A stretch of 64,000 nucleotides of DNA from a plasmid. Made by a program: the position numbers and the translations under genes. The DNA lies in assembly GCF_056746865.1 (NCBI RefSeq), contig NZ_JBWKMP010000003.1. One strand, given 5' to 3'. Each line of letters begins with the position of its first letter. Position 1 is the stretch's first letter. Below, in pieces: positions 1-64,000 of the stretch. Below the pieces are notes generated by a model. It saw only the letters and a program-made list of their open reading frames with translations. It was not told the DNA's origin and made no database searches.

Positions 1-99
1 AAGATAGAAGCTCAATTACGAAAGGAGCAGCGTCAGTTGGTGGCGATGACTAACCAGCTATGGAACGCCGCTGTGAAAAAACGTGAGGCTTCCCTATGA
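1..99 (+). CDS. 3' end of an upstream gene (C-terminal fragment, function unknown)
   Basis: Frame is open from the window edge (...KIEAQLRKEQRQLVAMTNQLWNAAVKKREASL*). Its TGA stop overlaps the ATG of the next gene (ATGA), implying translational coupling. Confidence 0.35.
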   Translation, partial: KIEAQLRKEQRQLVAMTNQLWNAAVKKREASL

Positions 100-1460
100 C
101 GTTAATTAACTGGGAAGCGCATCGAGCTAAGTTCCTGGAGTTAAGAGAAGAAACCGGGATCACCATAAAAGAATATTGCGAGCAGCATGACCTCAGCTTT
201 AACACCGCCAGAAAGCATCTCAATATGAAAAAAAATGAGGTTAAGGCGAAAGCTAAGGCTACCGGGAAAAGTACAAAACAGCGCGCAAAAAGCAGCGCCA
301 CCGGCTCAAAAAAAGAGCAAAAAAAGGCTAATAAAAGCACAGAATTTACAAAAACTGACAAATCGTTGGCTGGTGGACGGTTCCGCGCCATGCCGCAAAA
401 ACAAAATGCGGATCACAAAGAAAAGCCAAGTAATAACAACAAGATACACAAGGATGTGAAGGGATCATTTTGTGATGAAATGGGAGAAATGATCCCTAAA
501 AGCAGCGATAAAGCCCAACGAAACAAGGGATCATTGCAAATGATCCCTGATTCATCAGCTCAAAGCACCACTTTGCCTGCCACCAACGTCGCCCGTGAGA
601 TGATGAAGAACGGCGCGACTGAACATTTACGACTTGCGATACAGATGGCGCAGGAACGAGCAATTCAGTATCAGGCTATCGTTGACCAGGAAGCGGAGCG
701 ACTACAGGAAGAGATTGACGCCCTCGGTGATACACAGCCAGAGGGGATGCACCCAGGGCAGCGTCTTCTCGGACTGATCAGCGATGCGGCCTACTACATG
801 AATGACTTTATCACCAGGCTGGCAGCCATCTATCAGAACGAGCAGAAGCTACGCCAGGGGGATGAAAAACTTGCGCAGGGCGCGCGTCAGCAGGCATTCA
901 GGGAGGCTGAGGCCAGAGAAAAACTGGCGATTGCCCGCCTACAAGCCGAGCAGCGTGGCAAGGAGATTGAGTATCGCATTGGCGCTGACGCACGCGCCGC
1001 CAGGGTTATCGCCGCCGCTATACGTATGCGTGAGCGCGAGGAGCTGGATGATATAGGTGTTGCTGAATATATCGAGCGGCAGGGCGTCAGTGTCCCGGCT
1101 ATCCTGGCGGCACGAGCGGCAAAAGCGATCTCACTTCTGGAGCCTCCGGTTTCTGACGTTAACGATGTTGATGATGAGCAACTGGATAAAGAGGCGAAGC
1201 AGTTTGCCGAGCAACAAGCTGGACTCCCACAATGGCTTGCACAACGCCGGGCTGAAGTAGCGAAAATCGTTGATAGGCTTGGGATGGGGGATTACGACCG
1301 GAACGGAGAACGTAAAGCCGGTGAATTTGAGGCCAATGATGAAGACCTGAATATAGACCCTTCCGCGACGGCTGATATCTACGGTGATTATGACGCGGGG
1401 GATACCGGTTTTGATGCTGTAGATGACGAGATTGCGATAGACCAGCCGGAGGATGACTAA
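96..1460 (+). CDS. pacA: terminase small subunit-like DNA-recognition protein (P1 PacA-like)
   Basis: 454 aa. N-terminal HTH-like stretch (ITIKEYCEQHDLSFNTARKHL), a Lys-rich linker and an acidic C-terminus. Stop overlaps the start of the terminase large subunit (TAATGG). GATC-rich inverted repeats sit in its 5' third, as for pac inside P1 pacA. Confidence 0.55.
   Translation: MTLINWEAHRAKFLELREETGITIKEYCEQHDLSFNTARKHLNMKKNEVKAKAKATGKSTKQRAKSSATGSKKEQKKANKSTEFTKTDKSLAGGRFRAMPQKQNADHKEKPSNNNKIHKDVKGSFCDEMGEMIPKSSDKAQRNKGSLQMIPDSSAQSTTLPATNVAREMMKNGATEHLRLAIQMAQERAIQYQAIVDQEAERLQEEIDALGDTQPEGMHPGQRLLGLISDAAYYMNDFITRLAAIYQNEQKLRQGDEKLAQGARQQAFREAEAREKLAIARLQAEQRGKEIEYRIGADARAARVIAAAIRMREREELDDIGVAEYIERQGVSVPAILAARAAKAISLLEPPVSDVNDVDDEQLDKEAKQFAEQQAGLPQWLAQRRAEVAKIVDRLGMGDYDRNGERKAGEFEANDEDLNIDPSATADIYGDYDAGDTGFDAVDDEIAIDQPEDD
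461..548. other. candidate pac (packaging initiation) site: two inverted pairs of AGGGATCATT / AATGATCCCT, giving 4 GATC Dam sites
   Basis: GATC at 464, 491, 529 and 542. Each pair is a perfect 10-bp inverted repeat, with spacers of 17 and 3 nt. The repeats lie inside the pacA-like ORF, matching P1 pac architecture (clustered TGATCA/G hexamers within pacA). Confidence 0.4.
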
Positions 1461-2968
1461 TGGCTGGTGGTCGTAAGATTAAGTGCGTCACCAGTGATCC
1501 ACGTTGGCGCGATATGGTTATCAGGTATCGATACAACTTTACCCAGGCGGTTGTCGATATTTTTGGGATGTTCCCCTCCCACCAGCAGCAGCAGATCATT
1601 CAGTCAGTGCAGGAGACGGGGAGCAGGACGACCGTTACGTCCGGACACGGAACGGGTAAGTCGTCCCTTACCGCGATGTTGCTACTAATTTTTATGATCC
1701 TGTTCCCCGACGCCCGCGTCATTATTGTTGCGAACAAAATAGGCCAGGTAAAAACAGGCGTATTCAAATACGTGAAACAGTTTTGGGCGAATGCTGTTAA
1801 GCGCCACGGCTGGTTACAGACCTATTTTGTCCTGTCTGACACCATGTTTTATGAGCGTTCCCGTAAAGGGATATGGGAAGTGCTCTGTAAAGGTTATCGA
1901 CTCGGTAACGAAGAGGCACTGGCGGGGGAGCACGCGGAGCATTTACTGCTAATCCTTGATGAAGCATCGGGCATATCCGATAAGGCGATTAACGTCATGA
2001 CGGGGGCGTTAACGCAGAAAGATAACCGTATGCTCATGCTTTCCCAGCCTACGCGTCCAAGCGGTTACTTTTATGAATCTCACCATTCAAGGGCAAAGGC
2101 AGAAGGCAATCCGGAAGGTGTCTGGACGGCAATAGTCCTTAACTCTGAAGAATCACCATTCGTTGAACCGAGCTTTATTCGTGAGAAATTGCTGGAGTAC
2201 GGCGGCAGGGATTCGCTGGAGTACATGGTTAAGGTGCTGGGCCAGTTCCCGCGTGCAATTAACGGGTATTTGCTTGGTCGTGATGAGTGCGACCGCGCCG
2301 CACGGCGTAAAGTGTTGCTGGAGAAAGATTGGGGCTGGGTAGCGACCGCTGACGTCGGTAATGGTCGCGATAAATCGGTGCTCAATATATGCAAAGTATC
2401 CGGTTATCGTGAGAAACGACGCGTTGTGAACTTTAAGATACTGGAGATGCCAGGCACTATGGACCCGTTGGCTTTTGCCGACTTTATCTATAACGAATGC
2501 ACTCCTGATAAATACCCGAACATCACCATTGCTGTGGATGCTGATGGCTTTGGTTCAGATACGTGTGCGCAGCTTGTCCGCCGTGGTGCTAATCCCGTTC
2601 GCATCCGTTGGGGTAAGCCTATGTTTGCGCTAAGAGACAGAGAACGCTTTGTCAATCAGCGTGCTTACGCCAATATTATGGCAGGGGATGCCATTAAATC
2701 CGGGCGTATGCGTATCGATAGTGACCCCAAAACCGCAGATCAGGCATCAAAAATCCCGTATATGCTTAACGAAGAAGGGAAGGTAGCGATGATGCGCAAG
2801 GAGCACATGCGGCAGAAGTTAAACATCAAGTCACCGGACAGATGGGATACCTACTGCTTCACTATGCTGGTGGATTACGTGCCTGCTAATGAAGACATTG
2901 GCGCAGAACTCGCAACATTCCGCGATCAGGTGTTGGCAGAAGTGGATATTCCTGATATTGACATTTAA
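1460..2968 (+). CDS. pacB: terminase large subunit (ATPase plus RNase H-like nuclease; P1 PacB-like)
   Basis: 502 aa. Walker A-like VTSGHGTGKSS and Walker B LLLILDEAS. C-terminal nuclease-type acidic motifs ATADVGNGRD and IAVDADGFGS. Translationally coupled to the upstream TerS-like gene. Confidence 0.8.
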   Translation: MAGGRKIKCVTSDPRWRDMVIRYRYNFTQAVVDIFGMFPSHQQQQIIQSVQETGSRTTVTSGHGTGKSSLTAMLLLIFMILFPDARVIIVANKIGQVKTGVFKYVKQFWANAVKRHGWLQTYFVLSDTMFYERSRKGIWEVLCKGYRLGNEEALAGEHAEHLLLILDEASGISDKAINVMTGALTQKDNRMLMLSQPTRPSGYFYESHHSRAKAEGNPEGVWTAIVLNSEESPFVEPSFIREKLLEYGGRDSLEYMVKVLGQFPRAINGYLLGRDECDRAARRKVLLEKDWGWVATADVGNGRDKSVLNICKVSGYREKRRVVNFKILEMPGTMDPLAFADFIYNECTPDKYPNITIAVDADGFGSDTCAQLVRRGANPVRIRWGKPMFALRDRERFVNQRAYANIMAGDAIKSGRMRIDSDPKTADQASKIPYMLNEEGKVAMMRKEHMRQKLNIKSPDRWDTYCFTMLVDYVPANEDIGAELATFRDQVLAEVDIPDIDI

Positions 2969-2990
2969 AAGCCCCGGCGATTCGGGGCTT
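2967..2990. terminator. bidirectional hairpin between convergent pacB and the minus-strand gene
   Basis: AAAAGCCCCGGCGATTCGGGGCTT: 6-bp GC stem with flanking A/T runs on both strands. Confidence 0.5.
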
Positions 2991-3005
2991 GTGGGTGGCT
3001 TGCGA

Positions 3006-4044
3006 TTACCAGAGTTTTGCCGCGTACATCGTTTGTGTGAATGTGTACCCATAGCGTTCTTCAACGCTTTTACCGTATTTTTTCCTGGCTTCAGTAAGGC
3101 GGATGCCTGTCAGGTCATCGCCGGAGGCAATCATAACTTCCAGTAGTTCCAGGTCCATTTTATCCAGCCTTGCCATTGCATCTTTAGCCTCTTGAATTTT
3201 CCGGCTAACGATCTGGTGTATGGCTGGATCGGCTTCGGCCAGCATTTTATCTGATTTGTTTTTTAAACTCTGATTGCGGATATCAATGTTTCTCAGGATA
3301 TATGACTTCACGACGTAGCTTGGCTGCTGCTTTTCCAGATCACGAACCCGATAAAGGTCAAATTCGCCGAGAAGTCCGCACGGAAGCGGTTTAATGCCAG
3401 TGTAAATGGTAAGGGTGCGGCGCTCACCAACGTTGTTAACAACGGGAATCTCTGTGTTTGCTTTTTTTGCAAAGATCAGCGCACCGTGCGTACCCACTCT
3501 GAAGCGTGAAAGTCCATTGTTGCCCTCAATATTGGTGGTAATCACCACATCGGTATAACCTTCTTTTCTTGCGCGGTATACCTCGCCCTCACGTTCAGCG
3601 GCGAAGAATCTGCGTTCTTCTTCAAGCGCACCGACAACCTGTGAAAATATCCTGTTTTTCATGCTTTTCTTTATAGTTTTATCGTATTTTTTCAGCAGGT
3701 CTTCGCGCGTAAATGTTCTCGTTGTGGTTGCGCTTTGCATAACGATGTGCGTACTCTGATTAGTATCCTCAACAATGAATGGGATCGGTAAATAAACCGA
3801 CTCAACAATGTTTGAGGCTTTGTCATCATCCTTGCGACACAGATCAACAAAGGCTTTCCATTCGGCTATGCATTTTTCAGCTTCTTCTAATACAGCCGGA
3901 TCATGTGTTAATGCAACATGGCGAAATTCCTCGCCAACATAACTGGTATCATGGAAAACAGAGTTTGCGACCACCAGCTCTTTCCACCTTTCAGCGGTTT
4001 GCAGGAACCGTTTGTACTCATTCTCGATCGACTTCTTACTCATT
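3006..4044 (-). CDS. hypothetical protein; positional analogue of the P1 c1 immunity repressor (function unproven)
   Basis: 346 aa from the MSKKSIENEY start with AGGAATAATG RBS; the longer track ORF lacks an RBS. Lies between pacB and lox-cre on the opposite strand, as c1 does in P1. Its upstream region carries operator-like TTTTCTAACA motifs. No sequence similarity to P1 C1 could be recalled. Confidence 0.5.
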
Positions 4045-4057
4045 ATTCCTACTCGAT

Positions 4058-4075
4058 TTAGTTTTCTAACATAAA
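4058..4075. promoter_or_regulatory. operator-like motif copy (TTTTCTAACA core) upstream of the minus-strand repressor candidate
   Basis: One of about 14 copies of the core ATTTTCTAACA found across 10 intergenic sites. Confidence 0.4.
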
Positions 4076-4145
4076 AGTCCTGTGACAAATTTATGCTGAA
4101 TAACAAGGTGAGTAAAGGATAAAACCGCTTTTTTTTGATTGTTCC

Positions 4146-4161
4146 TATTAGAAAATGTAAC
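4146..4161. promoter_or_regulatory. operator-like motif copy (TATTAGAAAATGTAAC)
   Basis: Variant of the dispersed motif, in the regulatory region between the repressor candidate and lox. Confidence 0.35.
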
Positions 4162-4238
4162 CAGGAGCGGCTACCGCATGGCTGACGGATTTGCGAAGTG
4201 ATCTGGTCGGTGTTTTTTTGGGAAAAAAGTTCCGATTT

Positions 4239-4272
4239 CTAACTTTAAATAATTGGCATTATTTAAAGTTAG
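4239..4272. other. lox-like recombination site (34 bp: 13-bp inverted arms CTAACTTTAAATA, 8-bp spacer ATTGGCAT)
   Basis: Perfect inverted arms (15+4+15, or 13+8+13 in loxP layout). The arm matches the loxP arm ATAACTTCGTATA at 9/13 positions. Sits 150 bp upstream of the Cre gene, as loxP does in P1. Confidence 0.6.
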
Positions 4273-4423
4273 GCTATAATCTCCAGTAAACAGGCAGTAT
4301 TGACAAGGATGAAAAATCATGCCTCGAATCAAAGGCTTGAATTTTGAAAATTAACTTATAACTACCCTGTCAGTTTTCTATTTTTCACGTAGCGTTATCT
4401 GTATATAGAGGTTTAATAGTTTC

Positions 4424-5452
4424 ATGGGTGAACTAGTTATCTCCGGCGGTTCTGGTGGTTTTCTGCGCGATATTGGCACCGAATACCAGGAAGCTGCAAA
4501 AAACTTTATGCAGTTCATGAACGACCAGGGAGCTTATGCTCCAAATACGCTTCGAGATCTCCGTCTGGTGTTTCATTCCTGGGCGCGGTGGTGTAATTCG
4601 CGCCAGCGCCCCTGGTTCCCGATTACGCCGGAAATGGCCCGCGAGTATCTTCTCCAGTTGCATGAGGCCGATCTGGCCTCGACCACCATTGATAAGCACT
4701 ATGCCATGCTTAACATGCTGCTTTCGCAATGTGGCCTCCCGCCGCTGTCGGACGATAAAAGTGTGTCTCTGGCCATGCGGCGCATCCGGCGCGAAGCGGC
4801 AACGGAAAAAGGCGAGCGAACAGGCCAGGCTATACCGTTGCGGTGGGATGATCTGAAATTGCTCGACGTGTTGCTGTCCCGTTCCGAGCGGCTGGTGGAC
4901 CTGCGCAATCGGGCGTTTCTCTTCGTGGCATACAATACCCTGATGCGTATGTCAGAAATCTCGCGCATCCGCGTCGGAGATCTGGACCAAACAGGTGACA
5001 CTGTAACGCTGCATATTTCACACACGAAGACCATCACGACCGCCGCCGGACTTGATAAGGTGCTTTCTCGTTACACTACCGCCGTACTGAACGACTGGCT
5101 GGAGGTGTCCGGACTTCGAGAACATCCGGACGCGGTGCTATTCCCGCCAATACACCGCAGTAATAAGGCCAGAATCACGACAACGCCCCTTACTGCACCT
5201 GCAATGGAGAAAATATTCAGCGATGCCTGGGGGTTGCTGAACAAACGAGATGCCACGCCGAACAAAGGAAGATACCGGACGTGGACAGGCCATAGTGCGC
5301 GTGTTGGTGCGGCAATTGATATGGCTGAGAAACAGGTGTCAATGGTCGAGATCATGCAGGAAGGTACATGGAAAAAGCCCGAAACACTTATGCGATATTT
5401 GCGCCGTAGCGGGGCATCCGTTGGTGCAAATAGTCGCCTGATGGACTCATAA
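4424..5452 (+). CDS. cre: Cre-family tyrosine site-specific recombinase
   Basis: 342 aa. Long collinear matches to P1 Cre: LAMRRIRRE, RNRAFLFVAYNTLMRMSEISRIRVGDL, HISHTKT, WTGHSARVGAAIDMA, IMQEGTWKKPETLMRYLR. Catalytic R..HxxR..Y pattern is present. Confidence 0.9.
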   Translation: MGELVISGGSGGFLRDIGTEYQEAAKNFMQFMNDQGAYAPNTLRDLRLVFHSWARWCNSRQRPWFPITPEMAREYLLQLHEADLASTTIDKHYAMLNMLLSQCGLPPLSDDKSVSLAMRRIRREAATEKGERTGQAIPLRWDDLKLLDVLLSRSERLVDLRNRAFLFVAYNTLMRMSEISRIRVGDLDQTGDTVTLHISHTKTITTAAGLDKVLSRYTTAVLNDWLEVSGLREHPDAVLFPPIHRSNKARITTTPLTAPAMEKIFSDAWGLLNKRDATPNKGRYRTWTGHSARVGAAIDMAEKQVSMVEIMQEGTWKKPETLMRYLRRSGASVGANSRLMDS

Positions 5453-5468
5453 ATTAATTTTCTAACAA
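5452..5468. promoter_or_regulatory. operator-like motif copy (TTAATTTTCTAACAACC) just after the cre stop
   Basis: Near-identical to the copy after ref (25208..25229). Confidence 0.4.
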
Positions 5469-5498
5469 CCTTTTTAGACAGTGCATTTTAATGTAAAG

Positions 5499-5528
5499 TA
5501 CCCTCGCCTATTGCGGAGGGTACTTTGC
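5499..5528 (+). terminator. hairpin GTACCCTCGCCTATTGCGGAGGGTAC followed by TTTG
   Basis: 10-bp stem downstream of cre; the U-tract is short. Confidence 0.4.
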
Positions 5529-5869
5529 ACAATCGTATTACGGAATCAAAACGCTTCACTGTTGACGGTTACACCATAACCTTCACTGCGGGCGTTAAGC
5601 GCGACCAGGCGGTCGTGGTGTTCGGTGTTATGACCGGACTTGATGCCGTTCCCGTATTTACCCTCGAAAAAAACTGGCGAAATCTGGAGGAAGCTGAACG
5701 CTACGTCCGGAAAGTAACCGTCATTGCTGCTGAAAAACTCCTGGCCCACTATCAGGAAAATTATCGCGCTATGACCGAGAAAATTAACCATGTTTTCACT
5801 CGCCCCACCAGCGGCTTCATTGCCCCTGATGCGAATGCCGGGCGCTATCCGGCAAGGGGGCGCAAATGA
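5525..5869 (+). CDS. hypothetical protein (start uncertain)
   Basis: 114-aa ORF, first gene of a six-gene operon with 4-nt overlaps between genes. No recognisable motif. Confidence 0.4.
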   Translation: MHNRITESKRFTVDGYTITFTAGVKRDQAVVVFGVMTGLDAVPVFTLEKNWRNLEEAERYVRKVTVIAAEKLLAHYQENYRAMTEKINHVFTRPTSGFIAPDANAGRYPARGRK

Positions 5870-6354
5870 AAACTTACTACCCATCCCTGAACTGTTATCC
5901 AACCACTAATCCTGAGCTGTCAGGGAAACTTCTGTCCCTCCTGGCTGATAGTCCTGATGAATGGCATAAGCCTGGTGATATCAACACACAGTTCCCTGAG
6001 TACGGGTGTATCCGCACCCGAAATGAGCTGAAGAACCTCATTGCTCACGGTTTTGTCCGTCACCGTAGCGGGAAAGGCTATCAGTTGGCTATCCCACAAG
6101 GAGAGGCAAGAGAACTCTTTGGCTATCGAGAAAGCCAGACGCAAGCGCGGGTGATCGCAGAAATTATCCGTAATGGCAGCGTCTATGCCCGCAAATTCTG
6201 GCTGTCTGGCGGTGGTGATGCATCACAGTTCTTGCGTGCTGTGCGATCGCTGGAGGAACAAGGTGTTATCGAGAATACCTGCGTCTCCGTTCCGACCGCT
6301 CCGCATATCAAACGCCGGATTTATACATTTACCCGGAGAGCTAAAAAGCAATGA
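5866..6354 (+). CDS. hypothetical protein, possible winged-helix fold
   Basis: 162 aa. ATGA overlap with both the upstream and downstream gene. Confidence 0.5.
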   Translation: MKTYYPSLNCYPTTNPELSGKLLSLLADSPDEWHKPGDINTQFPEYGCIRTRNELKNLIAHGFVRHRSGKGYQLAIPQGEARELFGYRESQTQARVIAEIIRNGSVYARKFWLSGGGDASQFLRAVRSLEEQGVIENTCVSVPTAPHIKRRIYTFTRRAKKQ

Positions 6355-6845
6355 TTAACGTGAAAGTGAAACGCCTTCATCCGGCGGCAAAACTCCCCGT
6401 TTACGCCACCGCCGGATCGGCGGCGATGGATTTTGTTGCTGTTGAAATAACGCCGGGTATCGATAGCAACGGCGCTATTTCCTCAAGCTGGTGGGTGCAT
6501 ACCGGCCTCGCTATGGCGATCCCTCCTGGCTGGTGTCTGAAACTTTATCCTCGTTCCGGATTGGGCTGCAAAAAGCATACGCGCCTGGCTAACTGCGTAG
6601 GAATTATCGACTCCGATTATCGCGGTGAAATCAAAGCAAAACTGATTACAGATCCCGGTGGTGAAGGCGTTTGCCTCAAGCCAGGAATGGCGGTCATGCA
6701 AGGCATTTTTGAGCGTGTTGAACCGGTATCGCTGGTAGAAGTTGATGAACTCGATGAAACAGAGCGAGGTGCTGGTGGCTTTGGTAGCACATCGGAAGAC
6801 CGCATTGAAATCAAGCGTACACCGCTTCAGTACGCAAAGTTTTAA
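6351..6845 (+). CDS. dut: dUTPase (trimeric dUTP diphosphatase)
   Basis: 164 aa with the five dUTPase motifs in order: AGSAAMD, PRSGLG, GIIDSDYRGE, and C-terminal GxGGFGSTS. Confidence 0.85.
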   Translation: MINVKVKRLHPAAKLPVYATAGSAAMDFVAVEITPGIDSNGAISSSWWVHTGLAMAIPPGWCLKLYPRSGLGCKKHTRLANCVGIIDSDYRGEIKAKLITDPGGEGVCLKPGMAVMQGIFERVEPVSLVEVDELDETERGAGGFGSTSEDRIEIKRTPLQYAKF

Positions 6846-6859
6846 GTAGAGGAAAGGCT

Positions 6860-7510
6860 ATGAATAACATGCCAACGAAAGAGCTTTTTAAGTTCCTTCC
6901 CAAATACAAAGCTCACAAAAACGTTAGTGCATCGAAAATTAAAAATGTTGTTATTTTCGGAGTAACTGATGCCCCACTTTGGGGCTGCATCGAACTCGTT
7001 GAACCAAAAGGGGCAACAGTTTGTGTTGACGCAATGTTTTTACAAAAACACCGACCAAAAACTGGCGGGTATCTGATCGTTTATGAAAACGGTTATCTGT
7101 TCTATGCCCCGGAGAAACCATTTGAGGAATGCTATGGCCTGGTTAACGACGCCTCCAAAAATGGAACCACGGTCATCATTACGGATGACAACGGCGTGAT
7201 GATTAATCTTACTGGGAGCGTAACTATTTCTGCTGGTGGCATCACCACCCAGCAAGAAGAAATCGACCTTGAAGCAGCCGACTTCTCTGATGCGCTAATG
7301 TGGTTGAAGGAAGGCAAGAAAGTTGCCCGACGCGAGTGGAAAGGCGAAAAGCAATTCTGCTGGTTAGTTCTCGCTGGAAGCGTCAATTTACACGGCATTC
7401 ACGTTCCTTATGGTGACCATTTTGTATTGAAAGATGCACAAAATATGGACAGCGTTTGGTTGCCGTCTGTGGATGATTTACTGGCCTGTGACTGGTTTGT
7501 TGTGGAGTGA
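6860..7510 (+). CDS. hypothetical protein with a C-terminal DUF2829-like domain
   Basis: 216 aa. C-terminus FSDALMWLKEGKKVARREWKG...WLPSVDDLLACDWFVVE resembles the phage DUF2829 signature. Confidence 0.5.
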   Translation: MNNMPTKELFKFLPKYKAHKNVSASKIKNVVIFGVTDAPLWGCIELVEPKGATVCVDAMFLQKHRPKTGGYLIVYENGYLFYAPEKPFEECYGLVNDASKNGTTVIITDDNGVMINLTGSVTISAGGITTQQEEIDLEAADFSDALMWLKEGKKVARREWKGEKQFCWLVLAGSVNLHGIHVPYGDHFVLKDAQNMDSVWLPSVDDLLACDWFVVE

Positions 7511-7516
7511 TTTAAC

Positions 7517-8323
7517 GTGGAAAATACCAAGAACATTCAATATCGCTTGCGTAACGGCCTGCTGGTGGATGTAAACGATGATATGTCCCTGCCCTTTGCC
7601 ACCATTGAGCGAACCATCCTTACATACCTGGGCTTAGACGAAGAGTTAGATAGTGAGAATGGCATTGCTATCTGGCGTGACGGAAAAACGGGAGTCAGAC
7701 GTTTTATTACGGCAAGAGGCATTCAGTGCACACAGGAAGAATTGTTTGAACTGGCGCAGTCTTATGGATGCATCGCGTTAGATCCCCTGTATGACCCAGC
7801 CATAGCACAACAACTCATTCGAGAGCTGTCGCTTTCGGTCACGCCAATAATCTTCCGCCAGGGAACCTTAACCGGCACATGGCGTGTAGAACGCATCTCT
7901 AAATATCAGCCATATAATATCCATTTGAACGGCACTATTACTGGTGTGGATCAACCAGTAGCAGGTGAAAACAAAGACCTGGAACTTGCAGTAATGATGG
8001 CAGCTTGTCGCGTGCTTGGCCTGGGCAAGCAGATGTTTATCCATTTCCCAAACGGCGCGGAAGGCGAAGTAGAGCTGATTTCCTGCGACTTTTCCTTAAC
8101 CTGGATGCTTGATGAATTCCTGGACAAAACAGTATTCCGTGCTGAAGAACTGGATATGTATGTCACCTCAAGTATTCCTAATGACGTGAAAGTTGAGGCC
8201 ATCGCTACAGCCAGGGCGAAATGCCGTGCGGCGATTGCAGAACAGGCCAAAGAAGAACAGTCCGATGAAGTCGCGGCAGATGTGGAGGCAGAGGTAGCGG
8301 AGGATGCTGATGCTGACGCCTAA
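7517..8323 (+). CDS. hypothetical protein (GTG start, acidic C-terminus)
   Basis: 268 aa. Stop overlaps the start of the TerL-like paralogue by 20 nt. Confidence 0.5.
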   Translation: MENTKNIQYRLRNGLLVDVNDDMSLPFATIERTILTYLGLDEELDSENGIAIWRDGKTGVRRFITARGIQCTQEELFELAQSYGCIALDPLYDPAIAQQLIRELSLSVTPIIFRQGTLTGTWRVERISKYQPYNIHLNGTITGVDQPVAGENKDLELAVMMAACRVLGLGKQMFIHFPNGAEGEVELISCDFSLTWMLDEFLDKTVFRAEELDMYVTSSIPNDVKVEAIATARAKCRAAIAEQAKEEQSDEVAADVEAEVAEDADADA

Positions 8324-9410
8324 AAACATCACCGAATTACCAGAGTGGAGAGAGCTGGTAAGCAAATATAGCCATGACTGGGCATTAGCAGCAGAAGAGT
8401 TGATGGGTGTTAAGTTAACCCACCAGCAAAAGCTAATTGTTGAGGCGATTCAACAAAAAGGTTCAGCAGTCAGCGTCACCACTCCTGAAGGGATAGGCCA
8501 AAAGACGGTTATCGCTATAATTAGTATTCTTTATACAATCCTGATGCCTGAGTCTAAAACGGTTATTGTTTCCCCAAAGTTCTATAATTGTCGCAGGCAA
8601 GTTATCCAATACATAAGTACGTATTGGGATAGAGTCAGTAACAGAATCCCATTGCTGGGAGAATATTTTAAAGTCGACGGAAACGGCATCAATCATCGTT
8701 ACCGGGAATATTGGGGCTGCGAAATTAAGCCATATCACCGAAATTATGAGGAAGGTTTCGGTGGATATTATGCTGAACATCTTTTAATCATTGTTACGGA
8801 GGCGGCTCTTGCTGGCGATCGGCTATTCAGCATGTTAAGAGCATCGTTAGTAAGTGACGATTCACGTATACTTTTAATGTCCGCTCCTTCAGAGGAGGAG
8901 CATGGACACTTTTACGATTCCCATCATGGTCGTGCAAAATCAGAAGAAAATCCATGTGGTATTTATACAGCCATCAAGCTGAACGCAGAAGATACCCCCA
9001 TTATTTCACAAGGTTATCTTGATAACATTGCAGAAATATATGGTGGTAAAAACAGCGATTACTACCGTCGCATGATTCTTGGTGAGTTTCCAGGTATTAG
9101 GGAGGCTGTTCTTGAATCAGATATGCCGAAAACAATGCGCTTTTCGATGCCTGATGGTAGTGAATGGATAATGCCATTACGAGTGATAGCCCGGCATCAT
9201 GCACAGCACCACGCCAAAAAACATGGCGTTACAACATTGGAGTGGTTGAAATCGCACACCATTCCACTCTTCACTGCAGATCACAATGCTATCGTTGAGT
9301 GGGCAAAAACAATTCCGTGGGAGAATGTCGCTGAATACGCCCACATGCTAAAACCGCCGAAAGACAGGCAAGAAATTAGCTGGCTGACAGCAGAAAAAAT
9401 CATTGAGTGA
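8304..9410 (+). CDS. degenerate paralogue of the terminase large-subunit ATPase domain (no nuclease domain)
   Basis: 368 aa, collinear with residues ~40-300 of the pacB product. HQQKLIVEAIQQKGSAVSVTTPEGIGQKT aligns to HQQQQIIQSVQETGSRTTVTSGHGTGKSS, and YYAEHLLIIVTEAALAG aligns to EHAEHLLLILDEASGIS. The Walker A lysine is displaced (GQKT) and the Walker B Asp is replaced by Thr. The C-terminal 120 aa are unrelated to the nuclease domain. Confidence 0.7.
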   Translation: MLMLTPKNITELPEWRELVSKYSHDWALAAEELMGVKLTHQQKLIVEAIQQKGSAVSVTTPEGIGQKTVIAIISILYTILMPESKTVIVSPKFYNCRRQVIQYISTYWDRVSNRIPLLGEYFKVDGNGINHRYREYWGCEIKPYHRNYEEGFGGYYAEHLLIIVTEAALAGDRLFSMLRASLVSDDSRILLMSAPSEEEHGHFYDSHHGRAKSEENPCGIYTAIKLNAEDTPIISQGYLDNIAEIYGGKNSDYYRRMILGEFPGIREAVLESDMPKTMRFSMPDGSEWIMPLRVIARHHAQHHAKKHGVTTLEWLKSHTIPLFTADHNAIVEWAKTIPWENVAEYAHMLKPPKDRQEISWLTAEKIIE

Positions 9411-9445
9411 TAGTAGGAAGCCCGCCTGGTTGAGCGGGCTTCTTT

Positions 9446-9826
9446 TCAAATATTGGAACCATATAGTTCACGTAGTTTATCCGCTACTGAAGATACGGGG
9501 ATTTCACCAGTTGCAGCCCCCACCGCAAGTTCCACCAGCACGGGAGAATCATATACCTGTATACCGTTACGGCGTAGAAATAGCAGCGCACTGTTTAGCG
9601 CGGTACGCTTATTGGCATCATTGAATATATGCCCTCTCGCTGTAGCCACCAGGTAGGTGGCGGAGACTTCGAAAAGGTCGGTGATCTCTTCGTAGGCAAC
9701 TCTGGCCTGAACTCTCCCGATAATGGCCTCTGCCCTGCCCGGATCTGACATGCCAGGCAGGCCGCCGTAGCGGCTTATATTCGCATCATGAAGCGCAATA
9801 AGTTCTTCCGGTGATATATGCCTCAT
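9446..9826 (-). CDS. doc: Doc toxin (Fic/Doc family), P1 death-on-curing
   Basis: 126 aa, essentially identical over its length to P1 Doc as remembered ([39 protein letters not shown]...). Confidence 0.95.
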
Positions 9827-10053
9827 TATCGGTTAACCAGTTCCTTGTTGGTGGAGTCCAGGGTGTCAAACAGGGATGCAAATTCAGCATCCAGCGCCGC
9901 TTTTTTGTAGGCTTCGAAAGTAGCCTTGCTGACAATTACTGCTGGCTCACGGCCTCTGCGGGTGATTTCAACCTCTTCCCCGGCTTCAACATTGTTGAGC
10001 ACTTCAGAAAGGTTGCCACGCGCGGTACGGAAGTTAATGGATTGCATAAACAC
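9826..10053 (-). CDS. phd: Phd antitoxin
   Basis: 73 aa beginning [39 protein letters not shown], matching P1 Phd. Stop and start overlap with doc. Confidence 0.95.
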
Positions 10054-10119
10054 CTCGTGTACTCGTTATGTGTACACAATTATAAACTTCACAGGCATAA
10101 AGCACCAGCACTTTGCAGC

Positions 10120-10509
10120 TTAAATAACCGGACAATCATCAAATTCCCCACTTCGGGCATCATTGATGACATGAGTGATCACACCAAAAACAGCATTACT
10201 GCCCGTGTATCCATCGTCATCTACTGGTAACGCCTCTTTCTTCCCGGTGCTTAAGTCCTCCAGGTGCTGGCGCGGATACTTCCTGTATCTCTTTATGCGA
10301 TATTCACCCTCCATAGCGCACACAAGCAGAGAACCATCAACCGGAGTAAGCGAGGAATCAACCACCAGCAAAGCACCCTGCAATATTCCCTCACGGTGAT
10401 GGCTATCAGCTGCCCGCATGAAGTAGGTCGCTGAAGGATGTCTAATTATCTGCTGATCAAGAGAAATTCGGCTTTCAACATAATCCGCCGCAGGAGAAGG
10501 GAAGCCCAT
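10120..10509 (-). CDS. humD: UmuD'-like S24 peptidase-fold protein (P1 HumD)
   Basis: 129 aa with a LexA/UmuD C-terminal domain (catalytic Ser/Lys spacing) and no N-terminal cleavage arm. humD-phd-doc order is as in P1. Confidence 0.8.
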   Translation of the reverse strand: MGFPSPAADYVESRISLDQQIIRHPSATYFMRAADSHHREGILQGALLVVDSSLTPVDGSLLVCAMEGEYRIKRYRKYPRQHLEDLSTGKKEALPVDDDGYTGSNAVFGVITHVINDARSGEFDDCPVI

Positions 10510-10632
10510 AGCGTTTTACCTCAATGATACTGTTTATTCATACAGTATACATTGAAAAGGCATAGTTTGTGAAAGCGGGGTTTGTAGGCGCGCCACGCTG
10601 GGGGCTAATCACATTTCTCCCCCATCTTGCCG

Positions 10633-10884
10633 TTATTTTTTTGGTGCATCCTCGTTCTGATACACCGGATCGCTCCCTTTTGGCAACTGGAGGCTTAACT
10701 GCCGATAGTGCCGTAACCGTTCCATGAAATAGGTGCGCAGATTCTCTGGTTGCTCGCGGGCTACCTGTTCAGCTATGACAGGTATGTTCAATCGCTCTTT
10801 GTACGCCACACCGCTGGCAGCCAGATCAACGTTAACCTTATCCCGTTCTTCCTGACTTTTAGCTGCAATATTCCAGTCGCTCAT
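10633..10884 (-). CDS. hypothetical protein
   Basis: 83-aa ORF at the distal end of the long leftward operon. Confidence 0.45.
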
Positions 10885-10886
10885 AT

Positions 10887-11159
10887 TTAAGGCTCACATT
10901 TCCAGATGGTATTCTGAACACCCGAACCGGGCGCAAGATTAGGGTTGGCGTTCGCGCTATGCTGATATACTGCTTTAGACTTCCCATATTGCTGACAGGC
11001 TTTATCTGCGGTTTTTTGCAGGCTATCCAGGCCATACCAACCATCTGACTGTATGCTTACCTTTTCACCGTCGTTGTATTGCACCATTGCACACCCAGAT
11101 ATAGCCAGTATCGCACCGACAATAACGCTTTTCCATAAAACTCTATGCAACATATACAA
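10887..11159 (-). CDS. lipoprotein (signal peptide plus lipobox AISGC)
   Basis: 90 aa. N-terminus [21 protein letters not shown] has the typical SPII signal. Confidence 0.6.
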
Positions 11160-11198
11160 AAATCCCCTCTGTGAATTGAGGGGATTTTAGCATGGTGA

Positions 11199-11834
11199 TC
11201 AGATATCGGCCTTATTCGGAATTTTATCAGCCACCAGCGGCAATAAAGCCTTCGCCATTTCATGAACCAACATGGCATCAATGACGCCTAGCGTATGGCC
11301 CGGTTTAATGTTTAATGCCGCCTCAAGATGACTCCTTTCCAGGCCGCTTTTCTCGGCTTGTTTATGACGATCTGGTGTAATAACTTCGCCCAAAACGCGG
11401 CTAATTTTTTCTCGTAATTGCTGGGTGCCAGCACACTTGATCGCTGTATCGTGGAGACGGTTAACCAGTTCGCGATAAACATGCGGCTTAATGCGGATAC
11501 GTTCACCGGTGACGCCCTTTCCTGGCGCTGGCACCGAACTATCCGGATAGTTGCCAGCCTCGTAAGCTACCCGCAGCCAGTGCATGAATGTTTCAGTGGA
11601 CACACAACCACAGTCCACATCGATTTTTCCGCGTTGCTGTTCCAGCCACTGCTCAAAATTCAATCTACACGTATTACTTTCATGTTGCTCTTTTTGTCTC
11701 AAGGCCAGCATCTGCTGGGCTATTTCCAATACTTCATCTGCCGTATATCCAGCACCGTGACCATACATTTCGATACGGGAAATAATCTCTGATATACGCT
11801 CTTCAGTGATTCTGGTCATTTCTTTTTGCGCCAT
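11199..11834 (-). CDS. hypothetical protein sharing a ~40-aa module with the DUF4406 protein at 23758..24369
   Basis: 211 aa. KPHVYRELVNRLHDTAIKCAGTQQLREKISRVL resembles APHIYRELVNALRDIAAVYHGTEQLRERLAHTI. Confidence 0.55.
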   Translation of the reverse strand: MAQKEMTRITEERISEIISRIEMYGHGAGYTADEVLEIAQQMLALRQKEQHESNTCRLNFEQWLEQQRGKIDVDCGCVSTETFMHWLRVAYEAGNYPDSSVPAPGKGVTGERIRIKPHVYRELVNRLHDTAIKCAGTQQLREKISRVLGEVITPDRHKQAEKSGLERSHLEAALNIKPGHTLGVIDAMLVHEMAKALLPLVADKIPNKADI

Positions 11835-12187
11835 TTCTTTTCACATTCCTTAGTCCATTTTTCAATGTTCATTTTGGCAATATCAGTCATTCCATCACCT
11901 AAGAAATACTTTTTCCGGTATGTCTTGCACTTAAACCACACTACAACAGCCACCAGCCAGAAAATAAAAGGCCATACAGCAATACCAACGACAGCCGCGA
12001 TAAAGCCCAATAGCCATAAATGAAGCTCTCCAACTTCTGTTTCCGGCAATATTCTTAAAGAATTAAACAGCAGGCTGAACGAATGGTCGTATGCATTGGC
12101 GGTATAAGACATGCAATCCATATAATTAAAGTCATAGCCTGCGGCTGCCGCCCATAATGGGCGGTCAAGAAAATGTTTTAGTGTCAT
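11816..12187 (-). CDS. small membrane protein
   Basis: 123 aa with two hydrophobic helices (WLLGFIAAVVGIAVWPFIFWLVAVVVWF). Confidence 0.45.
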   Translation of the reverse strand: MTLKHFLDRPLWAAAAGYDFNYMDCMSYTANAYDHSFSLLFNSLRILPETEVGELHLWLLGFIAAVVGIAVWPFIFWLVAVVVWFKCKTYRKKYFLGDGMTDIAKMNIEKWTKECEKKWRKKK

Positions 12188-12196
12188 TATATAAAT

Positions 12197-12490
12197 TTAA
12201 GGTTCAGACCAGTTATCTTCAATAGCAATGCTTAATCTTTGTAGCCATTCTGCTAATTTCAGCATTGCTTCTCTTTCGCTTAAACCACGAGGAAAATCAT
12301 CAAGCGAAATTGTTGGCTTGAATCCCCCGCAATTATCCATTTCAACTGTCAGATTTTGTTCCAGCACGGTATTTCTTACGCGGCTATTGTGCCGAAGCAA
12401 ATATACTGAGCGTGATTTATTGGTTTTGTGGTCTAGCTTATATTCGGTAAGTATCATCTGGCTTTTGCCATGATTATTACCTCTCCACAT
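12197..12490 (-). CDS. hypothetical protein
   Basis: 98 aa from MWRGNN, with GAGGT RBS 4 nt upstream. Confidence 0.4.
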   Translation of the reverse strand: MWRGNNHGKSQMILTEYKLDHKTNKSRSVYLLRHNSRVRNTVLEQNLTVEMDNCGGFKPTISLDDFPRGLSEREAMLKLAEWLQRLSIAIEDNWSEP

Positions 12491-12497
12491 ACTTACC

Positions 12498-12620
12498 TCA
12501 CTTAATAAAACAACTCCATGCGTAGTTGATGATTTTTTCCCACGTAATATAAATCTGCACTCCGGCAGTAAAACCAAAGCCAACAATTGCTGAAAAAATC
12601 AAAACATTTACTTTTGACAT
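12498..12620 (-). CDS. small hydrophobic peptide (40 aa)
   Basis: MSKVNVLIFSAIVGFGFTAGVQIYITWEKIINYAWSCFIK. Not in the ORF track because it is under 60 aa. Confidence 0.25.
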   Translation of the reverse strand: MSKVNVLIFSAIVGFGFTAGVQIYITWEKIINYAWSCFIK

Positions 12621-12668
12621 TATAAATTTTCTCTCGGTGTCGTAGGTGATAGCACCATAATTGATAAT

Positions 12669-12902
12669 TTAGTGAGTTAGCAGTTCCATTTTTTTGATGA
12701 TTTCCGCATGAGCATCATCGTTATCAACACTTAGCTCGTTTAATGCTTCTCGCACTACATCAACTTCTTCAGGCTGAAAGAAGTCGTCGCGGTAATCACC
12801 AAATAGAACCGAAACCAGCCTGCCACCAGCAACATCAAGATTGGCGCTAACAGGTGGCTCTTTGCCATCCTCAAATTCGACTACAAAAGTTAATTTTCCC
12901 AT
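12669..12902 (-). CDS. hypothetical acidic protein
   Basis: 77-aa ORF. Confidence 0.45.
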   Translation of the reverse strand: MGKLTFVVEFEDGKEPPVSANLDVAGGRLVSVLFGDYRDDFFQPEEVDVVREALNELSVDNDDAHAEIIKKMELLTH

Positions 12903-12978
12903 CGTTACCCCCAGAAGATAAAAATAGCGGCAATCGCCATAGCTACGCCTACAATCGCAAATGCTTCAGGCCAGCTTA

Positions 12979-13239
12979 TTACCTCACCTCCAGTCTCCAT
13001 ACCGCCTGACCAATCCGGCTGGCATGGGTATCTTTGGATACTGTTCCATCTTTAGCCAGCTCCATAAGAATTTTGCGCAAATCTGCCGAACGCCATTCTT
13101 CATCAGGAAATTCCTTCTCCATTGCCAACCGCAGATTCCAGGTTGCTATCGTGAATGGATATTCCCCGCCGAGAGCTTTCTCTTGCAGGGCAGCACGGGA
13201 ACGTATCACCTGCAAAACCTTCTCTTTTACATCCATCAT
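12979..13239 (-). CDS. hypothetical protein
   Basis: 86 aa from MMDVKEK. This start gives an ATGA overlap with the upstream gene; the longer track ORF would overlap it by 76 nt. Confidence 0.4.
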   Translation of the reverse strand: MMDVKEKVLQVIRSRAALQEKALGGEYPFTIATWNLRLAMEKEFPDEEWRSADLRKILMELAKDGTVSKDTHASRIGQAVWRLEVR

Positions 13240-13934
13240 TTTGCCTCCTGCGGCGGTTCTGGTAGCGGCATCCAGTGTGATGGTATCCACGACGCACCAG
13301 GTATTACCCACCCATCATTAGCGTCAGGATGCCCCGGGATGTAAGTCGCCCATTTCATTCGCCAGTCACCTTTCCTGTCAAACTCCCTGGCAACAAGAAC
13401 GGCTGTTTTGGTATCCGGCATTCGCTCACTACAGCTTATCCAACTATCCGGAATTACCGGATAGTTGCCCGACAGCTTGTTCAACTTGTAAGTCTGGCTT
13501 ACAGGTTTGGCACCATGAAGCATGGCGTCGCTCCGCTCTATGCCATCCAGCGCGATTCGCAGTGCCTGAATTGTGGTAGAGCTATCGTTTGGGGCTATTC
13601 CATATCGCTCGAATACAGCTAAATGGTTGCGCATAATCTCAGGCGTAAGCTCTTTGTAAGCATAAGCAAGAGACTCTGATGCATTATCCGGCACAACCGA
13701 CGCAAGCGCGGCAGCATAAACAGGAATAACGTCCACTTGCTCTTTATTGCTTTCATCCGTTAAAGCCCAGAATAATTTCCCGGCCGGATGTTTGAAAATA
13801 TAAGCAATTGGTTCTGCTTCCAGCGATGCCAGAGCAATTTCATACGACCGTCGCTCAATATTGTCTCGCACGTCCAGGCTGCTGATACGCTCTTTGATTT
13901 CTTTAATCAGTTCTTTGTCGGTTAAAGTGGTCAT
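13236..13934 (-). CDS. DUF551-like C-terminal domain protein (lambdoid accessory type)
   Basis: 232 aa. C-terminus GWVIPGASWIPSHWMPLPEPPQ fits the DUF551 W-x-LP-PP signature. Confidence 0.5.
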   Translation of the reverse strand: MTTLTDKELIKEIKERISSLDVRDNIERRSYEIALASLEAEPIAYIFKHPAGKLFWALTDESNKEQVDVIPVYAAALASVVPDNASESLAYAYKELTPEIMRNHLAVFERYGIAPNDSSTTIQALRIALDGIERSDAMLHGAKPVSQTYKLNKLSGNYPVIPDSWISCSERMPDTKTAVLVAREFDRKGDWRMKWATYIPGHPDANDGWVIPGASWIPSHWMPLPEPPQEAK

Positions 13935-13944
13935 AAATTATGCC

Positions 13945-14181
13945 TCAGTTGTATCCGATTGGATTAACCGCAACAAGAACGCCATCCGCGAACAAATCTT
14001 TAATGAGGTGTTCGCTCGGCTCGCCTTTTTCGTACTCTTCAATAAGGTAAGTGTCTCCATCTTCATTGATATAAACAGGAAGGATGGAGCCGTTGATAAA
14101 GTAGGTTCCGTTGTTATCGAGGATTTTTGCCTCGGCGATTTGTTTTTTGGTAAAACGCTCTTCTTTTGTCAAAGTTGCCAT
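13945..14181 (-). CDS. hypothetical protein
   Basis: 78 aa from MATLTKEER, with AGGAAAG RBS. Confidence 0.45.
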   Translation of the reverse strand: MATLTKEERFTKKQIAEAKILDNNGTYFINGSILPVYINEDGDTYLIEEYEKGEPSEHLIKDLFADGVLVAVNPIGYN

Positions 14182-14182
14182 A

Positions 14183-14401
14183 TCAGCTTTCCTTATATGG
14201 GTTGATTTTGTTGTGCAATGTGTTGAACGACGCCCATACCACGTCGTTATACAATTCAATAACTGGCTCAATTATTTTCCCGATTCCCCATACCAGAATT
14301 AACGGGGATATCGGTATCATCAACACGATAAACAGAATGAGAAACAGAAATTCTGTTATTCGGCTTCTTTGCGGATATTCTTTTCTGAATAATGTTGGCA
14401 C
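14183..14401 (-). CDS. small membrane protein (GTG start)
   Basis: 72 aa. AAGGAGAGTGATGTG junction with the upstream gene. Hydrophobic core FLFLILFIVLMIPISPLILVWGI. Confidence 0.4.
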   Translation of the reverse strand: MPTLFRKEYPQRSRITEFLFLILFIVLMIPISPLILVWGIGKIIEPVIELYNDVVWASFNTLHNKINPYKES

Positions 14402-14402
14402 A

Positions 14403-14624
14403 TCACTCTCCTTTGCCCGCAGCTTTCGCCTGCTCTTTAGCAAGTCGCTCCGCTTCTCTGAAATCCCAATCCACTCGATGTGCGATATCAATTGCAGAAC
14501 GCACGGTTCGTTCAATTAGCGTATCCAGGTTATCAATTGTCATTGCCATATCTGGATTTCGAGATAAAATCTCCGCCCTCTGAATCTGCCAGTTGTTACA
14601 GGTTTCAAGTAATGAGTTAGCCAT
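14403..14624 (-). CDS. hypothetical protein
   Basis: 73 aa from MANSLLETC, with AAGGAGAGTGATATG RBS/junction. Confidence 0.45.
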   Translation of the reverse strand: MANSLLETCNNWQIQRAEILSRNPDMAMTIDNLDTLIERTVRSAIDIAHRVDWDFREAERLAKEQAKAAGKGE

Positions 14625-14625
14625 A

Positions 14626-14814
14626 TCACTCTCCTTTAGTGCGCAAGTGGTTTTTCCAGCGGTTTTGCGCCGCGCTGGGCTTTTTGCAAAAACCACAATC
14701 CATCATCCCGTAATATTTCATCAACCCCATCCGTCGGTTGCTGAGTCTCACCCACTGCCAGACGCCAGGAGCGTTTCTACGAACTAACAGAATCTTTGCT
14801 TTACGGTTTTTCAT
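14626..14814 (-). CDS. small basic protein (MKNRKAK...), third of a tandem trio
   Basis: 62 aa. Its start region is duplicated 173 bp upstream. Confidence 0.3.
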   Translation of the reverse strand: MKNRKAKILLVRRNAPGVWQWVRLSNRRMGLMKYYGMMDCGFCKKPSAAQNRWKNHLRTKGE

Positions 14815-14987
14815 CTTACAGCGTACCCTTTCTTCCGCCTGTTCTGTGACGCAGTAGGCTTACGCTTTGCGGCAAAAGCCACCTGACCAAATGGATGGAG
14901 TACCGCTATCTTATGGTTGCTAATAACCAGCTCCACCACACGCACAGGTCGCTGTAAAAAAAGTCGTTTTGCCTTACGGTTTTTCAT
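14811..14987 (-). CDS. small basic protein (MKNRKAKRLF...), paralogue of 14626..14814
   Basis: 58 aa. Stop overlaps the next start (ATGA). Below the ORF-track length cutoff. Confidence 0.3.
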   Translation of the reverse strand: MKNRKAKRLFLQRPVRVVELVISNHKIAVLHPFGQVAFAAKRKPTASQNRRKKGYAVR

Positions 14988-15160
14988 CGCTTTGCTCTCC
15001 TGCGTCTCTTTGCTGCTCGTCGTGCCGCTGCAATACCGGTATGGCGGCGCTTTGGTGCCGGGATGATGTTGTCAGCCATCAGGACATACGGCTTTGCAAT
15101 TAGCGCAGAAGCCCAAAAACGAGTCGGGTACGGTAACAAGCCGATACATGCCACACGCAT
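14984..15160 (-). CDS. small Arg-rich basic protein (MRVACIGLLPYP...AARRAAKRRRRAKR)
   Basis: 58 aa. TAATG overlap with the upstream gene and ATGA overlap with the downstream gene. Confidence 0.3.
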   Translation of the reverse strand: MRVACIGLLPYPTRFWASALIAKPYVLMADNIIPAPKRRHTGIAAARRAAKRRRRAKR

Positions 15161-15912
15161 TACTCACCTCCTTTGATGCGAATGCCTGCGGCGCGGATTG
15201 CAGCGATGACTTCAGAAACTTTGTATGCCATTACCGTTTGGTAATCATCGTGAAAATCTGTTCGATGAAGCATGCTGCTACGTTCCGGGAGCGATATTTC
15301 CCGAGCATCCAGTTCCTTAACGCGTTCCTCCAGTTCGTAGACCCTGCATTGTTCTCTATCATCAATCAGATATACCCCAAGACATTCGCTTTCTACCCAA
15401 CCGCCAAAATCATGATCGTAACGCTCACATGAAAACTCACCGTCACCGTCCTTTGTTGGAATGGTGTAACTATCTAATGGGCCACCATATGTCGGCACAT
15501 TTCCCAATGTTGGATGCTCAATCCACATGAAAAATGCACGTCCGGTTATTGGGCAAATATCTGGCCGCCATTGGTTACGAACAGCCTTGGTTTCGGATAA
15601 TTCTTCAGCGTGTTGTTTTACTTCCTCAAGCTCAACTCTCAGCTTCCCTACCGTTAGCGCAATATCCTCGTTCTCCTGATCGCGGCGTTTTATGTATTGC
15701 TGGTTTCTTTCCCGTTCATCCAGCAGCGCCAGCACGGTTTCTGGTCCGGTCAGAAATTTGAAGGCGTTGAGCGCATCAATATCCACACCGTAATCTTTAA
15801 GTTCCTGTTCACTTAACAAATCATCATCAGCTGGCAACATTAACAGGCGTTCCATTGCTGGAATTGCACGTTCCGCCGCCTCACGCAGTGCCTGGTAATT
15901 AATTTCGCTCAC
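15160..15912 (-). CDS. Ead/Ea22-like mosaic protein, family A (ends [10 protein letters not shown])
   Basis: 250 aa. Shares a 37-aa identical block ([36 protein letters not shown]) and about 100 bp of near-identical DNA with 22074..22748. Confidence 0.55.
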   Translation of the reverse strand: MSEINYQALREAAERAIPAMERLLMLPADDDLLSEQELKDYGVDIDALNAFKFLTGPETVLALLDERERNQQYIKRRDQENEDIALTVGKLRVELEEVKQHAEELSETKAVRNQWRPDICPITGRAFFMWIEHPTLGNVPTYGGPLDSYTIPTKDGDGEFSCERYDHDFGGWVESECLGVYLIDDREQCRVYELEERVKELDAREISLPERSSMLHRTDFHDDYQTVMAYKVSEVIAAIRAAGIRIKGGE

Positions 15913-16571
15913 TGGTTGCCTCCTTTGCGAAGCTGGGCAGCAAAGTCAACTAACCACTCAGTCATTTCAACCTTCCCTACCAGGTCGGAACCAGGGTGCA
16001 TACAGCAATCACTCTGCGCCGCTTTGAAATCCTTACACTCATATTCTTTGGCCACCAGATTTTTTGCAGCTTCTATAGCAGCATCCACCCCCTGCGCCCG
16101 CACTTCAGCCAGAAAAGCATCGGTAGCTGGAGTTTCGCTGTGGTGTAGGGCATCGTTGATAATCATTGCAGCAACACCAGCCTGCCCTGCATCCGTGACC
16201 GACACATGCTCAAGAGTTACGGCCATTGCGTGTTTCAGCCCAGCGTTCTCTGCCACCAGCGCAGCGATATTAGTCTCAAGCTCTGAAATTCGGCACGTGG
16301 CATCAATATTTGTGTCCTCCAAGCACTTAATTTCACCAAGCAGCTCCAGTGCAACCTTTGGGTTGAACGCGGCAACATGACGAGCGTTGTTCTCTGCATT
16401 TTTCTGTCCATCAAAGCCGGTCCATTTGATAACGTCTTCACATCGTTCATCACCGGGCGTGTGCACCGCATAAGTACCAGTATCCGTCGAAATAAATGCG
16501 ACCCATTCGTCTGGTGTTGCCTTTTCTGCCGCCTCACGCAGTACCTGATAGTCAATTGTCATTCTCGCCAT
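15909..16571 (-). CDS. Ead/Ea22-like mosaic protein, family B ([14 protein letters not shown]...LRKGGNQ)
   Basis: 220 aa. Conserved motifs are shared with 21036..21803 and 22951..23454; the C-terminal tail is shared with 17200..17439. Confidence 0.55.
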   Translation of the reverse strand: MARMTIDYQVLREAAEKATPDEWVAFISTDTGTYAVHTPGDERCEDVIKWTGFDGQKNAENNARHVAAFNPKVALELLGEIKCLEDTNIDATCRISELETNIAALVAENAGLKHAMAVTLEHVSVTDAGQAGVAAMIINDALHHSETPATDAFLAEVRAQGVDAAIEAAKNLVAKEYECKDFKAAQSDCCMHPGSDLVGKVEMTEWLVDFAAQLRKGGNQ

Positions 16572-17239
16572 CCTTCACAGTTGTAATCACTACAGCCTTC
16601 AAAATCATATGGGCTGTACTGCCAGGTTATTTTTCCGCAATGCGGACAATTCCAACGCACCTTCCCGCTTCGCGACTTCTTTCTTCTGTTCTGCTCTTTC
16701 AACCAGTCAGGCATGATCAAACCTGCGCCCTGAACCATTGTTCTGCGGTTAAAGTTATTGATATTGAACGTCCGGCGCTTTGCTGCATCAGCAATGGAAA
16801 ATGGCAACCAAACTATTCCTGGTTCGTTTTTGTTGGCGACGCTAAAGATGGTCGCTTTACTGAAGTCATCTGTTGGCAATCCACCGTGTTGAAGCCAGTA
16901 AACATCGTTGCCGTTCCAGCTACCTTTTTTGTAGGCCACATACGCAGTGCAATCTGACTCAATCAGGCTTTCTGTAGGGATGTACTGGCAATCAACGTGC
17001 CACACAGCCATTGCATCCACGCTATCAGCGCAAACAGGCTGATCGATATCTCGCCCACAATTCCAGGCTTTTTGGGCTTCTTCCAGCGTGTAAACATGAG
17101 CGCGATCGATATCAGAGCTATAACCATTGCCGTTATGGCAATGGAATGAGGCGTTATTACCCACAGTTTCACGCAAGCACATCATGTAAAAACGGTTACT
17201 CACTGGTTGCCTCCTTGGCGGAGTTGCGCTGCGATGCAT
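16559..17239 (-). CDS. hypothetical protein with C-terminal CxxC..CxxC zinc-ribbon-like motif (start uncertain, 17239 or 17185)
   Basis: 226-aa ORF ending NCPHCGK...CSDYNCEGW. Confidence 0.4.
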   Translation of the reverse strand: MHRSATPPRRQPVSNRFYMMCLRETVGNNASFHCHNGNGYSSDIDRAHVYTLEEAQKAWNCGRDIDQPVCADSVDAMAVWHVDCQYIPTESLIESDCTAYVAYKKGSWNGNDVYWLQHGGLPTDDFSKATIFSVANKNEPGIVWLPFSIADAAKRRTFNINNFNRRTMVQGAGLIMPDWLKEQNRRKKSRSGKVRWNCPHCGKITWQYSPYDFEGCSDYNCEGWRE

Positions 17240-17439
17240 GAAAAAAAAGACTCCCGAGTGTGACAGTTAAGAGCTGGTGCGAACGCCGCGTTAAGAACGG
17301 CGGCATCACAGCCGTCATCAATATAGAGCGCAATTTTTTTCTCCAGGCGCGCTTTGGCTTCCTGCAACTGCATACCCCGGCACGCACGCGGGATATAATC
17401 AGCAATTTGAGCGATAGCTTTTTCGTTCTGTTTAAACAT
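17200..17439 (-). CDS. small protein carrying the family-B C-terminal tail (AAQLRQGGNQ)
   Basis: 79 aa. Confidence 0.4.
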   Translation of the reverse strand: MFKQNEKAIAQIADYIPRACRGMQLQEAKARLEKKIALYIDDGCDAAVLNAAFAPALNCHTRESFFSCIAAQLRQGGNQ

Positions 17440-17635
17440 GCTTCACCTCGATAGGCTTGATGGTGTCTAACAGCAGTCGGCGGCGCGTATTTTCTGCAAA
17501 ATGGCGGCGTCCAGTTTCTTTGTGGTAAAACTCGTTTTTGCCGACGACCCACATCCGCTCTGTTTGGTGCAGTTTTTTTACCTTCGGGCCATCTTTGGTG
17601 ATCACGGTACCGGTATGGGTTTTTACGATTGTCAT
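17432..17635 (-). CDS. hypothetical small protein
   Basis: 67-aa ORF with an 8-nt overlap with the next gene. Confidence 0.35.
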   Translation of the reverse strand: MTIVKTHTGTVITKDGPKVKKLHQTERMWVVGKNEFYHKETGRRHFAENTRRRLLLDTIKPIEVKHV

Positions 17636-17718
17636 GCCACTACCTATTCGAACAGATGAACGAGACAGGCCGATGCTCGTCCACCTGAAAAACTGACGAT
17701 TTGATGCATACTCACGGT

Positions 17719-18447
17719 TTATTCCTGAATGCGCTTAAACTCGATTACCCACACCCAGGGATTAGCGTTCCAGCTTTCTTCACCATAGATGGATTCCCAC
17801 AGGCGCTGGAACGCAACCTTGGCCATTGCGAAATCCCCCTTGGGAGTAAGGAATGTTCCCGGGTGATCAGGAAGCAAACTTCCAGCAGGCGGAACGCCCT
17901 CAGCCCTTGCATCGCATTCGCTGATATCGTTCAACCGTTCAACGCGCACGTTGGTAATTTCCAACAGAATGCGTGATGCCCATCGCGGCATGTGAATTGA
18001 TGGACGCCACCCACCATCAAACTTTTCATTCACAGTGTGAGGTTTCCAGTCGGCATCATCGGGTATCGACCATAAGCCGTAATCACCAGGTTTTTGCTCG
18101 CAACTGGCCCGATAAATCCTTGCTGCGTTCTTCTCATCGCCACGACAAAGGTTGTCGTTCCAGTCCACACTGCAACCATCCTCATTGCCTAATATCGCCC
18201 ATGTTTCACGAACCCAAATTCGATCGCCGACGATACCAAATGGGCAATTGAAAACACTGCTTACACCATCAGCCCCGTACCACTGAAAACCTGCACCAAT
18301 TTTTCTAACCATCACTGGTGCTTCTGGACCAACTTCCGCAGGCTGATTTTTCATTATCCGCCGCGTCTGCGTTTTCCTTCCTTCGAGGATGGCCCGGACC
18401 ATCTCATCGTTAAAAATCATCCCGCGTTCTTTCATTTTTTGATCCAC
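17719..18447 (-). CDS. ASCH-domain protein
   Basis: 242 aa. N-terminal FNDEMVRAILEGRKTQTRR matches the ASCH signature (E. coli YqfB ILAGRKTITIR). C-terminal WVWVIEFK matches YqfB FYVIEFK. Confidence 0.65.
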   Translation of the reverse strand: MDQKMKERGMIFNDEMVRAILEGRKTQTRRIMKNQPAEVGPEAPVMVRKIGAGFQWYGADGVSSVFNCPFGIVGDRIWVRETWAILGNEDGCSVDWNDNLCRGDEKNAARIYRASCEQKPGDYGLWSIPDDADWKPHTVNEKFDGGWRPSIHMPRWASRILLEITNVRVERLNDISECDARAEGVPPAGSLLPDHPGTFLTPKGDFAMAKVAFQRLWESIYGEESWNANPWVWVIEFKRIQE

Positions 18448-18451
18448 TCCA

Positions 18452-19447
18452 TCAGTTATTGAACGTGATCACTCCGCGCTCGATGGCGAAGTCGAAAAGC
18501 TGGTTGGCGGCTACGTAAAGGCGTATGCCATGTGCTTTTTCCCATGCCCGGACATCGTTTTCTGCGCTTCTGGCGCATTCATCGCAAAGAGGAACGGCCC
18601 AGCGATCGTGTTCGTTTAACGAGCGGGCGCGGTACATGAACGGGTGATTAACTTTGCCTCCGCATCCGATGCACGGACGAGAAATCACAAACCGGAGATA
18701 AGCCGGGCTTTTACCGAGAACCGCTTTTGGTCGGCGCATATACAGCAGGCCGGAATCCTCATCTACAGACAGGTTGACGATCTGCTCTGCGGTTATGTCC
18801 ACCAGCTCACGGGTGCTGTGCTCCCAGGTGATATCCGATTCTTTCAGTGTGCCGGTAGGGATTTCCTGTTTTGGCTGACAAAATGCAATGCGACCGGCTT
18901 CATCTGGCAGCTCGTCTTTCAGATTCCGGCGAATGGCCCAAAAAGTGAGTTCAACCATGCTCAGATCGCGTTCTGGCGGTAGTTTTAACTCGCTCGCAGC
19001 CCAGTTCATAACCCAGTTGGCACGATTCAGGGATAACTGGTCATCCAGCTTGCCGTACCCCTTCATCATGTATTCCGCATCATGCTTCCAGCACAGGCGA
19101 ACGGCAGAGCCGTTATAGAAATGAGTGGTTAGCTGGTGGCTGCAATCGCGCTTATCGTGCGCCTGGCAATCGTGGATATTGGAACTTACCCAATGAACAA
19201 GCGAATCTTCACCGCCTAATGCGTTAAATACGCGCTCGCTTTGAAAAAATGCTTTCAGAGACTGGTTGGCAACCAGCGAATAGTTCAGATCCACTACGCC
19301 ATCTGGCGTGTTTTCAGCCTGTTCGCGCGGAAGTGGAGAGATAATGAAACGGCGACCTGCGCCAATGTAGTTGCTGGTGGGCTTGTCTACCGGAAAGACA
19401 GCCACACCAGCTCCGTTTACGAAATGAGGTGTGATTATTGCACTCAT
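18452..19447 (-). CDS. DUF968-family prophage protein
   Basis: 331 aa with multiple Cys/His clusters (CIGCGGKVNHPFMY, CDEC). Resembles the lambdoid YdfU-type proteins of this length. Confidence 0.55.
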   Translation of the reverse strand: MSAIITPHFVNGAGVAVFPVDKPTSNYIGAGRRFIISPLPREQAENTPDGVVDLNYSLVANQSLKAFFQSERVFNALGGEDSLVHWVSSNIHDCQAHDKRDCSHQLTTHFYNGSAVRLCWKHDAEYMMKGYGKLDDQLSLNRANWVMNWAASELKLPPERDLSMVELTFWAIRRNLKDELPDEAGRIAFCQPKQEIPTGTLKESDITWEHSTRELVDITAEQIVNLSVDEDSGLLYMRRPKAVLGKSPAYLRFVISRPCIGCGGKVNHPFMYRARSLNEHDRWAVPLCDECARSAENDVRAWEKAHGIRLYVAANQLFDFAIERGVITFNN

Positions 19448-19489
19448 AATGTATACCGACTCTGTTTTGTTCCGAGCGGTAAAATAATA

Positions 19490-19519
19490 TGTTAGAAAAT
19501 TAAAATCAATATTCTAACA
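19490..19519. promoter_or_regulatory. operator-like inverted pair TGTTAGAAAAT...ATTCTAACA
   Basis: Intergenic, between the phosphatase and the DUF968 gene. Confidence 0.45.
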
Positions 19520-19551
19520 CGGTTTTGAGTGCATAAACGATGTGTTCAGGA

Positions 19552-20268
19552 TTACGGCTGGCCTCCCTTCACCTGCTTTAGCGTCAGATTTCCGCAAAAA
19601 ACCGCGCCAGTGTCTATGTAGTGCTGGTTCCAGAAAGATTTCGGGCTGTTTACTGGCGTATGCCCGAAAATAAAGCTATCTGCACCAGTGATCATTCCAC
19701 CAACACCATCAACCGCGTCATAAAATCGCTCACGCCGCCAGGTAACATTGAGATCGCTAACAGGTTTACCAAACTGGTATTCGTTATCAGGATAGTCGGC
19801 ATGGGCTATAACGATAGTTTCATGCCCGGTGTTCAACTCAATGATATAGGGTAAACGTCTTACCAGCTCCACCAGCGCCCTGGCTAATATTTCCCGATCA
19901 GCGTCCAGCATGAAGAACCATTGGCCGCCATTCATTAGCCAGTTATTCACGTTGCCTGCGGGGCTTAACGCATCGATCATTAATCGCTCGTGGTTTCCCA
20001 TAACCGACCGAAACCAGGGCATCTGCAATAGCTCCAAGCATTCAACATTTTCGGTGCCGCGATCGATAAGGTCGCCAACCGATATCAGTAAATCCTGTGT
20101 CGGGTCAAAGTCCACACGATGAAGTTCAGACATCAATCTGGTGTAGCAACCATGCAGATCACCAACAACCCATATGTTTCTGTAGCCTGAACCATCAATA
20201 CGGCCATATAAATTCACTTCATGCAGCGCCTGGGTCATGCGGCAACCTTCTCCCGCAGCCAGATACAA
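19552..20268 (-). CDS. Ser/Thr protein phosphatase (lambda PPase-like metallophosphoesterase)
   Basis: 238 aa with GDLHG, GDLIDRG and GNHE motifs in calcineurin-fold order. Confidence 0.85.
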
Positions 20269-20546
20269 ACCGGGCCATCTTCAGTGTCATGAATAGAGCC
20301 AACAAACCATCCTTCGCCCTCTGGTCGCTCTGGTTCCCAGGCGGCAATATCGGGACCATCTGCGTCCAGATTAAAATGATCTTCATCCATACTGCGAATA
20401 GTCCACTGAAGATTATTATCCTTCATCCAGGCGTCAAATTCCTCAGTGGATATATATTCACGACCTGCGCAAAACTTTTCATATTCCGGATGTGTCCAGC
20501 AGCCATATTCATCACGTTCTACCGGCATTTCTTTAATGATGCTCAC
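20235..20546 (-). CDS. hypothetical protein
   Basis: 103-aa acidic ORF. Confidence 0.4.
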
Positions 20547-20767
20547 TCTTCATCCTCCAAGTCGGCAACGGCCTCCATCACATCAGAACCGCGAATAACC
20601 TCAAAAGCACGGCAGGCCATTTCAAACACCTGTTGTTCTTGCGGATGCGGTGACTCCCAATACTTAAAACCAGGTCGATGCTCGTAACCCAACATGGAAT
20701 AAAAATCGCCAGCAAGTTCAATCGCTGCATCAACAAGTTCGCGATTTGTCATCGTCTGTTCTGTCAT
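20543..20767 (-). CDS. hypothetical protein
   Basis: 74-aa ORF overlapping its neighbours by 4 nt. Confidence 0.4.
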   Translation of the reverse strand: MTEQTMTNRELVDAAIELAGDFYSMLGYEHRPGFKYWESPHPQEQQVFEMACRAFEVIRGSDVMEAVADLEDEE

Positions 20768-21039
20768 TTTGTTTTCTCCTGTCTGAACATCACTATCATC
20801 AGGTCGCCTTTTGTCGCTATCCTGGCTGTTGTACCTGGTTCAATGCGGCTAAGCTCAAATGCGTCATAGAACGCTTCTAATGCCTTCTGGCGTAGTTCCT
20901 GTTTGCGCCGTTTTTTCCACTGTTTTAGGAAAATGGAACCCAGCCATCGCCATGTACGGGACATGATGTAAAGCCAACCGAGAAGTGCCAGACCGGTATT
21001 TAGGAGCGTATCGATCGTTATTGTCGTGTCGATATTCAC
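20764..21039 (-). CDS. small membrane protein
   Basis: 91 aa with one TM helix (LALLGWLYIMS) followed by a basic stretch. Confidence 0.4.
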   Translation of the reverse strand: MNIDTTITIDTLLNTGLALLGWLYIMSRTWRWLGSIFLKQWKKRRKQELRQKALEAFYDAFELSRIEPGTTARIATKGDLMIVMFRQEKTK

Positions 21040-21803
21040 TGGCTGCCTCCTTTGCGAAGCTGGTCGGCGAACAAACGTACACTAGACGCTTCACTGCGTA
21101 GAAACTTAACGGCATAATCAAAACCACCTCGTTCTGCGTCGTCTGCTCCGTTGTCGAGGTTATCTGCGTACATCTCTACCCCCTGCGCACGTACTTCAGC
21201 CAGGAAAGCATCGGTGGCTGGGGTATCAACACGGATACTGTCGCGCAAGATGAAAAATGCATTGAGCATTCCAGTCTCTGGCACTTCATCCTGATGCTTC
21301 TCATACGCATCAAGAGCCTTCATCATCTCAGCTCCGAATGGTTGAGGGTGCACAGACTTCAGCTCCGCATTCTCCGCCGCCAGCACCGCGCGTTCGCTCT
21401 CCAGTTCTGTAATGCGCCGTCTTGCAGCATCCAGTTCAATCGACAATTTTCCCAACTGCTCTTTATGCTTCTTGTATTCCTGATATGCGTGCCAAGACTG
21501 ACCTTTGCGCACACTATCCGTGATATCAGTAATCTGTTCTGGTGTTAGCGTGGTCAGTGGCTGTGCTGGGAAAATCAGCACTTTCCCAGCATCCCAATCA
21601 AAACCCACCTGAATTGACTGAACCTCAACTGATGGTGTTGAACCGATGCGACCAGGCGAATGAACAACGATCGTTACATCCATATCGCGACGATGGCTGT
21701 GGTTGTTGGACAAAATACGATTCACCAACTCCGAGAATTTGGAAAATTTCATGCTGATTCCCTTTGCTCTTCCTGGATAATGTTGTTGCAATCTTTCACG
21801 CAC
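21036..21803 (-). CDS. Ead/Ea22-like mosaic protein, family B
   Basis: 255 aa with [18 protein letters not shown]...[11 protein letters not shown] and a central coiled coil. Confidence 0.55.
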
Positions 21804-22072
21804 TCGTTGCAGATGAAAACGTTGTCCCCGGCAATTAACTTTTTAACGGTGTGCTGGGATTTGTTGCAGAAGCTGCAATAAAGCGTTGGACTGGCTGATA
21901 TGGATGGTGCGCCAGATGTCAGCCGCGCGATGTCGTTCTTGCGACGCAATATCACACGGCTGCACTCGACCAGCATCTCCGGGGATATATCCTCCTCCGT
22001 GGCGAGCGCCTCCAGACGTTCGAGCAAGCGAAATACTTTTTCCTGGGTGATTGCAGAATGCGATGTGGTCAT
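21749..22072 (-). CDS. ClpX-type C4 zinc-finger domain protein (ZBD only, no AAA+ module)
   Basis: 107 aa from MTTSHS, with [57 protein letters not shown] is close to the ClpX N-terminus [40 protein letters not shown]. Confidence 0.6.
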
Positions 22073-22073
22073 C

Positions 22074-22748
22074 TCACTCTCCTTTGATGCGAATGCCAGC
22101 GGCACGGGAGTCATTCCATCGCTTTACTTCTTCACGAATTACGTCAATGCATTCTTTCGAATCCATTAGGTAATCTTCATCAAAAAGCCTTTCCTGTTCG
22201 TTTTCTATCGCAACAATGATTGCTTCAACTAACTTTTGTGCCTGAGAACCACTTTCTAACTCTGCAATGCGCTTCTCTGCGGCTTCCAGCTTCTCGCGCA
22301 TATCGTCAACGTACTCGACCAGAGATCCGCCAGCAGGAATTTCGCACTCCTCGACCAGTTGGAAGTAGATATCAGCTGCGGCCCGTGTGTTGCTATGCCT
22401 AGCGTCGCCCATCTCACCTTCACGAAGAGCATCGCGTTCGGCGGTAAGATTGGCTATTTTGCTGTCTTTGCCTTCAAGCTCAACGCGCAGCTTCCCTACC
22501 GTTAGCGCAATATCCTCGTTCTCCTGGTCGCGGCGTTTTATGTATTGCTGGTTTCTTTCCCGTTCATCCAGCAGCGCCAGCACAATGTGTGGCGTTATCA
22601 AGGACTCAAATTCGGCAACAGCTTGCTCACCTCGCTTGTAATTCTTAATCCCACCTAAATCTTTCGCGTTCTGTGCCGCCTCACGCAGCGCCAGTGTGTC
22701 GATGTCGATGTCGATGTTGCTCATTGTGCCTCCTCGATTTCGTCCCAT
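22074..22748 (-). CDS. Ead/Ea22-like mosaic protein, family A
   Basis: 224 aa. Shares an identical block with 15160..15912 and the same 3' DNA junction CTCACTCTCCTTTGATGCGAATGCC. Confidence 0.55.
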
Positions 22749-22954
22749 TCCACCCAGGCATTCTCTCCATCAGCATCGATTTCACCTTTGTGACCGCATT
22801 TGGAACAAACGGCCTCATCACCCGCCCACAAAGAATCTTTGGTTACCGACCATCCTGTTACCCTGGCTTTGCCGTGCTGGCACCTAGGGCAATCATCAAG
22901 CCATTCGACTTCGACCGTTGAAGGACCAAATCCATGTTCAGTTCGGATGCTCAT
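22721..22954 (-). CDS. zinc-ribbon protein (CPRC...CSKC)
   Basis: 77 aa from MSIRTEHGF. ATGA overlap with the upstream gene. Confidence 0.4.
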   Translation of the reverse strand: MSIRTEHGFGPSTVEVEWLDDCPRCQHGKARVTGWSVTKDSLWAGDEAVCSKCGHKGEIDADGENAWVEWDEIEEAQ

Positions 22955-23454
22955 GACTGAACTCCTTTGCGAATCTGTTCCGCCCATTCTTCAAGGGATT
23001 TCTCCGCATATTCACCGGACAGGCCATCAATCGGATGCGGTTCATTAGCCAACTCTTCTTTCGCTGACAAAATCATGCGTGTAACGTCGAAAACTTCACG
23101 CAAAGACTTATTGATAAATCCGTGATTGAACGCAGCAGCAAGACGGCTTGCGGTGTAGTTAATCCCCTCGTTGCGTGCCTCCGCACGTATTTCAGCCAGG
23201 AAAGCGTCGGTGGCTGACATATTTCCTGTTGCCTTCATGGCCTTCAAAATAACCAGAACGCCATCTTGCCCAACCAACTCGGAGATAATCTCAGTGTTGT
23301 CGCCAACAACCTCACAGAATGCCTGAACAGCTTTACGAGCAAGTGCATTCTCCGCCGCCAGCGCCGCGCGCTCTTTCTCAAGTCGGGAAATTTCCGTTAC
23401 ATACTCAGCGTTACGCTCTGCCAGTTGTGCGGGCGTTAAACCTTCAGACTTCAT
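22951..23454 (-). CDS. Ead/Ea22-like mosaic protein, family B (short)
   Basis: 167 aa with [19 protein letters not shown]...WAEQIRKGVQS. Confidence 0.5.
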   Translation of the reverse strand: MKSEGLTPAQLAERNAEYVTEISRLEKERAALAAENALARKAVQAFCEVVGDNTEIISELVGQDGVLVILKAMKATGNMSATDAFLAEIRAEARNEGINYTASRLAAAFNHGFINKSLREVFDVTRMILSAKEELANEPHPIDGLSGEYAEKSLEEWAEQIRKGVQS

Positions 23455-23761
23455 GCACTCTCCTTTCGAAATAAACGTACTGATTAATCATGCCCAGGGG
23501 CATTTCGAACTTTTCTGCGATCTCACGGCGGGGAACGCCACACTGATGAAGCTGCCGCGCCAGCTCTATATCGCTCTGCCGGTATTTGGCTGACTGGTGA
23601 AAGTCACCTTTCAGAATCATGCTGATCCGCAATTGCCGCGCTTTAGTCCTGACAGCACCACCGGTACGCCCGATCAGTCTCCCAATACCCTCGACTGTCA
23701 TAGTCCCGGCGCACTGGCGGAGTATCATGATTTCTGCCCTTCCCCATCCCCGCCAGCTCAC
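23444..23761 (-). CDS. GcrA-like N-terminal domain plus HTH protein
   Basis: 105 aa. MSW...EGIGRLIGRTGGAVRTKARQLRI resembles the GcrA N-domain (MSW..LW.EG.SASQIA..LG.SRNAVIGK.HRLGL). A second HTH-like segment is REIAEKFEMPLGMINQYV. Confidence 0.45.
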   Translation of the reverse strand: MSWRGWGRAEIMILRQCAGTMTVEGIGRLIGRTGGAVRTKARQLRISMILKGDFHQSAKYRQSDIELARQLHQCGVPRREIAEKFEMPLGMINQYVYFERRVHEV

Positions 23762-24369
23762 GCAGAACTCCTTCTAACCAAAAGAACGCCATCTTCAGAA
23801 ACAACGTTGCAGGACTTCAGGTAATTCATTGCCTCTTTCGGTAATGGATTCTTTGGATCGGCGCTTGCCAGGGATTTCGATAACCTCATGATAAATTTGA
23901 TCATTACCTTCTGACGGAGCTTGTGCTCATGGGATGCAGACAGGTAATAGGAAATGGTATGGGCTAAACGCTCACGAAGCTGTTCTGTGCCGTGATATAC
24001 AGCAGCGATATCACGCAGTGCATTGACCAGTTCCCGGTAAATATGCGGAGCAACCTGGCATTCAATGTTGGTTGGTGACTCATAAATTACATTCAGCCCC
24101 AGCTTTTGAGCCAGCTCGTGCTCTGCACGAGCGCCAACTGATTCCTCCCACCCCTTGAGCAAATAGACCGCATTAGCCGAACGCACCATTGCAAGGCAAA
24201 TATCCATGTATTCGCTCTGGCAGAGGCCAGCAGGTAACAGCGCCGGATTCAGAACAATATGCCCTACCTCCATCAGCTCTTTTGCTTTCGAAAAAAACGC
24301 TGTGCGGTTGTAGTCGGGATAACCAGTCATCGGACCCGCGATGTAAATTTTCATAATGCGTTTTGACAT
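23758..24369 (-). CDS. DUF4406 (nucleoside 2-deoxyribosyltransferase-like) domain protein
   Basis: IYIAGPMTGYPDYNRTAFF...GHIVLNP is the DUF4406 signature. The C-terminal module is shared with 11199..11834. Confidence 0.55.
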   Translation of the reverse strand: MSKRIMKIYIAGPMTGYPDYNRTAFFSKAKELMEVGHIVLNPALLPAGLCQSEYMDICLAMVRSANAVYLLKGWEESVGARAEHELAQKLGLNVIYESPTNIECQVAPHIYRELVNALRDIAAVYHGTEQLRERLAHTISYYLSASHEHKLRQKVMIKFIMRLSKSLASADPKNPLPKEAMNYLKSCNVVSEDGVLLVRRSSA

Positions 24370-24524
24370 CAAAGTTTCCCCAGGAACGTTACGCAAAAGT
24401 TAATGAGAGCAAAGAGTTCAATGCCCAGCTCAAACAACGCCAGGACAGTGAAAAACAGGGCATATAGCAACCCAATTTCTGTACCGGATTGCTGGTGGAT
24501 TGCACTTATTGCGACAAGCATCAT
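24369..24524 (-). CDS. small hydrophobic peptide, first gene of the leftward operon
   Basis: 51 aa, MMLVAISAIHQQSGTEIGLLYALFFTVLALFELGIELFALINFCVTFLGKL. GGAGG RBS. Its TGA stop overlaps the next ATG. Confidence 0.3.
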   Translation of the reverse strand: MMLVAISAIHQQSGTEIGLLYALFFTVLALFELGIELFALINFCVTFLGKL

Positions 24525-24564
24525 GACCTCCTGATATAGCGTCTGAAAAAAGTATCTTCATTTT

Positions 24565-24596
24565 GTGTTAGAAAATCAATTTTGATTTTCTAACAC
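24565..24596. promoter_or_regulatory. 32-bp near-perfect palindromic operator GTGTTAGAAAATCAATTTTGATTTTCTAACAC in a divergent promoter region
   Basis: 15+2+15 palindrome built from two copies of the dispersed TGTTAGAAAAT motif. Lies between the leftward accessory operon and ref. Confidence 0.55.
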
Positions 24597-24640
24597 TTTT
24601 GATCAACCATAGCGGCGATGTAGACAAACCGGGTATTTCT

Positions 24641-25216
24641 ATGAAGCAAAGCTATTGGGAGAAACAGACACAAAAAGCCCTGCAAAAACTGGCTGATCCG
24701 AAATGGCGGGAGGAACAAAGGGCAAAGCGTCTTCAGCAAGCTCAACGCCAGCAGCAGCGTGCGCGAGAAAAAGCCGCATCGCCTGAATATCGGCAAAAGA
24801 AAATTGAAAAAGCGAAGCAATATGAACAGCGAAGAAAAGAGAAGGCCGCTTCTGCTCCTGTCAAAAAAACTCGCGCGTCACGCGGCCTGAAAGGCAGAAC
24901 ACTCACAGCAGATGAGCGCCGGATACAAACTGCCATCGGTGCTCTCCCCTGCATTGCCTGCCATATGCACGGACAGCATAGCCCTGTGGTATCCCTGCAC
25001 CACATCTTCGGGAGAACAGCAGAAAACGCGCATAAATACGTCCTCCCTTTGTGTAAATGGCACCATCAACACGCAGCGCCAGCAGAGATCCGCGAGCAAT
25101 ACCCCTGGTTGGTTCCTGTTCATGCTGATGGAAAAATAGGCGGCAAAGCAGATTTCAGGCGGCACAATGCTGATGAAATGACGTTGTATCAGATGGTGAC
25201 TGAATTAATAAATTAA
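24641..25216 (+). CDS. ref: Ref-like HNH endonuclease (P1 recombination enhancement function type)
   Basis: 191 aa from MKQSYWEK (a TTG-initiated extension is also possible). Highly basic, disordered N-terminus. C-terminal Zn/HNH-like pattern LPCIACHMHGQH...LHHIFGR...CKWHHQH. Located downstream of the operator, in a P1-like context. Confidence 0.5.
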   Translation: MKQSYWEKQTQKALQKLADPKWREEQRAKRLQQAQRQQQRAREKAASPEYRQKKIEKAKQYEQRRKEKAASAPVKKTRASRGLKGRTLTADERRIQTAIGALPCIACHMHGQHSPVVSLHHIFGRTAENAHKYVLPLCKWHHQHAAPAEIREQYPWLVPVHADGKIGGKADFRRHNADEMTLYQMVTELIN

Positions 25217-25229
25217 TTTTCTAACATTT
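25208..25229. promoter_or_regulatory. operator-like motif copy (TAAATTAATTTTCTAACATTTT)
   Basis: Near-identical to the copy after cre. Confidence 0.4.
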
Positions 25230-25547
25230 TAAGTTGAATTGTGAAATTCGCCGTTGTACATTCACAACCGATTGGTACACCGGTCAACTTTTTGAGACAA
25301 ACCGTTTGGTTTTTCGTATGATTGCCGCCGCCATACCAATGGCGGTGCAATATAGGTGGCTGAAAAGCCCCCGTTGACTCACGGTGTTCCAACCTTTATT
25401 GCGCCGCCACCAGACCGTGGAACAGTCGATGGCGGCTCCGAAAGCAAGGAGTCACTACACTATGAACAGCTACTGTCTTTTCCCATCACTCGTTATCCGC
25501 CACTCACGCGATAATCTGCATTCTTTACTCGCGCTGGGGGTGTCAAA

Positions 25548-25715
25548 ATGACCGTTCGCTATCTCAACTTTCAAATCCAGAACATCACTGGCGGTTGCTA
25601 TGACTGGTTTGTCACTCTCGGAAAAGAAGTGATCACCGGGAAGCTGGATGAAGTGAAAGCTAAAGCAATGGCCTACGCCTGCAAGCAAGCCCAAAAGAAG
25701 AAAAGAAAAGCATAA
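25548..25715 (+). CDS. small basic-tailed ORF (55 aa)
   Basis: MTVRYLNFQIQNITGGCYDWFVTLGKEVITGKLDEVKAKAMAYACKQAQKKKRKA, with GGGGG RBS and followed by a terminator. Below the ORF-track cutoff. Confidence 0.3.
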   Translation: MTVRYLNFQIQNITGGCYDWFVTLGKEVITGKLDEVKAKAMAYACKQAQKKKRKA

Positions 25716-25828
25716 GAAAACACACAGTTGCGCCCTGGCATTATCGTGGGGTATATTTCTACGGCACCTTAGAAAAACGGGTGCCGGGATTGGAACCCCG
25801 GATAATGTCAAAGGCGACACAGACGCCG

Positions 25829-25855
25829 AACGCGTCTTTTTTTGTGTCATGCCAT
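25829..25855 (+). terminator. rho-independent terminator (GACGC-CGAAC-GCGTC plus T7)
   Basis: 5-bp GC stem followed by TTTTTTT. Confidence 0.45.
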
Positions 25856-25879
25856 CGCACAGCCATACTTAGCGTTTAG

Positions 25880-26020
25880 CTCAGAGATCAATGGTAGTGC
25901 TGGCTGGGCTGCCGAAAGGCAGGCCGGTTCCCTTTGACGCCGGTAGTTCCAACCCAGTCAGTGCTACCGCCATTGAGATTGGAACCTCACGCGGTAGCTC
26001 CTTAACTTAGTCAAAGGAGG
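25880..26020 (+). ncRNA. candidate c4-like antisense RNA region upstream of icd/ant-like genes
   Basis: Non-coding 150 bp with a tRNA-like TAGCTCAGAG...GGTAGTGC segment. Mutually complementary short elements (GGTTCC/GTTCCAACC versus GATTGGAACC x2) sit upstream of the icd-like start, as for P1 c4 a'/b' pairing with ant mRNA. Confidence 0.25.
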
Positions 26021-26028
26021 CTGCCAAT

Positions 26029-26244
26029 ATGGCTACTATCCCTACCCCAACTCATTCTGAATTTATCTGGCGTTTCTATTCCTGCCAAAAACACCTTTAT
26101 ATCTGCGTAATGGCTGCTACCGAAGCAGAGGCGCGCTCATACCTTCCCGAAGAACCCTGCATTTTTGCTGCTCGCTTCACTCTTGATGCGATGGAGATCC
26201 TCAATTACTGGAATCTGCCAATGAACTGCGTGGAGGTGCACTGA
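26029..26244 (+). CDS. small ORF overlapping the antirepressor start (P1 icd-like position)
   Basis: 71 aa with GGAGG RBS. Its stop overlaps the ATG of the Ant-like gene (TGATGA). Confidence 0.4.
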   Translation: MATIPTPTHSEFIWRFYSCQKHLYICVMAATEAEARSYLPEEPCIFAARFTLDAMEILNYWNLPMNCVEVH

Positions 26245-27185
26245 TGAATCTGTCCATCTCTCAAAAAGCGACAATGACCAGCATTGAGATCGCGGAACTG
26301 GTAGGAAGTCGCCCAGATAGTGTGAAGAGAACTATCGAAACACTGGCTAAAAAGAGTGTGATTCAATTTCCACAATCTGTGGAAATTGAAAATAAACAAT
26401 CAGTTGGCCCTCGTCGATTTTCCAAGGCTTACATCTTTGAAGGCGAACAAGGAAAACGAGACAGCATCATTGTCGTCGCGCAGCTCTCTCCGGAATTTAC
26501 CGCCCGGCTGGTGGACCGCTGGCGCGAACTGGAGAATGCCCGGGTACAGTTAAAATCCAAAGCCGAAATCCTGGCCGAAATGGCGCAAATGCATCTTGAG
26601 CATGAACGCCGGATCAACGCCGTTAATGCCCAGGTAGCCGAAGTATCGGCACAAGTGTCCAGGGTCACCGAAACACTTGAGCAGATCAAGAAAGGCAATA
26701 TTCCAGAAGGCTACATTGGCTATCGCCAGTTGGCGGCAAAATGCGGCCTGACTGAAGCCAAATGCCGCAACCTGGTCAACGCTTACCGGATACCCACTGA
26801 TACGCATGAGTTTTTAACTCCCGACGGTTTGCTTGCGCGACGCTCCATTGTGGCCCTGGCCCCCTTCCGGAAAGCCTTTAAGCAGGTTATGTCGGAGGCA
26901 GAACCACGTAACAAACGCTGGTATCATCCCAGGATGGGGCTATTTCAGGCCATTCACCATCCTGTGCCTGAAAGTCCAAAGGCAAACCTGTCGTTGCATA
27001 CCGCCAGAGAGAAGATTAAAACAGGGTATGCAACCGTATGCCGTCGAGCATCCTGGCCTGAAAGTGTCTGGGTATGGCCCGAAAGAGGCTCACGGAAAAA
27101 CTGGCGCACCATTCGCGACGGCAAGATCTGTGCGATTGATTTACAGCCAGAAGATGTAGCAGCGACCGACTGGATTGTTAGTTAA
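26244..27185 (+). CDS. Rha-family phage regulatory protein / antirepressor-like
   Basis: 313 aa. N-terminal TMTSIEIAELVGSRPDSVKRTIETLAKK resembles the Rha/Ant N-domain; there is a central coiled coil. Confidence 0.5.
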   Translation: MNLSISQKATMTSIEIAELVGSRPDSVKRTIETLAKKSVIQFPQSVEIENKQSVGPRRFSKAYIFEGEQGKRDSIIVVAQLSPEFTARLVDRWRELENARVQLKSKAEILAEMAQMHLEHERRINAVNAQVAEVSAQVSRVTETLEQIKKGNIPEGYIGYRQLAAKCGLTEAKCRNLVNAYRIPTDTHEFLTPDGLLARRSIVALAPFRKAFKQVMSEAEPRNKRWYHPRMGLFQAIHHPVPESPKANLSLHTAREKIKTGYATVCRRASWPESVWVWPERGSRKNWRTIRDGKICAIDLQPEDVAATDWIVS

Positions 27186-27193
27186 TAGATTTG

Positions 27194-27216
27194 CCCCGGT
27201 CATGCCGGGGCTTTAA
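27194..27216 (+). terminator. hairpin GCCCCGGTCATGCCGGGGC followed by TTT
   Basis: 7-bp GC stem immediately after the ant-like stop. Confidence 0.5.
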
Positions 27217-27223
27217 CTACTAA

Positions 27224-27562
27224 GTGACCGGACACAGCAAAATGTATGCCACGAAAAAAATTGATTTCACTTATTCTTCCGCCACAATTGAGCGGCGCTT
27301 CACCCTCATTAGAGAGTTGGAACTGTCAAAAGTCTGGTATCAAATTCTACTGGATGAAGAGTTCTCACTGATGATAATGGCTGAAAAAGAAGCAATGCCG
27401 AATGACCGGCATAAAGTCATTGCCAGCCTTGACCTGGTGACAAACAGATACTGGGAGACAGAGGAACTGCGTGAAGCGGGAGTAATTCGTGACCTGATGG
27501 AGAGTTCCGTTCCCCGCCGCTATCGTGCGGGAAACGAAATCTCCGTGATTAAAGGGGCTTAA
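27224..27562 (+). CDS. hypothetical protein
   Basis: 112-aa ORF. Confidence 0.4.
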   Translation: MTGHSKMYATKKIDFTYSSATIERRFTLIRELELSKVWYQILLDEEFSLMIMAEKEAMPNDRHKVIASLDLVTNRYWETEELREAGVIRDLMESSVPRRYRAGNEISVIKGA

Positions 27563-27951
27563 AGCTCACCAGCACGCTGTTTTTCAAGCGTAGATTTAAC
27601 ATTGGGCGCTTTCCCTTTAAAAGAATGGAAAGTGCCACATTTTTCTGTTTTAACCTCGCGCAGAGCTTCGCCATCGGCGTTCTGCCATTGATGAGATAAC
27701 GTCATATCACCGCGAGAAGGAACATCCAGCGAGTACAACGTGTAAGTTCCCCCCATCTCGGCATACTCCTGGAACACATAGCTCATTACGTCAGATTCAG
27801 TTTTCCGGTGCGCGTTATCGACCTTATTCCCATTCAGAAATATGGCGTTCGGATAGATTTTTATATCAAACCTACCGCACTTCACTTGTAAATTCCCGGC
27901 GTGAGCGATCAAAGGGAAAGCTGCCAATAAAGCAATAGCTAATCTTTTCAA
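27559..27951 (-). CDS. exported protein with a cleavable signal peptide (periplasmic)
   Basis: 130 aa. MKRLAIALLAAFPLIAHA-GN is a classic Sec signal. Confidence 0.6.
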   Translation of the reverse strand: MKRLAIALLAAFPLIAHAGNLQVKCGRFDIKIYPNAIFLNGNKVDNAHRKTESDVMSYVFQEYAEMGGTYTLYSLDVPSRGDMTLSHQWQNADGEALREVKTEKCGTFHSFKGKAPNVKSTLEKQRAGEL

Positions 27952-27971
27952 TTCTGCCTCCGCTGCGTAAC

Positions 27972-28592
27972 TTATTGCCCGTATTGTTTACACCATTGCT
28001 CTGCCATTTGTGGGGCTAAAGGCCCAGCCACTGCGCTGTATTCTGCTGTTTTGCTTTGCACGCATGAGGCAGATGGTTTTTTATTGCGCTGTTCCTTGAG
28101 TTGTTTTTCATAGGCAACGATGGCATCGAAACCAGCTACATCTTCCTCCCTCATGAACCCTTTCTTGATCAGAAACTGCTGACCTTCCGGCACCAATGCT
28201 AGAGCATACAACGGCTGCAACAGCTCCCCCAATCCTTCCCGGCTATAAACTTGAAACTGCATCCAGCTTTTACTTAACGCTGTCATAGTGTCTTTGGTGG
28301 AATAGCCAGCCTTGCGTATAGCCTTGTCTAATCGATCTGCTGAATACGCAAACAAACAGAAATCGCCCTTTCCTGTAAACCCCGGTTCAACCGGTTGCAA
28401 CGTGATATTTTCTTTTTCGCAAAAGTCTATAAATTCATCAGGTCTATCGGTTTTATAGTCCCGCAATACCTTCAGTCCAGCCTCATACTTTGCAGGTAAC
28501 GCGCCTGCATAGGCAGCATTAAGAGAAACTCCCCCCAATATAACCGCGAGCACTGCTCCCAAAACCCTTAACTTCACAAAACCATCCTTCAT
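27972..28592 (-). CDS. exported protein with a signal peptide (periplasmic)
   Basis: 206 aa from MKDGFVKLRVLGAVLAVILGGVSLNAAYA. The upstream part of the track ORF lacks a coding look. Confidence 0.55.
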   Translation of the reverse strand: MKDGFVKLRVLGAVLAVILGGVSLNAAYAGALPAKYEAGLKVLRDYKTDRPDEFIDFCEKENITLQPVEPGFTGKGDFCLFAYSADRLDKAIRKAGYSTKDTMTALSKSWMQFQVYSREGLGELLQPLYALALVPEGQQFLIKKGFMREEDVAGFDAIVAYEKQLKEQRNKKPSASCVQSKTAEYSAVAGPLAPQMAEQWCKQYGQ

Positions 28593-28857
28593 GTAAACAA
28601 ACTGAAGTTTTATGTTACAAAAGCAAACATCTACGCCAAAATGACTTAGGCCAAATTCAGCGCGAATAAAAAAATCAAAAAAATTGTTGACACTATTCTG
28701 GAAATCACAATCTGGACAAAATCCATTGCGCAAACGGCTCCCGTTGAAGGTTCTTTTGACGACTAACTTTCAGCCGATGCGCGGTAGGGAGTCATAACGC
28801 CAAAGCAGGCCGCCATGTGCGGCCTTTTTTTGTGCCTGCTATCGTGGAGTAAAAGCC

Positions 28858-29511
28858 ATGCAAAAGATCGCAATATTCAGTCTTTCTACTAACAAGCCGC
28901 TGATGGCTACGGCAGTCCTGAAAGACGGCGCGCTTGTAATTGACAAAGTAAAGCCGCTCCCTGCATCTGCTATTGAACAAAAACGAAAAATTCCACCAGC
29001 AATTGCCGAGCTGCGTAAAAGTGAATTTAAGGTGCTGGTTGACGAAATCACGCCAACCATTTCAGCCGGTACAGGTGCCAGCCAGGTAACATTAAAAACA
29101 CGGCACGCCGACGGCAGAGCAGCGATCATTGTCGGCATGGAGAGATACCGGGAGCTGAAACTACAAAGGCTGCTATCCCTGCCTGACAAGAACAAAGGGG
29201 CATTTGAGATCCCCGACTCTATCGTCGATACCGAATACAACGGCAACGGTGAAGAGGTTTATCGAGTTAACTGGCAAGATATCCGACCAGAGCACATCCT
29301 GATGATTCTGTGCTGCTATGCAACGGTATACCACAATGTTGCCAGCGCGGATTACCTGAAACAAATGACAGGAGCGGTAGAGAAAGAAAACAAAGCAGGG
29401 ATAATGGCCTCGTTCCTGTCCATTATCAGCGATCAAAAAGCTAAAGCAGGAAATACCCAACCAAAATCGCTGGCCGGGCAAGTAATTGATGAAGATACGG
29501 TGATACTTTAA
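28858..29511 (+). CDS. hypothetical protein
   Basis: 217-aa ORF, first of a three-gene plus-strand cluster. Confidence 0.5.
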   Translation: MQKIAIFSLSTNKPLMATAVLKDGALVIDKVKPLPASAIEQKRKIPPAIAELRKSEFKVLVDEITPTISAGTGASQVTLKTRHADGRAAIIVGMERYRELKLQRLLSLPDKNKGAFEIPDSIVDTEYNGNGEEVYRVNWQDIRPEHILMILCCYATVYHNVASADYLKQMTGAVEKENKAGIMASFLSIISDQKAKAGNTQPKSLAGQVIDEDTVIL

Positions 29512-29842
29512 TCAACTCAGTAGCTTTGTTAACTCCCTTAATACCAGGTAGAAGAGTAACAAAAATACTAACGCCAGTATTTGCGTGGTCAACGAGGCGT
29601 TCATAAACAGAACAATTAGCTTTAACAATTCGAGAATAACGTCCATGTCATTCACACTATTTAATTTTTAATCTACAGCCAGCAAACAATGAAGCTGGCC
29701 CCCGCATAAAGATTAATGAAAGTCACTTGTCACCAGTGAGGGGATTTATGAACCACATCCCCCTGAACTGGTGGACTGTCTGTTTCTCGCATTTCACACC
29801 CTGCATACAGTTCCCCCCAGGTTATGACTGTGAGGAACTGTT

Positions 29843-30172
29843 ATGAGTTACAGCAGGCTCGACGATCGATGCATTGAAGACGATGTGCTGCGCGCACTAT
29901 TCCATCAGGAGATGATCAAGCGGGTATCGGAGTACCACTCCGATAATTTCCAGTACACGATAAAAATTGATGAGGTTTATCGCTCAGACCTGGCGGCCTA
30001 TCGCGCCTATGGCAACGCTGATTTGCGCTGGGTATTTCGCGTGCTGGTGGGCCATGAGTCAGAAATGGAAGAAATGCCGGTCGGGACAACGTTAACTCTT
30101 CCTGACGCAGCATGGCTAAGAAACAAGATTCGCGATTACGCTGGCTCGGCACCGGAGATAGAAAATGCCTGA
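29843..30172 (+). CDS. hypothetical protein
   Basis: 109-aa ORF. Stop overlaps the next gene by 8 nt. Confidence 0.5.
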   Translation: MSYSRLDDRCIEDDVLRALFHQEMIKRVSEYHSDNFQYTIKIDEVYRSDLAAYRAYGNADLRWVFRVLVGHESEMEEMPVGTTLTLPDAAWLRNKIRDYAGSAPEIENA

Positions 30173-31361
30173 CTTCCTGAAAAATCAGGACGGGCGATAT
30201 ATCACTGACGGCCTGTCCTCTAAGGATTTCACACGCGTATTTGAACTCATCAGGAAAGAGCAAAACCGCAAACGCCGCCAGGCGAACAGGACACTCACGC
30301 CGGGCAGGCTTAGGAATAAATCAGCCGAAGACATTCTTAAGCTGGGGAAAAAGAAAGGCGGCACGTTCTTTACGCGTGACGATCTGAAAGGCTTCGAAAA
30401 GCTGCGAAGCAAAGCACGCGAAAAATATGACAGCAAGACGGCTGGCATTACATACGCACAACTGGTAGCGTCCAGCCAGGCTATCGATATTAAGCGAGCA
30501 AATAACGCCGTAGACGACGGTTCTGGTATCAAAAGAGCTACGCCCGTATCTCTTCGTCACAATGTGATTAATATCCGCGTGGAAGCGTCCGATATATCCG
30601 TTCACCAGCACCACATTGTCCGGGTACGTTTTGAAGAATGGGATCAGATGGTCGATGACATCGCAGAAGACGATAAATCAGCCCTGAAAGTCACAAAATC
30701 ACTGTGTGCCGGGCGAGTGTCTTTCGACTGTGACTGCGGTCGCCATCAATACTGGTATCGCTACATCGCCACTGCGGGTAACTTTGCCCTGGCCCCGCCA
30801 AAAGAATACGCCTATCCAAAAGTTCGCAACCCTAAGCTGCAAGGCGTCGCCTGTAAACATGTGATCCACTCAATGACACGACTACAGTCTGCCAGTTGGC
30901 AGATGAGTATTGCTCGTGCGCTACAAAAGGCTGCAACGCAAATTGCATTTGGTGACGATCGCCGCCGTACAACCAAACACTTCTCAAAAGAAGACGAGAA
31001 GGAGTTTAATCGCAATCGTAGCAGTAAAACGAACGTTGAAGCCGCCAAACGCGAATGGAGGCTCTATCAGAAGCGCCAGGCAGCTTTAAGTACAAAACTG
31101 GCGAAGGACAACGGCAAGATCGACAAGCTACGTGACCAACTGACCAGGGCCAGAAAGTTGTCAGACGCACAGAAAAAACGAGCGGCAGCAAAAGAAGCGG
31201 CCTTGCAACGTGAGAAACAGAAAAACAAGGAGCTTCAGCAACGCCTTGCCGATCAGTTCGCACTGAAGAAGCAGGCGTTCATTGATGCGCTGGTCATGGC
31301 AGGAACGTCACCTGGGCAAGCTGAAAAAATGTTTATGGAGTACGTGAAGAAAGGTTCTTGA
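30165..31361 (+). CDS. SWIM zinc-finger protein with a Lys/Arg-rich coiled-coil C-terminus
   Basis: 398 aa. FDCDCGRHQYWY...(26 aa)...CKHVIH fits the SWIM CxCx(n)CxH signature. Confidence 0.55.
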   Translation: MPDFLKNQDGRYITDGLSSKDFTRVFELIRKEQNRKRRQANRTLTPGRLRNKSAEDILKLGKKKGGTFFTRDDLKGFEKLRSKAREKYDSKTAGITYAQLVASSQAIDIKRANNAVDDGSGIKRATPVSLRHNVINIRVEASDISVHQHHIVRVRFEEWDQMVDDIAEDDKSALKVTKSLCAGRVSFDCDCGRHQYWYRYIATAGNFALAPPKEYAYPKVRNPKLQGVACKHVIHSMTRLQSASWQMSIARALQKAATQIAFGDDRRRTTKHFSKEDEKEFNRNRSSKTNVEAAKREWRLYQKRQAALSTKLAKDNGKIDKLRDQLTRARKLSDAQKKRAAAKEAALQREKQKNKELQQRLADQFALKKQAFIDALVMAGTSPGQAEKMFMEYVKKGS

Positions 31362-31372
31362 TTGACAACAAA

Positions 31373-31391
31373 GGCGGTCATACAGACCGCC
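31373..31391. terminator. hairpin GGCGGTCATACAGACCGCC between convergent genes
   Basis: 7-bp stem; a T-rich tail is present on the minus strand. Confidence 0.45.
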
Positions 31392-31395
31392 GAAC

Positions 31396-31755
31396 TCATA
31401 CACCAACCAGGCTTTCAAGAGGAATGCCAAACTGGGAATGTAAACGACGAATCATAGGTAACGTTAAATTTCGTGTTCCATTTAGCACTTCGTAAACACG
31501 ATTTGACTTACCAATCGCCGGTTCCAGATCCTTCACGGTCAGCCCTTGCTGTTCCATACGGAATTTAATGGCCTCAATAGGTGATGGTGGCTCAATTGGG
31601 TAATGTTTTTTCTCGTACTCCTCAATGAGAAGACACATGACCTCAAAGAAATCACCTTCCGGGGTGTTCATTTCCGGTTCGTTATCGAACATCGGTTCGA
31701 CCGCACGCAGTGCGGCCTCATAATCTTGTTCTGTACGGATAGGTTTAATGTTCAT
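31396..31755 (-). CDS. HigA-like (E. coli YgjM-type) HTH antitoxin homologue with no cognate toxin (orphan)
   Basis: 119 aa from MNIKPIRTEQDYEAAL. The C-terminal HTH GLTVKDLEPAIGKSNRVYEVLNGTRNLTLPMIRRLHSQFGIP parallels E. coli HigA GLTLSDLPEIGSKSMVSRVLSGKRKLTLEHAKKLATRFGIS. Confidence 0.6.
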   Translation of the reverse strand: MNIKPIRTEQDYEAALRAVEPMFDNEPEMNTPEGDFFEVMCLLIEEYEKKHYPIEPPSPIEAIKFRMEQQGLTVKDLEPAIGKSNRVYEVLNGTRNLTLPMIRRLHSQFGIPLESLVGV

Positions 31756-31765
31756 TAATTCCAAA

Positions 31766-31793
31766 GGAAAGCCCACTTGTTAAGTGGGCTTTT
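31766..31793. terminator. hairpin GCCCACTTGTTAAGTGGGC plus TTTTT between the two antitoxin genes
   Basis: 6-bp stem with T/A runs on both strands. Confidence 0.45.
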
Positions 31794-31811
31794 TGTATGT
31801 GTTTAACTATA

Positions 31812-32150
31812 TCAGGCTGCTTTTTTATTCAGGTTCCGCTGAGAAATAAATTTTTCAGCAGTATTGATACGACTTAACTCTTCCTGAACGCGCATATCAT
31901 TTTCGACTTCCCACAGGTCTACTGCGGTCTGAAGATTAATCCAAAAATCTACAGAAGTATCGAATGCTTTTGCCAGGCGATATGCCATATCCATCGTTAG
32001 CTTACGATTGTTATTAACAAGAGCACTTACGGTGTTACGATGAACATGAAGTATTTCTGCTAACTCGTTGATCTTAAGCTCTAACGGCTCCAGGTATTCG
32101 TACAGCAGGATATCACCTACAGTCGTCGGTTTTCTGGTTGCCTGTTTCAT
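31812..32150 (-). CDS. higA: HigA antitoxin (XRE-family HTH)
   Basis: 112 aa. HTH ELAEILHVHRNTVSALVNNNRKLTMDMAYRLAKAF. Immediately downstream of higB. Confidence 0.75.
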   Translation of the reverse strand: MKQATRKPTTVGDILLYEYLEPLELKINELAEILHVHRNTVSALVNNNRKLTMDMAYRLAKAFDTSVDFWINLQTAVDLWEVENDMRVQEELSRINTAEKFISQRNLNKKAA

Positions 32151-32221
32151 TTTTTGCCCTTACTAGCGTGCGTATTAAGTGGACTCTGGTCAGTACCTGG
32201 CCCATCCGCCGGGTATTTGTT

Positions 32222-32524
32222 TTAGTATTTGTGAGGGTCGAGATACAAGTCCTCGGCCTTTCCGTTAACCCACTTAAAAATTAACCTGTATTGCTTATTC
32301 ACCCTTATTGATGAATAGCCGTTTAGCTTCCCTGACAATTCCTCATACCGATTACCTGGTGGTGATCTCAAGTCCTTCCAAGTAGTTGCAGCATTGATAA
32401 TATCCAGCTTCCGCAACAATGTAATCTGAATATCAGAAGGTATCTTTTTGTGTGGTATTGAAAATTCAAAAAAATCATCAAGCCACTCATCCCTGAAATT
32501 CTTTATGTTAATCTTTTTGCTCAT
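32222..32524 (-). CDS. higB: HigB toxin (RelE/ParE superfamily; plasmid maintenance killer family)
   Basis: 100 aa. FRDEWLDDFF...KKIPSDIQITLLRKLD...NRYEELSGKLNGYSSIRVNKQYRLIFKW is typical of HigB. Toxin-first gene order. Confidence 0.8.
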   Translation of the reverse strand: MSKKINIKNFRDEWLDDFFEFSIPHKKIPSDIQITLLRKLDIINAATTWKDLRSPPGNRYEELSGKLNGYSSIRVNKQYRLIFKWVNGKAEDLYLDPHKY

Positions 32525-32687
32525 CGATCATTTTATCCTCCATGATTATTAATGAATGTCATAATGATAGCGCACTGTTGCACCGTGCGCAAGTGCATAT
32601 TGTAACAATTCCCCTCCTCCATCCAAAATCACAATCTCCCGAAAATCTTCCTTTCGATACCTGATAAATCGACCTTTGAGGACGCTT

Positions 32688-33482
32688 ATGGGCCGTTTTG
32701 ATGAATGGCTTGCTGATGATGCAAGCCTGATGAGAAAGGGAACAGAACATGACAGCACGCAGAGAGAAGAGACAACGACGGTTGAAGCGAATGAAGGAAG
32801 CACAACGGAAAATGGGAAGGTCAGTACAGGGCCATTCAGTATTCTGGAAGAACACGCTGCCACCGAAGCAGATAGCCGCCATGATAATTGGCCTGATAAT
32901 GCTGGTGACTCTGTTACGGAAGTGATTGAACCTGACATCGCCCCCCTACCGGCATCGCTCGCTAACAGAGAACCAAACCAGCAGCTTAAAACCCGATATA
33001 ACGGACACAAAGCGTTCAACGACCAGATCCGCGCCGATTGGATGCTCATTATTGAATCAAGCCCTGACGCATTCGAGGCGCTTTTATATCGCCCGGCTGA
33101 TGGCACCTATGGCGTCGTAAACGATGAAACAGGTGAAGAGTCATTCACGCAACTGGACAACAACCAGCGTGAGCTTACCTATCTGGAACCGGAAATCGTA
33201 TACGTCCTGGACAACCCGGACGGAAGGGATTCGTTTCATGCCATTGATGCCGATGGAGAACAGGATGGTCTTGCTGATGAAGTGCTAATCCTGCGTATTG
33301 CTGCAAACAACGTACCTGTTGGTTCAATCCTGGAATGGAACGAAGAAATGGCGAATGGCCTCGCCCGCCGCTGGTGGTACGTGCACCGAATCTTCAGCTA
33401 CGGAACACAACACGTCGGCTCCCTTTATTACTGCATCCCGGCCAGGAACTTTGATACCACTCAAAACGGAGTGATCGAATGA
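32688..33482 (+). CDS. hypothetical acidic protein
   Basis: 264 aa from MGRFDEW, with GAGGA RBS. Confidence 0.45.
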   Translation: MGRFDEWLADDASLMRKGTEHDSTQREETTTVEANEGSTTENGKVSTGPFSILEEHAATEADSRHDNWPDNAGDSVTEVIEPDIAPLPASLANREPNQQLKTRYNGHKAFNDQIRADWMLIIESSPDAFEALLYRPADGTYGVVNDETGEESFTQLDNNQRELTYLEPEIVYVLDNPDGRDSFHAIDADGEQDGLADEVLILRIAANNVPVGSILEWNEEMANGLARRWWYVHRIFSYGTQHVGSLYYCIPARNFDTTQNGVIE

Positions 33483-34246
33483 CATCCAACAAAACTCTCC
33501 TGTCCCGCATTGGCGAGTGGCAGACAACGCGTACTGGAAAATTCCAGACAACTGGTCTGGAAAGAGTGGATAACGCTTTTGCTACGCTAATCAGTGACAT
33601 TTTTTCTGACGTAACGCTGGTGGAACCAGCAAAAGAAGAAAGGCGCTTTGCATCATTCCTGAGTCGCCCACCAGCGGAGCGTGTTTATGTTGCCCGTTTT
33701 GATAACGCGGTCGAGTTCCTTAAAGCGGTTCGCCGTGCTAATGCCGGGCAAGGGAGAAAGCCAGAGAATCCGAACATTAATCGCGATGCGCTCCCTCTGA
33801 TTAATATCTCGCGCTCAATGGATATCAGCTATATCAACAATGACCAGCAGATAGACCGCAAAAGCTGTGATCACTTCTGCGAACCTGGCAGCGGTATGCC
33901 TTTAGTAGCCCTGGAATACACCCAGGCAAATCTGACGTATGACGTTACATTAATGGCGACGGATAAGGCGACCATGAGTCTGATGTGTAATTCGCTAGGA
34001 GCACGTCTTCGCTTGATGGCAGGAACGCAGTTTGAAGCAACAACCCCGCTGGTACGAGTACCCGTCCCGCTAATTTGCGCGATTCAGGATGCTAAAGACA
34101 TCAGTTTTACTGATGTTTCAGCCCCAATTGGGGAAGAGCGTATTTATGCTGCACAAACGGCAATTAGTGTTATAGCAGACGTGATCACCGCCTGGGAGCT
34201 GGACGCGAAACGAATTATTACTGAAACCTCTCTGAGAATGGGGTAA
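33479..34246 (+). CDS. hypothetical protein (baseplate-associated by position)
   Basis: 255 aa, overlapping and preceding the hub/spike genes. Confidence 0.45.
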   Translation: MTSNKTLLSRIGEWQTTRTGKFQTTGLERVDNAFATLISDIFSDVTLVEPAKEERRFASFLSRPPAERVYVARFDNAVEFLKAVRRANAGQGRKPENPNINRDALPLINISRSMDISYINNDQQIDRKSCDHFCEPGSGMPLVALEYTQANLTYDVTLMATDKATMSLMCNSLGARLRLMAGTQFEATTPLVRVPVPLICAIQDAKDISFTDVSAPIGEERIYAAQTAISVIADVITAWELDAKRIITETSLRMG

Positions 34247-34249
34247 GCC

Positions 34250-35230
34250 ATGTCCCAGGAGCTACAGCAATACTTTCTACAGTCCGTTACCATCAACGGA
34301 AACAAAGTACCCAGGGAGTGGATATTCACTGCCGTATATGTGGAAAAGGCAAACCTGCGTGCACCATTGCTGAAACTGGAAATTCACGACATTACCGGCA
34401 CCATAATTGATGACTGGAAAACAAAATACGGCGCAGCACTGGTTGCAGAGATGGGAGATCCACAAGGCAATTCAGGCACGTTTAAAACAACTTTTTTCGT
34501 AACATCTGCGGTGCTGGCTGGTGATGTCATCACGGTCATTGCAGTCAGTGAAGACGTTCGGATATTTAAGATCCCCGCCATACGGGCTAACCTGCATACA
34601 AATAAAACGCCTGATACCATTTTCAAGACGTATACCGGTACACTGAAAATCGCCTCCAGCGCATTGAAACGAAGCTGTACGTACCATCTTTCCGCCGGGG
34701 AAAAACCCTCCAAAATGCTATCTGAAATGGCCCGCGATAAAGGCGCTTTATGCTGGGCCTGCCGTGGTCAGTTTAACTTTTATACATTAGCTGACCTTAT
34801 GAAAGCCAAACCATCATTCACCTATGAAGGGAACAACCCCAGGGCGGAATACACGATTTCAAAAATGAGGCTTATACAGCAAGAGTATGCCGTTACGGCA
34901 AATACTCAGTATCGATTTACCGGCTATTCAATGACTGAAGGCTATGTCGAATATGGCGATAGCTCACTTCCAATACGCTATATATCCGATCCGGATATGG
35001 AAACTCTGCGCAATATGCAATTGTCGCTCGTACCCAAAATGGATATTGAGGTCGCGGGTAATCCCGACATCACGCCGGGAATGGTTATTGAGATCCTCGT
35101 GTATCGTTACGACCAGGAAAATAAGCTGGACGAATCGTTGCCTCGTAAGCTGTTGGTGAAAAACGTAGCCCATTTTGAGGACCGGATCGGCTATACAACA
35201 CGAATGATATTAGGAGTACCCAACCAGTGA
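34250..35230 (+). CDS. putative baseplate hub protein (gpD / Mu gp44-like position)
   Basis: 326 aa immediately upstream of, and overlapping, the gpV-like spike gene. No motif-level proof. Confidence 0.35.
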   Translation: MSQELQQYFLQSVTINGNKVPREWIFTAVYVEKANLRAPLLKLEIHDITGTIIDDWKTKYGAALVAEMGDPQGNSGTFKTTFFVTSAVLAGDVITVIAVSEDVRIFKIPAIRANLHTNKTPDTIFKTYTGTLKIASSALKRSCTYHLSAGEKPSKMLSEMARDKGALCWACRGQFNFYTLADLMKAKPSFTYEGNNPRAEYTISKMRLIQQEYAVTANTQYRFTGYSMTEGYVEYGDSSLPIRYISDPDMETLRNMQLSLVPKMDIEVAGNPDITPGMVIEILVYRYDQENKLDESLPRKLLVKNVAHFEDRIGYTTRMILGVPNQ

Positions 35231-35904
35231 AACGCAGAGCGCAAATCGTAGGGACCAAACACCCTGCCGGACTTATGCGAGCGCAGGTCCGCATACTGCC
35301 TGACTGGAACGGTGTACCGGATGAAGACCTCCCATGGGCAGAGTATCAAATGCCTATCGGTAACGCCTTTACACCTACAGTCAGCGGCGATTTAGTCTGG
35401 GTCGAATTTCCTTATCTGGATGCTAAAGGCAGGATAGACACGCGCCGACCTTTAATCGTTGGCGCGGCGCAGGATGCCCCAGGAGGCGTACCAAATGTGC
35501 CTCCGGAAGCCTCCGGACAAGGAAACGGATGGTCGCCAGAAGAAGTTGATGGTGCTCCTGCCCGCCCCCAGTTTTCGGCGACTGAAGATTTTGTTATTCA
35601 CCGAAACAATATCCTTGAGGTCAGAACGGCTGGCGGTGGCTATGAAATAGCAAACACCGCCGCAGGATCAAGGATAGGGATGAACGAATCCGGCCAGATT
35701 TACATAATCGGCCCGGCGAATATAGTGCTTAATGCTGGAGGTGAGGTTAACGTCAAATCAAGCAGCAAAACCAATGTATCCTCAGATGGAGACGTTAATG
35801 TAAAAGGCAGCAATGTAACCGTCGCCGCTGATGGTGATATAGCCCTGAAAGCTGGTGGCGCGCTAAAAGCAACAGCGAGCAATTTCTCCTTTGTGAAGGG
35901 ATAG
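35227..35904 (+). CDS. baseplate spike protein (gpV/gp5-like OB-fold plus beta-helix)
   Basis: 225 aa. N-terminal RAQVRILPDWNG...WAEY..P.G....PTVSGDLVWVEF matches the Phage_base_V OB domain. C-terminal repeats VNVKSSSKTNVSSDGDVNVKGSNVTVAADGDIALKAGG look like a beta-helix. Confidence 0.6.
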   Translation: MKRRAQIVGTKHPAGLMRAQVRILPDWNGVPDEDLPWAEYQMPIGNAFTPTVSGDLVWVEFPYLDAKGRIDTRRPLIVGAAQDAPGGVPNVPPEASGQGNGWSPEEVDGAPARPQFSATEDFVIHRNNILEVRTAGGGYEIANTAAGSRIGMNESGQIYIIGPANIVLNAGGEVNVKSSSKTNVSSDGDVNVKGSNVTVAADGDIALKAGGALKATASNFSFVKG

Positions 35905-35911
35905 CAAAATG

Positions 35912-35956
35912 CAAAACTGTGTTAGATAATTGAGTTTTATTTTCTAACACAGTTTT
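35912..35956. promoter_or_regulatory. 15-bp perfect inverted repeat CAAAACTGTGTTAGA...TCTAACACAGTTTTG carrying the TCTAACA operator motif
   Basis: 15-nt spacer; sits directly upstream of rdgC. Confidence 0.45.
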
Positions 35957-35963
35957 GCGAAAC

Positions 35964-36869
35964 ATGAGATTAGTCGCCTTTAAAAACATATACGTCTATC
36001 GCCTTGCCCGCGAAATTAAACTGGACTCAACCACCGTTAGTGATGCCTTAAGCCAATTCACATTCACTCCATGCGCATCACAAGAAATGGCAAAAGTCGG
36101 ATGGGTGCCGGTTCTGGCTGACAACCTGATCCATGAATACCACGGTTTTCTACTTCTCCAGCAACAGCGAGAAATTAAGCTCCTGCCCTCTCATGTCATT
36201 AAGGAGGAAGTGCAGAAAAAAGTGGAAAAGCTCGAAAATGAGCAATCTCGTAAGCTGAAGAAGTCGGAAAAAAACACCCTGAAGGATGAAGTTCTCCACT
36301 CTTTGTTGCCTCGCGCATTCACTCGCAAATCATTGTCGCGAATCCTTATTGATCGCGACAACTATCTGGTCTTCGTAGAAGCTTCCAGCGCCAGAAAAGC
36401 AGAAGAAATGCTGGCGCTCTTACGTAAATCACTTGGCAGCCTGCCAGTGATTCCATTCACGCCGATAGAACCGCTCGAAATGACTATGACCGAATGGTTC
36501 AAGTCAACATTTCCTCAAGGCTTTAAAGCAGGCGAAGAAGCCATATTGAAATCTCTGTTCGATGACGGCGGCGCAGTTCGTTGCAAGAAAGTAGACCTAC
36601 AGTCAGAGGAAATAATGACTCATATTGAAGCCGGAAAAGTTGCAACAACAGTTGCAATCAACTGGCAGGACCGCGCGACCTTCAGGTTAAACGATGACAT
36701 GAGCATCAAAGCACTGACGTTTTGCGATGATCTCTATGACCAGAACGATGACATCGACCGTGAAGATGTTGCCCAGCGATTTGATGCTGACTTCATTCTG
36801 TTCACAAGCGAATTATCCGCGATGTTTAGCTCGCTGGTGGAGGCCATTGGCGGTGAAGCAGAGCATTAA
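35964..36869 (+). CDS. rdgC: recombination-associated protein RdgC
   Basis: 301 aa, collinear with E. coli RdgC: FKNxxVYRL, FTPCxSQxMAKxGWVP, KLLPSxVIKQ, KLKKxEKxxLKDEVLHSLLPRAF, ALLRKSLGSLPVxP, EDIDREDxAQRFDADFIL. Confidence 0.85.
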   Translation: MRLVAFKNIYVYRLAREIKLDSTTVSDALSQFTFTPCASQEMAKVGWVPVLADNLIHEYHGFLLLQQQREIKLLPSHVIKEEVQKKVEKLENEQSRKLKKSEKNTLKDEVLHSLLPRAFTRKSLSRILIDRDNYLVFVEASSARKAEEMLALLRKSLGSLPVIPFTPIEPLEMTMTEWFKSTFPQGFKAGEEAILKSLFDDGGAVRCKKVDLQSEEIMTHIEAGKVATTVAINWQDRATFRLNDDMSIKALTFCDDLYDQNDDIDREDVAQRFDADFILFTSELSAMFSSLVEAIGGEAEH

Positions 36870-37533
36870 TAACCGACCGCTGGCGGTGAGTCTTTGTGAT
36901 TATACAGGGAATATGGTTTCCCCCTGGCTGGAACACGGCATTGATGCAGTCATTGTCGATCCGCAACACCAGGAGTCCGGCAGCCAATTGATGGAGTCAG
37001 GTGCTGTACTCACACGTATCAGCGCAATTATTGACAGTGATGAGGTCTACAATTTCCTTCGGAAAAATTTGCACAGAGTTGTATTTTTAGCCGGTTTCCC
37101 TCCATGTACTGACCTGGCTGTATCTGGCGCACGCTGGTTCGCAGATAAAGCAAAAAAAGATCCGGTTTTCCAGTTCAAAGCAATGCAGGTTGTCTGGCAG
37201 TGTTACGACATTGCAAAGATGATTGGTTGCCCGTACATGATTGAAAACCCGGTCAGCCAAATATCGACATTCTGGCGTAAACCTGATCACATATTCCATC
37301 CTTATCACTTCACTGCATATTGCAAGGAAGACAATTACACCAAAAAAACATGCCTGTGGAGCGGACAAGGATTCATCATGCCAACTCCGCGAATCGACAA
37401 GTCGTTAGGTGATCCAGATAACCGAATACACAAGGCACCGCCAGGGCCTGAAAGAGCGAATTTTCGTAGCGCGACACCTTACGGTTTTGCAAGAGCTGTA
37501 TTTGAAGCAAATAAGGAGGGAATCCGTGGCTGA
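36850..37533 (+). CDS. short C5-cytosine DNA methyltransferase-like protein
   Basis: 227 aa from a GTG start with GGAGG RBS. Motif I-like LCDYTGNM, PC motif LAGFPPCTDLAVSG, ENV-like MIENPVSQ. No target-recognition domain is apparent. Confidence 0.45.
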   Translation, partial: AVKQSINNRPLAVSLCDYTGNMVSPWLEHGIDAVIVDPQHQESGSQLMESGAVLTRISAIIDSDEVYNFLRKNLHRVVFLAGFPPCTDLAVSGARWFADKAKKDPVFQFKAMQVVWQCYDIAKMIGCPYMIENPVSQISTFWRKPDHIFHPYHFTAYCKEDNYTKKTCLWSGQGFIMPTPRIDKSLGDPDNRIHKAPPGPERANFRSATPYGFARAVFEANKEGIRG

Positions 37534-38274
37534 TATTGGTGCTAAATTTATTTCTTATAGCGACAATCATCGTCCTGCGGCGGAAGCCACTATCAGCCAT
37601 ATGCGACGTATTCGCTCGGAGGACGAATTTGATCGCCCAGTCTTTAAGTGGGTCGGCGGCAAATTTTCTGCACTGCCCATTATCTTCGAACACCTGCCCC
37701 ACGGAAAACGGTTGATAGAACCTTTCGTTGGAGGTGGCGCTGTTTTCACTAATGCCGGATTTAAAAGCAACCTGCTGAACGATATCAATAATGACCTGAT
37801 TAACTTCTATCAGACATTGCAGCGTGAAGGGCATTCTCTTATCACACTGGCATATCGTTTTTTTCAGGATTACAACTCTGCTGATGCATTTTTGAATGTT
37901 CGCAATGCATTCAACAATGGTGCTTATGATTCCCTTCACCATGCAGCGGCGTTCCTGTATCTCAATCGTCATTGTTTTAATGGCGTCACTCGCTATAACC
38001 GTAAAGGAGAGTTCAACGTCGGATATGGAAAGCAGAAATCACCCCACTTCCCTCTCGCGGAAATGGAGGCGTTCCTGGCTGACGATATTTCAAAGTATTC
38101 GGAATTTGTGTCCGGCGATTTTGCTGGTGTAATTGAGGCTGCCGGGAATGATGATGTGATTTTCTGCGATCCCCCCTATGAACCATTGCCTGACACTACC
38201 GGATTTACAAATTACTCAGGGCATAGCTTTAGGTTTGAAGATCAACAACGGCTGGTGTCACTGCTGGTGGATGC
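37527..38274 (+). pseudogene. Dam-like N6-adenine DNA methyltransferase, 5' portion, interrupted by IS2
   Basis: GTG start after AAGGAGG. FKWVGGKF (Dam LKWAGGK-like motif I) and DPPY (motif IV). The frame is broken at the IS2 junction after ...LLVDA. Confidence 0.7.
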
Positions 38275-38285
38275 TGGATTTGCCC

Positions 38286-39191
38286 CTATATTTCCAGACA
38301 CCTGTTATCACTTAACCCATTACTGGCCCGCTGCCGTAGATATTCCCGTGGCGAGCGATAACCCAGTGCACTATGCGGATGCCATTCGTTATAATGCTCG
38401 AACGCCTCTGCAAGGTTCTTTGCTGCCGTTAACCCGTCTGGTTTAGGCATGATACTGATGTAGTCACGCTTTATCGTTTTCACGAAGCTCTCTGCTATGC
38501 CGTTACTCTCCGGACTCCGCACCGCCGTGTTCTTCGGTTCAAGCCCCAACATCCGGGCAAACTGCCGTGTTTCATTAGCCCGGTAGCATGAACCATTATC
38601 CGTCAGCCACTCTACTGGAGACGCCGGAAGCTCGTTGCCGAAGCGGCGTTCCACCGCTCCCAGCATTACGTCCTGTACTGTTTCACTGTCGAAGCCGCCC
38701 GTAGTGACTGCCCAGTGCAGTGCCTCACGGTCACAGCAGTCCAGCGCGAACGTGACTCGCAGTTTTTCTCCGTTATCACAGCGGAACTCGAACCCGTCAG
38801 AGCACCATCGTTGATTGCTTTCTTTCACGGCCACTTTGCCAGTATGTGCCCGTTTCGATGGCGGTACAGCGGTTTTTCGCTCAAGCAACAGCGCATTCTG
38901 GCGCATGATCCGGTAAACACGTTTGGCATTGATCGCAGGCATACCATCAAGTTCGGCCTGTCTGCGAAGCAGCGCCCATACCCGACGATAACCATACGTG
39001 GGCAGCTCTCCGATAACATGGTGTATACGGAGAAGCACATCCGTATCATCTGAGTGACGGCTGCGGCGACCATCTTTCCAGTCATCGGTTCGTCTGAGAA
39101 TGACGTGCAACTGCGCACGCGACACCCGGAGACAACGGCTGACTAAGCTTACTCCCCATCCCCGGGCAATAAGGGCGCGTGCGCTATCCAC
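38286..39191 (-). CDS. insD: IS2 transposase InsD (orfB; DDE integrase domain)
   Basis: 301 aa beginning [29 protein letters not shown]... Expressed as an InsCD fusion by -1 frameshifting. Confidence 0.9.
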
Positions 39192-39514
39192 TTTTTTGCA
39201 CGCCCGTATTCAACGGCTTCTTTAAGGAGTTCATTTTCCATCGTTTTTTTGCCGAGCAGGCGCTGGAGTTCTTTAATCTGCTTCATGGCAGCAGCAAGTT
39301 CAGAGGCAGGAACGACCTGCTCTCCTGCGGCCACAGCAGTAAGACTTCCCTCCTGGTATTGCTTGCGCCAGAGAAATAACTGGCTGGCTGCCACACCGTG
39401 TTGCCGGGCAACAAGGGAGACCGTCATTCCCGGTTCAAAACTCTGCTGAACAATAGCGATCTTTTCCTGTGTAGTACGCCGTCTGCGTTTCTCCGGTCCT
39501 AAGACATCAATCAT
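39149..39514 (-). CDS. insC: IS2 InsC (orfA; HTH)
   Basis: 121 aa beginning [41 protein letters not shown]... Confidence 0.9.
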
Positions 39515-39605
39515 CTGCTCTCCAATGACTAGTCTAAAAACTAGTATTAAGACTATCACTTATTTAAGTGATATTGGTTGTCTGGAGATTCAGGGGGCCA
39601 GTCTA

Positions 39606-39779
39606 GATGCCCACAGACGCGGAGCGAAAATTGTGATAACAAACAGTGGTGCGCCTAACATTCGCGAACTTTACGTTGGCAATGGCTTCAAGGTGTATCC
39701 TATGCCATCCCGTCGCTCTGTATCCTGTAAAGCATCAACGCGAATGATAGCTAACGACATTATAGCCACACTTAATTAA
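39606..39779 (+). pseudogene. Dam-like methyltransferase, 3' portion, displaced by IS2
   Basis: Continues in frame through the target duplication (...VDA|[15 protein letters not shown]...). Resembles the E. coli Dam C-terminus (RGAKVLVSNHDT). Confidence 0.6.
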
Positions 39780-39799
39780 GAAAAGCCCCATATGGGGCT

Positions 39800-39905
39800 T
39801 TTATAACATCAAACAAGCACCGTTACGGTACACTAACAACACCATTCTGGTACTAAAAAGGAATCAAAGTAGCCTCAAAATAACACATGGACCCAAAACG
39901 GTGTC
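39800..39905. repeat. centromere-like repeat block downstream of the parFG-like operon
   Basis: AACAACACCATTCTGGTACTAAAAAGGA and AGCCTCAAAATAACACATGGACCCAAAACGGTG; both units recur, permuted, upstream of the operon at 40986..41075. Confidence 0.4.
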
Positions 39906-39914
39906 ATTCCGGCG

Positions 39915-40202
39915 TCATTTTGTATCCTCAGACTCTGCAAGCATGAGGATAGCATGGCGGATCATATTCAATTTGCTGCGATTATGCTTTTTGCTTAACG
40001 CATCAAGTACCTGGTACTCGTATTCATTGAAGCCAACACGAATGGATTTAAAATCACGTGGGGCGTCCTTATCGAGCACTTTGTTGTCTTCTGGTTGCTC
40101 ACCCGGCACCAAATCAGCTTTGCTGGCAAAAGCCTCAATTCGGCGTTCAAGATCGAGGTCTTTTACTTCGGGGGCTTTTACCGATTTACGAGGCTTAATC
40201 AC
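39915..40202 (-). CDS. small partition protein (ParG/ribbon-helix-helix type, by size, position and predicted C-terminal helices)
   Basis: 95 aa immediately downstream of, and overlapping, the ParA-type ATPase gene. Confidence 0.5.
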   Translation of the reverse strand: MIKPRKSVKAPEVKDLDLERRIEAFASKADLVPGEQPEDNKVLDKDAPRDFKSIRVGFNEYEYQVLDALSKKHNRSKLNMIRHAILMLAESEDTK

Positions 40203-40836
40203 TTAATAACTCCTTAACCAACATCTGGATTTCACCTTTAGCTTTCCCGTTGTCCATCTCAACAACGCCCTTCCCTTCAGCCATACAATCGCGGTAAACC
40301 TTGCGATCGCGAATGATGGTTTTCAGCAACTTCAGTTGCGGATATTCAGCCAGGTACTCTTTGGCCTCATTGGCTTCATTCACAACCGGATTGGATGGGG
40401 CCATTGTTAAAACTGCGCACGCCTTAATGCTAGGATTAGGCATCAGATCCAAAGCCTCTTCAAAGACTTCAACAAAATGCGCCAGCGTGTCTAAATCTGG
40501 CTGAGATGGCCTGAATGGAACAAGCAAAACATCCGCCGCAGTAATACCGGTGCGCATCTCTTTGCTATCACGACCAGCGGTATCAACAACCACAAATTCA
40601 TAACGCTTGTCCAGATCAAGAAGTGTTTCACGAATATTCCCAAACTTCTGGACGCAATGAATTACTGGAGAAACCTCTGCCGCATTACGGTCCGATGCCC
40701 AACGGGCAGATGTTCCTTGCTTATCTGCATCAAGTAGAACTACGTCCTTATTTGCGCGGGCAAGCTCCGCACAAATGTTTACGCTGGTGGTTGATTTGCC
40801 ACAGCCACCTTTTTGGCTGGCTACCAATATAATCAT
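40195..40836 (-). CDS. ParA/ParF-type partition ATPase (small type Ib)
   Basis: 213 aa with deviant Walker A KGGCGKST, VVLLDAD, VVVDTAG. Confidence 0.8.
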   Translation of the reverse strand: MIILVASQKGGCGKSTTSVNICAELARANKDVVLLDADKQGTSARWASDRNAAEVSPVIHCVQKFGNIRETLLDLDKRYEFVVVDTAGRDSKEMRTGITAADVLLVPFRPSQPDLDTLAHFVEVFEEALDLMPNPSIKACAVLTMAPSNPVVNEANEAKEYLAEYPQLKLLKTIIRDRKVYRDCMAEGKGVVEMDNGKAKGEIQMLVKELLSD

Positions 40837-40985
40837 ATCCGTCCCTCGGTGTTATTTTGGTATCAAAATGGCTCCAAACAGAAGCCTTATTGATGCGGTT
40901 TTGGCTCTATAGTGGAGTCACTATGCTTTGCAAAAGTATAACACTAAACACTCGAAATTTGCCCTCTGTTGCATCCTGTTTAACA

Positions 40986-41075
40986 CGAAGTCAGCCTCAA
41001 AGTGGAACCAGACACAAAACAGCACCACAACAACACCGTTTTGGTACTAAAAGAGCACCAAATTAGAACCATAAC
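40986..41075. repeat. centromere-like repeat block upstream of the parFG-like operon
   Basis: AGCCTCAAAGTGGAACCAGACACAAAACAGCAC and AACAACACCGTTTTGGTACTAAAAGAGCA, homologous to the units at 39800..39905. Confidence 0.4.
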
Positions 41076-41080
41076 AGTAT

Positions 41081-41106
41081 AAAAAAGGCTGCAAATTGCA
41101 GCCTTT
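41081..41106. terminator. hairpin AAAAAAGGCTGCAAATTGCAGCCTTT terminating the minus-strand parMR operon
   Basis: 8-bp stem with a T6 tail on the minus strand. Confidence 0.5.
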
Positions 41107-41121
41107 GAAGATGTAGATTTG

Positions 41122-41487
41122 TTAATCAGGGAGTGAGTTTGCCAAATTCTGTGCAGAGCGGCTTTTCGAAACGCCAGGTTTTTTAACATCCGCTGAGGCT
41201 GAGGGGTTTCCTTCAGGGTTTTCCCGAACTTCAGGCGAAATTTCAAGAAATGAAACCAGCATTTTTCTGATCACTTCAGGGCTATTATCACCGGATAAAA
41301 GCGATGCCAACATGGGAGGTAATCTGCTATCAACCTCGCCAAGAGCGATACCTGCAAGCATCGCTGTGCGCGCCATATCATTGCGATCTCTTAATGGATG
41401 GCCCTCAAGTTTTGCATCAGCATATTGCTCACTGGCGTTAAGACCAGGACGAAGATAAAACAATACTTTTCGACGTTCCTGAGACAT
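41122..41487 (-). CDS. parR: ParR-like centromere-binding protein (by position after parM)
   Basis: 121 aa directly downstream of the actin-like ATPase gene. Confidence 0.45.
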   Translation of the reverse strand: MSQERRKVLFYLRPGLNASEQYADAKLEGHPLRDRNDMARTAMLAGIALGEVDSRLPPMLASLLSGDNSPEVIRKMLVSFLEISPEVRENPEGNPSASADVKKPGVSKSRSAQNLANSLPD

Positions 41488-41497
41488 GGCAACCTCA

Positions 41498-42454
41498 TCA
41501 ACCGATAGATTTTAGACCATAGACAAGAGCAAGTTGTGGATCATCAGCAACGAAAAACCTATCGTCACGAATGTTTACCTGCTCACGGATAGCATCAGCA
41601 ACAAGCGGCGCGCCGCCACCAATGACCATAACATGCGTGTATCCTTTGAAATCACTGATCACATCCAGTACGCGTGTACGGAGTCGTTCTATGCTTGACG
41701 AAATGGCTTTCTTAACATCATCAATAGCAGACGGATCGTTAATATTGTCGGTCAAATAATCCTCATCATCACGATTAATGATTAATTGATCGACATTATA
41801 ATTAGAGGTTTCGGTATTCGCTTTTGCAAGTGCCTGTCTGACCTCTTTAGTTACCAGCGAAACGCCGAGATTAGAATCGCCAAATACGCGAGAAACGGCG
41901 GTCATTTGCCCGGCGACCATCGACACATCCAGAGTAGTCCCACCAAGATCAACAATAAGCACAGAATGCGCTGGCACAAGGCTGTCGCACAGACCGATCC
42001 CTGCGGGTATTGACTCCGGGCGCACAGTCACTTTTTTGATAGTAAAAACCTGACCTTTGTTAAGGGTGACTGGTCGCATCAGGCTGGCCTTTTTCCGCTC
42101 AATATTTTTCATGTTGTATTGTGCGTCGTCGTCATAAAACTCTGCCAGTGGCAACGTGACAACTATTTCCACTTCTTGAGGCTCAATGCCACTTGTAAGC
42201 AGGGCATGATGAACAGCAAGCACATTAAGCGGGCTGTATTGCCATTCAACGTTATTCGTCGGCAGCACATCCGGCGAGATCAAGTCATATGAATATTTTT
42301 CGTCATCAATGATGTAGTTAAACGGCTTTCCTGCGCCAAATGTGGCGGACCATCCACGTTTAAAACTGTTCGGACAGATATGGGTTCGAGTTTCCCCGTC
42401 TTGTTCCCACAGCATTTTGATATTGGTAGAACCATCGTCGATAAAAATGCGCAT
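41498..42454 (-). CDS. parM: ParM/StbA actin-like segregation ATPase
   Basis: 318 aa from MMRIFIDDGSTNIKM (GGAG RBS), matching the ParM N-terminus (FIDDGSTNIK). Further actin-fold phosphate motifs VLIVDLGGTTLDVS and MVIGGGA. Confidence 0.8.
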   Translation of the reverse strand: MRIFIDDGSTNIKMLWEQDGETRTHICPNSFKRGWSATFGAGKPFNYIIDDEKYSYDLISPDVLPTNNVEWQYSPLNVLAVHHALLTSGIEPQEVEIVVTLPLAEFYDDDAQYNMKNIERKKASLMRPVTLNKGQVFTIKKVTVRPESIPAGIGLCDSLVPAHSVLIVDLGGTTLDVSMVAGQMTAVSRVFGDSNLGVSLVTKEVRQALAKANTETSNYNVDQLIINRDDEDYLTDNINDPSAIDDVKKAISSSIERLRTRVLDVISDFKGYTHVMVIGGGAPLVADAIREQVNIRDDRFFVADDPQLALVYGLKSIG

Positions 42455-42539
42455 CATATTGCTCCACTTCTGAGACACATTTGAGAAAGAATTGAATTTT
42501 ATATGAGAAAACAAAATAAGACCAGAAGTTAGATAGCGT

Positions 42540-42680
42540 AAAAAGCATCAAACAAGAGACGTAAGAGAGACGCAAAAGAGACTTAGATGATACATGATGT
42601 ACCCACGATACCCGTTTGAGACAAATCAGAGACAAATGTGAGAAGTAAGAAATCTGAAGAGTGAAAATCACAAAGTGGAG
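42540..42680. repeat. parC-like iteron array (about 8 copies of (A/T)GAGAC(A)AA(T)) in the divergent region upstream of parM
   Basis: AGAGACGTAAG, AGAGAGACGCAAA, AGAGACTTAGA, TGAGACAAATC, AGAGACAAATG, TGAGAAGTAAG and others. Confidence 0.4.
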
Positions 42681-42706
42681 AAGATTTAAGAAAAAGGAGG
42701 TGTTAG

Positions 42707-42991
42707 ATGAGTGCAATAGCGACCAGTGACACAGTTTGTTCTGGTCATGGAGGATTCCCTCCGCGACCTGTAGCAGAAACAGTTTCCTGGTTTACCGTAA
42801 ATGGAAAGCCAGTGGTTGTAGATGGGGGAGCGTTCCCCAGCCATACAGACGGAAATAGCGCGCACCCCGGATCAGCCGTATCGACGCGCTCATGGTTTGC
42901 AATAGGCGGGAAAGGAGTTGTTTGTGTGGGAGATCCCCTTTCTTGTGGCTCAGTCATCGCCAATGGTGAGGCAATTTTTCAGGTGTCATAA
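42707..42991 (+). CDS. PAAR-like spike-tip protein (tentative)
   Basis: 94 aa with repeated small hydrophobic/Gly motifs and conserved Cys/His (CSGHGG...SHTDG...HPG...GDPLSCGSVIANG). Confidence 0.35.
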   Translation: MSAIATSDTVCSGHGGFPPRPVAETVSWFTVNGKPVVVDGGAFPSHTDGNSAHPGSAVSTRSWFAIGGKGVVCVGDPLSCGSVIANGEAIFQVS

Positions 42992-43785
42992 TGCTTGATT
43001 CAATCGCTGAAGTTAATGCATTCAAAATTCTAAATGCATCAGGCACAACTACGCCTGCATCTATCACGCTAAGTAAAACAGCGTCATCCAATGCCAGTTC
43101 TCTGGAAGAGAATATCCAGGCTCTTATCCTGAAGGATAAAGCATACCCGGCGTCGGTGGTTTCATGGGTCAATCAGCTTTCTGTCTTTTCAGAACAACTG
43201 AAAACTGTCAGTGCAGAAGCAACCAATTTAGCCGACTCGCTGTCTCCGTATACTTCGCCAACTGAATTACTTCAGATGAAAATTGGCTGGGAATGTTACG
43301 TCAAAGGTAATGAGTTATCTCCTGCGCCAGAATTTGCTCTCGTAACAGTTATGGGAGATACCCTGCATCCGCAATCGCTTATTGACGCGTTGGCAGCATT
43401 TGAACTGGTGCCAATCACTTCAGCCATGACCGCTATAAATGCAAAAGTTCAGGCGTCAAGCGGGGAGGCTTCAGGCAACGGAAGTTCCACCGGAACAACA
43501 CAGCAACCAGCACTAACAGAAGAAGAGATCAAAGCACTAAAAGACGCTGTGGAAGCAGCAACAGAACAAATAAATGCAATAAACAACACGAGCAGTAGTC
43601 TCTCAACACTTGTACAGCAAGTTAAGGACTCTACCGGAAAAGCCAAACAGGGACTGGAGAATGCTGTAGCTATTACGTTAACCGGTTCTCTACTGGGCGA
43701 TGAAGTAATGAGTCCGGCAATCAGTTTGATCATGCCACAAGGTGTGATCGATGCGCTCCAAAACAACACTAAAAAGGAACCATAA
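42991..43785 (+). CDS. hypothetical Ser/Thr/Ala-rich protein
   Basis: 264-aa ORF with overlapping stop and start with the upstream gene. Confidence 0.45.
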   Translation: MLDSIAEVNAFKILNASGTTTPASITLSKTASSNASSLEENIQALILKDKAYPASVVSWVNQLSVFSEQLKTVSAEATNLADSLSPYTSPTELLQMKIGWECYVKGNELSPAPEFALVTVMGDTLHPQSLIDALAAFELVPITSAMTAINAKVQASSGEASGNGSSTGTTQQPALTEEEIKALKDAVEAATEQINAINNTSSSLSTLVQQVKDSTGKAKQGLENAVAITLTGSLLGDEVMSPAISLIMPQGVIDALQNNTKKEP

Positions 43786-43855
43786 CCACACCATTTAAGC
43801 CCATAAATGGTTACAAATTGGTACACATATCACACCAACAAAAAATCTGAAGAGG

Positions 43856-44314
43856 ATGGTTTTGAAAAAGATAATTTTGATAGTAGTTGCGCTTTTAGCC
43901 ATTTATGGAATTTACCGTACTACGGCGGCAGTTATCGATCACATCAGGTATATCCGTTCCCTGGAAGACTCAAAATCACAACTTGAAAGCGAGAACAACA
44001 CGCTTTCTACCGCATTGCAGTTAAGTGAAAAATCGCGATCTGCCATGATGGCTGAAAACGAAAGAATTAAAACACTGGAGAAGGAGTACCAGCGCAAAAC
44101 AGCAGAACTGAATACCAGCCTGATCAAACAACGGGAGGAAAGCCAGAATGAAATCAATCGTCTTGAAACTGCGTTACGCAATGCCGGGGTTAATGATGTG
44201 CGTGTGCCTGATGACGTTATCAGGATGCAGCGGGAACGGGCAAAAGAAATCAATCAGCGTGCCAATGCAAATTACCGTAGAAGCCACCAGCAAACCGCAG
44301 GGAAATCTGATTGA
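43856..44314 (+). CDS. i-spanin (Rz-like; N-terminal TM helix plus periplasmic coiled coil)
   Basis: 152 aa. TM segment IILIVVALLAIYGIY followed by a charged heptad-rich region. Confidence 0.55.
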   Translation: MVLKKIILIVVALLAIYGIYRTTAAVIDHIRYIRSLEDSKSQLESENNTLSTALQLSEKSRSAMMAENERIKTLEKEYQRKTAELNTSLIKQREESQNEINRLETALRNAGVNDVRVPDDVIRMQRERAKEINQRANANYRRSHQQTAGKSD

Positions 44315-44528
44315 TTATACCCCTTGCATAGTGCCAGAGGACACGCCTGTGCTGTTAAACAAGTATCCGGCATACACTGAACAGTTATTCAGCACTATCG
44401 ATGAATGCAACCAACGAAACGCACTGAATAACCAAAGGAATAGGGAGATTTGGGAAGGGAAGGGGGTTAAGGCTCCTGAAGCCAGATGTCCTGGCTGTCA
44501 GCTTCTTCGAAACCGTGACAGACGTTAA
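44148..44528 (+). CDS. o-spanin (Rz1-like lipoprotein) in +1 frame, overlapping the 3' part of the i-spanin gene
   Basis: Lipobox LMTLSGC. Starts inside the Rz-like gene and extends past its stop (overlapped architecture). The start could be at the internal M at 44184. Confidence 0.45.
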   Translation: MKSIVLKLRYAMPGLMMCVCLMTLSGCSGNGQKKSISVPMQITVEATSKPQGNLIDYTPCIVPEDTPVLLNKYPAYTEQLFSTIDECNQRNALNNQRNREIWEGKGVKAPEARCPGCQLLRNRDRR

Positions 44529-44949
44529 AGTCACTCAAGCGATACTGGCGCTGACGGCCTCTATTTCGCTCATGCCAATGCATATATCCACCAGCAAATG
44601 CCAGCGGACAATCGCTATAGTCGATGTAGCCAATACCATTACCCAAACGCGCTTCGCGCGCCCCGGCTTTCCAGGACAGCAGAAAAGAGTCACGATCTGC
44701 CAGCATGACTACAAAATCATCCAGATCGCCTATGCAGTGAAGAATGCCTGCCTTGCATAACTGTTTGAGTGCCTTGGACTGACTCAGGATGTCTTCACCG
44801 TAATACTGAAAACAATCATCAACAATAGCGGGATAGCCAGCGGGTGGATTCAGGCTGGTTGGTATAGCTGACGCGATAGCCAGCATTAAACGATATTGTG
44901 TTTTCGATGGGTTCGCGTGACTCATGTTTCCTCTACTCACTGTCTCCAT
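44467..44949 (-). CDS. hypothetical protein
   Basis: 160-aa ORF. Confidence 0.4.
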   Translation of the reverse strand: METVSRGNMSHANPSKTQYRLMLAIASAIPTSLNPPAGYPAIVDDCFQYYGEDILSQSKALKQLCKAGILHCIGDLDDFVVMLADRDSFLLSWKAGAREARLGNGIGYIDYSDCPLAFAGGYMHWHERNRGRQRQYRLSDFNVCHGFEEADSQDIWLQEP

Positions 44950-45329
44950 GCATTTTTCAGCTCCGGAATATCAGCCATTTCAACCAGCTTCCGAAGCCCC
45001 GCGCTGACCTTCCCATTACCAACCGCAGCAAGCCAATCCCTTACTGACTTCGGCATATAAAGAGTGGTCGTTACAGGATCTTCCACTCTTACAGGCGTGC
45101 CAATTTGAGGCCACTTAACAGATGCCAAAACGTCAGAAGGCGGGGTAAGCGCGGGAACATTAAGAATAGCCTTTCCTGAATGGAGAATCACGATTCGTTC
45201 AGCCAGGGAAAGAATGTCTCTTTCAGTAAGGATTGATGACAGTTGAGCTTCTACAAGGCATCTGCTGCTTGTATTCAGAGAATGGCTTTTAGCACCATTT
45301 TTGTATGAAACGAAGATCTTGTACGCCAT
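44937..45329 (-). CDS. hypothetical protein
   Basis: 130-aa ORF. Confidence 0.4.
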   Translation of the reverse strand: MAYKIFVSYKNGAKSHSLNTSSRCLVEAQLSSILTERDILSLAERIVILHSGKAILNVPALTPPSDVLASVKWPQIGTPVRVEDPVTTTLYMPKSVRDWLAAVGNGKVSAGLRKLVEMADIPELKNAWRQ

Positions 45330-45330
45330 T

Positions 45331-45410
45331 TGTTCTAATGTTTTATGTTAGAAAATTAAGATTAAACCATACTAACACAAGATTGTTAACGAAAATTATT
45401 TTTCTAATGC
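45331..45410. promoter_or_regulatory. cluster of four operator-like half-sites (TGTTCTAATG, TGTTAGAAAATTAA, CTAACAC, ATTTTTCTAATGC) in a divergent promoter region
   Basis: Same core motif as the other dispersed sites. Lies upstream of the head-protein candidate. Confidence 0.4.
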
Positions 45411-45488
45411 TATTGACTAAATAACAAAGTGAGTATTGTCACCTCGTCAAAAGAATCTTCACGCCGCGCCCGAATTTAGGGTTTAACC

Positions 45489-47186
45489 GTGAACAAGAAC
45501 ATTGAGCCAGCTCGTAAGCGCGAGCGCGAGATTATGAATCGGGCGGCAAGCGTCATGGCTATGACCGTCGATCCAACCACTGATGCTGCCGGTAACATGA
45601 TTACCGACAACGAAGTGATGATGGCTAACCTGGAAAAAGCTATCCAGAAAGAGCCAATGTTTGAAGGCGTTGGACCAGAAGCAGCTCGCCAGATCATTGG
45701 TAGCTGGGCCATGTCTATTCATGAATACAAACGCCAGCATGGGCATTATCCGGCAAGCGATGTATTAGCCAACGCCCATGTAGCACTTGAGCGCCTGATG
45801 ATGGAGTCCGCTAAAGAGACGCATGAAGGCGCTGGCAAAGCCATGTTTGAATCAGTAGCCAAGGACATGCGCACCTCCGATGGTGTAATGAAGGTTGCAC
45901 AATATGCCGCACTGATCCTGCCTGCTTCTCTCGGCGCAGCCACCAGCGACGCATGTACGTTTATCCCTTGTGATCGTGATGAAACCAATATTTACGAGCT
46001 GACCAACGTTGCTGGTACAAAATTCGGTACATTCGAGCAGGGCGATGAACTGAACATGCAGTCTGCTGGCGTGTATTCGCAGATGAAACGCCTGTACATC
46101 CTGACCGAAAAAGGCGATGGCAGCAAAACCACCTTCCAGTTTGATATCCAGAACTTCGAAGGCCAGGCCTGCCCGCTGCGCCAGGGCTACAACAAACTGC
46201 TGATTAACCGCAAACCGTCCAAAGTAGATGATGGTGACGGCAACCTGTATTTCAACGACAAAGACGTCAACGGCAACTCTTTCTCTGCTACAGCAAAAGT
46301 TAAATACGATACCGGCGTTATCGATATCACCTTTAATGAAGCACCAGCAGAAGGCACAGAAATCGCTGTTCAGGTTGAAATCAACATTGAACGCAATCCG
46401 AGCCTGATACCAGTCATTAACCAGTCCATGCGCAATTACGCCCTGCGCCCGTCGCAGTACGTGATCGCATCCGAACATACGGTTATGACAGCATCTGACC
46501 TGAGCCGTGAACACGGACTCGAACTGGCAGCATTGCAATTCTCCGCAATGCGCAACTGGATTTCCCACGAAATCGATATGATGCGCCTGCGCACTCTGGT
46601 ATTCCACACAGTTTACGGTCGTGAATTTGATGTGGCACTGCCAGAAGCGCAGAACTACGAATCGTGGGTTGGTTTAATTCGCCATGTAGTGAACGCGCTG
46701 TCACAGGACATGGCTGACCGCACCCTGACTACCGGTATCCGTGGTGGCTTTGCTGGTGGCGATGCTGCTAACTTCCTGCGTTCCTTACCGCCGCAGCACT
46801 TCCAGTTGGCACCGGGCTATGTACAGTCGCCGTACATTCAATACATCGGCACCCTGTTTGGTTCCATTCGTATCTACGAAGTGCCGAAGCCTATCTGCAA
46901 ACAATTCCAGGAACATGGCTACGACTTTGGCCTGGACGACATCTACTTCTATGGTCGTGGCGAAGGCATTGGTAAAGCTGGCCTGGTCGCTGGTGATGCT
47001 GTGCCTGCTATTCCGTATGTCCACGAAACAAATCCAGCCCTGGTAAACCGCACCACTCTTTGGGGTACAGCAATCAACGATGTGCATCCGCGCAACGGTG
47101 AGAACTATTTCACTCGCCTTCGCCTGACACGTTCGAAAGAAGGTGCGATTGACATGTTGAGCGGGCAAATCAACGAAAAAAAGTAG
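45489..47186 (+). CDS. putative major head (capsid) protein
   Basis: 565 aa (about the size of P1 gp23). Followed by an Ig-like decoration-type ORF. A dnaX-type -1 slippery heptamer sits at its stop. No fold-level proof is possible from sequence alone. Confidence 0.4.
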   Translation: MNKNIEPARKREREIMNRAASVMAMTVDPTTDAAGNMITDNEVMMANLEKAIQKEPMFEGVGPEAARQIIGSWAMSIHEYKRQHGHYPASDVLANAHVALERLMMESAKETHEGAGKAMFESVAKDMRTSDGVMKVAQYAALILPASLGAATSDACTFIPCDRDETNIYELTNVAGTKFGTFEQGDELNMQSAGVYSQMKRLYILTEKGDGSKTTFQFDIQNFEGQACPLRQGYNKLLINRKPSKVDDGDGNLYFNDKDVNGNSFSATAKVKYDTGVIDITFNEAPAEGTEIAVQVEINIERNPSLIPVINQSMRNYALRPSQYVIASEHTVMTASDLSREHGLELAALQFSAMRNWISHEIDMMRLRTLVFHTVYGREFDVALPEAQNYESWVGLIRHVVNALSQDMADRTLTTGIRGGFAGGDAANFLRSLPPQHFQLAPGYVQSPYIQYIGTLFGSIRIYEVPKPICKQFQEHGYDFGLDDIYFYGRGEGIGKAGLVAGDAVPAIPYVHETNPALVNRTTLWGTAINDVHPRNGENYFTRLRLTRSKEGAIDMLSGQINEKK

Positions 47187-47290
47187 CAGTGGCGAACGTG
47201 TCAGTTTCACCAACGGCAATTGAAGTAAACGAAGGTGAAACTATCGCCGCAAGCACTTCAAAGACACGAAAAACACCCAAAAAGAAGTAA
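47177..47290 (+). other. candidate -1 programmed frameshift: slippery heptamer A_AAA_AAG (47177..47183) at the stop codon, opening a 35-codon -1 frame extension
   Basis: GAA AAA AAG TAG in frame. The -1 frame reads VAVANVSVSPTAIEVNEGETIAASTSKTRKTPKKK* (stop at 47288..47290). The extension matches the N-terminal strand of a Big_2 Ig-like domain. Confidence 0.35.
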
Positions 47291-47327
47291 GACAAGCCCC
47301 TGAATAGGGGGCTATATGGAGGAAAAA

Positions 47328-47606
47328 ATGGCTGATATTCAGGTAACTATTACCCCACCAAATGCGACAGATAAAACTTTCACTGTCGAATCCGATCATC
47401 CGGAAATTGTGAGTGTTGATGGAACCACATGCACCGCAGTATCTGCTGGTACTGCGGTACTAACCATCAAAACTACAGATGGAAATAAAACCGCAACATG
47501 CACTGTAACGGTTAATGAAGCCGCAGTAAGTGTCAACTCTGTCAGCGTTGATCCGTCAACCAAAGAAGTGACGGTAGGTGACAGCTTCACGGTCGGCGAA
47601 GCCTGA
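47328..47606 (+). CDS. Ig-like (Big_2) domain protein, probable head decoration / Hoc-like
   Basis: 92 aa from MADIQ (GGAGG RBS, 5 nt spacer). IQVTITPPNATDKTFTVESDHPEIVSVDGTTCTAVSAGTAVLTIKTTDGNKTATCTVTV matches the Big_2 consensus lacking its first strand. The C-terminus VSVNSVSVDPSTKEVTVGDSFTV is another first-strand copy. Confidence 0.55.
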   Translation: MADIQVTITPPNATDKTFTVESDHPEIVSVDGTTCTAVSAGTAVLTIKTTDGNKTATCTVTVNEAAVSVNSVSVDPSTKEVTVGDSFTVGEA

Positions 47607-47608
47607 TA

Positions 47609-47637
47609 AAAGCCTCCCCATGCAAATGGGGAGGCTT
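47609..47637 (+). terminator. hairpin AAGCCTCCCCATGCAAATGGGGAGGCTT
   Basis: 11-bp stem immediately after the stop; the U-tract is weak. Confidence 0.45.
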
Positions 47638-47671
47638 CTCTCATCCGCTCGATAAAGAGGAAAAGAGCAGC

Positions 47672-49327
47672 ATGAATAAAATTGGTTTTTCTGTTGGTCA
47701 GGCGGCGGGCGTTGCGGTAGCGGACGTAAATGCCGATGCTATTCTGTCCAACACATCTGGCGGTGCTTCCGTCTTTGCCGGGCTGGTGATTTCCCGCAGA
47801 GGAGCACCAGGCAAGGTTTTGCAGGTTACAGCAGCCAACTATCAGAGCGTGTTAGGTTCACCTCTTCACCCGCGCACCGGGGCCGCATTTGAACCATATC
47901 GCCACGTTGAACGCGCAGTAAAAGGCGGCACCGGTTATGTGGTTCGCGTATGCGCAAAAGACATGAAAGTACCGGGCATTGCCGTTTCTGTTCAGGCCAG
48001 GTCGAAAAGCACCAAGTCAGCAAAAACTCTGCAAATTGCTCCGACCGAAGCAACGGTAAATATCGGCGATACACTGACCGTTCGTGCCGTTTCTGGAGCC
48101 ACTTCTCCGGTAACTTTCGCTGCAAGCGAAACACCTGAAATTTCCGGCAGTGAACTGGCTATTTTCTACATAAAGGACGGTGATGCTTCGACAAACCGCA
48201 CGTTATCACTGACCCGTGAGGACGAAGAAAATGACCTGTTCACTCTGGAACTGAAAGAGACACAGACCGATGGTTCTGTAGAAACTTTGGAAAGCTACCA
48301 GGTTTCTTTCGATCCGGATGCAACGAACGATATGGGCCAGCCAGCATGGATTCCTGCGTTGTTAGAAAGTCAGTCCTCCAGGCTTGGAGCTGTACTGGCT
48401 GATGGTGCCGAAGACTCCGCTCACTTGCTGACTTTCGAAGATGTAGCGTTTGAAGGCGGTACAGATGGCGATCTGTCCTCAATTGACGCTGATGATTATC
48501 TGAAAGCGTTAGAGGTTCTCGAAGCGTCAGAAGTTAATTATACCGCACTGCTTTCTATGGGCTGCTACGACGCATCCGTGCTGGCAAAAATTAATTCGCT
48601 GGCAGAAGACGTTCGCGTGGATATGTTCTACGACCTGAAATGTGCTCAGACTGGTGATAACGCTATCGCGGAAGCTAAATCACATGGTTTCGGCAAATCC
48701 CACCAGGCTGCACGTTATCACTTCCCGTACTCATGCCGTGACACTTTCAGCGGTATGAATGTGGTTTACGGAATCAGTTGTGATGCGTTCGTGGCAAAAG
48801 CGAAAGGCGTTGCGCTTGTGTCTGATGTAGGCGGCTGGCATTACGCCCCGGCTGGTCTGTCTCGCGCAATCATTGATCGCCAGAACATCACCAGACTCTC
48901 CGGAATTGGCACAATCGATCGTGAAGCGTATGTGACCGCTCGTATTAACCCTGTAAGCGTTGCAGCGGATGGTTCTGTCTACATCGACGACTCCCTGACG
49001 ACATACAGCAAAAATAACTATCTGCGATTCCAGCACGTTTCATCACTGATGAATGCAATTGCCCGCAATTTCTATGAAGTTGCTCAGGCAATCAAGCATG
49101 AACCTGATGGCGTTACGCAGGAAAGTCTGACTAACGCACTGACAGATCTTCTGGACCGTTTTTATGCGGCTGGTGCGCTGGTTACACCACGCGATGAATC
49201 TCAAGGTTCTGACCCTTATGTGGTCAAGGTAACTCAAAAAGACATCGACTTGTGGGAAGTGGAATGGTCCGTGTGCCCAACAGGCACTGCCCGTCGAATC
49301 CTCGGCAAACCAATCCTGATGCGTTGA
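47672..49327 (+). CDS. putative tail sheath protein
   Basis: 551 aa, a large protein between the head genes and the tube-like gene. Assignment rests on size and order only. Confidence 0.35.
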   Translation: MNKIGFSVGQAAGVAVADVNADAILSNTSGGASVFAGLVISRRGAPGKVLQVTAANYQSVLGSPLHPRTGAAFEPYRHVERAVKGGTGYVVRVCAKDMKVPGIAVSVQARSKSTKSAKTLQIAPTEATVNIGDTLTVRAVSGATSPVTFAASETPEISGSELAIFYIKDGDASTNRTLSLTREDEENDLFTLELKETQTDGSVETLESYQVSFDPDATNDMGQPAWIPALLESQSSRLGAVLADGAEDSAHLLTFEDVAFEGGTDGDLSSIDADDYLKALEVLEASEVNYTALLSMGCYDASVLAKINSLAEDVRVDMFYDLKCAQTGDNAIAEAKSHGFGKSHQAARYHFPYSCRDTFSGMNVVYGISCDAFVAKAKGVALVSDVGGWHYAPAGLSRAIIDRQNITRLSGIGTIDREAYVTARINPVSVAADGSVYIDDSLTTYSKNNYLRFQHVSSLMNAIARNFYEVAQAIKHEPDGVTQESLTNALTDLLDRFYAAGALVTPRDESQGSDPYVVKVTQKDIDLWEVEWSVCPTGTARRILGKPILMR

Positions 49328-49370
49328 TTTATCTTCCCCGCTGAAACGCGGGGATGAATGAGGTTTCCTA

Positions 49371-50117
49371 ATGAAAAACTATTCTGTTGTTGATCCATTC
49401 ATGCGCGCGCTATTTGCAGGCAAAACAGCCGATAACGCAGATACAGCCATACTGGAAAGCGCCAAAGATTCTGGTTGTTTTGAAAGTGGCGATAACGCCA
49501 TCCTGGAAAGTGCCAAGAATGGAACCGATGGCGCGGATATCGAAGCCGCAATGATGGAAGCGGTGGAATCCCGTGCACAAAGTGACATCCGCAGTCTGGC
49601 AGCTTCAATGCTGGCGAGCTGGGTAGAAGATGGCGACCCTGAAGCGGATTCATTTGATGCGCTGGCAATCACAATGGCTGGCCTGGCCGACATTGACGAA
49701 GACACAGAACTGACCGACGAACAGGTTGACGCATATAACGACGCACTCGCGGCGTTGGCTAACGCGGCTGTGGCCCTGGGCGCTGATCAGGACGACGTCA
49801 CCGAGATGATCGATGACGAAGATGACGCGGCAGCAGAACGCGTATTTGACGCACTGTCAGAAAGCGATAGCGAAATGATGGAAGAAGCCATTGCGATTTA
49901 CACCGTTGCTGGTGGCAATGCCGCAATGCTCGAAGCTGTCAGCAAAAAAGTCGTTCGTGATGGCAAGGTTACTATCATCCGCAAACGCCCGCGCCCGCGT
50001 CGCATGACGTCCTTACAAAAGCAGGCGCTGAAAAAAGCTCGCCTTAAGGCGCATACGTCGATAGCTAACACTCGCCGCCGCAAGTCTATCCGCATTCGCA
50101 AAAAACGCGGTCTGTAA
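49371..50117 (+). CDS. highly acidic protein with an extremely basic C-terminal tail
   Basis: 248 aa, roughly 25 percent D/E, ending RKRPRPRRMTSLQKQALKKARLKAHTSIANTRRRKSIRIRKKRGL. Internal direct repeat TAILESAKDSG / NAILESAKNGT. Confidence 0.5.
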   Translation: MKNYSVVDPFMRALFAGKTADNADTAILESAKDSGCFESGDNAILESAKNGTDGADIEAAMMEAVESRAQSDIRSLAASMLASWVEDGDPEADSFDALAITMAGLADIDEDTELTDEQVDAYNDALAALANAAVALGADQDDVTEMIDDEDDAAAERVFDALSESDSEMMEEAIAIYTVAGGNAAMLEAVSKKVVRDGKVTIIRKRPRPRRMTSLQKQALKKARLKAHTSIANTRRRKSIRIRKKRGL

Positions 50118-50135
50118 TGATGTAAGCCACCTGTA

Positions 50136-50753
50136 ATGGTGGCCTGTTTGGGAGAAATAGCAGTGATTTGCGGCGCTAACGTTGCGGACGGAATCAGTCC
50201 GCTAATGAAAGCATACATCATATCAAGCGAGGATATGGTCATCGGATATATCGGCGAAGGTTCCTCTGCCGAATTAACGTCTCTGTGGCAGTCGCCATTT
50301 GAAGATAAAGCGATGGGCAGCATGTTAGGCGCTATTAGCGAGGCGGCATCATCTCTTGCAGGCATCGTGCAGACATCATCAGGGTACACGAGTAAAAGCC
50401 GGTTCAACTCCACCCTCGTGTGGGAAGGGCAACAACCGCCGGAATTTACCCTTGTACTGGATTTTTTAGCGATGTCCAACGCCAAAACGGAAGTGAATGA
50501 CGCCATCACGACGTTGCTGAAAATGGCATCGCCAGAACTAAACGACATTACGCCTTTTGGTCGAGTCCCGGAGGCCGTAACGATAAATATCGGCAGGAAC
50601 GTGATGTTAACGAACGTTGTGATCAAAAGCGTCAGCTATCAGCTTGACGCCCCGCGCACATCGGAAGGCTATTTCACCCACAACACGGTCACTCTGCAAT
50701 GCAGTGGTAACACATCTATTAACCGCAGCAATATCTCATCTGTTTTTGTTTAG
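50136..50753 (+). CDS. hypothetical tail-associated protein
   Basis: 205-aa ORF. Confidence 0.4.
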   Translation: MVACLGEIAVICGANVADGISPLMKAYIISSEDMVIGYIGEGSSAELTSLWQSPFEDKAMGSMLGAISEAASSLAGIVQTSSGYTSKSRFNSTLVWEGQQPPEFTLVLDFLAMSNAKTEVNDAITTLLKMASPELNDITPFGRVPEAVTINIGRNVMLTNVVIKSVSYQLDAPRTSEGYFTHNTVTLQCSGNTSINRSNISSVFV

Positions 50754-50761
50754 GAGTAATT

Positions 50762-51253
50762 ATGGCCGGTTTTTCAAACACAAAAGCCGATCTCGCCTTC
50801 CTGAAAGCCAGATTCAACAAGAACCTGGCAGCAGGCGAAAAATTAATTGGCACTGAATATTGGATGACCATTAAGGGATACGAAAATCTGTCAGTGCTGA
50901 TCCGCACCGCGCAGTTACCGGAAATGACGCGTGAAGACGTAGAAGATTACGCTCCAGGCGGTATGAAGTTCAACCAACACGGCCCGCTGCGTAACTCAGG
51001 TGAATTTCAGGTTACCTGTGCGGAGACGATTGAAGGTGTTGTACTCGCTGCCGTCAAAGAGATGGTTTATCAGAAGAAATATCTGGATATCTCTTTCCAG
51101 GCTGCCGCTGAATCTAACAGCGGTGACAGCAAAGGTCTGTCACGTACTTACTCACACTGCAAAGTGTATTCCGATGCCGTTGATTTCTCATCAGAAGATG
51201 TAACGGCGGTTGTCAGACCGACCCTGCGTATTGTGTACAACTGGGTTGAGTAA
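50762..51253 (+). CDS. putative tail tube protein
   Basis: 163 aa, size typical of tube proteins. The C-terminus ...LRIVYNWVE is reminiscent of T4 gp19-type tube proteins. Confidence 0.35.
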   Translation: MAGFSNTKADLAFLKARFNKNLAAGEKLIGTEYWMTIKGYENLSVLIRTAQLPEMTREDVEDYAPGGMKFNQHGPLRNSGEFQVTCAETIEGVVLAAVKEMVYQKKYLDISFQAAAESNSGDSKGLSRTYSHCKVYSDAVDFSSEDVTAVVRPTLRIVYNWVE

Positions 51254-51304
51254 TACCGATCCCGCTCAAAAGAGCGGGATTATCCCCCTCCGTCCGGAGT
51301 ATTT

Positions 51305-51856
51305 ATGACACCTTCTGAACTATTAGAAAGCGTTAAAGCGCGATTCAATCCTCTTCTTGTACGGGAAGAGGAAACACTGAAAGCATTCCTGCTCAAAGCG
51401 TTGACTACTTACCAGGACAGGGCAGGCGTAGTTAAGGCGTTAAAGCTGGAGAAATCAGACGGCACGGCGATCCCTGTTCCGGATGATTATCTGTCTCTGG
51501 TCCACGTCACTGACCACAACGGGCTTCTGGTTTACGCCGACGAGATTGCCGGTTTTGTCGAACTTGAGCTTACCGGTTCTGAACGCTGGCCTTTCAAGAT
51601 GCAATACCTTGTAAATCTCCGCGATCGCAACCTGGATGAGTGGCAAGTGCCACCTGCGATTATCGGAATGCTTGAGGAATATCTTGAAGCACTTATCAAT
51701 GTCCGCAACGTTGCCCGCCAGCGAAGGGCGTCAATTGATGGCAAGTTTGATTACTCCGATCTTCCTGATGAGGCGACGCTCTACGCGCGTGTTCAGGAGA
51801 TAGAAGAAAAAATGGCAGCCAACCGGGCCATTATCCCTGGTGCTACCATTTTTTAA
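51305..51856 (+). CDS. hypothetical tail-module protein
   Basis: 183-aa ORF overlapping the next gene by 17 nt. Confidence 0.4.
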   Translation: MTPSELLESVKARFNPLLVREEETLKAFLLKALTTYQDRAGVVKALKLEKSDGTAIPVPDDYLSLVHVTDHNGLLVYADEIAGFVELELTGSERWPFKMQYLVNLRDRNLDEWQVPPAIIGMLEEYLEALINVRNVARQRRASIDGKFDYSDLPDEATLYARVQEIEEKMAANRAIIPGATIF

Positions 51857-52577
51857 CACGGAGGGCTACGTGAGTATTTTTAGTGCTACAACGCAAACGC
51901 TAGCCAGTGCGGTATCGTTTAGCGCGAAATCGTTCACCAGCAACCTTATCAGCGACATTCTGGATAGAGCGGTGTCTGGCAGTGGCGTTAGTGGGAGCTA
52001 CGGCAATGACATCGCTTACGGAAAGAACGTAGTTGCTACGGCTATGCGTATCCGCTATGCCCAGGGCTGGCAGTGGACGGTAGACGTAGACGGATTAAGC
52101 GGCTTTGATATGTTCGTTAAGGACATCACTTACAGTAGCGGGAATATTGAAACAGAAAGCAAAATCATTGGTAGCGTCGAGTTCAATAAGCCAACGCACG
52201 TAACCGCCGGGCCGGTAACAATGACGGTCAGAGACACAGAAGACGGCAAAATAATGAATTGGTTCAAAGAGCGCCGCGCTCGTGTAACCAATAGCGATGG
52301 TACGCTAAACCTGCCGCCAGATTATCTCATGAATATCAGGCTATACCGCGTTACACAGGAAGGCGGGAAAGAGCTGGAAGAGGAAATGCGTGTATTTCCG
52401 ACTCAGATAGGAGAGATCAGCCGCTCACGTGATCAGGTGTCCGAATTCTTGTCCTATCCGATCACGTTCCAGCGATACACATCTGCCGGTTCCGGCCTGT
52501 CCGCATTAGTCAATGGAGCTGCTGGTTTAGCAACAAGCGCACTTAAAAGCGCCGCCAGCAACGTGATCAAGTTTTGA
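51840..52577 (+). CDS. hypothetical tail-module protein
   Basis: 245-aa ORF. Confidence 0.4.
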   Translation: MLPFFNTEGYVSIFSATTQTLASAVSFSAKSFTSNLISDILDRAVSGSGVSGSYGNDIAYGKNVVATAMRIRYAQGWQWTVDVDGLSGFDMFVKDITYSSGNIETESKIIGSVEFNKPTHVTAGPVTMTVRDTEDGKIMNWFKERRARVTNSDGTLNLPPDYLMNIRLYRVTQEGGKELEEEMRVFPTQIGEISRSRDQVSEFLSYPITFQRYTSAGSGLSALVNGAAGLATSALKSAASNVIKF

Positions 52578-52599
52578 AATGCAATATTAAAGTGCGAGA

Positions 52600-52920
52600 A
52601 GGTGGGGAAGGGGCAAACTTGAGGGCAATATCTACACCTGCTGTTTACGTCAATGATGGCATTTTTTACACATCACAACAAAATCAACGCGTTACAACCA
52701 TAAAACATTCAACAGTAGTGCGATAAAAATAGCTATAGCATACGATGCCATCTGAGGGTGATTTTTACACATTCCTTATTAATCAATAAATTACAAATAA
52801 TGTTAGCCGTTAAAGATCCAACCAACTAACTAATGATGTAAGAATTGCCCTCAATCTCCCATCTTTAAGGGCAAATCCTACACCTACAGAGAGGTGTAGA
52901 AATTGCCCTTAAGACTGCTG
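52600..52920. repeat. incA-like iteron cluster downstream of repA, with copies in both orientations
   Basis: TTGAGGGCAATATCTACACCTG (52609), GAATTGCCCTCAAT (reverse, 52846), TTAAGGGCAAATCCTACACCTAC (52871), GAGGTGTAGAAATTGCCCTTAAG (reverse, 52896). Confidence 0.6.
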
Positions 52921-53664
52921 ATAGGTGAATTTTATTTTTGTAACTCTGCCACCTTCTGTAACCTCTGAGAAAACTATTTTCATTTTTGTGTTTTTTTCGA
53001 TTTCAGCTACAGCTTTTGCCAGAAAGCTTCTCTTAAATTCGGCGTACCGTTGATAGCTTTTGGGAAGACCATAACGCTCCCGCATCCATTCAACGCCAAG
53101 TATAGCGAAGCCGCTCCCATCATCCTTTCTATACTGGCATAAGGACTCATAAAGCCGCATAGAATAAGGGTTTGTCAGGCGAGACACTTCAGTAAAATTC
53201 AGCCTCGTGAACCTCTTATCAAGCAGAGTAAAAAACGGCATGAGATATGGATTCAGATGAATAATGTAAGTCCCCCGGCGTGGTGAGTAAGCCTCCTTAA
53301 TCATCCAGGGATAAGACTCATAACTGTCTTCTGATTCGGTTGATTCATCAGGGTTATATATCGTGACTTTCTTCTCACTAAGTCCGGAGATAGCTTTACG
53401 AATATCCTTGCTGGCTTCAGCAGAGGGCAAATTATACATCTCTGCATATTCGTTGACCGTCAACTCACAGGCACCTGAACCAAGAACGCCATCCTTAGAA
53501 GCATAGCGAAGTCTTCCCACCACAATAAACAACAGTCGCTTTTGGTCGCGTGTCAGGTGATAAGCCGCCTCTGTGATCTCATTGGCCTGCGCCAAGCTAC
53601 GGCTAATTGGTGTCGCTGATTCAATCAGACTGACGGCTTTTGCCGTTAATTCCGCTCTGTTCAT
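52909..53664 (-). CDS. repA: iteron-binding plasmid replication initiator RepA (Rep_3 / P1 RepA-type)
   Basis: 251 aa from MNRAELT. Flanked on both sides by 19-22-bp iterons. The central winged-helix-like region and acidic patch are typical of Rep_3 initiators. Confidence 0.75.
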   Translation of the reverse strand: MNRAELTAKAVSLIESATPISRSLAQANEITEAAYHLTRDQKRLLFIVVGRLRYASKDGVLGSGACELTVNEYAEMYNLPSAEASKDIRKAISGLSEKKVTIYNPDESTESEDSYESYPWMIKEAYSPRRGTYIIHLNPYLMPFFTLLDKRFTRLNFTEVSRLTNPYSMRLYESLCQYRKDDGSGFAILGVEWMRERYGLPKSYQRYAEFKRSFLAKAVAEIEKNTKMKIVFSEVTEGGRVTKIKFTYQQS

Positions 53665-53697
53665 AACCCTGTGTGATCCTTCAAATGGTGAGGGCAA

Positions 53698-53821
53698 TTT
53701 TTACATCACTTTGAGGGCAATTACTACACCTTTTGAGGGCAAATCTTACACCTGCTGAGGGCAAATCTTACACCTCAATAGCTTAATTGAGGGCAAATCT
53801 TACACCTTGGTCCTCTACAAG
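53698..53821. repeat. incC-like array of five direct iterons (TGAGGGCAAATCTTACACCT consensus) immediately upstream of repA
   Basis: Copies start at 53698, 53721, 53744, 53766 and 53800, with about 22-bp phasing. Confidence 0.75.
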
Positions 53822-54000
53822 CCCCGCCACCCCTGGCCTCCGCGATGCCTAAAAAGGATCTAAAAAGGATTAAAAAGAGAAAAAGGTTTATAAAAATACT
53901 CTGTGGATATGTGAATTGCGTCACTTAAGGTGTAAAAATCACCCTCAATAGTTGCTGTTCGATCGACAAAGATCCTTATTCAATACTCCCACAAATCACA
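53822..54000. other. putative oriR: A-tract repeats (CTAAAAAGGAT x2), DnaA box TGTGGATAT (rc ATATCCACA), an inverted iteron and clustered GATC sites
   Basis: DnaA box at 53901..53910. GATC at about 53857, 53962 and 53973. Reverse iteron GGTGTAAAAATCACCCTCAAT at 53928. Confidence 0.4.
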
Positions 54001-54050
54001 CACTCCCTATCCTCTGAAAAACTAACTGAACCTAGCTTTCGGAGGAATCC

Positions 54051-54875
54051 TTGAACATTCCCAAATTCCCATTGCCTTCACAGCCTGAAATAGAAATTCA
54101 GTTTCATGCACCTACTGTGAAAGATGCCCTGAAATATTCAGACATCAATCCGGCAGAAGACGAGGCAACCACAACAGAATACCTCAATGCTATGCAAGAC
54201 GGCGAAATTAACGACAGCTCAAACTGGACAGTTCAGGATCGCAGAACCGCGCTTTGGTGGATCTTTGTTAATTCCAGGCCTGATGCCGTCATGACTTACT
54301 CATACGAGTGTGGTCACTGTGGAAACGTTCATCACGCAGATATTAACCTTTCAGACCTTGCCGAAACGGTAGAAATCCTGACTGTCCCGCCGTTTATTAA
54401 AACTATGGTCCCTATAAACGGAGTACCAACCGAGTGGACGCTTAAACCACTAACAGGGAAAGGAGCTGAATTGCTTGAGCGTATGCGCGCCACTTTGCCT
54501 GATATGAAAACTCCAGAGTACAGTGCTGAGGTTGCTCGTCTCCGCATAGCTGAGTTGGCCTTGTGTACATCTCTGAACGACGATCCAGAAGACTTCACAC
54601 AAGCTGCAAACAGACGATTCGATATCATTGAAAACATGGCTCTGGAAACCGAGTTTACCCCTCTGGTAGCTCGCATTCAGCTCATGCAGAAAGACCTTCG
54701 CCACGGCTTAAAAATGGCTATTGAACGAGGCACAAGCCGCCTGATCCTACCGCCACAACGCTGCAAAAACGCTAAGGAGGGTGCAGACGTGACTACCACG
54801 CTGTACGCCCCATTTCTCAATAGAGAGTTTATCCCATCAATTAGATCTGAATGGATGGCTAACCATTATCAATAA
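54051..54875 (+). CDS. hypothetical protein preceding the tape-measure/injection protein
   Basis: 274-aa ORF. Confidence 0.45.
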   Translation: MNIPKFPLPSQPEIEIQFHAPTVKDALKYSDINPAEDEATTTEYLNAMQDGEINDSSNWTVQDRRTALWWIFVNSRPDAVMTYSYECGHCGNVHHADINLSDLAETVEILTVPPFIKTMVPINGVPTEWTLKPLTGKGAELLERMRATLPDMKTPEYSAEVARLRIAELALCTSLNDDPEDFTQAANRRFDIIENMALETEFTPLVARIQLMQKDLRHGLKMAIERGTSRLILPPQRCKNAKEGADVTTTLYAPFLNREFIPSIRSEWMANHYQ

Positions 54876-54926
54876 CCTGACGTTATACGGCTACCAGCCA
54901 GTTAGTGACGTTGAACAATTACCGCA

Positions 54927-57900
54927 GTGGCGGGCACTCCATATGGAAAAAGCACTGGAAGAGAAATACAAAGCCCACGCCAAAAAAACAGGGTGATCAC
55001 CGCCGATGTAAGTGAGGTTATTTTGAACGATAAAAAAGACCGAATAGCGATAATCGACGCAATACAAACGGCAAACGCGAAAGAGCTAGCTGCGCTTTCA
55101 GAAATAAAAAAAGCACTTGAGTCTTACGGACGCAATCCTGATACCAGCGACGCACCACAAGGACGCGTAAGTCGTCGCCTGGCCCGAACAGGGAAAGCAG
55201 GGGCGCAACGCAACAGTTTCACACAGGGGCCGTATAAAGACCGGCTCCCTACCAGGAAACAGAGATTACGTATAAACAACACTAGCGAGATAGATAATCC
55301 GCAAAAAGCAGCAGCAGATCACCGCACCGCTCATTCGGAATCAAAAACAGCACCGCTGGCTGAAGGCAAAGCCACGAAGTCATCACCTGAGCGCATTCAA
55401 TCGCTCACTCCTGACATTCAGCCTGCAAGGCAAGAACAACCAGTTAGAGAAAACCAGAGCATCGCTGGTGCACCGTTACGGGATAGCAACGGACGATTTG
55501 CCTCTCAGAAAAAAAACGAGGATCTCGCACGCCAGAATGAGCTACGCGCACAGGCAAAACTACAGGTTGGGTTCCTGCGAAAACTCGGTTCCATTATGGG
55601 GGTTGATGGTTCAGGGAAAGCCGACGATGGAGCTGTAACCGATGCTGCCGGGGTAGGGGCTGGTGGTCCACTATGGATGGCAGCACGGGGCGTATTTGAT
55701 ATCAGCCGCGAGATTACTGGTAAGGCTAAATCATTGAAAGAATGGATAGATAATGGCAACGACAAGGCGGCTGGCGCACCGGTGGTCGCAAAAGCCCCCG
55801 CCATTACTTACCCGGCACCTGACAATGAAAGGAAGACTCCAGATAACGCGCCCGGTTCAGCAAAGGCATTTACTGAAGCCGTTAAAGAAAAATCTGTGCG
55901 TGCGATCGAAGAACAAACGAAAGTTCTTCAACGCAACGACAGCCAGATAATTGATGAGCTGGAAACTGTATCCGAAGAGATCCGGAAGCTAAGAAAGTCC
56001 CAGGAGAGTGGGCTAAAACTGAGCGACCTCCTCGGCGGTGGCAGATTACGCACCAAAATATCCCCTACACGCGGTCGTAGCAGTGCACGTGGTGGCAACA
56101 CGGGCCGCACTGGAGACAGTAAAGAAAACAAGGGCAAGAAGGGAAAAAACACCAGCAAACCTACTGAGACGGGCAGGAGTCAGGAAGGCAAAGAGGGGAA
56201 AAAAAATCAGCCAGGCAAAAACAACAGTGCGGGCGAGGAAAAAAATCGGACAAAAAATGCTGGTGGGAACGAGGGTAGTACCTCACCAAAATCATCGGGT
56301 GATAAATCTTCAGTTAAAACCAGAGCAGGTAAGGTCACTGAAGAAAGTGTAGCCAAAACGGCGACTGGTGGAGCGGCAGGGAAAGACGCTGGTAAAGCGG
56401 CAACTTCCGCTGGGGAAAGCCTTACCAGGAAAGAGGCGGGTAAGGTTGCCGTTGCCACTGGTGAAAACATCGCGAAAAAAGAAGCTGGAAAAGTGGCTCT
56501 CAAAGCTGCCGGAGGTGTTGCCGCAAGGGCCGGATTCAGGGCGATTCCAGTCATCGGCCAGGTGGCTATGGTTGGTTATGATGCCGTAGACGGCTACAGC
56601 GACACAGAAGCGCAGAGGGCGACTTATAACCTGAAGGAAGGGCAGGACGTTACAACACAGCAAAAGAGCGCCTACGCCGCTGCTAACGTCCTGGATATGG
56701 GCGGTCTGGTGACGGGAGCGGCTAACCTCATTGGCGAGGGGATGTCCGCGCTAGGCTTTGAAGGTGTCGGACAAAAACTTCAGAGTCTTGATACCAGCAA
56801 TATCGCTCGCGGCATAAATAGTTCTATCGACGCGTCGAAGAACGCATTCAGCAGCCTAAAAGAATCGTTCTCATCAAGCAGCGAAGGCACTGCGCAGGTT
56901 AAGAAAGCCGTTGAAGATGGCACCAAGCAAACGGTAGCCGCAATTAATGATCTGGCCCGACAGCTACAGGGCGGGCGCAGAGGTGAGGATGGCGTGGGTG
57001 AACACGGCTACAAATCGCCAGACGAATTTAAAGCGCCTGAAAAAAATACAATAACGGCTGATCTGAATATAGGCGGAAGCAACGCCAAGAACAGGAATTA
57101 CCGGAATAACAACCTGGGGAACCTGGTTTTTGCAAATCAGGAGGGGGCGGTACTGGAAGCGCCGAACGCGAAAGGCGAACAGCGTTTTGCGCGGTTTAAT
57201 ACGCCCGAAGAAGGGATTCGGGCATTGGCAAACCAGGTATCGAGTTATTACAACGGTACAAGTGCTGCCGCCGGGTATCAGAAGCTGCAAACAGTATCCA
57301 GCATCATTTCAAAATGGGCACCACCAACAGAGAACAACACCAATCAGTACATTGAAAACGTCAGCAAATATCTCGGGGTATCCCCCAACGATAAAATAGA
57401 CGTTAGCAACCCTGAAGTTATGACGCACCTTGTTCGCGCCATTGCGACGAAGGAGGGGGGTAACCCGGCGGTTAACAACAATTTCATCAAAACAGCTCTT
57501 GGTTCATTCAACGCTAAAACTGGGCGTTGGGAAGGGCAATTCAATGATGAAACGCTGGAACACATTAATAAAATCCAGAAGGAAAAGGGCGGTCCTCTAA
57601 TCGCTCGCAACTCCCAATATAGTGTCGGTAGCAAAGTCAAATACGCCAACGGCTCATCTTCTGCTATTCCTGCGTCAAGCGTAGCCCAGGCTGTAATGCC
57701 TAGCCCTACTGACGTGGTTCAACACGCACAGGCAGCTAAAAAACCGAAGGCAGCTCAACAGGAAAATGCCCAAGCGATCAGCCACGCGAAAGCTAGTGGC
57801 AATTCTTCCGCCGCAGCCGGATTGACGGAGCGGTTAATGAGTGCAGACGGTGTTGGGGGCGTCATCGCCGGGATAGTTGGGGGAGATCCCAATATGGGGC

Positions 57901-58790
57901 TAAATCTCGGCCCTGTCAGTTCTCCGGAAGAGATGTCCTCGTTAGCAGCAAAAGCCAAGCAATTGGATAAGTTTCTTGTTGAAAAAATATCCAGAGCAAC
58001 GGGCAAAAACTTTAGTTTCCAGAAGGCGGAACAGATCGCCGATATCACTACGGCTATACAGCAAAAGCGCAACGTTAACCGCGATACAGAAACCATTGGC
58101 CTGCTTCCGGAGAGTCCGGCAACCATCAGCGAGAAGCGTGCCACATCGACACCGGCGGGTGTGCAGATGTACGACAACGGCTACAAGGTGGTTGAAGGTG
58201 AGGACAGGGGCTTCTTTGGCTCGCTATTTGATTCAACTGTGTCAGGGCTTAACCAGGTAGGCTCCGCCGTCCTCCCCGCCGTTGGAGATAACCTCTCGCG
58301 ACTTGTGGGCGGTATTGATAGCACCGGAATGTTAAATGACTTTGTATTGCAGTCCTCTGGACAGAATACCGATGTTGCTCGCGCTATTAGTCCGTTAACA
58401 AGGAGTGTTGGCGGTTGGCTGAATGGTGGCATACAGAAAACGGCGGATACGATCAGGGACACAACTGGCGCAATCAATCAAAGCCTGTTTGCTTCGGGCG
58501 TGGCTGCTAAAGAACCGTTCCTTGCAATGCCTCCGCAGCTACCAATCGTCACGGACCTCGCACGAAGCGGAATAAGGCAGATGCTAACAACAGATACCGC
58601 AAATAACGATCCGGCTATGTTGAAAGCACTGGAGAACGTTTATTCCGTTCTTAAAGAGATTCTTGGCGTAAGCAAAGACAACCGCAAAGGCGATCAGGAC
58701 AAAGTTGTGAACACATCACAACCACAACCTCGTCAGCGTGCCAGCACGACTATCAATGACCCATCTCTTGACAAATTACTGGAGGATTAA
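54927..58790 (+). CDS. Sit-like tape-measure / injection protein with a probable peptidoglycan-hydrolase-type C-terminal domain
   Basis: 1287 aa. Long Lys/Gly/Ala-rich low-complexity middle and a conserved C-terminal region (NLGNLVFANQEGAVLEAP...KEGGNP). Directly upstream of the baseplate genes, as for P1 sit. Confidence 0.5.
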   Translation: MAGTPYGKSTGREIQSPRQKNRVITADVSEVILNDKKDRIAIIDAIQTANAKELAALSEIKKALESYGRNPDTSDAPQGRVSRRLARTGKAGAQRNSFTQGPYKDRLPTRKQRLRINNTSEIDNPQKAAADHRTAHSESKTAPLAEGKATKSSPERIQSLTPDIQPARQEQPVRENQSIAGAPLRDSNGRFASQKKNEDLARQNELRAQAKLQVGFLRKLGSIMGVDGSGKADDGAVTDAAGVGAGGPLWMAARGVFDISREITGKAKSLKEWIDNGNDKAAGAPVVAKAPAITYPAPDNERKTPDNAPGSAKAFTEAVKEKSVRAIEEQTKVLQRNDSQIIDELETVSEEIRKLRKSQESGLKLSDLLGGGRLRTKISPTRGRSSARGGNTGRTGDSKENKGKKGKNTSKPTETGRSQEGKEGKKNQPGKNNSAGEEKNRTKNAGGNEGSTSPKSSGDKSSVKTRAGKVTEESVAKTATGGAAGKDAGKAATSAGESLTRKEAGKVAVATGENIAKKEAGKVALKAAGGVAARAGFRAIPVIGQVAMVGYDAVDGYSDTEAQRATYNLKEGQDVTTQQKSAYAAANVLDMGGLVTGAANLIGEGMSALGFEGVGQKLQSLDTSNIARGINSSIDASKNAFSSLKESFSSSSEGTAQVKKAVEDGTKQTVAAINDLARQLQGGRRGEDGVGEHGYKSPDEFKAPEKNTITADLNIGGSNAKNRNYRNNNLGNLVFANQEGAVLEAPNAKGEQRFARFNTPEEGIRALANQVSSYYNGTSAAAGYQKLQTVSSIISKWAPPTENNTNQYIENVSKYLGVSPNDKIDVSNPEVMTHLVRAIATKEGGNPAVNNNFIKTALGSFNAKTGRWEGQFNDETLEHINKIQKEKGGPLIARNSQYSVGSKVKYANGSSSAIPASSVAQAVMPSPTDVVQHAQAAKKPKAAQQENAQAISHAKASGNSSAAAGLTERLMSADGVGGVIAGIVGGDPNMGLNLGPVSSPEEMSSLAAKAKQLDKFLVEKISRATGKNFSFQKAEQIADITTAIQQKRNVNRDTETIGLLPESPATISEKRATSTPAGVQMYDNGYKVVEGEDRGFFGSLFDSTVSGLNQVGSAVLPAVGDNLSRLVGGIDSTGMLNDFVLQSSGQNTDVARAISPLTRSVGGWLNGGIQKTADTIRDTTGAINQSLFASGVAAKEPFLAMPPQLPIVTDLARSGIRQMLTTDTANNDPAMLKALENVYSVLKEILGVSKDNRKGDQDKVVNTSQPQPRQRASTTINDPSLDKLLED

Positions 58791-58795
58791 GACCG

Positions 58796-59170
58796 ATGCT
58801 TTATGAGATTGATGCCCGCCTTCAGACAAACGAGAGCGGGGTGGTGATCGCTGAAGGCGACACAAACGCCTGGATAGCCCGACTCGATGAATGGCTACGG
58901 ACACCAAATGGCAGCGTTTACGGATTTCCGTCATGGGGGAATCCGATGGAGGAGTTCAAACACGAACCCTTCGGTTCTGATACGTCACACATTGTTGAAG
59001 TGGCGATTGAAGCGCGAATGATGACGAAGCTACAGCAGGACTTACCAGGGCTTGGACTCCAGGCGATCCGCTGCGCGACTGTCTCTGAAGACCAGTTACT
59101 AATTAGCTTCCAGGCAAAAGGAGGCACCGTGAATGTTGTTATGCAGAAAGATAGCGGAGATACAGCGTGA
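58796..59170 (+). CDS. baseplate wedge protein (gpW / gp25-like)
   Basis: 124 aa. WLRTPNGSVYGFPSWGN resembles P2 gpW ILRTPVGSRVMRRDYGS. Confidence 0.5.
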   Translation: MLYEIDARLQTNESGVVIAEGDTNAWIARLDEWLRTPNGSVYGFPSWGNPMEEFKHEPFGSDTSHIVEVAIEARMMTKLQQDLPGLGLQAIRCATVSEDQLLISFQAKGGTVNVVMQKDSGDTA

Positions 59171-60597
59171 GTATTACCGAATTACTGGACAAGTTTAATG
59201 CCAAGCTGAACGAAAACCCCTGGTGGGCGCGATTTGTAAACAGCCAGTTTATTCAAATGCAGTCCGTTTTGGGCGCGCAGATTGTTTATATTGCGCGTAC
59301 ATTTGCAAGCCGTGCACTTACAGAAGGATTCATTTCCACCGCGACGCGTAGAGCAAGTATTCTCGCGGCAGCGGAAGACCGTGGCTATGTCGGTCGTTTG
59401 GTCGATGCGTCATACGGCACTGTTTCCATCACCAACAAAACCGACAGGGATATTACTCTACCCGGAGGGGCTGAATTACTGACAAGTGACCAGACACCAA
59501 TTGCAACCAGCAGTAGTGTTGTTATCCCTGCTGGTGAAACAGTACCCGGCATAGAAGTAAAACAGCATGAAGCAGTCAGCGTAACGTTCGACGTGGTGCA
59601 AGAAACACCATTCTTGACGCTGTTACTTTCCCGTGAGTTAACAGCAGAAGTCGCCAGCCTGGAAGTTGTCGTGATAACTAATGGTGTCGAGGAAAAATGG
59701 ACACATAACCCCCTGTTCCGCATGTCCAGGGATAACAGTAAACATTATGTGTTGGTTTATAAGCCGACAGAACAGATCGGCGTGCGCTTCGGTGATGGAT
59801 CAATGGGGATGATGCCAGCGGCAGGGAGTCAGGTACGCATTGATATTATGGCAAGCCTCGGTGATTACACGCTGGCTGAAGGCCAGAAACTTGAACCAGC
59901 AGGGAACATCTCCGGGTATGTCGAATCACTGGAAGTAAAAACCGATTCGATCATTTCTGGCGGTGGTGGCATGGAAACTACCGAGGAAACCCGAAACAGG
60001 GCGCAGTATTATGTGGCCTACGATGAGCAGGTTGTTTGGGGCGGTGATTACCGCCAGTTCATTCAGAACGTGGTCAGTGGCACGTCATGGCTTAACGTGT
60101 GGGGGGAGGCGCTACAGGAGAAAATCACGGGCTTTGATGTGCGTAATATCAACAAAATTTTCTTTTGTGGGCACAAGCCCGGCGTAACACAGGAAGCTCT
60201 GAAAACAGAGATATTATCAGCCCTTGAGAGTATCCCTAATGAGCTGAATAAGAAGTTCGAATACGTCGCCACCAATGAACAGCCGTTCAACATCAAATTT
60301 ACCGGTATCGTAAAAAAGAGTGTGCTGGTGGATGACGCGCTAACTGCAATTAAAGCGGCACTGGAGGAGAACTTCGGTAAAGACTCCATGTCATTTAGCC
60401 AGCTATTGCAGAGTGATGACGATTCACAGCAATGTTATGCACAGGTCAAAGTAAAAGATATCTGGCGAGTAATCGAATCGCTGGATATGTTCCTGTCTTA
60501 TGACGTGGCTACGCAGAACATGAAAGAAGCTGTGTACTTTAATGATTTTGTTTATCTGGACGTGGAATCATCAACGTTCAGCATAACCTATCCGTAA
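59167..60597 (+). CDS. baseplate protein J-like
   Basis: 476 aa, overlapping downstream of the gpW-like gene. Order W-J-I-fibre is as in P2, Mu and P1. Confidence 0.45.
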   Translation: MSITELLDKFNAKLNENPWWARFVNSQFIQMQSVLGAQIVYIARTFASRALTEGFISTATRRASILAAAEDRGYVGRLVDASYGTVSITNKTDRDITLPGGAELLTSDQTPIATSSSVVIPAGETVPGIEVKQHEAVSVTFDVVQETPFLTLLLSRELTAEVASLEVVVITNGVEEKWTHNPLFRMSRDNSKHYVLVYKPTEQIGVRFGDGSMGMMPAAGSQVRIDIMASLGDYTLAEGQKLEPAGNISGYVESLEVKTDSIISGGGGMETTEETRNRAQYYVAYDEQVVWGGDYRQFIQNVVSGTSWLNVWGEALQEKITGFDVRNINKIFFCGHKPGVTQEALKTEILSALESIPNELNKKFEYVATNEQPFNIKFTGIVKKSVLVDDALTAIKAALEENFGKDSMSFSQLLQSDDDSQQCYAQVKVKDIWRVIESLDMFLSYDVATQNMKEAVYFNDFVYLDVESSTFSITYP

Positions 60598-60606
60598 GAG
60601 GTCACA

Positions 60607-61449
60607 ATGCAGAATAACTGGCTAAAAGAGCGTCTGACGCAATTTAAACAGGATTCTAAATTGTGGGCCGCCTTTGTTGATACGATTCAGGACGTGTGGA
60701 ATGAATCGGTTGAACCTATTCTCACGCGAATAAGCAACCGTAAATCGTTTTTCACAATGGCAAGGGAGGATATGGACACTCGCATTGCTGAATATGGTCG
60801 TTTCTTTGTTATCACAGAAACGGACAAAACACGCAGGCCAATGCTATTAGCTCAACGACTGGATGAGGTGCACTTCAAAGGAACAGTAAGGCCGATAGAG
60901 CAAACGTTCTGGCGTGAATTTGGCACAATCCCCGTCTCATGGGAACCTTTGTATGCGCCTGTCGATACAGAAAAACATCCCTATGGTTCATTCTTCGCGA
61001 CCGCAAATGAAATACCGACCGCTCAGGCACAATATGGTGAGTTTTTCCTGACATCCAGAGGGCTGGTTGTCGTCAACCAAAATAAGCTGTATCGAGCTTA
61101 TGATAGCGATGACCGAGACGTTGCTGTACAGAAGCTACTTGCTGATTTTGATACGGTTATAGCGCCGCTATTGCCATTGCATATCGTGTTTGATGGTGTT
61201 TCTTTCCAGTTAAGCGCAACATTGCCGGAAATGGCGGAGATCCTGAATTGCTTATCTGCGGAAGTGTCCTTTATTGAGGGGGTGTACACGACGCAAGAGA
61301 TGGTCGATGAGCTATCTATTAGCGATACGATCATTCAAATAGGCGGCATCCAGTTCGCAGGAAGGCCAGACCGGACGACGGAAAGAGTGCTTCATCTCGA
61401 TGAACTCCCGCTCGACGCCTGGGCGCTGGATTATAATTTTGCACCTTAG
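60607..61449 (+). CDS. tail protein (gpI-like position)
   Basis: 280-aa ORF. Confidence 0.35.
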   Translation: MQNNWLKERLTQFKQDSKLWAAFVDTIQDVWNESVEPILTRISNRKSFFTMAREDMDTRIAEYGRFFVITETDKTRRPMLLAQRLDEVHFKGTVRPIEQTFWREFGTIPVSWEPLYAPVDTEKHPYGSFFATANEIPTAQAQYGEFFLTSRGLVVVNQNKLYRAYDSDDRDVAVQKLLADFDTVIAPLLPLHIVFDGVSFQLSATLPEMAEILNCLSAEVSFIEGVYTTQEMVDELSISDTIIQIGGIQFAGRPDRTTERVLHLDELPLDAWALDYNFAP

Positions 61450-61565
61450 CAAACCAGGCCCCGCCAACCTGGGTGGGGCCATTTCTCAAAACAAAAGACC
61501 ACTGGAAATCACAAACTGAACATACTGCCCTTCGATTTATTGCTTGTTAAAGGGGCTATGTTCGT

Positions 61566-62012
61566 ATGGCTGAAACTTTAAAATCCCAAAGCGATTCCAG
61601 TATTTACAAGGCGCAACTCCTTTCTTACTACTACTCTCGCCGTGCAGAGTCTGCAATCGGCAGAGGTGAGCGTTTTGTTATGACAAAGGCTTATTGGTGC
61701 AAGTCCGATCTTGTGACGGTAAATAGTGCTGGTGGCTGGACTATTTCTGATATTCCGCTCGACTTCAAGTTAAGTGATGCACAGCATTTTGCTGAATCCA
61801 ATCTCATTCTTTCCAGCCTCGATGGTGTCATTACGATTAATGCCGCTTTTCCACAAGAAACGATGCCGGACGATACACCTTACGATTTCAATACGCTGGT
61901 TCTCGTAGATGCAGAGGATCAGGCTTTTGGGGTTGTTTGTACTCAACAGGACACCTTATTCAAAGGTAAGCGATACAGCTTGCTCATGACCATTGAACAG
62001 GTCGAGGGATAA
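61566..62012 (+). CDS. hypothetical tail fibre-proximal protein
   Basis: 148-aa ORF. Confidence 0.4.
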   Translation: MAETLKSQSDSSIYKAQLLSYYYSRRAESAIGRGERFVMTKAYWCKSDLVTVNSAGGWTISDIPLDFKLSDAQHFAESNLILSSLDGVITINAAFPQETMPDDTPYDFNTLVLVDAEDQAFGVVCTQQDTLFKGKRYSLLMTIEQVEG

Positions 62013-62014
62013 TT

Positions 62015-64000
62015 ATGTGCGCAGATAAAGTAAAGAACATTGTCACCTTATCTTCGGACATTTCCGCTCCACTAATTGCAGACATGCAATACTTTGAGCT
62101 GTATAGCACCGAAGCTCTAAACAGGAAGATGAAAAATATCGTTCTGCCCGGTGTGTACTGTGGGTTTGAACCGGTGCCAGGGGATGGCCTGTTTGTGCGG
62201 ATTACATCCGAGAAAACAGAGGGAAGAGGGGCGGCTTCAGTTGACGTGGGTAAATGTCAGATATCCGTGCAGCAAGTCAGTGATGTTGTTGTTCCTGTAG
62301 AAGCAGGTGTAACGACAATCATCGTTCTTGAAGCTAATTACGAACATGGAGTGAAAACCAGCCAGGTAGATAGTTCATCGGATATTAGCGCAGCGAGAAT
62401 TATAGCTCTCGTTGATGAGGGCATAGCATCTAACCAGATTGAGCTATGCCGAGTGATCGTGCCTGACAATGCTCAAGCCGTTACCGCAGATATGATTAGC
62501 ACTAAATATCGCGCTAATCGTGCTGTAGGTGTTGAGTTCTCCAGTGCTTTGGATAGTGACGAAGAATATAAAGCTGCAACCCCCCTTGCTATCAGCACGT
62601 TAAATAAACTTAAAGCTCCGGTTGATAGCCCGGAATTTATAGGTATCCCTACATCTCCAACTCCGGAACAAGGTACAAACAGTACACAAATCGCAAACGC
62701 TGCCTTTGTTCAGGCCGCTATAACCGCACTTATTGATGGTTCTCCTTCAGCGTTGGATACGCTGAAAAAAATTGCAGATGCAATAAACAATGATCCCCAG
62801 TTTAGCCAGACGATTAATGATGCTTTAGCTCTTAAAGCGCCGTTATTAAGCCCGGCATTTACGGGGGTTCCAACAGCTCCTACGGCGTCACAAGGTACGA
62901 ACAACACTCAGATTGCAACAACCGCTTATGTTCGTGCCGCTATTTCTGCATTGGTCGGCTCATCACCAGAAGCTCTTGATACTCTTAATGAGCTTGCTGC
63001 GGCGCTGGGCAATGACCCGAACTTTGCGACTACAATGACAAATGCCCTGGCAGGTAAGCAGCCTCTCGACGCAACCTTAACCGCGCTCGCTGGCCTGGCG
63101 ACGGGGGCAAATAAATTACCGTACTTTACCGGAACAGACACTGTAGCCCAGACTGATTTAACGTCAGTCGGTCGCGATATTCTTGCTAAAACAAGCACAC
63201 TGGCTGTTATCCAATACCTTGGTTTAAGAGAACTCGGAACCAGCGGAGAAAAGCTCCCCCTGTTGAGCACAGCTAATACCTGGAGTGCACGCCAGACTTT
63301 CAGCGCGGGGATCACTGGTACGCTGACCGGGAACGCCGATACTGCGACGAAATTAAAAACAGCCAGAAAGATTAACGGTGTGGCATTTGATGGGTCGGCA
63401 GATATTACTCTGACCCCTGAAGATCTTGGCTTAACGGATATTGCTTCTCAAGCTGGTAACGCAGTTCAGCGTTCTGGCGACACAATGGGGGGGCAGCTAA
63501 AAATTGGCACAATAAATGCCCTTCGAATATTTAACCAGGACTTTGGCCTTATCTTCAGGAGATCCGAGGAATATCTTCATCTTATCCCGACAAATGAAGG
63601 GGAGGGTGAAAATGGTGACATCGGGCCATTAAGACCATTTTCTATAAACTTAAGAACTGGGTTGGTGTCCATCGGTAACGGCGTAAAAGTTGGCGGTGGT
63701 ATTACTGGTAATTTGACGGGAAACGCAGATACTGCCACAAAGCTCAAGACAGCTCGAACGATCGGCGGAGTGTCATTTGATGGCAGCGCCAATATCGACC
63801 TGCCTGGCGTGAATAAAACAGGTAATCAGAGCACTACCGGCAATGCTGCAACCGCAACGAAACTTCAGACGGCACGCACAATCGGCGGAGTGTCATTTGA
63901 TGGCAGCGCCAATATCGACCTGCCTGGCGTGAATAAAACAGGTAATCAGAGCACTACCGGCAATGCTGCAACCGCAACGAAACTTCAGACGGCACGCACA
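62015..64000 (+). CDS. tail fibre protein (partial, continues beyond the window)
   Basis: Frame is open from ATG 62015 to the window end. Repeated collar motifs (SPAFTGVPTAPTASQGTNNTQIATTAYV) and GNADTATKLKTAR...FDGSADI fibre repeats, as in P1/Mu S and lambda Stf-family fibres. Confidence 0.7.
   Translation, partial: MCADKVKNIVTLSSDISAPLIADMQYFELYSTEALNRKMKNIVLPGVYCGFEPVPGDGLFVRITSEKTEGRGAASVDVGKCQISVQQVSDVVVPVEAGVTTIIVLEANYEHGVKTSQVDSSSDISAARIIALVDEGIASNQIELCRVIVPDNAQAVTADMISTKYRANRAVGVEFSSALDSDEEYKAATPLAISTLNKLKAPVDSPEFIGIPTSPTPEQGTNSTQIANAAFVQAAITALIDGSPSALDTLKKIADAINNDPQFSQTINDALALKAPLLSPAFTGVPTAPTASQGTNNTQIATTAYVRAAISALVGSSPEALDTLNELAAALGNDPNFATTMTNALAGKQPLDATLTALAGLATGANKLPYFTGTDTVAQTDLTSVGRDILAKTSTLAVIQYLGLRELGTSGEKLPLLSTANTWSARQTFSAGITGTLTGNADTATKLKTARKINGVAFDGSADITLTPEDLGLTDIASQAGNAVQRSGDTMGGQLKIGTINALRIFNQDFGLIFRRSEEYLHLIPTNEGEGENGDIGPLRPFSINLRTGLVSIGNGVKVGGGITGNLTGNADTATKLKTARTIGGVSFDGSANIDLPGVNKTGNQSTTGNAATATKLQTARTIGGVSFDGSANIDLPGVNKTGNQSTTGNAATATKLQTART
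63781..64000 (+). repeat. exact 120-bp tandem repeat (40-aa unit) inside the tail fibre gene
   Basis: 63781..63900 is identical to 63901..64000 for as far as the window extends. The unit encodes DGSANIDLPGVNKTGNQSTTGNAATATKLQTARTIGGVSF. Confidence 0.85.

Follow-up and report, generated by a model that had tools for sequence, protein, structure and literature searches.

A capsid gene frameshift extension and a downstream gene as putative halves of a split Ig-like domain in D6/P1-like phage-plasmids

Introduction

Why would the major capsid gene of a phage-plasmid end on a slippery heptamer, when the frame that this heptamer opens resembles the first strand of an immunoglobulin (Ig)-like domain and the rest of the domain seems to be encoded by the next gene? 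The question was raised by a sequence-only reading of the window, which is the whole stretch of 64,000 nucleotides analysed here (contig NZ_JBWKMP010000003.1, RefSeq assembly GCF_056746865.1). That reading offered two answers. The extension could produce a minor capsid variant in the style of T7 10A/10B, or it could take part in a donor-strand scheme in which the capsid extension and each decoration subunit supply the missing strand to the next subunit. Here, we follow the locus from the end of the capsid gene to the Ig-like protein and its relatives, and weigh these answers against the alternatives.

Results

The capsid gene ends on an in-phase slippery heptamer

The source element is a D6/P1-like phage-plasmid. 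Its major capsid protein gene (45489..47186, 565 aa, read in the 0 frame and, like every feature of the locus described below, located on the plus strand) is the homologue of P1 gene 23 and D6 orf51. The ORF matches phrog_1014 (E 1.6e-215), and the gene is 76% identical in nucleotides to the D6 gene annotated as 'major capsid protein, similar to P1 gene 23'. The tail sheath gene, homologous to P1 gene 22, provides the downstream context at 47672..49327 (phrog_1036, E 4e-189; D6 annotation). The 3' end of the capsid ORF reads ATC AAC GAA AAA AAG TAG. The heptamer A_AAA_AAG (47177..47183) spans the last two sense codons in the X_XXY_YYZ phase, as (47177-45489) mod 3 = 2, and the 0-frame stop TAG (47184..47186) lies immediately 3' of it, a 'shifty stop' context. 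Thus, the phase and position that had been claimed for this heptamer can be read directly in the sequence, where seven A precede the G.

The heptamer by itself is unremarkable, because AAAAAAG is present 26 times in the window against about 20 expected. Six of the 26 copies are in phase within an open frame of 80 codons or more, and two of these six open a -1 frame of more than 25 codons: the capsid site and the known orfA/orfB frameshift site of an IS3-family element. The IS3-family frameshift site, with the identical heptamer, is found at 39191..39197 on the minus strand.

The -1 frame evolves as a coding sequence

As had been reported, the -1 frame runs open through 35 codons before a TAA (47288..47290) closes it; the extension ORF (47183..47290) translates to VAVANVSVSPTAIEVNEGETIAASTSKTRKTPKKK. 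A shift into this frame would add 3.6 kDa to the capsid protein, and the predicted product would contain trans-frame peptides such as VAVANVSVSPTAIEVNEGETIAASTSK downstream of ...INEKK. The first part of the extension, VAVANVSVSPTAIEVNEGETIAAS (47183..47254), which we call the donor segment, corresponds to positions 1-21 of the Big_2 profile, that is, strands A and A' plus the turn into strand B. It is followed by a basic tail, TSKTRKTPKKK (47255..47287, pI 11.4). Lys/Arg-rich tails are also carried by the extensions of D6, L091 and L093, and short ones by the lineages in which the segment is in frame with the capsid gene. The tail is missing from the Enterobacter and L094 extensions, which are limited to the donor segment. 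The dN/dS ratio of the -1 frame is 0.22-0.6, while in the other two frames it is about 0.5-2.7 or undefined. Judged by these ratios, the -1 ORF evolves as coding sequence and is under purifying selection.

In D6, the -1 ORF is annotated separately as 'hypothetical protein orf50', which would make it an independent small gene producing a free peptide of 33-34 aa by termination-reinitiation. The TGATG overlap and the annotated CDS in D6, together with a GTG at 47189 in the window, are compatible with this proposal. However, a Shine-Dalgarno sequence is not visible, and the invariant in-phase heptamer would stay unexplained. Moreover, the Enterobacter extension contains no in-frame ATG, GTG or TTG and could therefore be made only as a capsid fusion, while in two lineages (L048/L049 and L092) the segment belongs to the capsid polypeptide. 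Because of these last two observations we reject independent initiation, which we consider highly improbable.

The downstream ORF encodes the remainder of the domain

The Ig ORF (47328..47606) encodes 92 aa with a pI of 4.1 and is preceded, 5 nt before its start codon, by the Shine-Dalgarno sequence GGAGG (47318..47322). Most relatives carry a purine-rich motif of this type (GGAG, AGGAG or AAGGA) at the same place; an ATG further upstream, at 47316, overlaps the GGAGG and is unconserved. Searched against Pfam Big_2 (PF02368; profile length 79, gathering cut-off 22.8 bits), the Ig ORF scores 27.9-28.4 bits, above the cut-off, and the match covers profile positions 22-79 only. It also matches phrog_215, 'structural protein with Ig domain'. 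The Big_2 similarity proposed by the sequence-only reading is therefore real under an HMM search, and so is the absence of the first strand.

The 35-aa extension alone has no Pfam match. When the extension, through GET, is spliced onto the Ig ORF from ADIQ onwards, the resulting 78 residues cover Big_2 positions 1-79 of 79 and the score rises to 43.5 bits (E 3e-11). This supports the assignment of the extension to the N-terminal strand and, because the splice spans the entire profile, the claim of a perfect spacing between the two pieces also holds. Full coverage is reached only with the capsid extension spliced on. The same was observed across five lineages, where the core alone covers positions 22/23-79 and donor plus core covers 1/2-79 with 8-15 extra bits.

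A second copy of the first-strand segment had been noticed at the end of the Ig ORF, and we place it at V67-A92 (VSVNSVSVDPSTKEVTVGDSFTVGEA, 26 residues, 47526..47603). It is kept in 21 of 21 aligned family members. A donor profile made from the C-terminal segments of 21 homologues was compared with all 1847 six-frame stop-to-stop segments of the window, and the capsid -1 extension was its sole significant match besides the Ig ORF itself (E 1.5e-7; next best 5.2). Similarly, the extension peptides of eight other lineages match this profile, five of them at E < 1e-3. By homology, a matching strand segment thus sits both on the capsid extension and on the C-terminus of the Ig ORF.

What would the Ig protein look like on its own? 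Two AF2 monomer runs, with alignments of 21 and 101 rows and judged by DSSP, pLDDT and Foldseek, each returned a confident Big_2 core with no strands in residues 1-17 and 63-92. The core superimposes well with the 7quz Big_2 domain (rmsd 1.3 A, 61 residues) and also matches PDB 2L04 and lambda tail-tube structures; modelled alone, it lacks strand B and the donor strands. According to these models, the Ig ORF is a subunit with an incomplete Ig-like fold.

Such a subunit could in principle complete itself without the capsid, either as a circular permutant in cis or as a closed domain-swapped homo-oligomer. With a single acceptor and a single donor per ORF, a dimer or ring could formally close, and the Ig unit corresponds to one repeat length in a shifted register, because its profile matches pass without a break through tandem Big_2 arrays (positions 3-91). 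Indeed, the best 150 of 58,543 matches to the family profile in HMMER are all giant multi-Big_2 proteins of 738-6046 aa, and no further small split ORF was revealed among them. However, only 4-6 residues (N63-A66) lie between the end of strand G (V62) and the donor copy, and, judging from the general geometry of the fold, in tandem Ig arrays such a linker would lead away from the domain. Self-complementation is not predicted by the models either, since residues 63-92 are strandless in both AF2 runs, and the presence of a homologous capsid donor in every lineage would be left without explanation. We consider self-completion to be a poor prospect.

The split layout is conserved across lineages

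We found the layout in eight capsid-linked lineages; their Ig ORFs share 51-98% identity with that of the window. The in-phase heptamer is present in the window type, D6, E. fergusonii, S. dysenteriae, Enterobacter, L091, L093 and L094. Across six diverged lineage groups the heptamer does not vary and keeps its phase, and it is in phase in every lineage with an out-of-frame extension. Around it the stop codon may be TAG, TGA or TAA, 0 or 2 codons away, and the A-run may count 6 or 7. Among close IMG/VR loci, the G-A7-G junction is kept in 22 of 22 and the 35-codon -1 ORF in 21 of 22. The picture differs in related loci that have no Ig ORF. There, an A_AAA_AAG that opens a -1 ORF is missing from 15 of 16 loci, the exception (L019) having an in-phase heptamer that opens 5 codons only, and in all 16 a hairpin and then the ATG of the sheath gene come next after the capsid stop. 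L094 encodes an additional core-only ORF of 68 aa, which gives this lineage two donors and two acceptors; used as a query, this ORF matched nothing but itself.

These comparisons bear on whether the locus could be an artefact or a product of decay, such as a homopolymer assembly error, a pseudogenised capsid-Ig fusion or a chance heptamer. Homopolymer errors do occur at this locus in some public assemblies. The capsids annotated as 'fused' in NZ_CP031917.1 and pSa1423 are due to A-runs shortened at the locus, and other indels of this kind are found elsewhere in the same records, so we discarded them as candidates. Against an artefact, the identical layout is shared by 100 of 5426 complete E. 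coli genomes, 136 PLSDB plasmids, phage D6 and metagenomic contigs, and an uninterrupted capsid-Ig ORF was found in none of the relatives examined. The comparison with homologous phage-plasmids therefore contradicts an assembly error or a pseudogene, and the comparative data effectively refute this explanation, to which we assign next to no probability.

A more serious alternative accepts the frameshift and dispenses with complementation. An ancestral complete Ig domain could have been split by gene fission, the extension now being vestigial or used otherwise, perhaps through its basic tail, with the Ig protein binding the virion by another surface or working elsewhere. Complete Big_2 domains in capsid -1 extensions are indeed the norm elsewhere (P0093/P0109-type ORFs; PMC5009743). 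In addition, the two donors of one genome do not resemble each other significantly more than donors from different genomes: the observed score was attained in 86 of 720 permutations, which leaves no signal of donor co-evolution, and the case for complementation comes from sequence. Several observations argue in the opposite direction. The donor segment is under purifying selection, and a useless remnant with its slippery site should have decayed, which disfavours a vestige. Even lineages with Ig ORFs of only about 50% identity share the break point in the profile, among them the two that carry the donor in frame on the capsid and nonetheless keep the domain split. Moreover, the Enterobacter and L094 extensions offer nothing beyond the donor segment, and the AF2 core alone lacks strand B and the donor strands. 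Fission without complementation is thus, in our judgement, unlikely, although it deserves more credit than self-completion.

Predicted RNA signals fit a ribosomal shift

A stimulatory RNA hairpin is predicted at 47186..47254, beginning 5 nt past the heptamer, with main stems at 47189-47195/47244-47250 and 47203-47211/47233-47241 (MFE -24.1 kcal/mol, z -3.4). Its consensus structure is kept in five lineages, although covariation is weak, with one compensatory pair in 25 and most pairs invariant. Over the hairpin, dS is 0.25-0.5 between lineage pairs, compared with 1.55 and 2.3 in the flanking coding sequence (window versus D6), which amounts to a 3- to 5-fold depression relative to the flanking genes, as would be expected of an overlapping RNA signal. 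The diverged lineages have different, non-homologous predicted hairpins 5-10 nt downstream of the heptamer (z -1.3 to -3.6). Reading by eye across the lineages, we saw no conserved Shine-Dalgarno-like stimulator upstream; G-rich stretches exist in some of them (AAGG in D6, GGTGAGG in L093), conserved in neither sequence nor spacing. The label 'dnaX-type' that had been given to the site suits the heptamer and the predicted downstream hairpin; by eye, no conserved upstream element accompanies them.

Could the shift occur during transcription instead? RNA polymerase could add one A on the run, and with seven A before the G in the window a single extra A would yield the identical protein. However, efficient slippage by the E. 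coli enzyme needs about nine or more A/T, and in L091 and L093 the run is only 6 A. The heptamer phase, which is irrelevant to a slipping polymerase, is conserved everywhere, and the conserved presence of a predicted hairpin 5-10 nt downstream, together with the adjoining stop, fits a ribosomal mechanism. Since the phase is conserved while the length of the run varies, we reject transcriptional slippage as the main route and regard it as very unlikely.

Two further hairpins mark the boundaries of the Ig ORF. A GC-rich hairpin (AGCCCC-TGAATAG-GGGGCT, 47295..47313) separates it from the extension stop. This hairpin has no U-tract on the plus strand and is not a canonical intrinsic terminator there; a comparable one is present in all Ig-bearing lineages, and relatives without an Ig ORF have a similar hairpin directly past the capsid stop. 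A second GC-rich hairpin (47610..47637), with analogous ones in relatives, follows the Ig ORF ahead of the tail sheath gene. Rfam contains no family for either hairpin. In the window, the order AAG-TAA, hairpin, GGAGG and AAA-ATG could pass for a bypass of the T4 gene 60 type that would connect the Ig ORF with the extension. Neither Enterobacter nor L048 offers a matching pair of take-off and landing codons in the appropriate frame, and we rejected the bypass because it is not conserved.

Discussion

We propose that ribosomes shift into the -1 frame in a programmed manner at A_AAA_AAG, where the two final sense codons of the capsid gene lie, and so produce a capsid protein with a donor tail that completes a separately made Ig core in trans. 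We hold this to be probable as a whole. The shift would be aided by the adjoining stop codon and by the RNA hairpin that begins 5 nt downstream, and a subset of the capsid subunits would gain a C-terminal extension of 35 residues. Its first 20 or so residues would provide a Big_2 domain with its A/A' strand segment. Strands B to G would be translated from the 92-aa ORF behind the hairpin, using its own ribosome-binding site, and the free Ig core would be incomplete by itself. If the capsid C-terminus is exposed, as the mechanism implies, the capsid-borne segment would complete the fold by fragment, or donor-strand, complementation and so tether an Ig-like decoration to the head. Because the linker that precedes it is too short to fold back, the second donor, at the end of the Ig protein, would be available to recruit another core, giving a short chain or cross-link, or would stay free. 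Trans-complementation, possibly chain-forming, is in our view the best-supported mechanism. What the analysis shows is how the sequence is built, that this layout is conserved, that the -1 frame is constrained as coding sequence and that the pieces are homologous; the shift with its efficiency, an exposed capsid C-terminus and the physical joining of the pieces are inferred. The first answer given by the sequence-only reading, a minor capsid variant of the T7 10A/10B style, is true as far as it reaches, but it leaves the conserved split unexplained.

It is tempting to speculate further, and here we are more doubtful, that the frameshifted capsid subunits seed a chaperone-free, pilus-like polymer on the head. 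In such a polymer, the capsid extension would enter one 92-aa core, whose C-terminal donor would enter the next one, building Ig fibres or cross-links whose number would be set by the efficiency of frameshifting; in L094, the 68-aa ORF, which carries no donor, could terminate the chains as a cap. Two donors per acceptor would make the stoichiometry open-ended, with no obvious control in the absence of a chaperone or cap in the window. The neighbouring ORFs that we scanned are capsid, sheath, tube and baseplate homologues or belong to PHROG families without known function. P1 has been reported to have no decoration protein, in a virion study whose scope does not include D6.

What is new here is the split. 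Frameshift-added Ig-like domains on phage heads are already known and are textbook recoding, and in the described cases the whole domain is located in the extension. Our literature search combining strand complementation with phage capsid Ig domains returned nothing relevant. The domain of the present locus appears to be naturally split, with one part on a recoded capsid tail and the other in a gene of its own, and to have been kept this way across many lineages. If complementation is true, it would represent a new way of attaching a decoration, in which the capsid bears a tag of about 20 residues and the bulk is added after translation by completion of a fold. The stoichiometry of a non-covalent assembly would thereby be coupled to translational recoding, and the engineered split-Ig tag/catcher systems would have a natural counterpart in virion decoration. 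The scheme might also be a chaperone-free analogue of strand exchange in pili. The locus is carried by phage-plasmids of about 90 kb in about 2% of complete E. coli genomes and is uniformly mis-annotated, the extension being ignored or labelled as a hypothetical protein. Since phage D6 can be cultivated, the steps of the mechanism are directly testable.

Comparison with known systems

The closest known systems are phages in which a -1 frameshift adds Ig-like domains to the major capsid protein. This is established for T3 (gp10B), Lactobacillus phage A2 (gp5B) and Listeria phages A118 and A500, from work by Fraser et al. summarised in Atkins et al. 2016 (PMC5009743). As these phages are presented there, they share with our locus a -1 slippery site where the gene for the major capsid protein ends, and related lineages that are indifferent to having the segment out of frame or in frame. 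They also have a minority product with Ig-like sequence (Big_2), as is predicted for our locus. In that same account, however, the extension contains the whole Ig domain, as do the P0093/P0109 -1 ORFs, which encode a complete Big_2 domain. Here, the extension holds only Big_2 positions 1-21, and the other 58 positions form a separate cistron with its hairpin, ribosome-binding site and second donor copy. T7 10A/10B resembles the proposed scheme in having a -1 frameshift near the capsid stop and a minor longer protein that, in T7, co-assembles; it differs in having no partner ORF that completes the extension, and the T7 10B extension is not Ig-like (PMC5009743).

Regarding the recoding signals, dnaX (tau/gamma) and the IS3-family orfA-orfB genes use the identical A_AAA_AAG and a downstream stem-loop at 5-10 nt. 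In contrast to both, no conserved upstream Shine-Dalgarno-like element is visible in our lineages. Unlike in dnaX, the 0-frame stop abuts the heptamer or sits two codons on, and for this reason the shift would lengthen the capsid protein, rather than truncate it.

Completion of an Ig-like fold by another polypeptide is well known from pili. In the chaperone-usher and the Bacteroidetes type V pili, a subunit without an edge strand receives it from another polypeptide, and subunits of type V pili lack an N-terminal piece, which is donated by the C-terminus of the neighbouring subunit, generating head-to-tail chains. Judged from sequence, the polarity would be the same here, with an N-terminal gap and a C-terminal donor on the neighbour. 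However, the setting would be cytoplasmic, with no chaperone, usher or protease recognised among the neighbouring ORFs that we scanned, and the first donor would be a frameshifted capsid protein. In addition, the donor comprises three segments (A, A' and the turn into B) rather than a single strand, and there is no sequence relationship. The likeness to donor-strand pili is thus at most a mechanistic analogy and not membership. Finally, the C-terminal domain of lambda gpV (PDB 2L04) belongs to the same Big_2 family, but such decorations of phage structural proteins are complete domains, covalently fused in one reading frame.

A capsid gene that ends on a slippery heptamer

The region under study belongs to a D6/P1-like phage-plasmid of Escherichia. 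Phage D6 is 76% identical to it over a 4-kb stretch around the capsid/Ig site, and its annotation gives, in order, a major capsid protein similar to P1 gene 23, hypothetical orf50, a structural protein with an Ig domain (orf49) and the tail sheath (P1 gene 22). PHROG and Pfam scans are concordant, with capsid (phrog_1014), Ig protein (phrog_215/Big_2) and sheath (phrog_1036) followed by baseplate and tube genes. Several ~90 kb plasmids of E. coli and E. marmotae are 98-99% identical to the locus. It is found on 136 plasmids of PLSDB, and 100 of 5426 complete E. coli genomes carry it, plasmid-borne in every case. A frameshift is marked in none of the annotated RefSeq/PLSDB records examined (e.g. 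NZ_JBYRJZ010000003.1), where the capsid product appears as 'capsid protein', 'hypothetical protein' or 'DUF8615 domain-containing protein' and the -1 ORF is left out or labelled hypothetical protein.

The capsid ORF (45489..47186, plus strand) ends in ATC AAC GAA AAA AAG TAG. As a sequence-only reading had proposed, A_AAA_AAG (47177..47183) lies in X_XXY_YYZ phase against the stop, and from 47183 the -1 frame stays open up to a TAA at 47288..47290, exactly 35 codons (VAVANVSVSPTAIEVNEGETIAASTSKTRKTPKKK). Translation of these codons would add 3.6 kDa to the capsid protein. The predicted trans-frame junctions are ...INEKK then VAVANVSVSPTAIEVNEGETIAASTSK in the window and ...VNEKK then VMVANVSVSPTSLDVDEGETIAANTSK in D6. 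On the same strand, a GC hairpin (47295..47313) and a GGAGG (47318..47322) separate the extension stop from the Ig ORF (47328..47606), which encodes 92 aa with a pI of 4.1.

Among four E. coli-type lineages, dN/dS is 0.22-0.6 in the extension frame, compared with about 0.5-2.7 or undefined values in the other two frames. Synonymous change in the extension is also low, with a dS of only 0.25-0.5 across pairs of these lineages; between the window and D6, the last 100 capsid codons have a dS of 1.55 and the Ig ORF one of 2.3. RNAalifold and RNAfold predict a two-stem hairpin (47186..47254) starting 5 nt past the heptamer (-24.1 kcal/mol, z -3.4), kept in five lineages with only one compensatory pair. 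Diverged lineages have unrelated sequence here, yet in each a hairpin is predicted 5-10 nt downstream (z -1.3 to -3.6). The slippery run also adjoins a stop codon, and such shifty stops are classical stimulators of frameshifting (Weiss et al. 1987, listed in PMC5009743). The description of the site as dnaX-type holds for the heptamer and the predicted downstream hairpin; it does not extend to a Shine-Dalgarno-like element upstream, of which no conserved example was seen by eye. The -1 frameshift at the capsid end is very probably real.

The same heptamer occurs in an IS3-family insertion sequence (38286..39559, minus strand; orfA of 136 aa with HTH_Tnp_1, orfB of 301 aa with rve), in phase at 39197..39191 and 13 codons short of the orfA stop, with the -1 frame open for 301 codons. 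This is a classic transposase frameshift. The element abuts or overlaps the 3' end of a plus-strand ORF (37409..38446).

Conservation of the site and its association with the Ig gene

The G-A7-G junction is common to D6, to plasmids of E. fergusonii and S. dysenteriae and to all 22 closely related IMG/VR contigs, 21 of which have the 35-codon -1 ORF. This recurrence in homologous phage-plasmids rules out an assembly error or decay, against which the sequence-only reading had advised a check. The heptamer is invariant, whereas the 0-frame stop can be TAG, TGA or TAA. Capsid and extension appear fused or scrambled in NZ_CP031917.1 (E. coli FWSEC0003; L009 in our numbering of related capsid loci) and pSa1423-160k (L008); both are sequencing artefacts, with homopolymers shortened throughout the locus. 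By accident, the annotated 599-aa 'capsid protein' of FWSEC0003 (WP_250208243.1) equals the predicted trans-frame product.

More distantly, Ig ORFs with 52-60% identity to that of the window are found in Enterobacter plasmids (L002, L050), JGI contig L091 and Logan contig L093. Their capsid genes end in ...AAA AAG TCN GAG TAA, with the heptamer in phase two codons 5' of the stop, and their -1 ORFs (24, 45 and 40 codons) start V(G/R)VTG(V/L)... and carry the same Big_2 strand segment. In locus L094, the heptamer adjoins TAA and opens a 25-codon extension. Because the A-run is 7 or 6 depending on the lineage while the phased heptamer is constant, ribosomal slippage is favoured over transcriptional slippage. 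The Enterobacter extension has no ATG, GTG or TTG, and is therefore not a separately initiated gene.

We also compared 16 related loci without an Ig ORF, including Acinetobacter, Pantoea, Cronobacter phage JK004, Citrobacter, Leclercia, Xenorhabdus and P1-type contigs. All have a GC hairpin 3' of the capsid stop and then the sheath start, and an A_AAA_AAG opening a -1 ORF is absent in 15; in the other, Xenorhabdus contig L019, an in-phase heptamer opens only 5 codons. The heptamer, the -1 ORF and the Ig ORF thus go together.

One P1-like locus without an Ig ORF, L015 (Rosenbergiella metrosideri NZ_JALBCV010000011.1), ends its capsid gene in GCG GGA AAG TGA at locus position 4202. Here G_GGA_AAG, the lambda G-T type heptamer, lies in phase adjoining the stop, and the -1 frame has 72 open codons of low complexity, rich in Ala, Lys, Asp and Gln. 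This may be another frameshift extension at the same site, unrelated to that of the window.

An Ig-like domain split between two genes

For the Ig ORF, the Pfam Big_2 match exceeds the threshold but is confined to profile positions 22-79. By itself, the extension is too short to give a score. Joining it through GET to the ADIQ... start of the Ig ORF yields a match to positions 1-79 with 78 residues and raises the score from 28.4 to 43.5 bits, which bears out the spacing argument of the sequence-only reading. The last 26 residues of the Ig ORF repeat the strand segment of the extension, again as the sequence-only reading had it. A profile of this A/A' segment (the donor), built solely from the C-terminal segments of 21 homologues, was run on all 1847 six-frame segments of the window, and the capsid -1 extension was its sole significant match besides the Ig ORF (E 1.5e-7; next best 5.2). 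In five lineages Pfam places the break at the same point, the core alone matching 22/23-79 and donor plus core 1/2-79, with a gain of 8-15 bits.

A profile search of 5.8 billion proteins recovered a family whose members have 91-96 aa and identities down to 40%, all with the boundaries M-[B..G]-[A/A']-stop. Loci L048/L049 and L092 have no heptamer and encode the strand segment in the capsid frame itself (e.g. ...GQVNGTSGTVVEGVTLSPASITVSAGDEITAGNTKKDS*); the capsid ORF stops after the donor, and beyond a hairpin and a ribosome-binding site lies an Ig ORF of 95-96 aa that begins at Big_2 position ~23 and ends in a donor copy. An uninterrupted capsid-Ig ORF, which the sequence-only reading had named as refuting evidence, is found in none of the relatives compared. 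Big_2 domains in tail and capsid proteins of other phages are complete, including those in A2-type -1 extension ORFs. By sequence comparison, then, the conserved feature is the split of the domain.

In the tail sheath (47672..49327), a stretch at residues about 107-160 resembles the opening of a Big_2 domain (KTLQIAPTEATVNIGDTLTVRAVSG...), but Pfam detects none at this position and the score of the donor profile is insignificant (E 14).

Two AF2 runs on the 92-aa protein, one from a family alignment of 21 rows (pLDDT 86) and one from an alignment of 101 rows (pLDDT 72), both place strands at residues 18-22, 28-31, 34-37, 41-49 and 55-62. Superposed on the Big_2 domain of 7quz, the modelled core fits at 1.3 A over 61 residues; the Ig domain of lambda gpV is a further match. 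Neither monomer run has a strand at residues 1-17 (the B-strand region) or 63-92 (the donor copy), so self-completion of the monomer is not predicted. Between strand G and the donor copy lie only 4-6 residues, which would correspond to a normal inter-domain linker of tandem Ig arrays, directed away from the domain.

A possible strand-donation mechanism

From homology and co-conservation we infer that the pieces dock. Some ribosomes would slip -1 on A_AAA_AAG to produce a capsid protein with 35 further residues, and the acidic Ig core would be produced separately. The capsid-borne A/A' segment could then complete the core in trans and tether it to the head. Such trans-complementation is, in our opinion, the best explanation of the conserved split, and a reasonably likely one. 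The in-frame lineages (L048/L049, L092) show the donor at work within the capsid protein itself. They also suggest that the main effect of the frameshift is on how many subunits bear a donor.

The C-terminal donor of each Ig core may also bind a further core; a pilus-like chain is possible, if less likely than not. L094 (a contig from Logan SRR11077323) encodes an extra 68-aa core-only ORF at 2238..2444, which covers profile positions 22-79 and has no donor at its C-terminus. It lies between the capsid extension and the 91-aa Ig ORF of this locus, is not preceded by a hairpin, and forms a single cluster in the 5.8-billion-protein collection. This protein could be a chain-terminating cap; two donors balanced by two acceptors fit the logic of a chain.

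In many lineages a basic tail (pI 11.4) follows the A/A' segment. Lys/Arg-rich C-terminal tails recur in the capsid family (window 47255..47287; capsids of L014, L016-L019 and L024), in frame in Xenorhabdus and other relatives and 3' of the frameshift in the window. They could provide electrostatic capture of the acidic Ig protein or a function at the capsid surface, or reflect an A-rich mRNA constraint.

Comparison with known systems

Our literature search found no description of an Ig domain divided between a capsid protein and another ORF, and P1 is reported to be without decoration proteins (PMC9024508). The arrangement is relevant to the fields of recoding and phage structure, and is readily testable with phage D6. 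Established cases in which -1 frameshifting at the end of the major capsid gene adds an Ig-like domain are T3, A2, A118 and A500, and in these phages, too, there is no apparent difference between the frameshift and in-frame routes to the extension (PMC5009743). Like their capsid genes, that of the locus has a frameshift signal at its 3' end, with a phased heptamer and a -1 frame that evolves as coding sequence; however, their defining trait, an extension that encodes a complete domain, is lacking here. As to mechanism, donor-strand complementation in chaperone-usher pili is an analogue, and strand exchange in type V pili is topologically closer, although the locus belongs to neither family.
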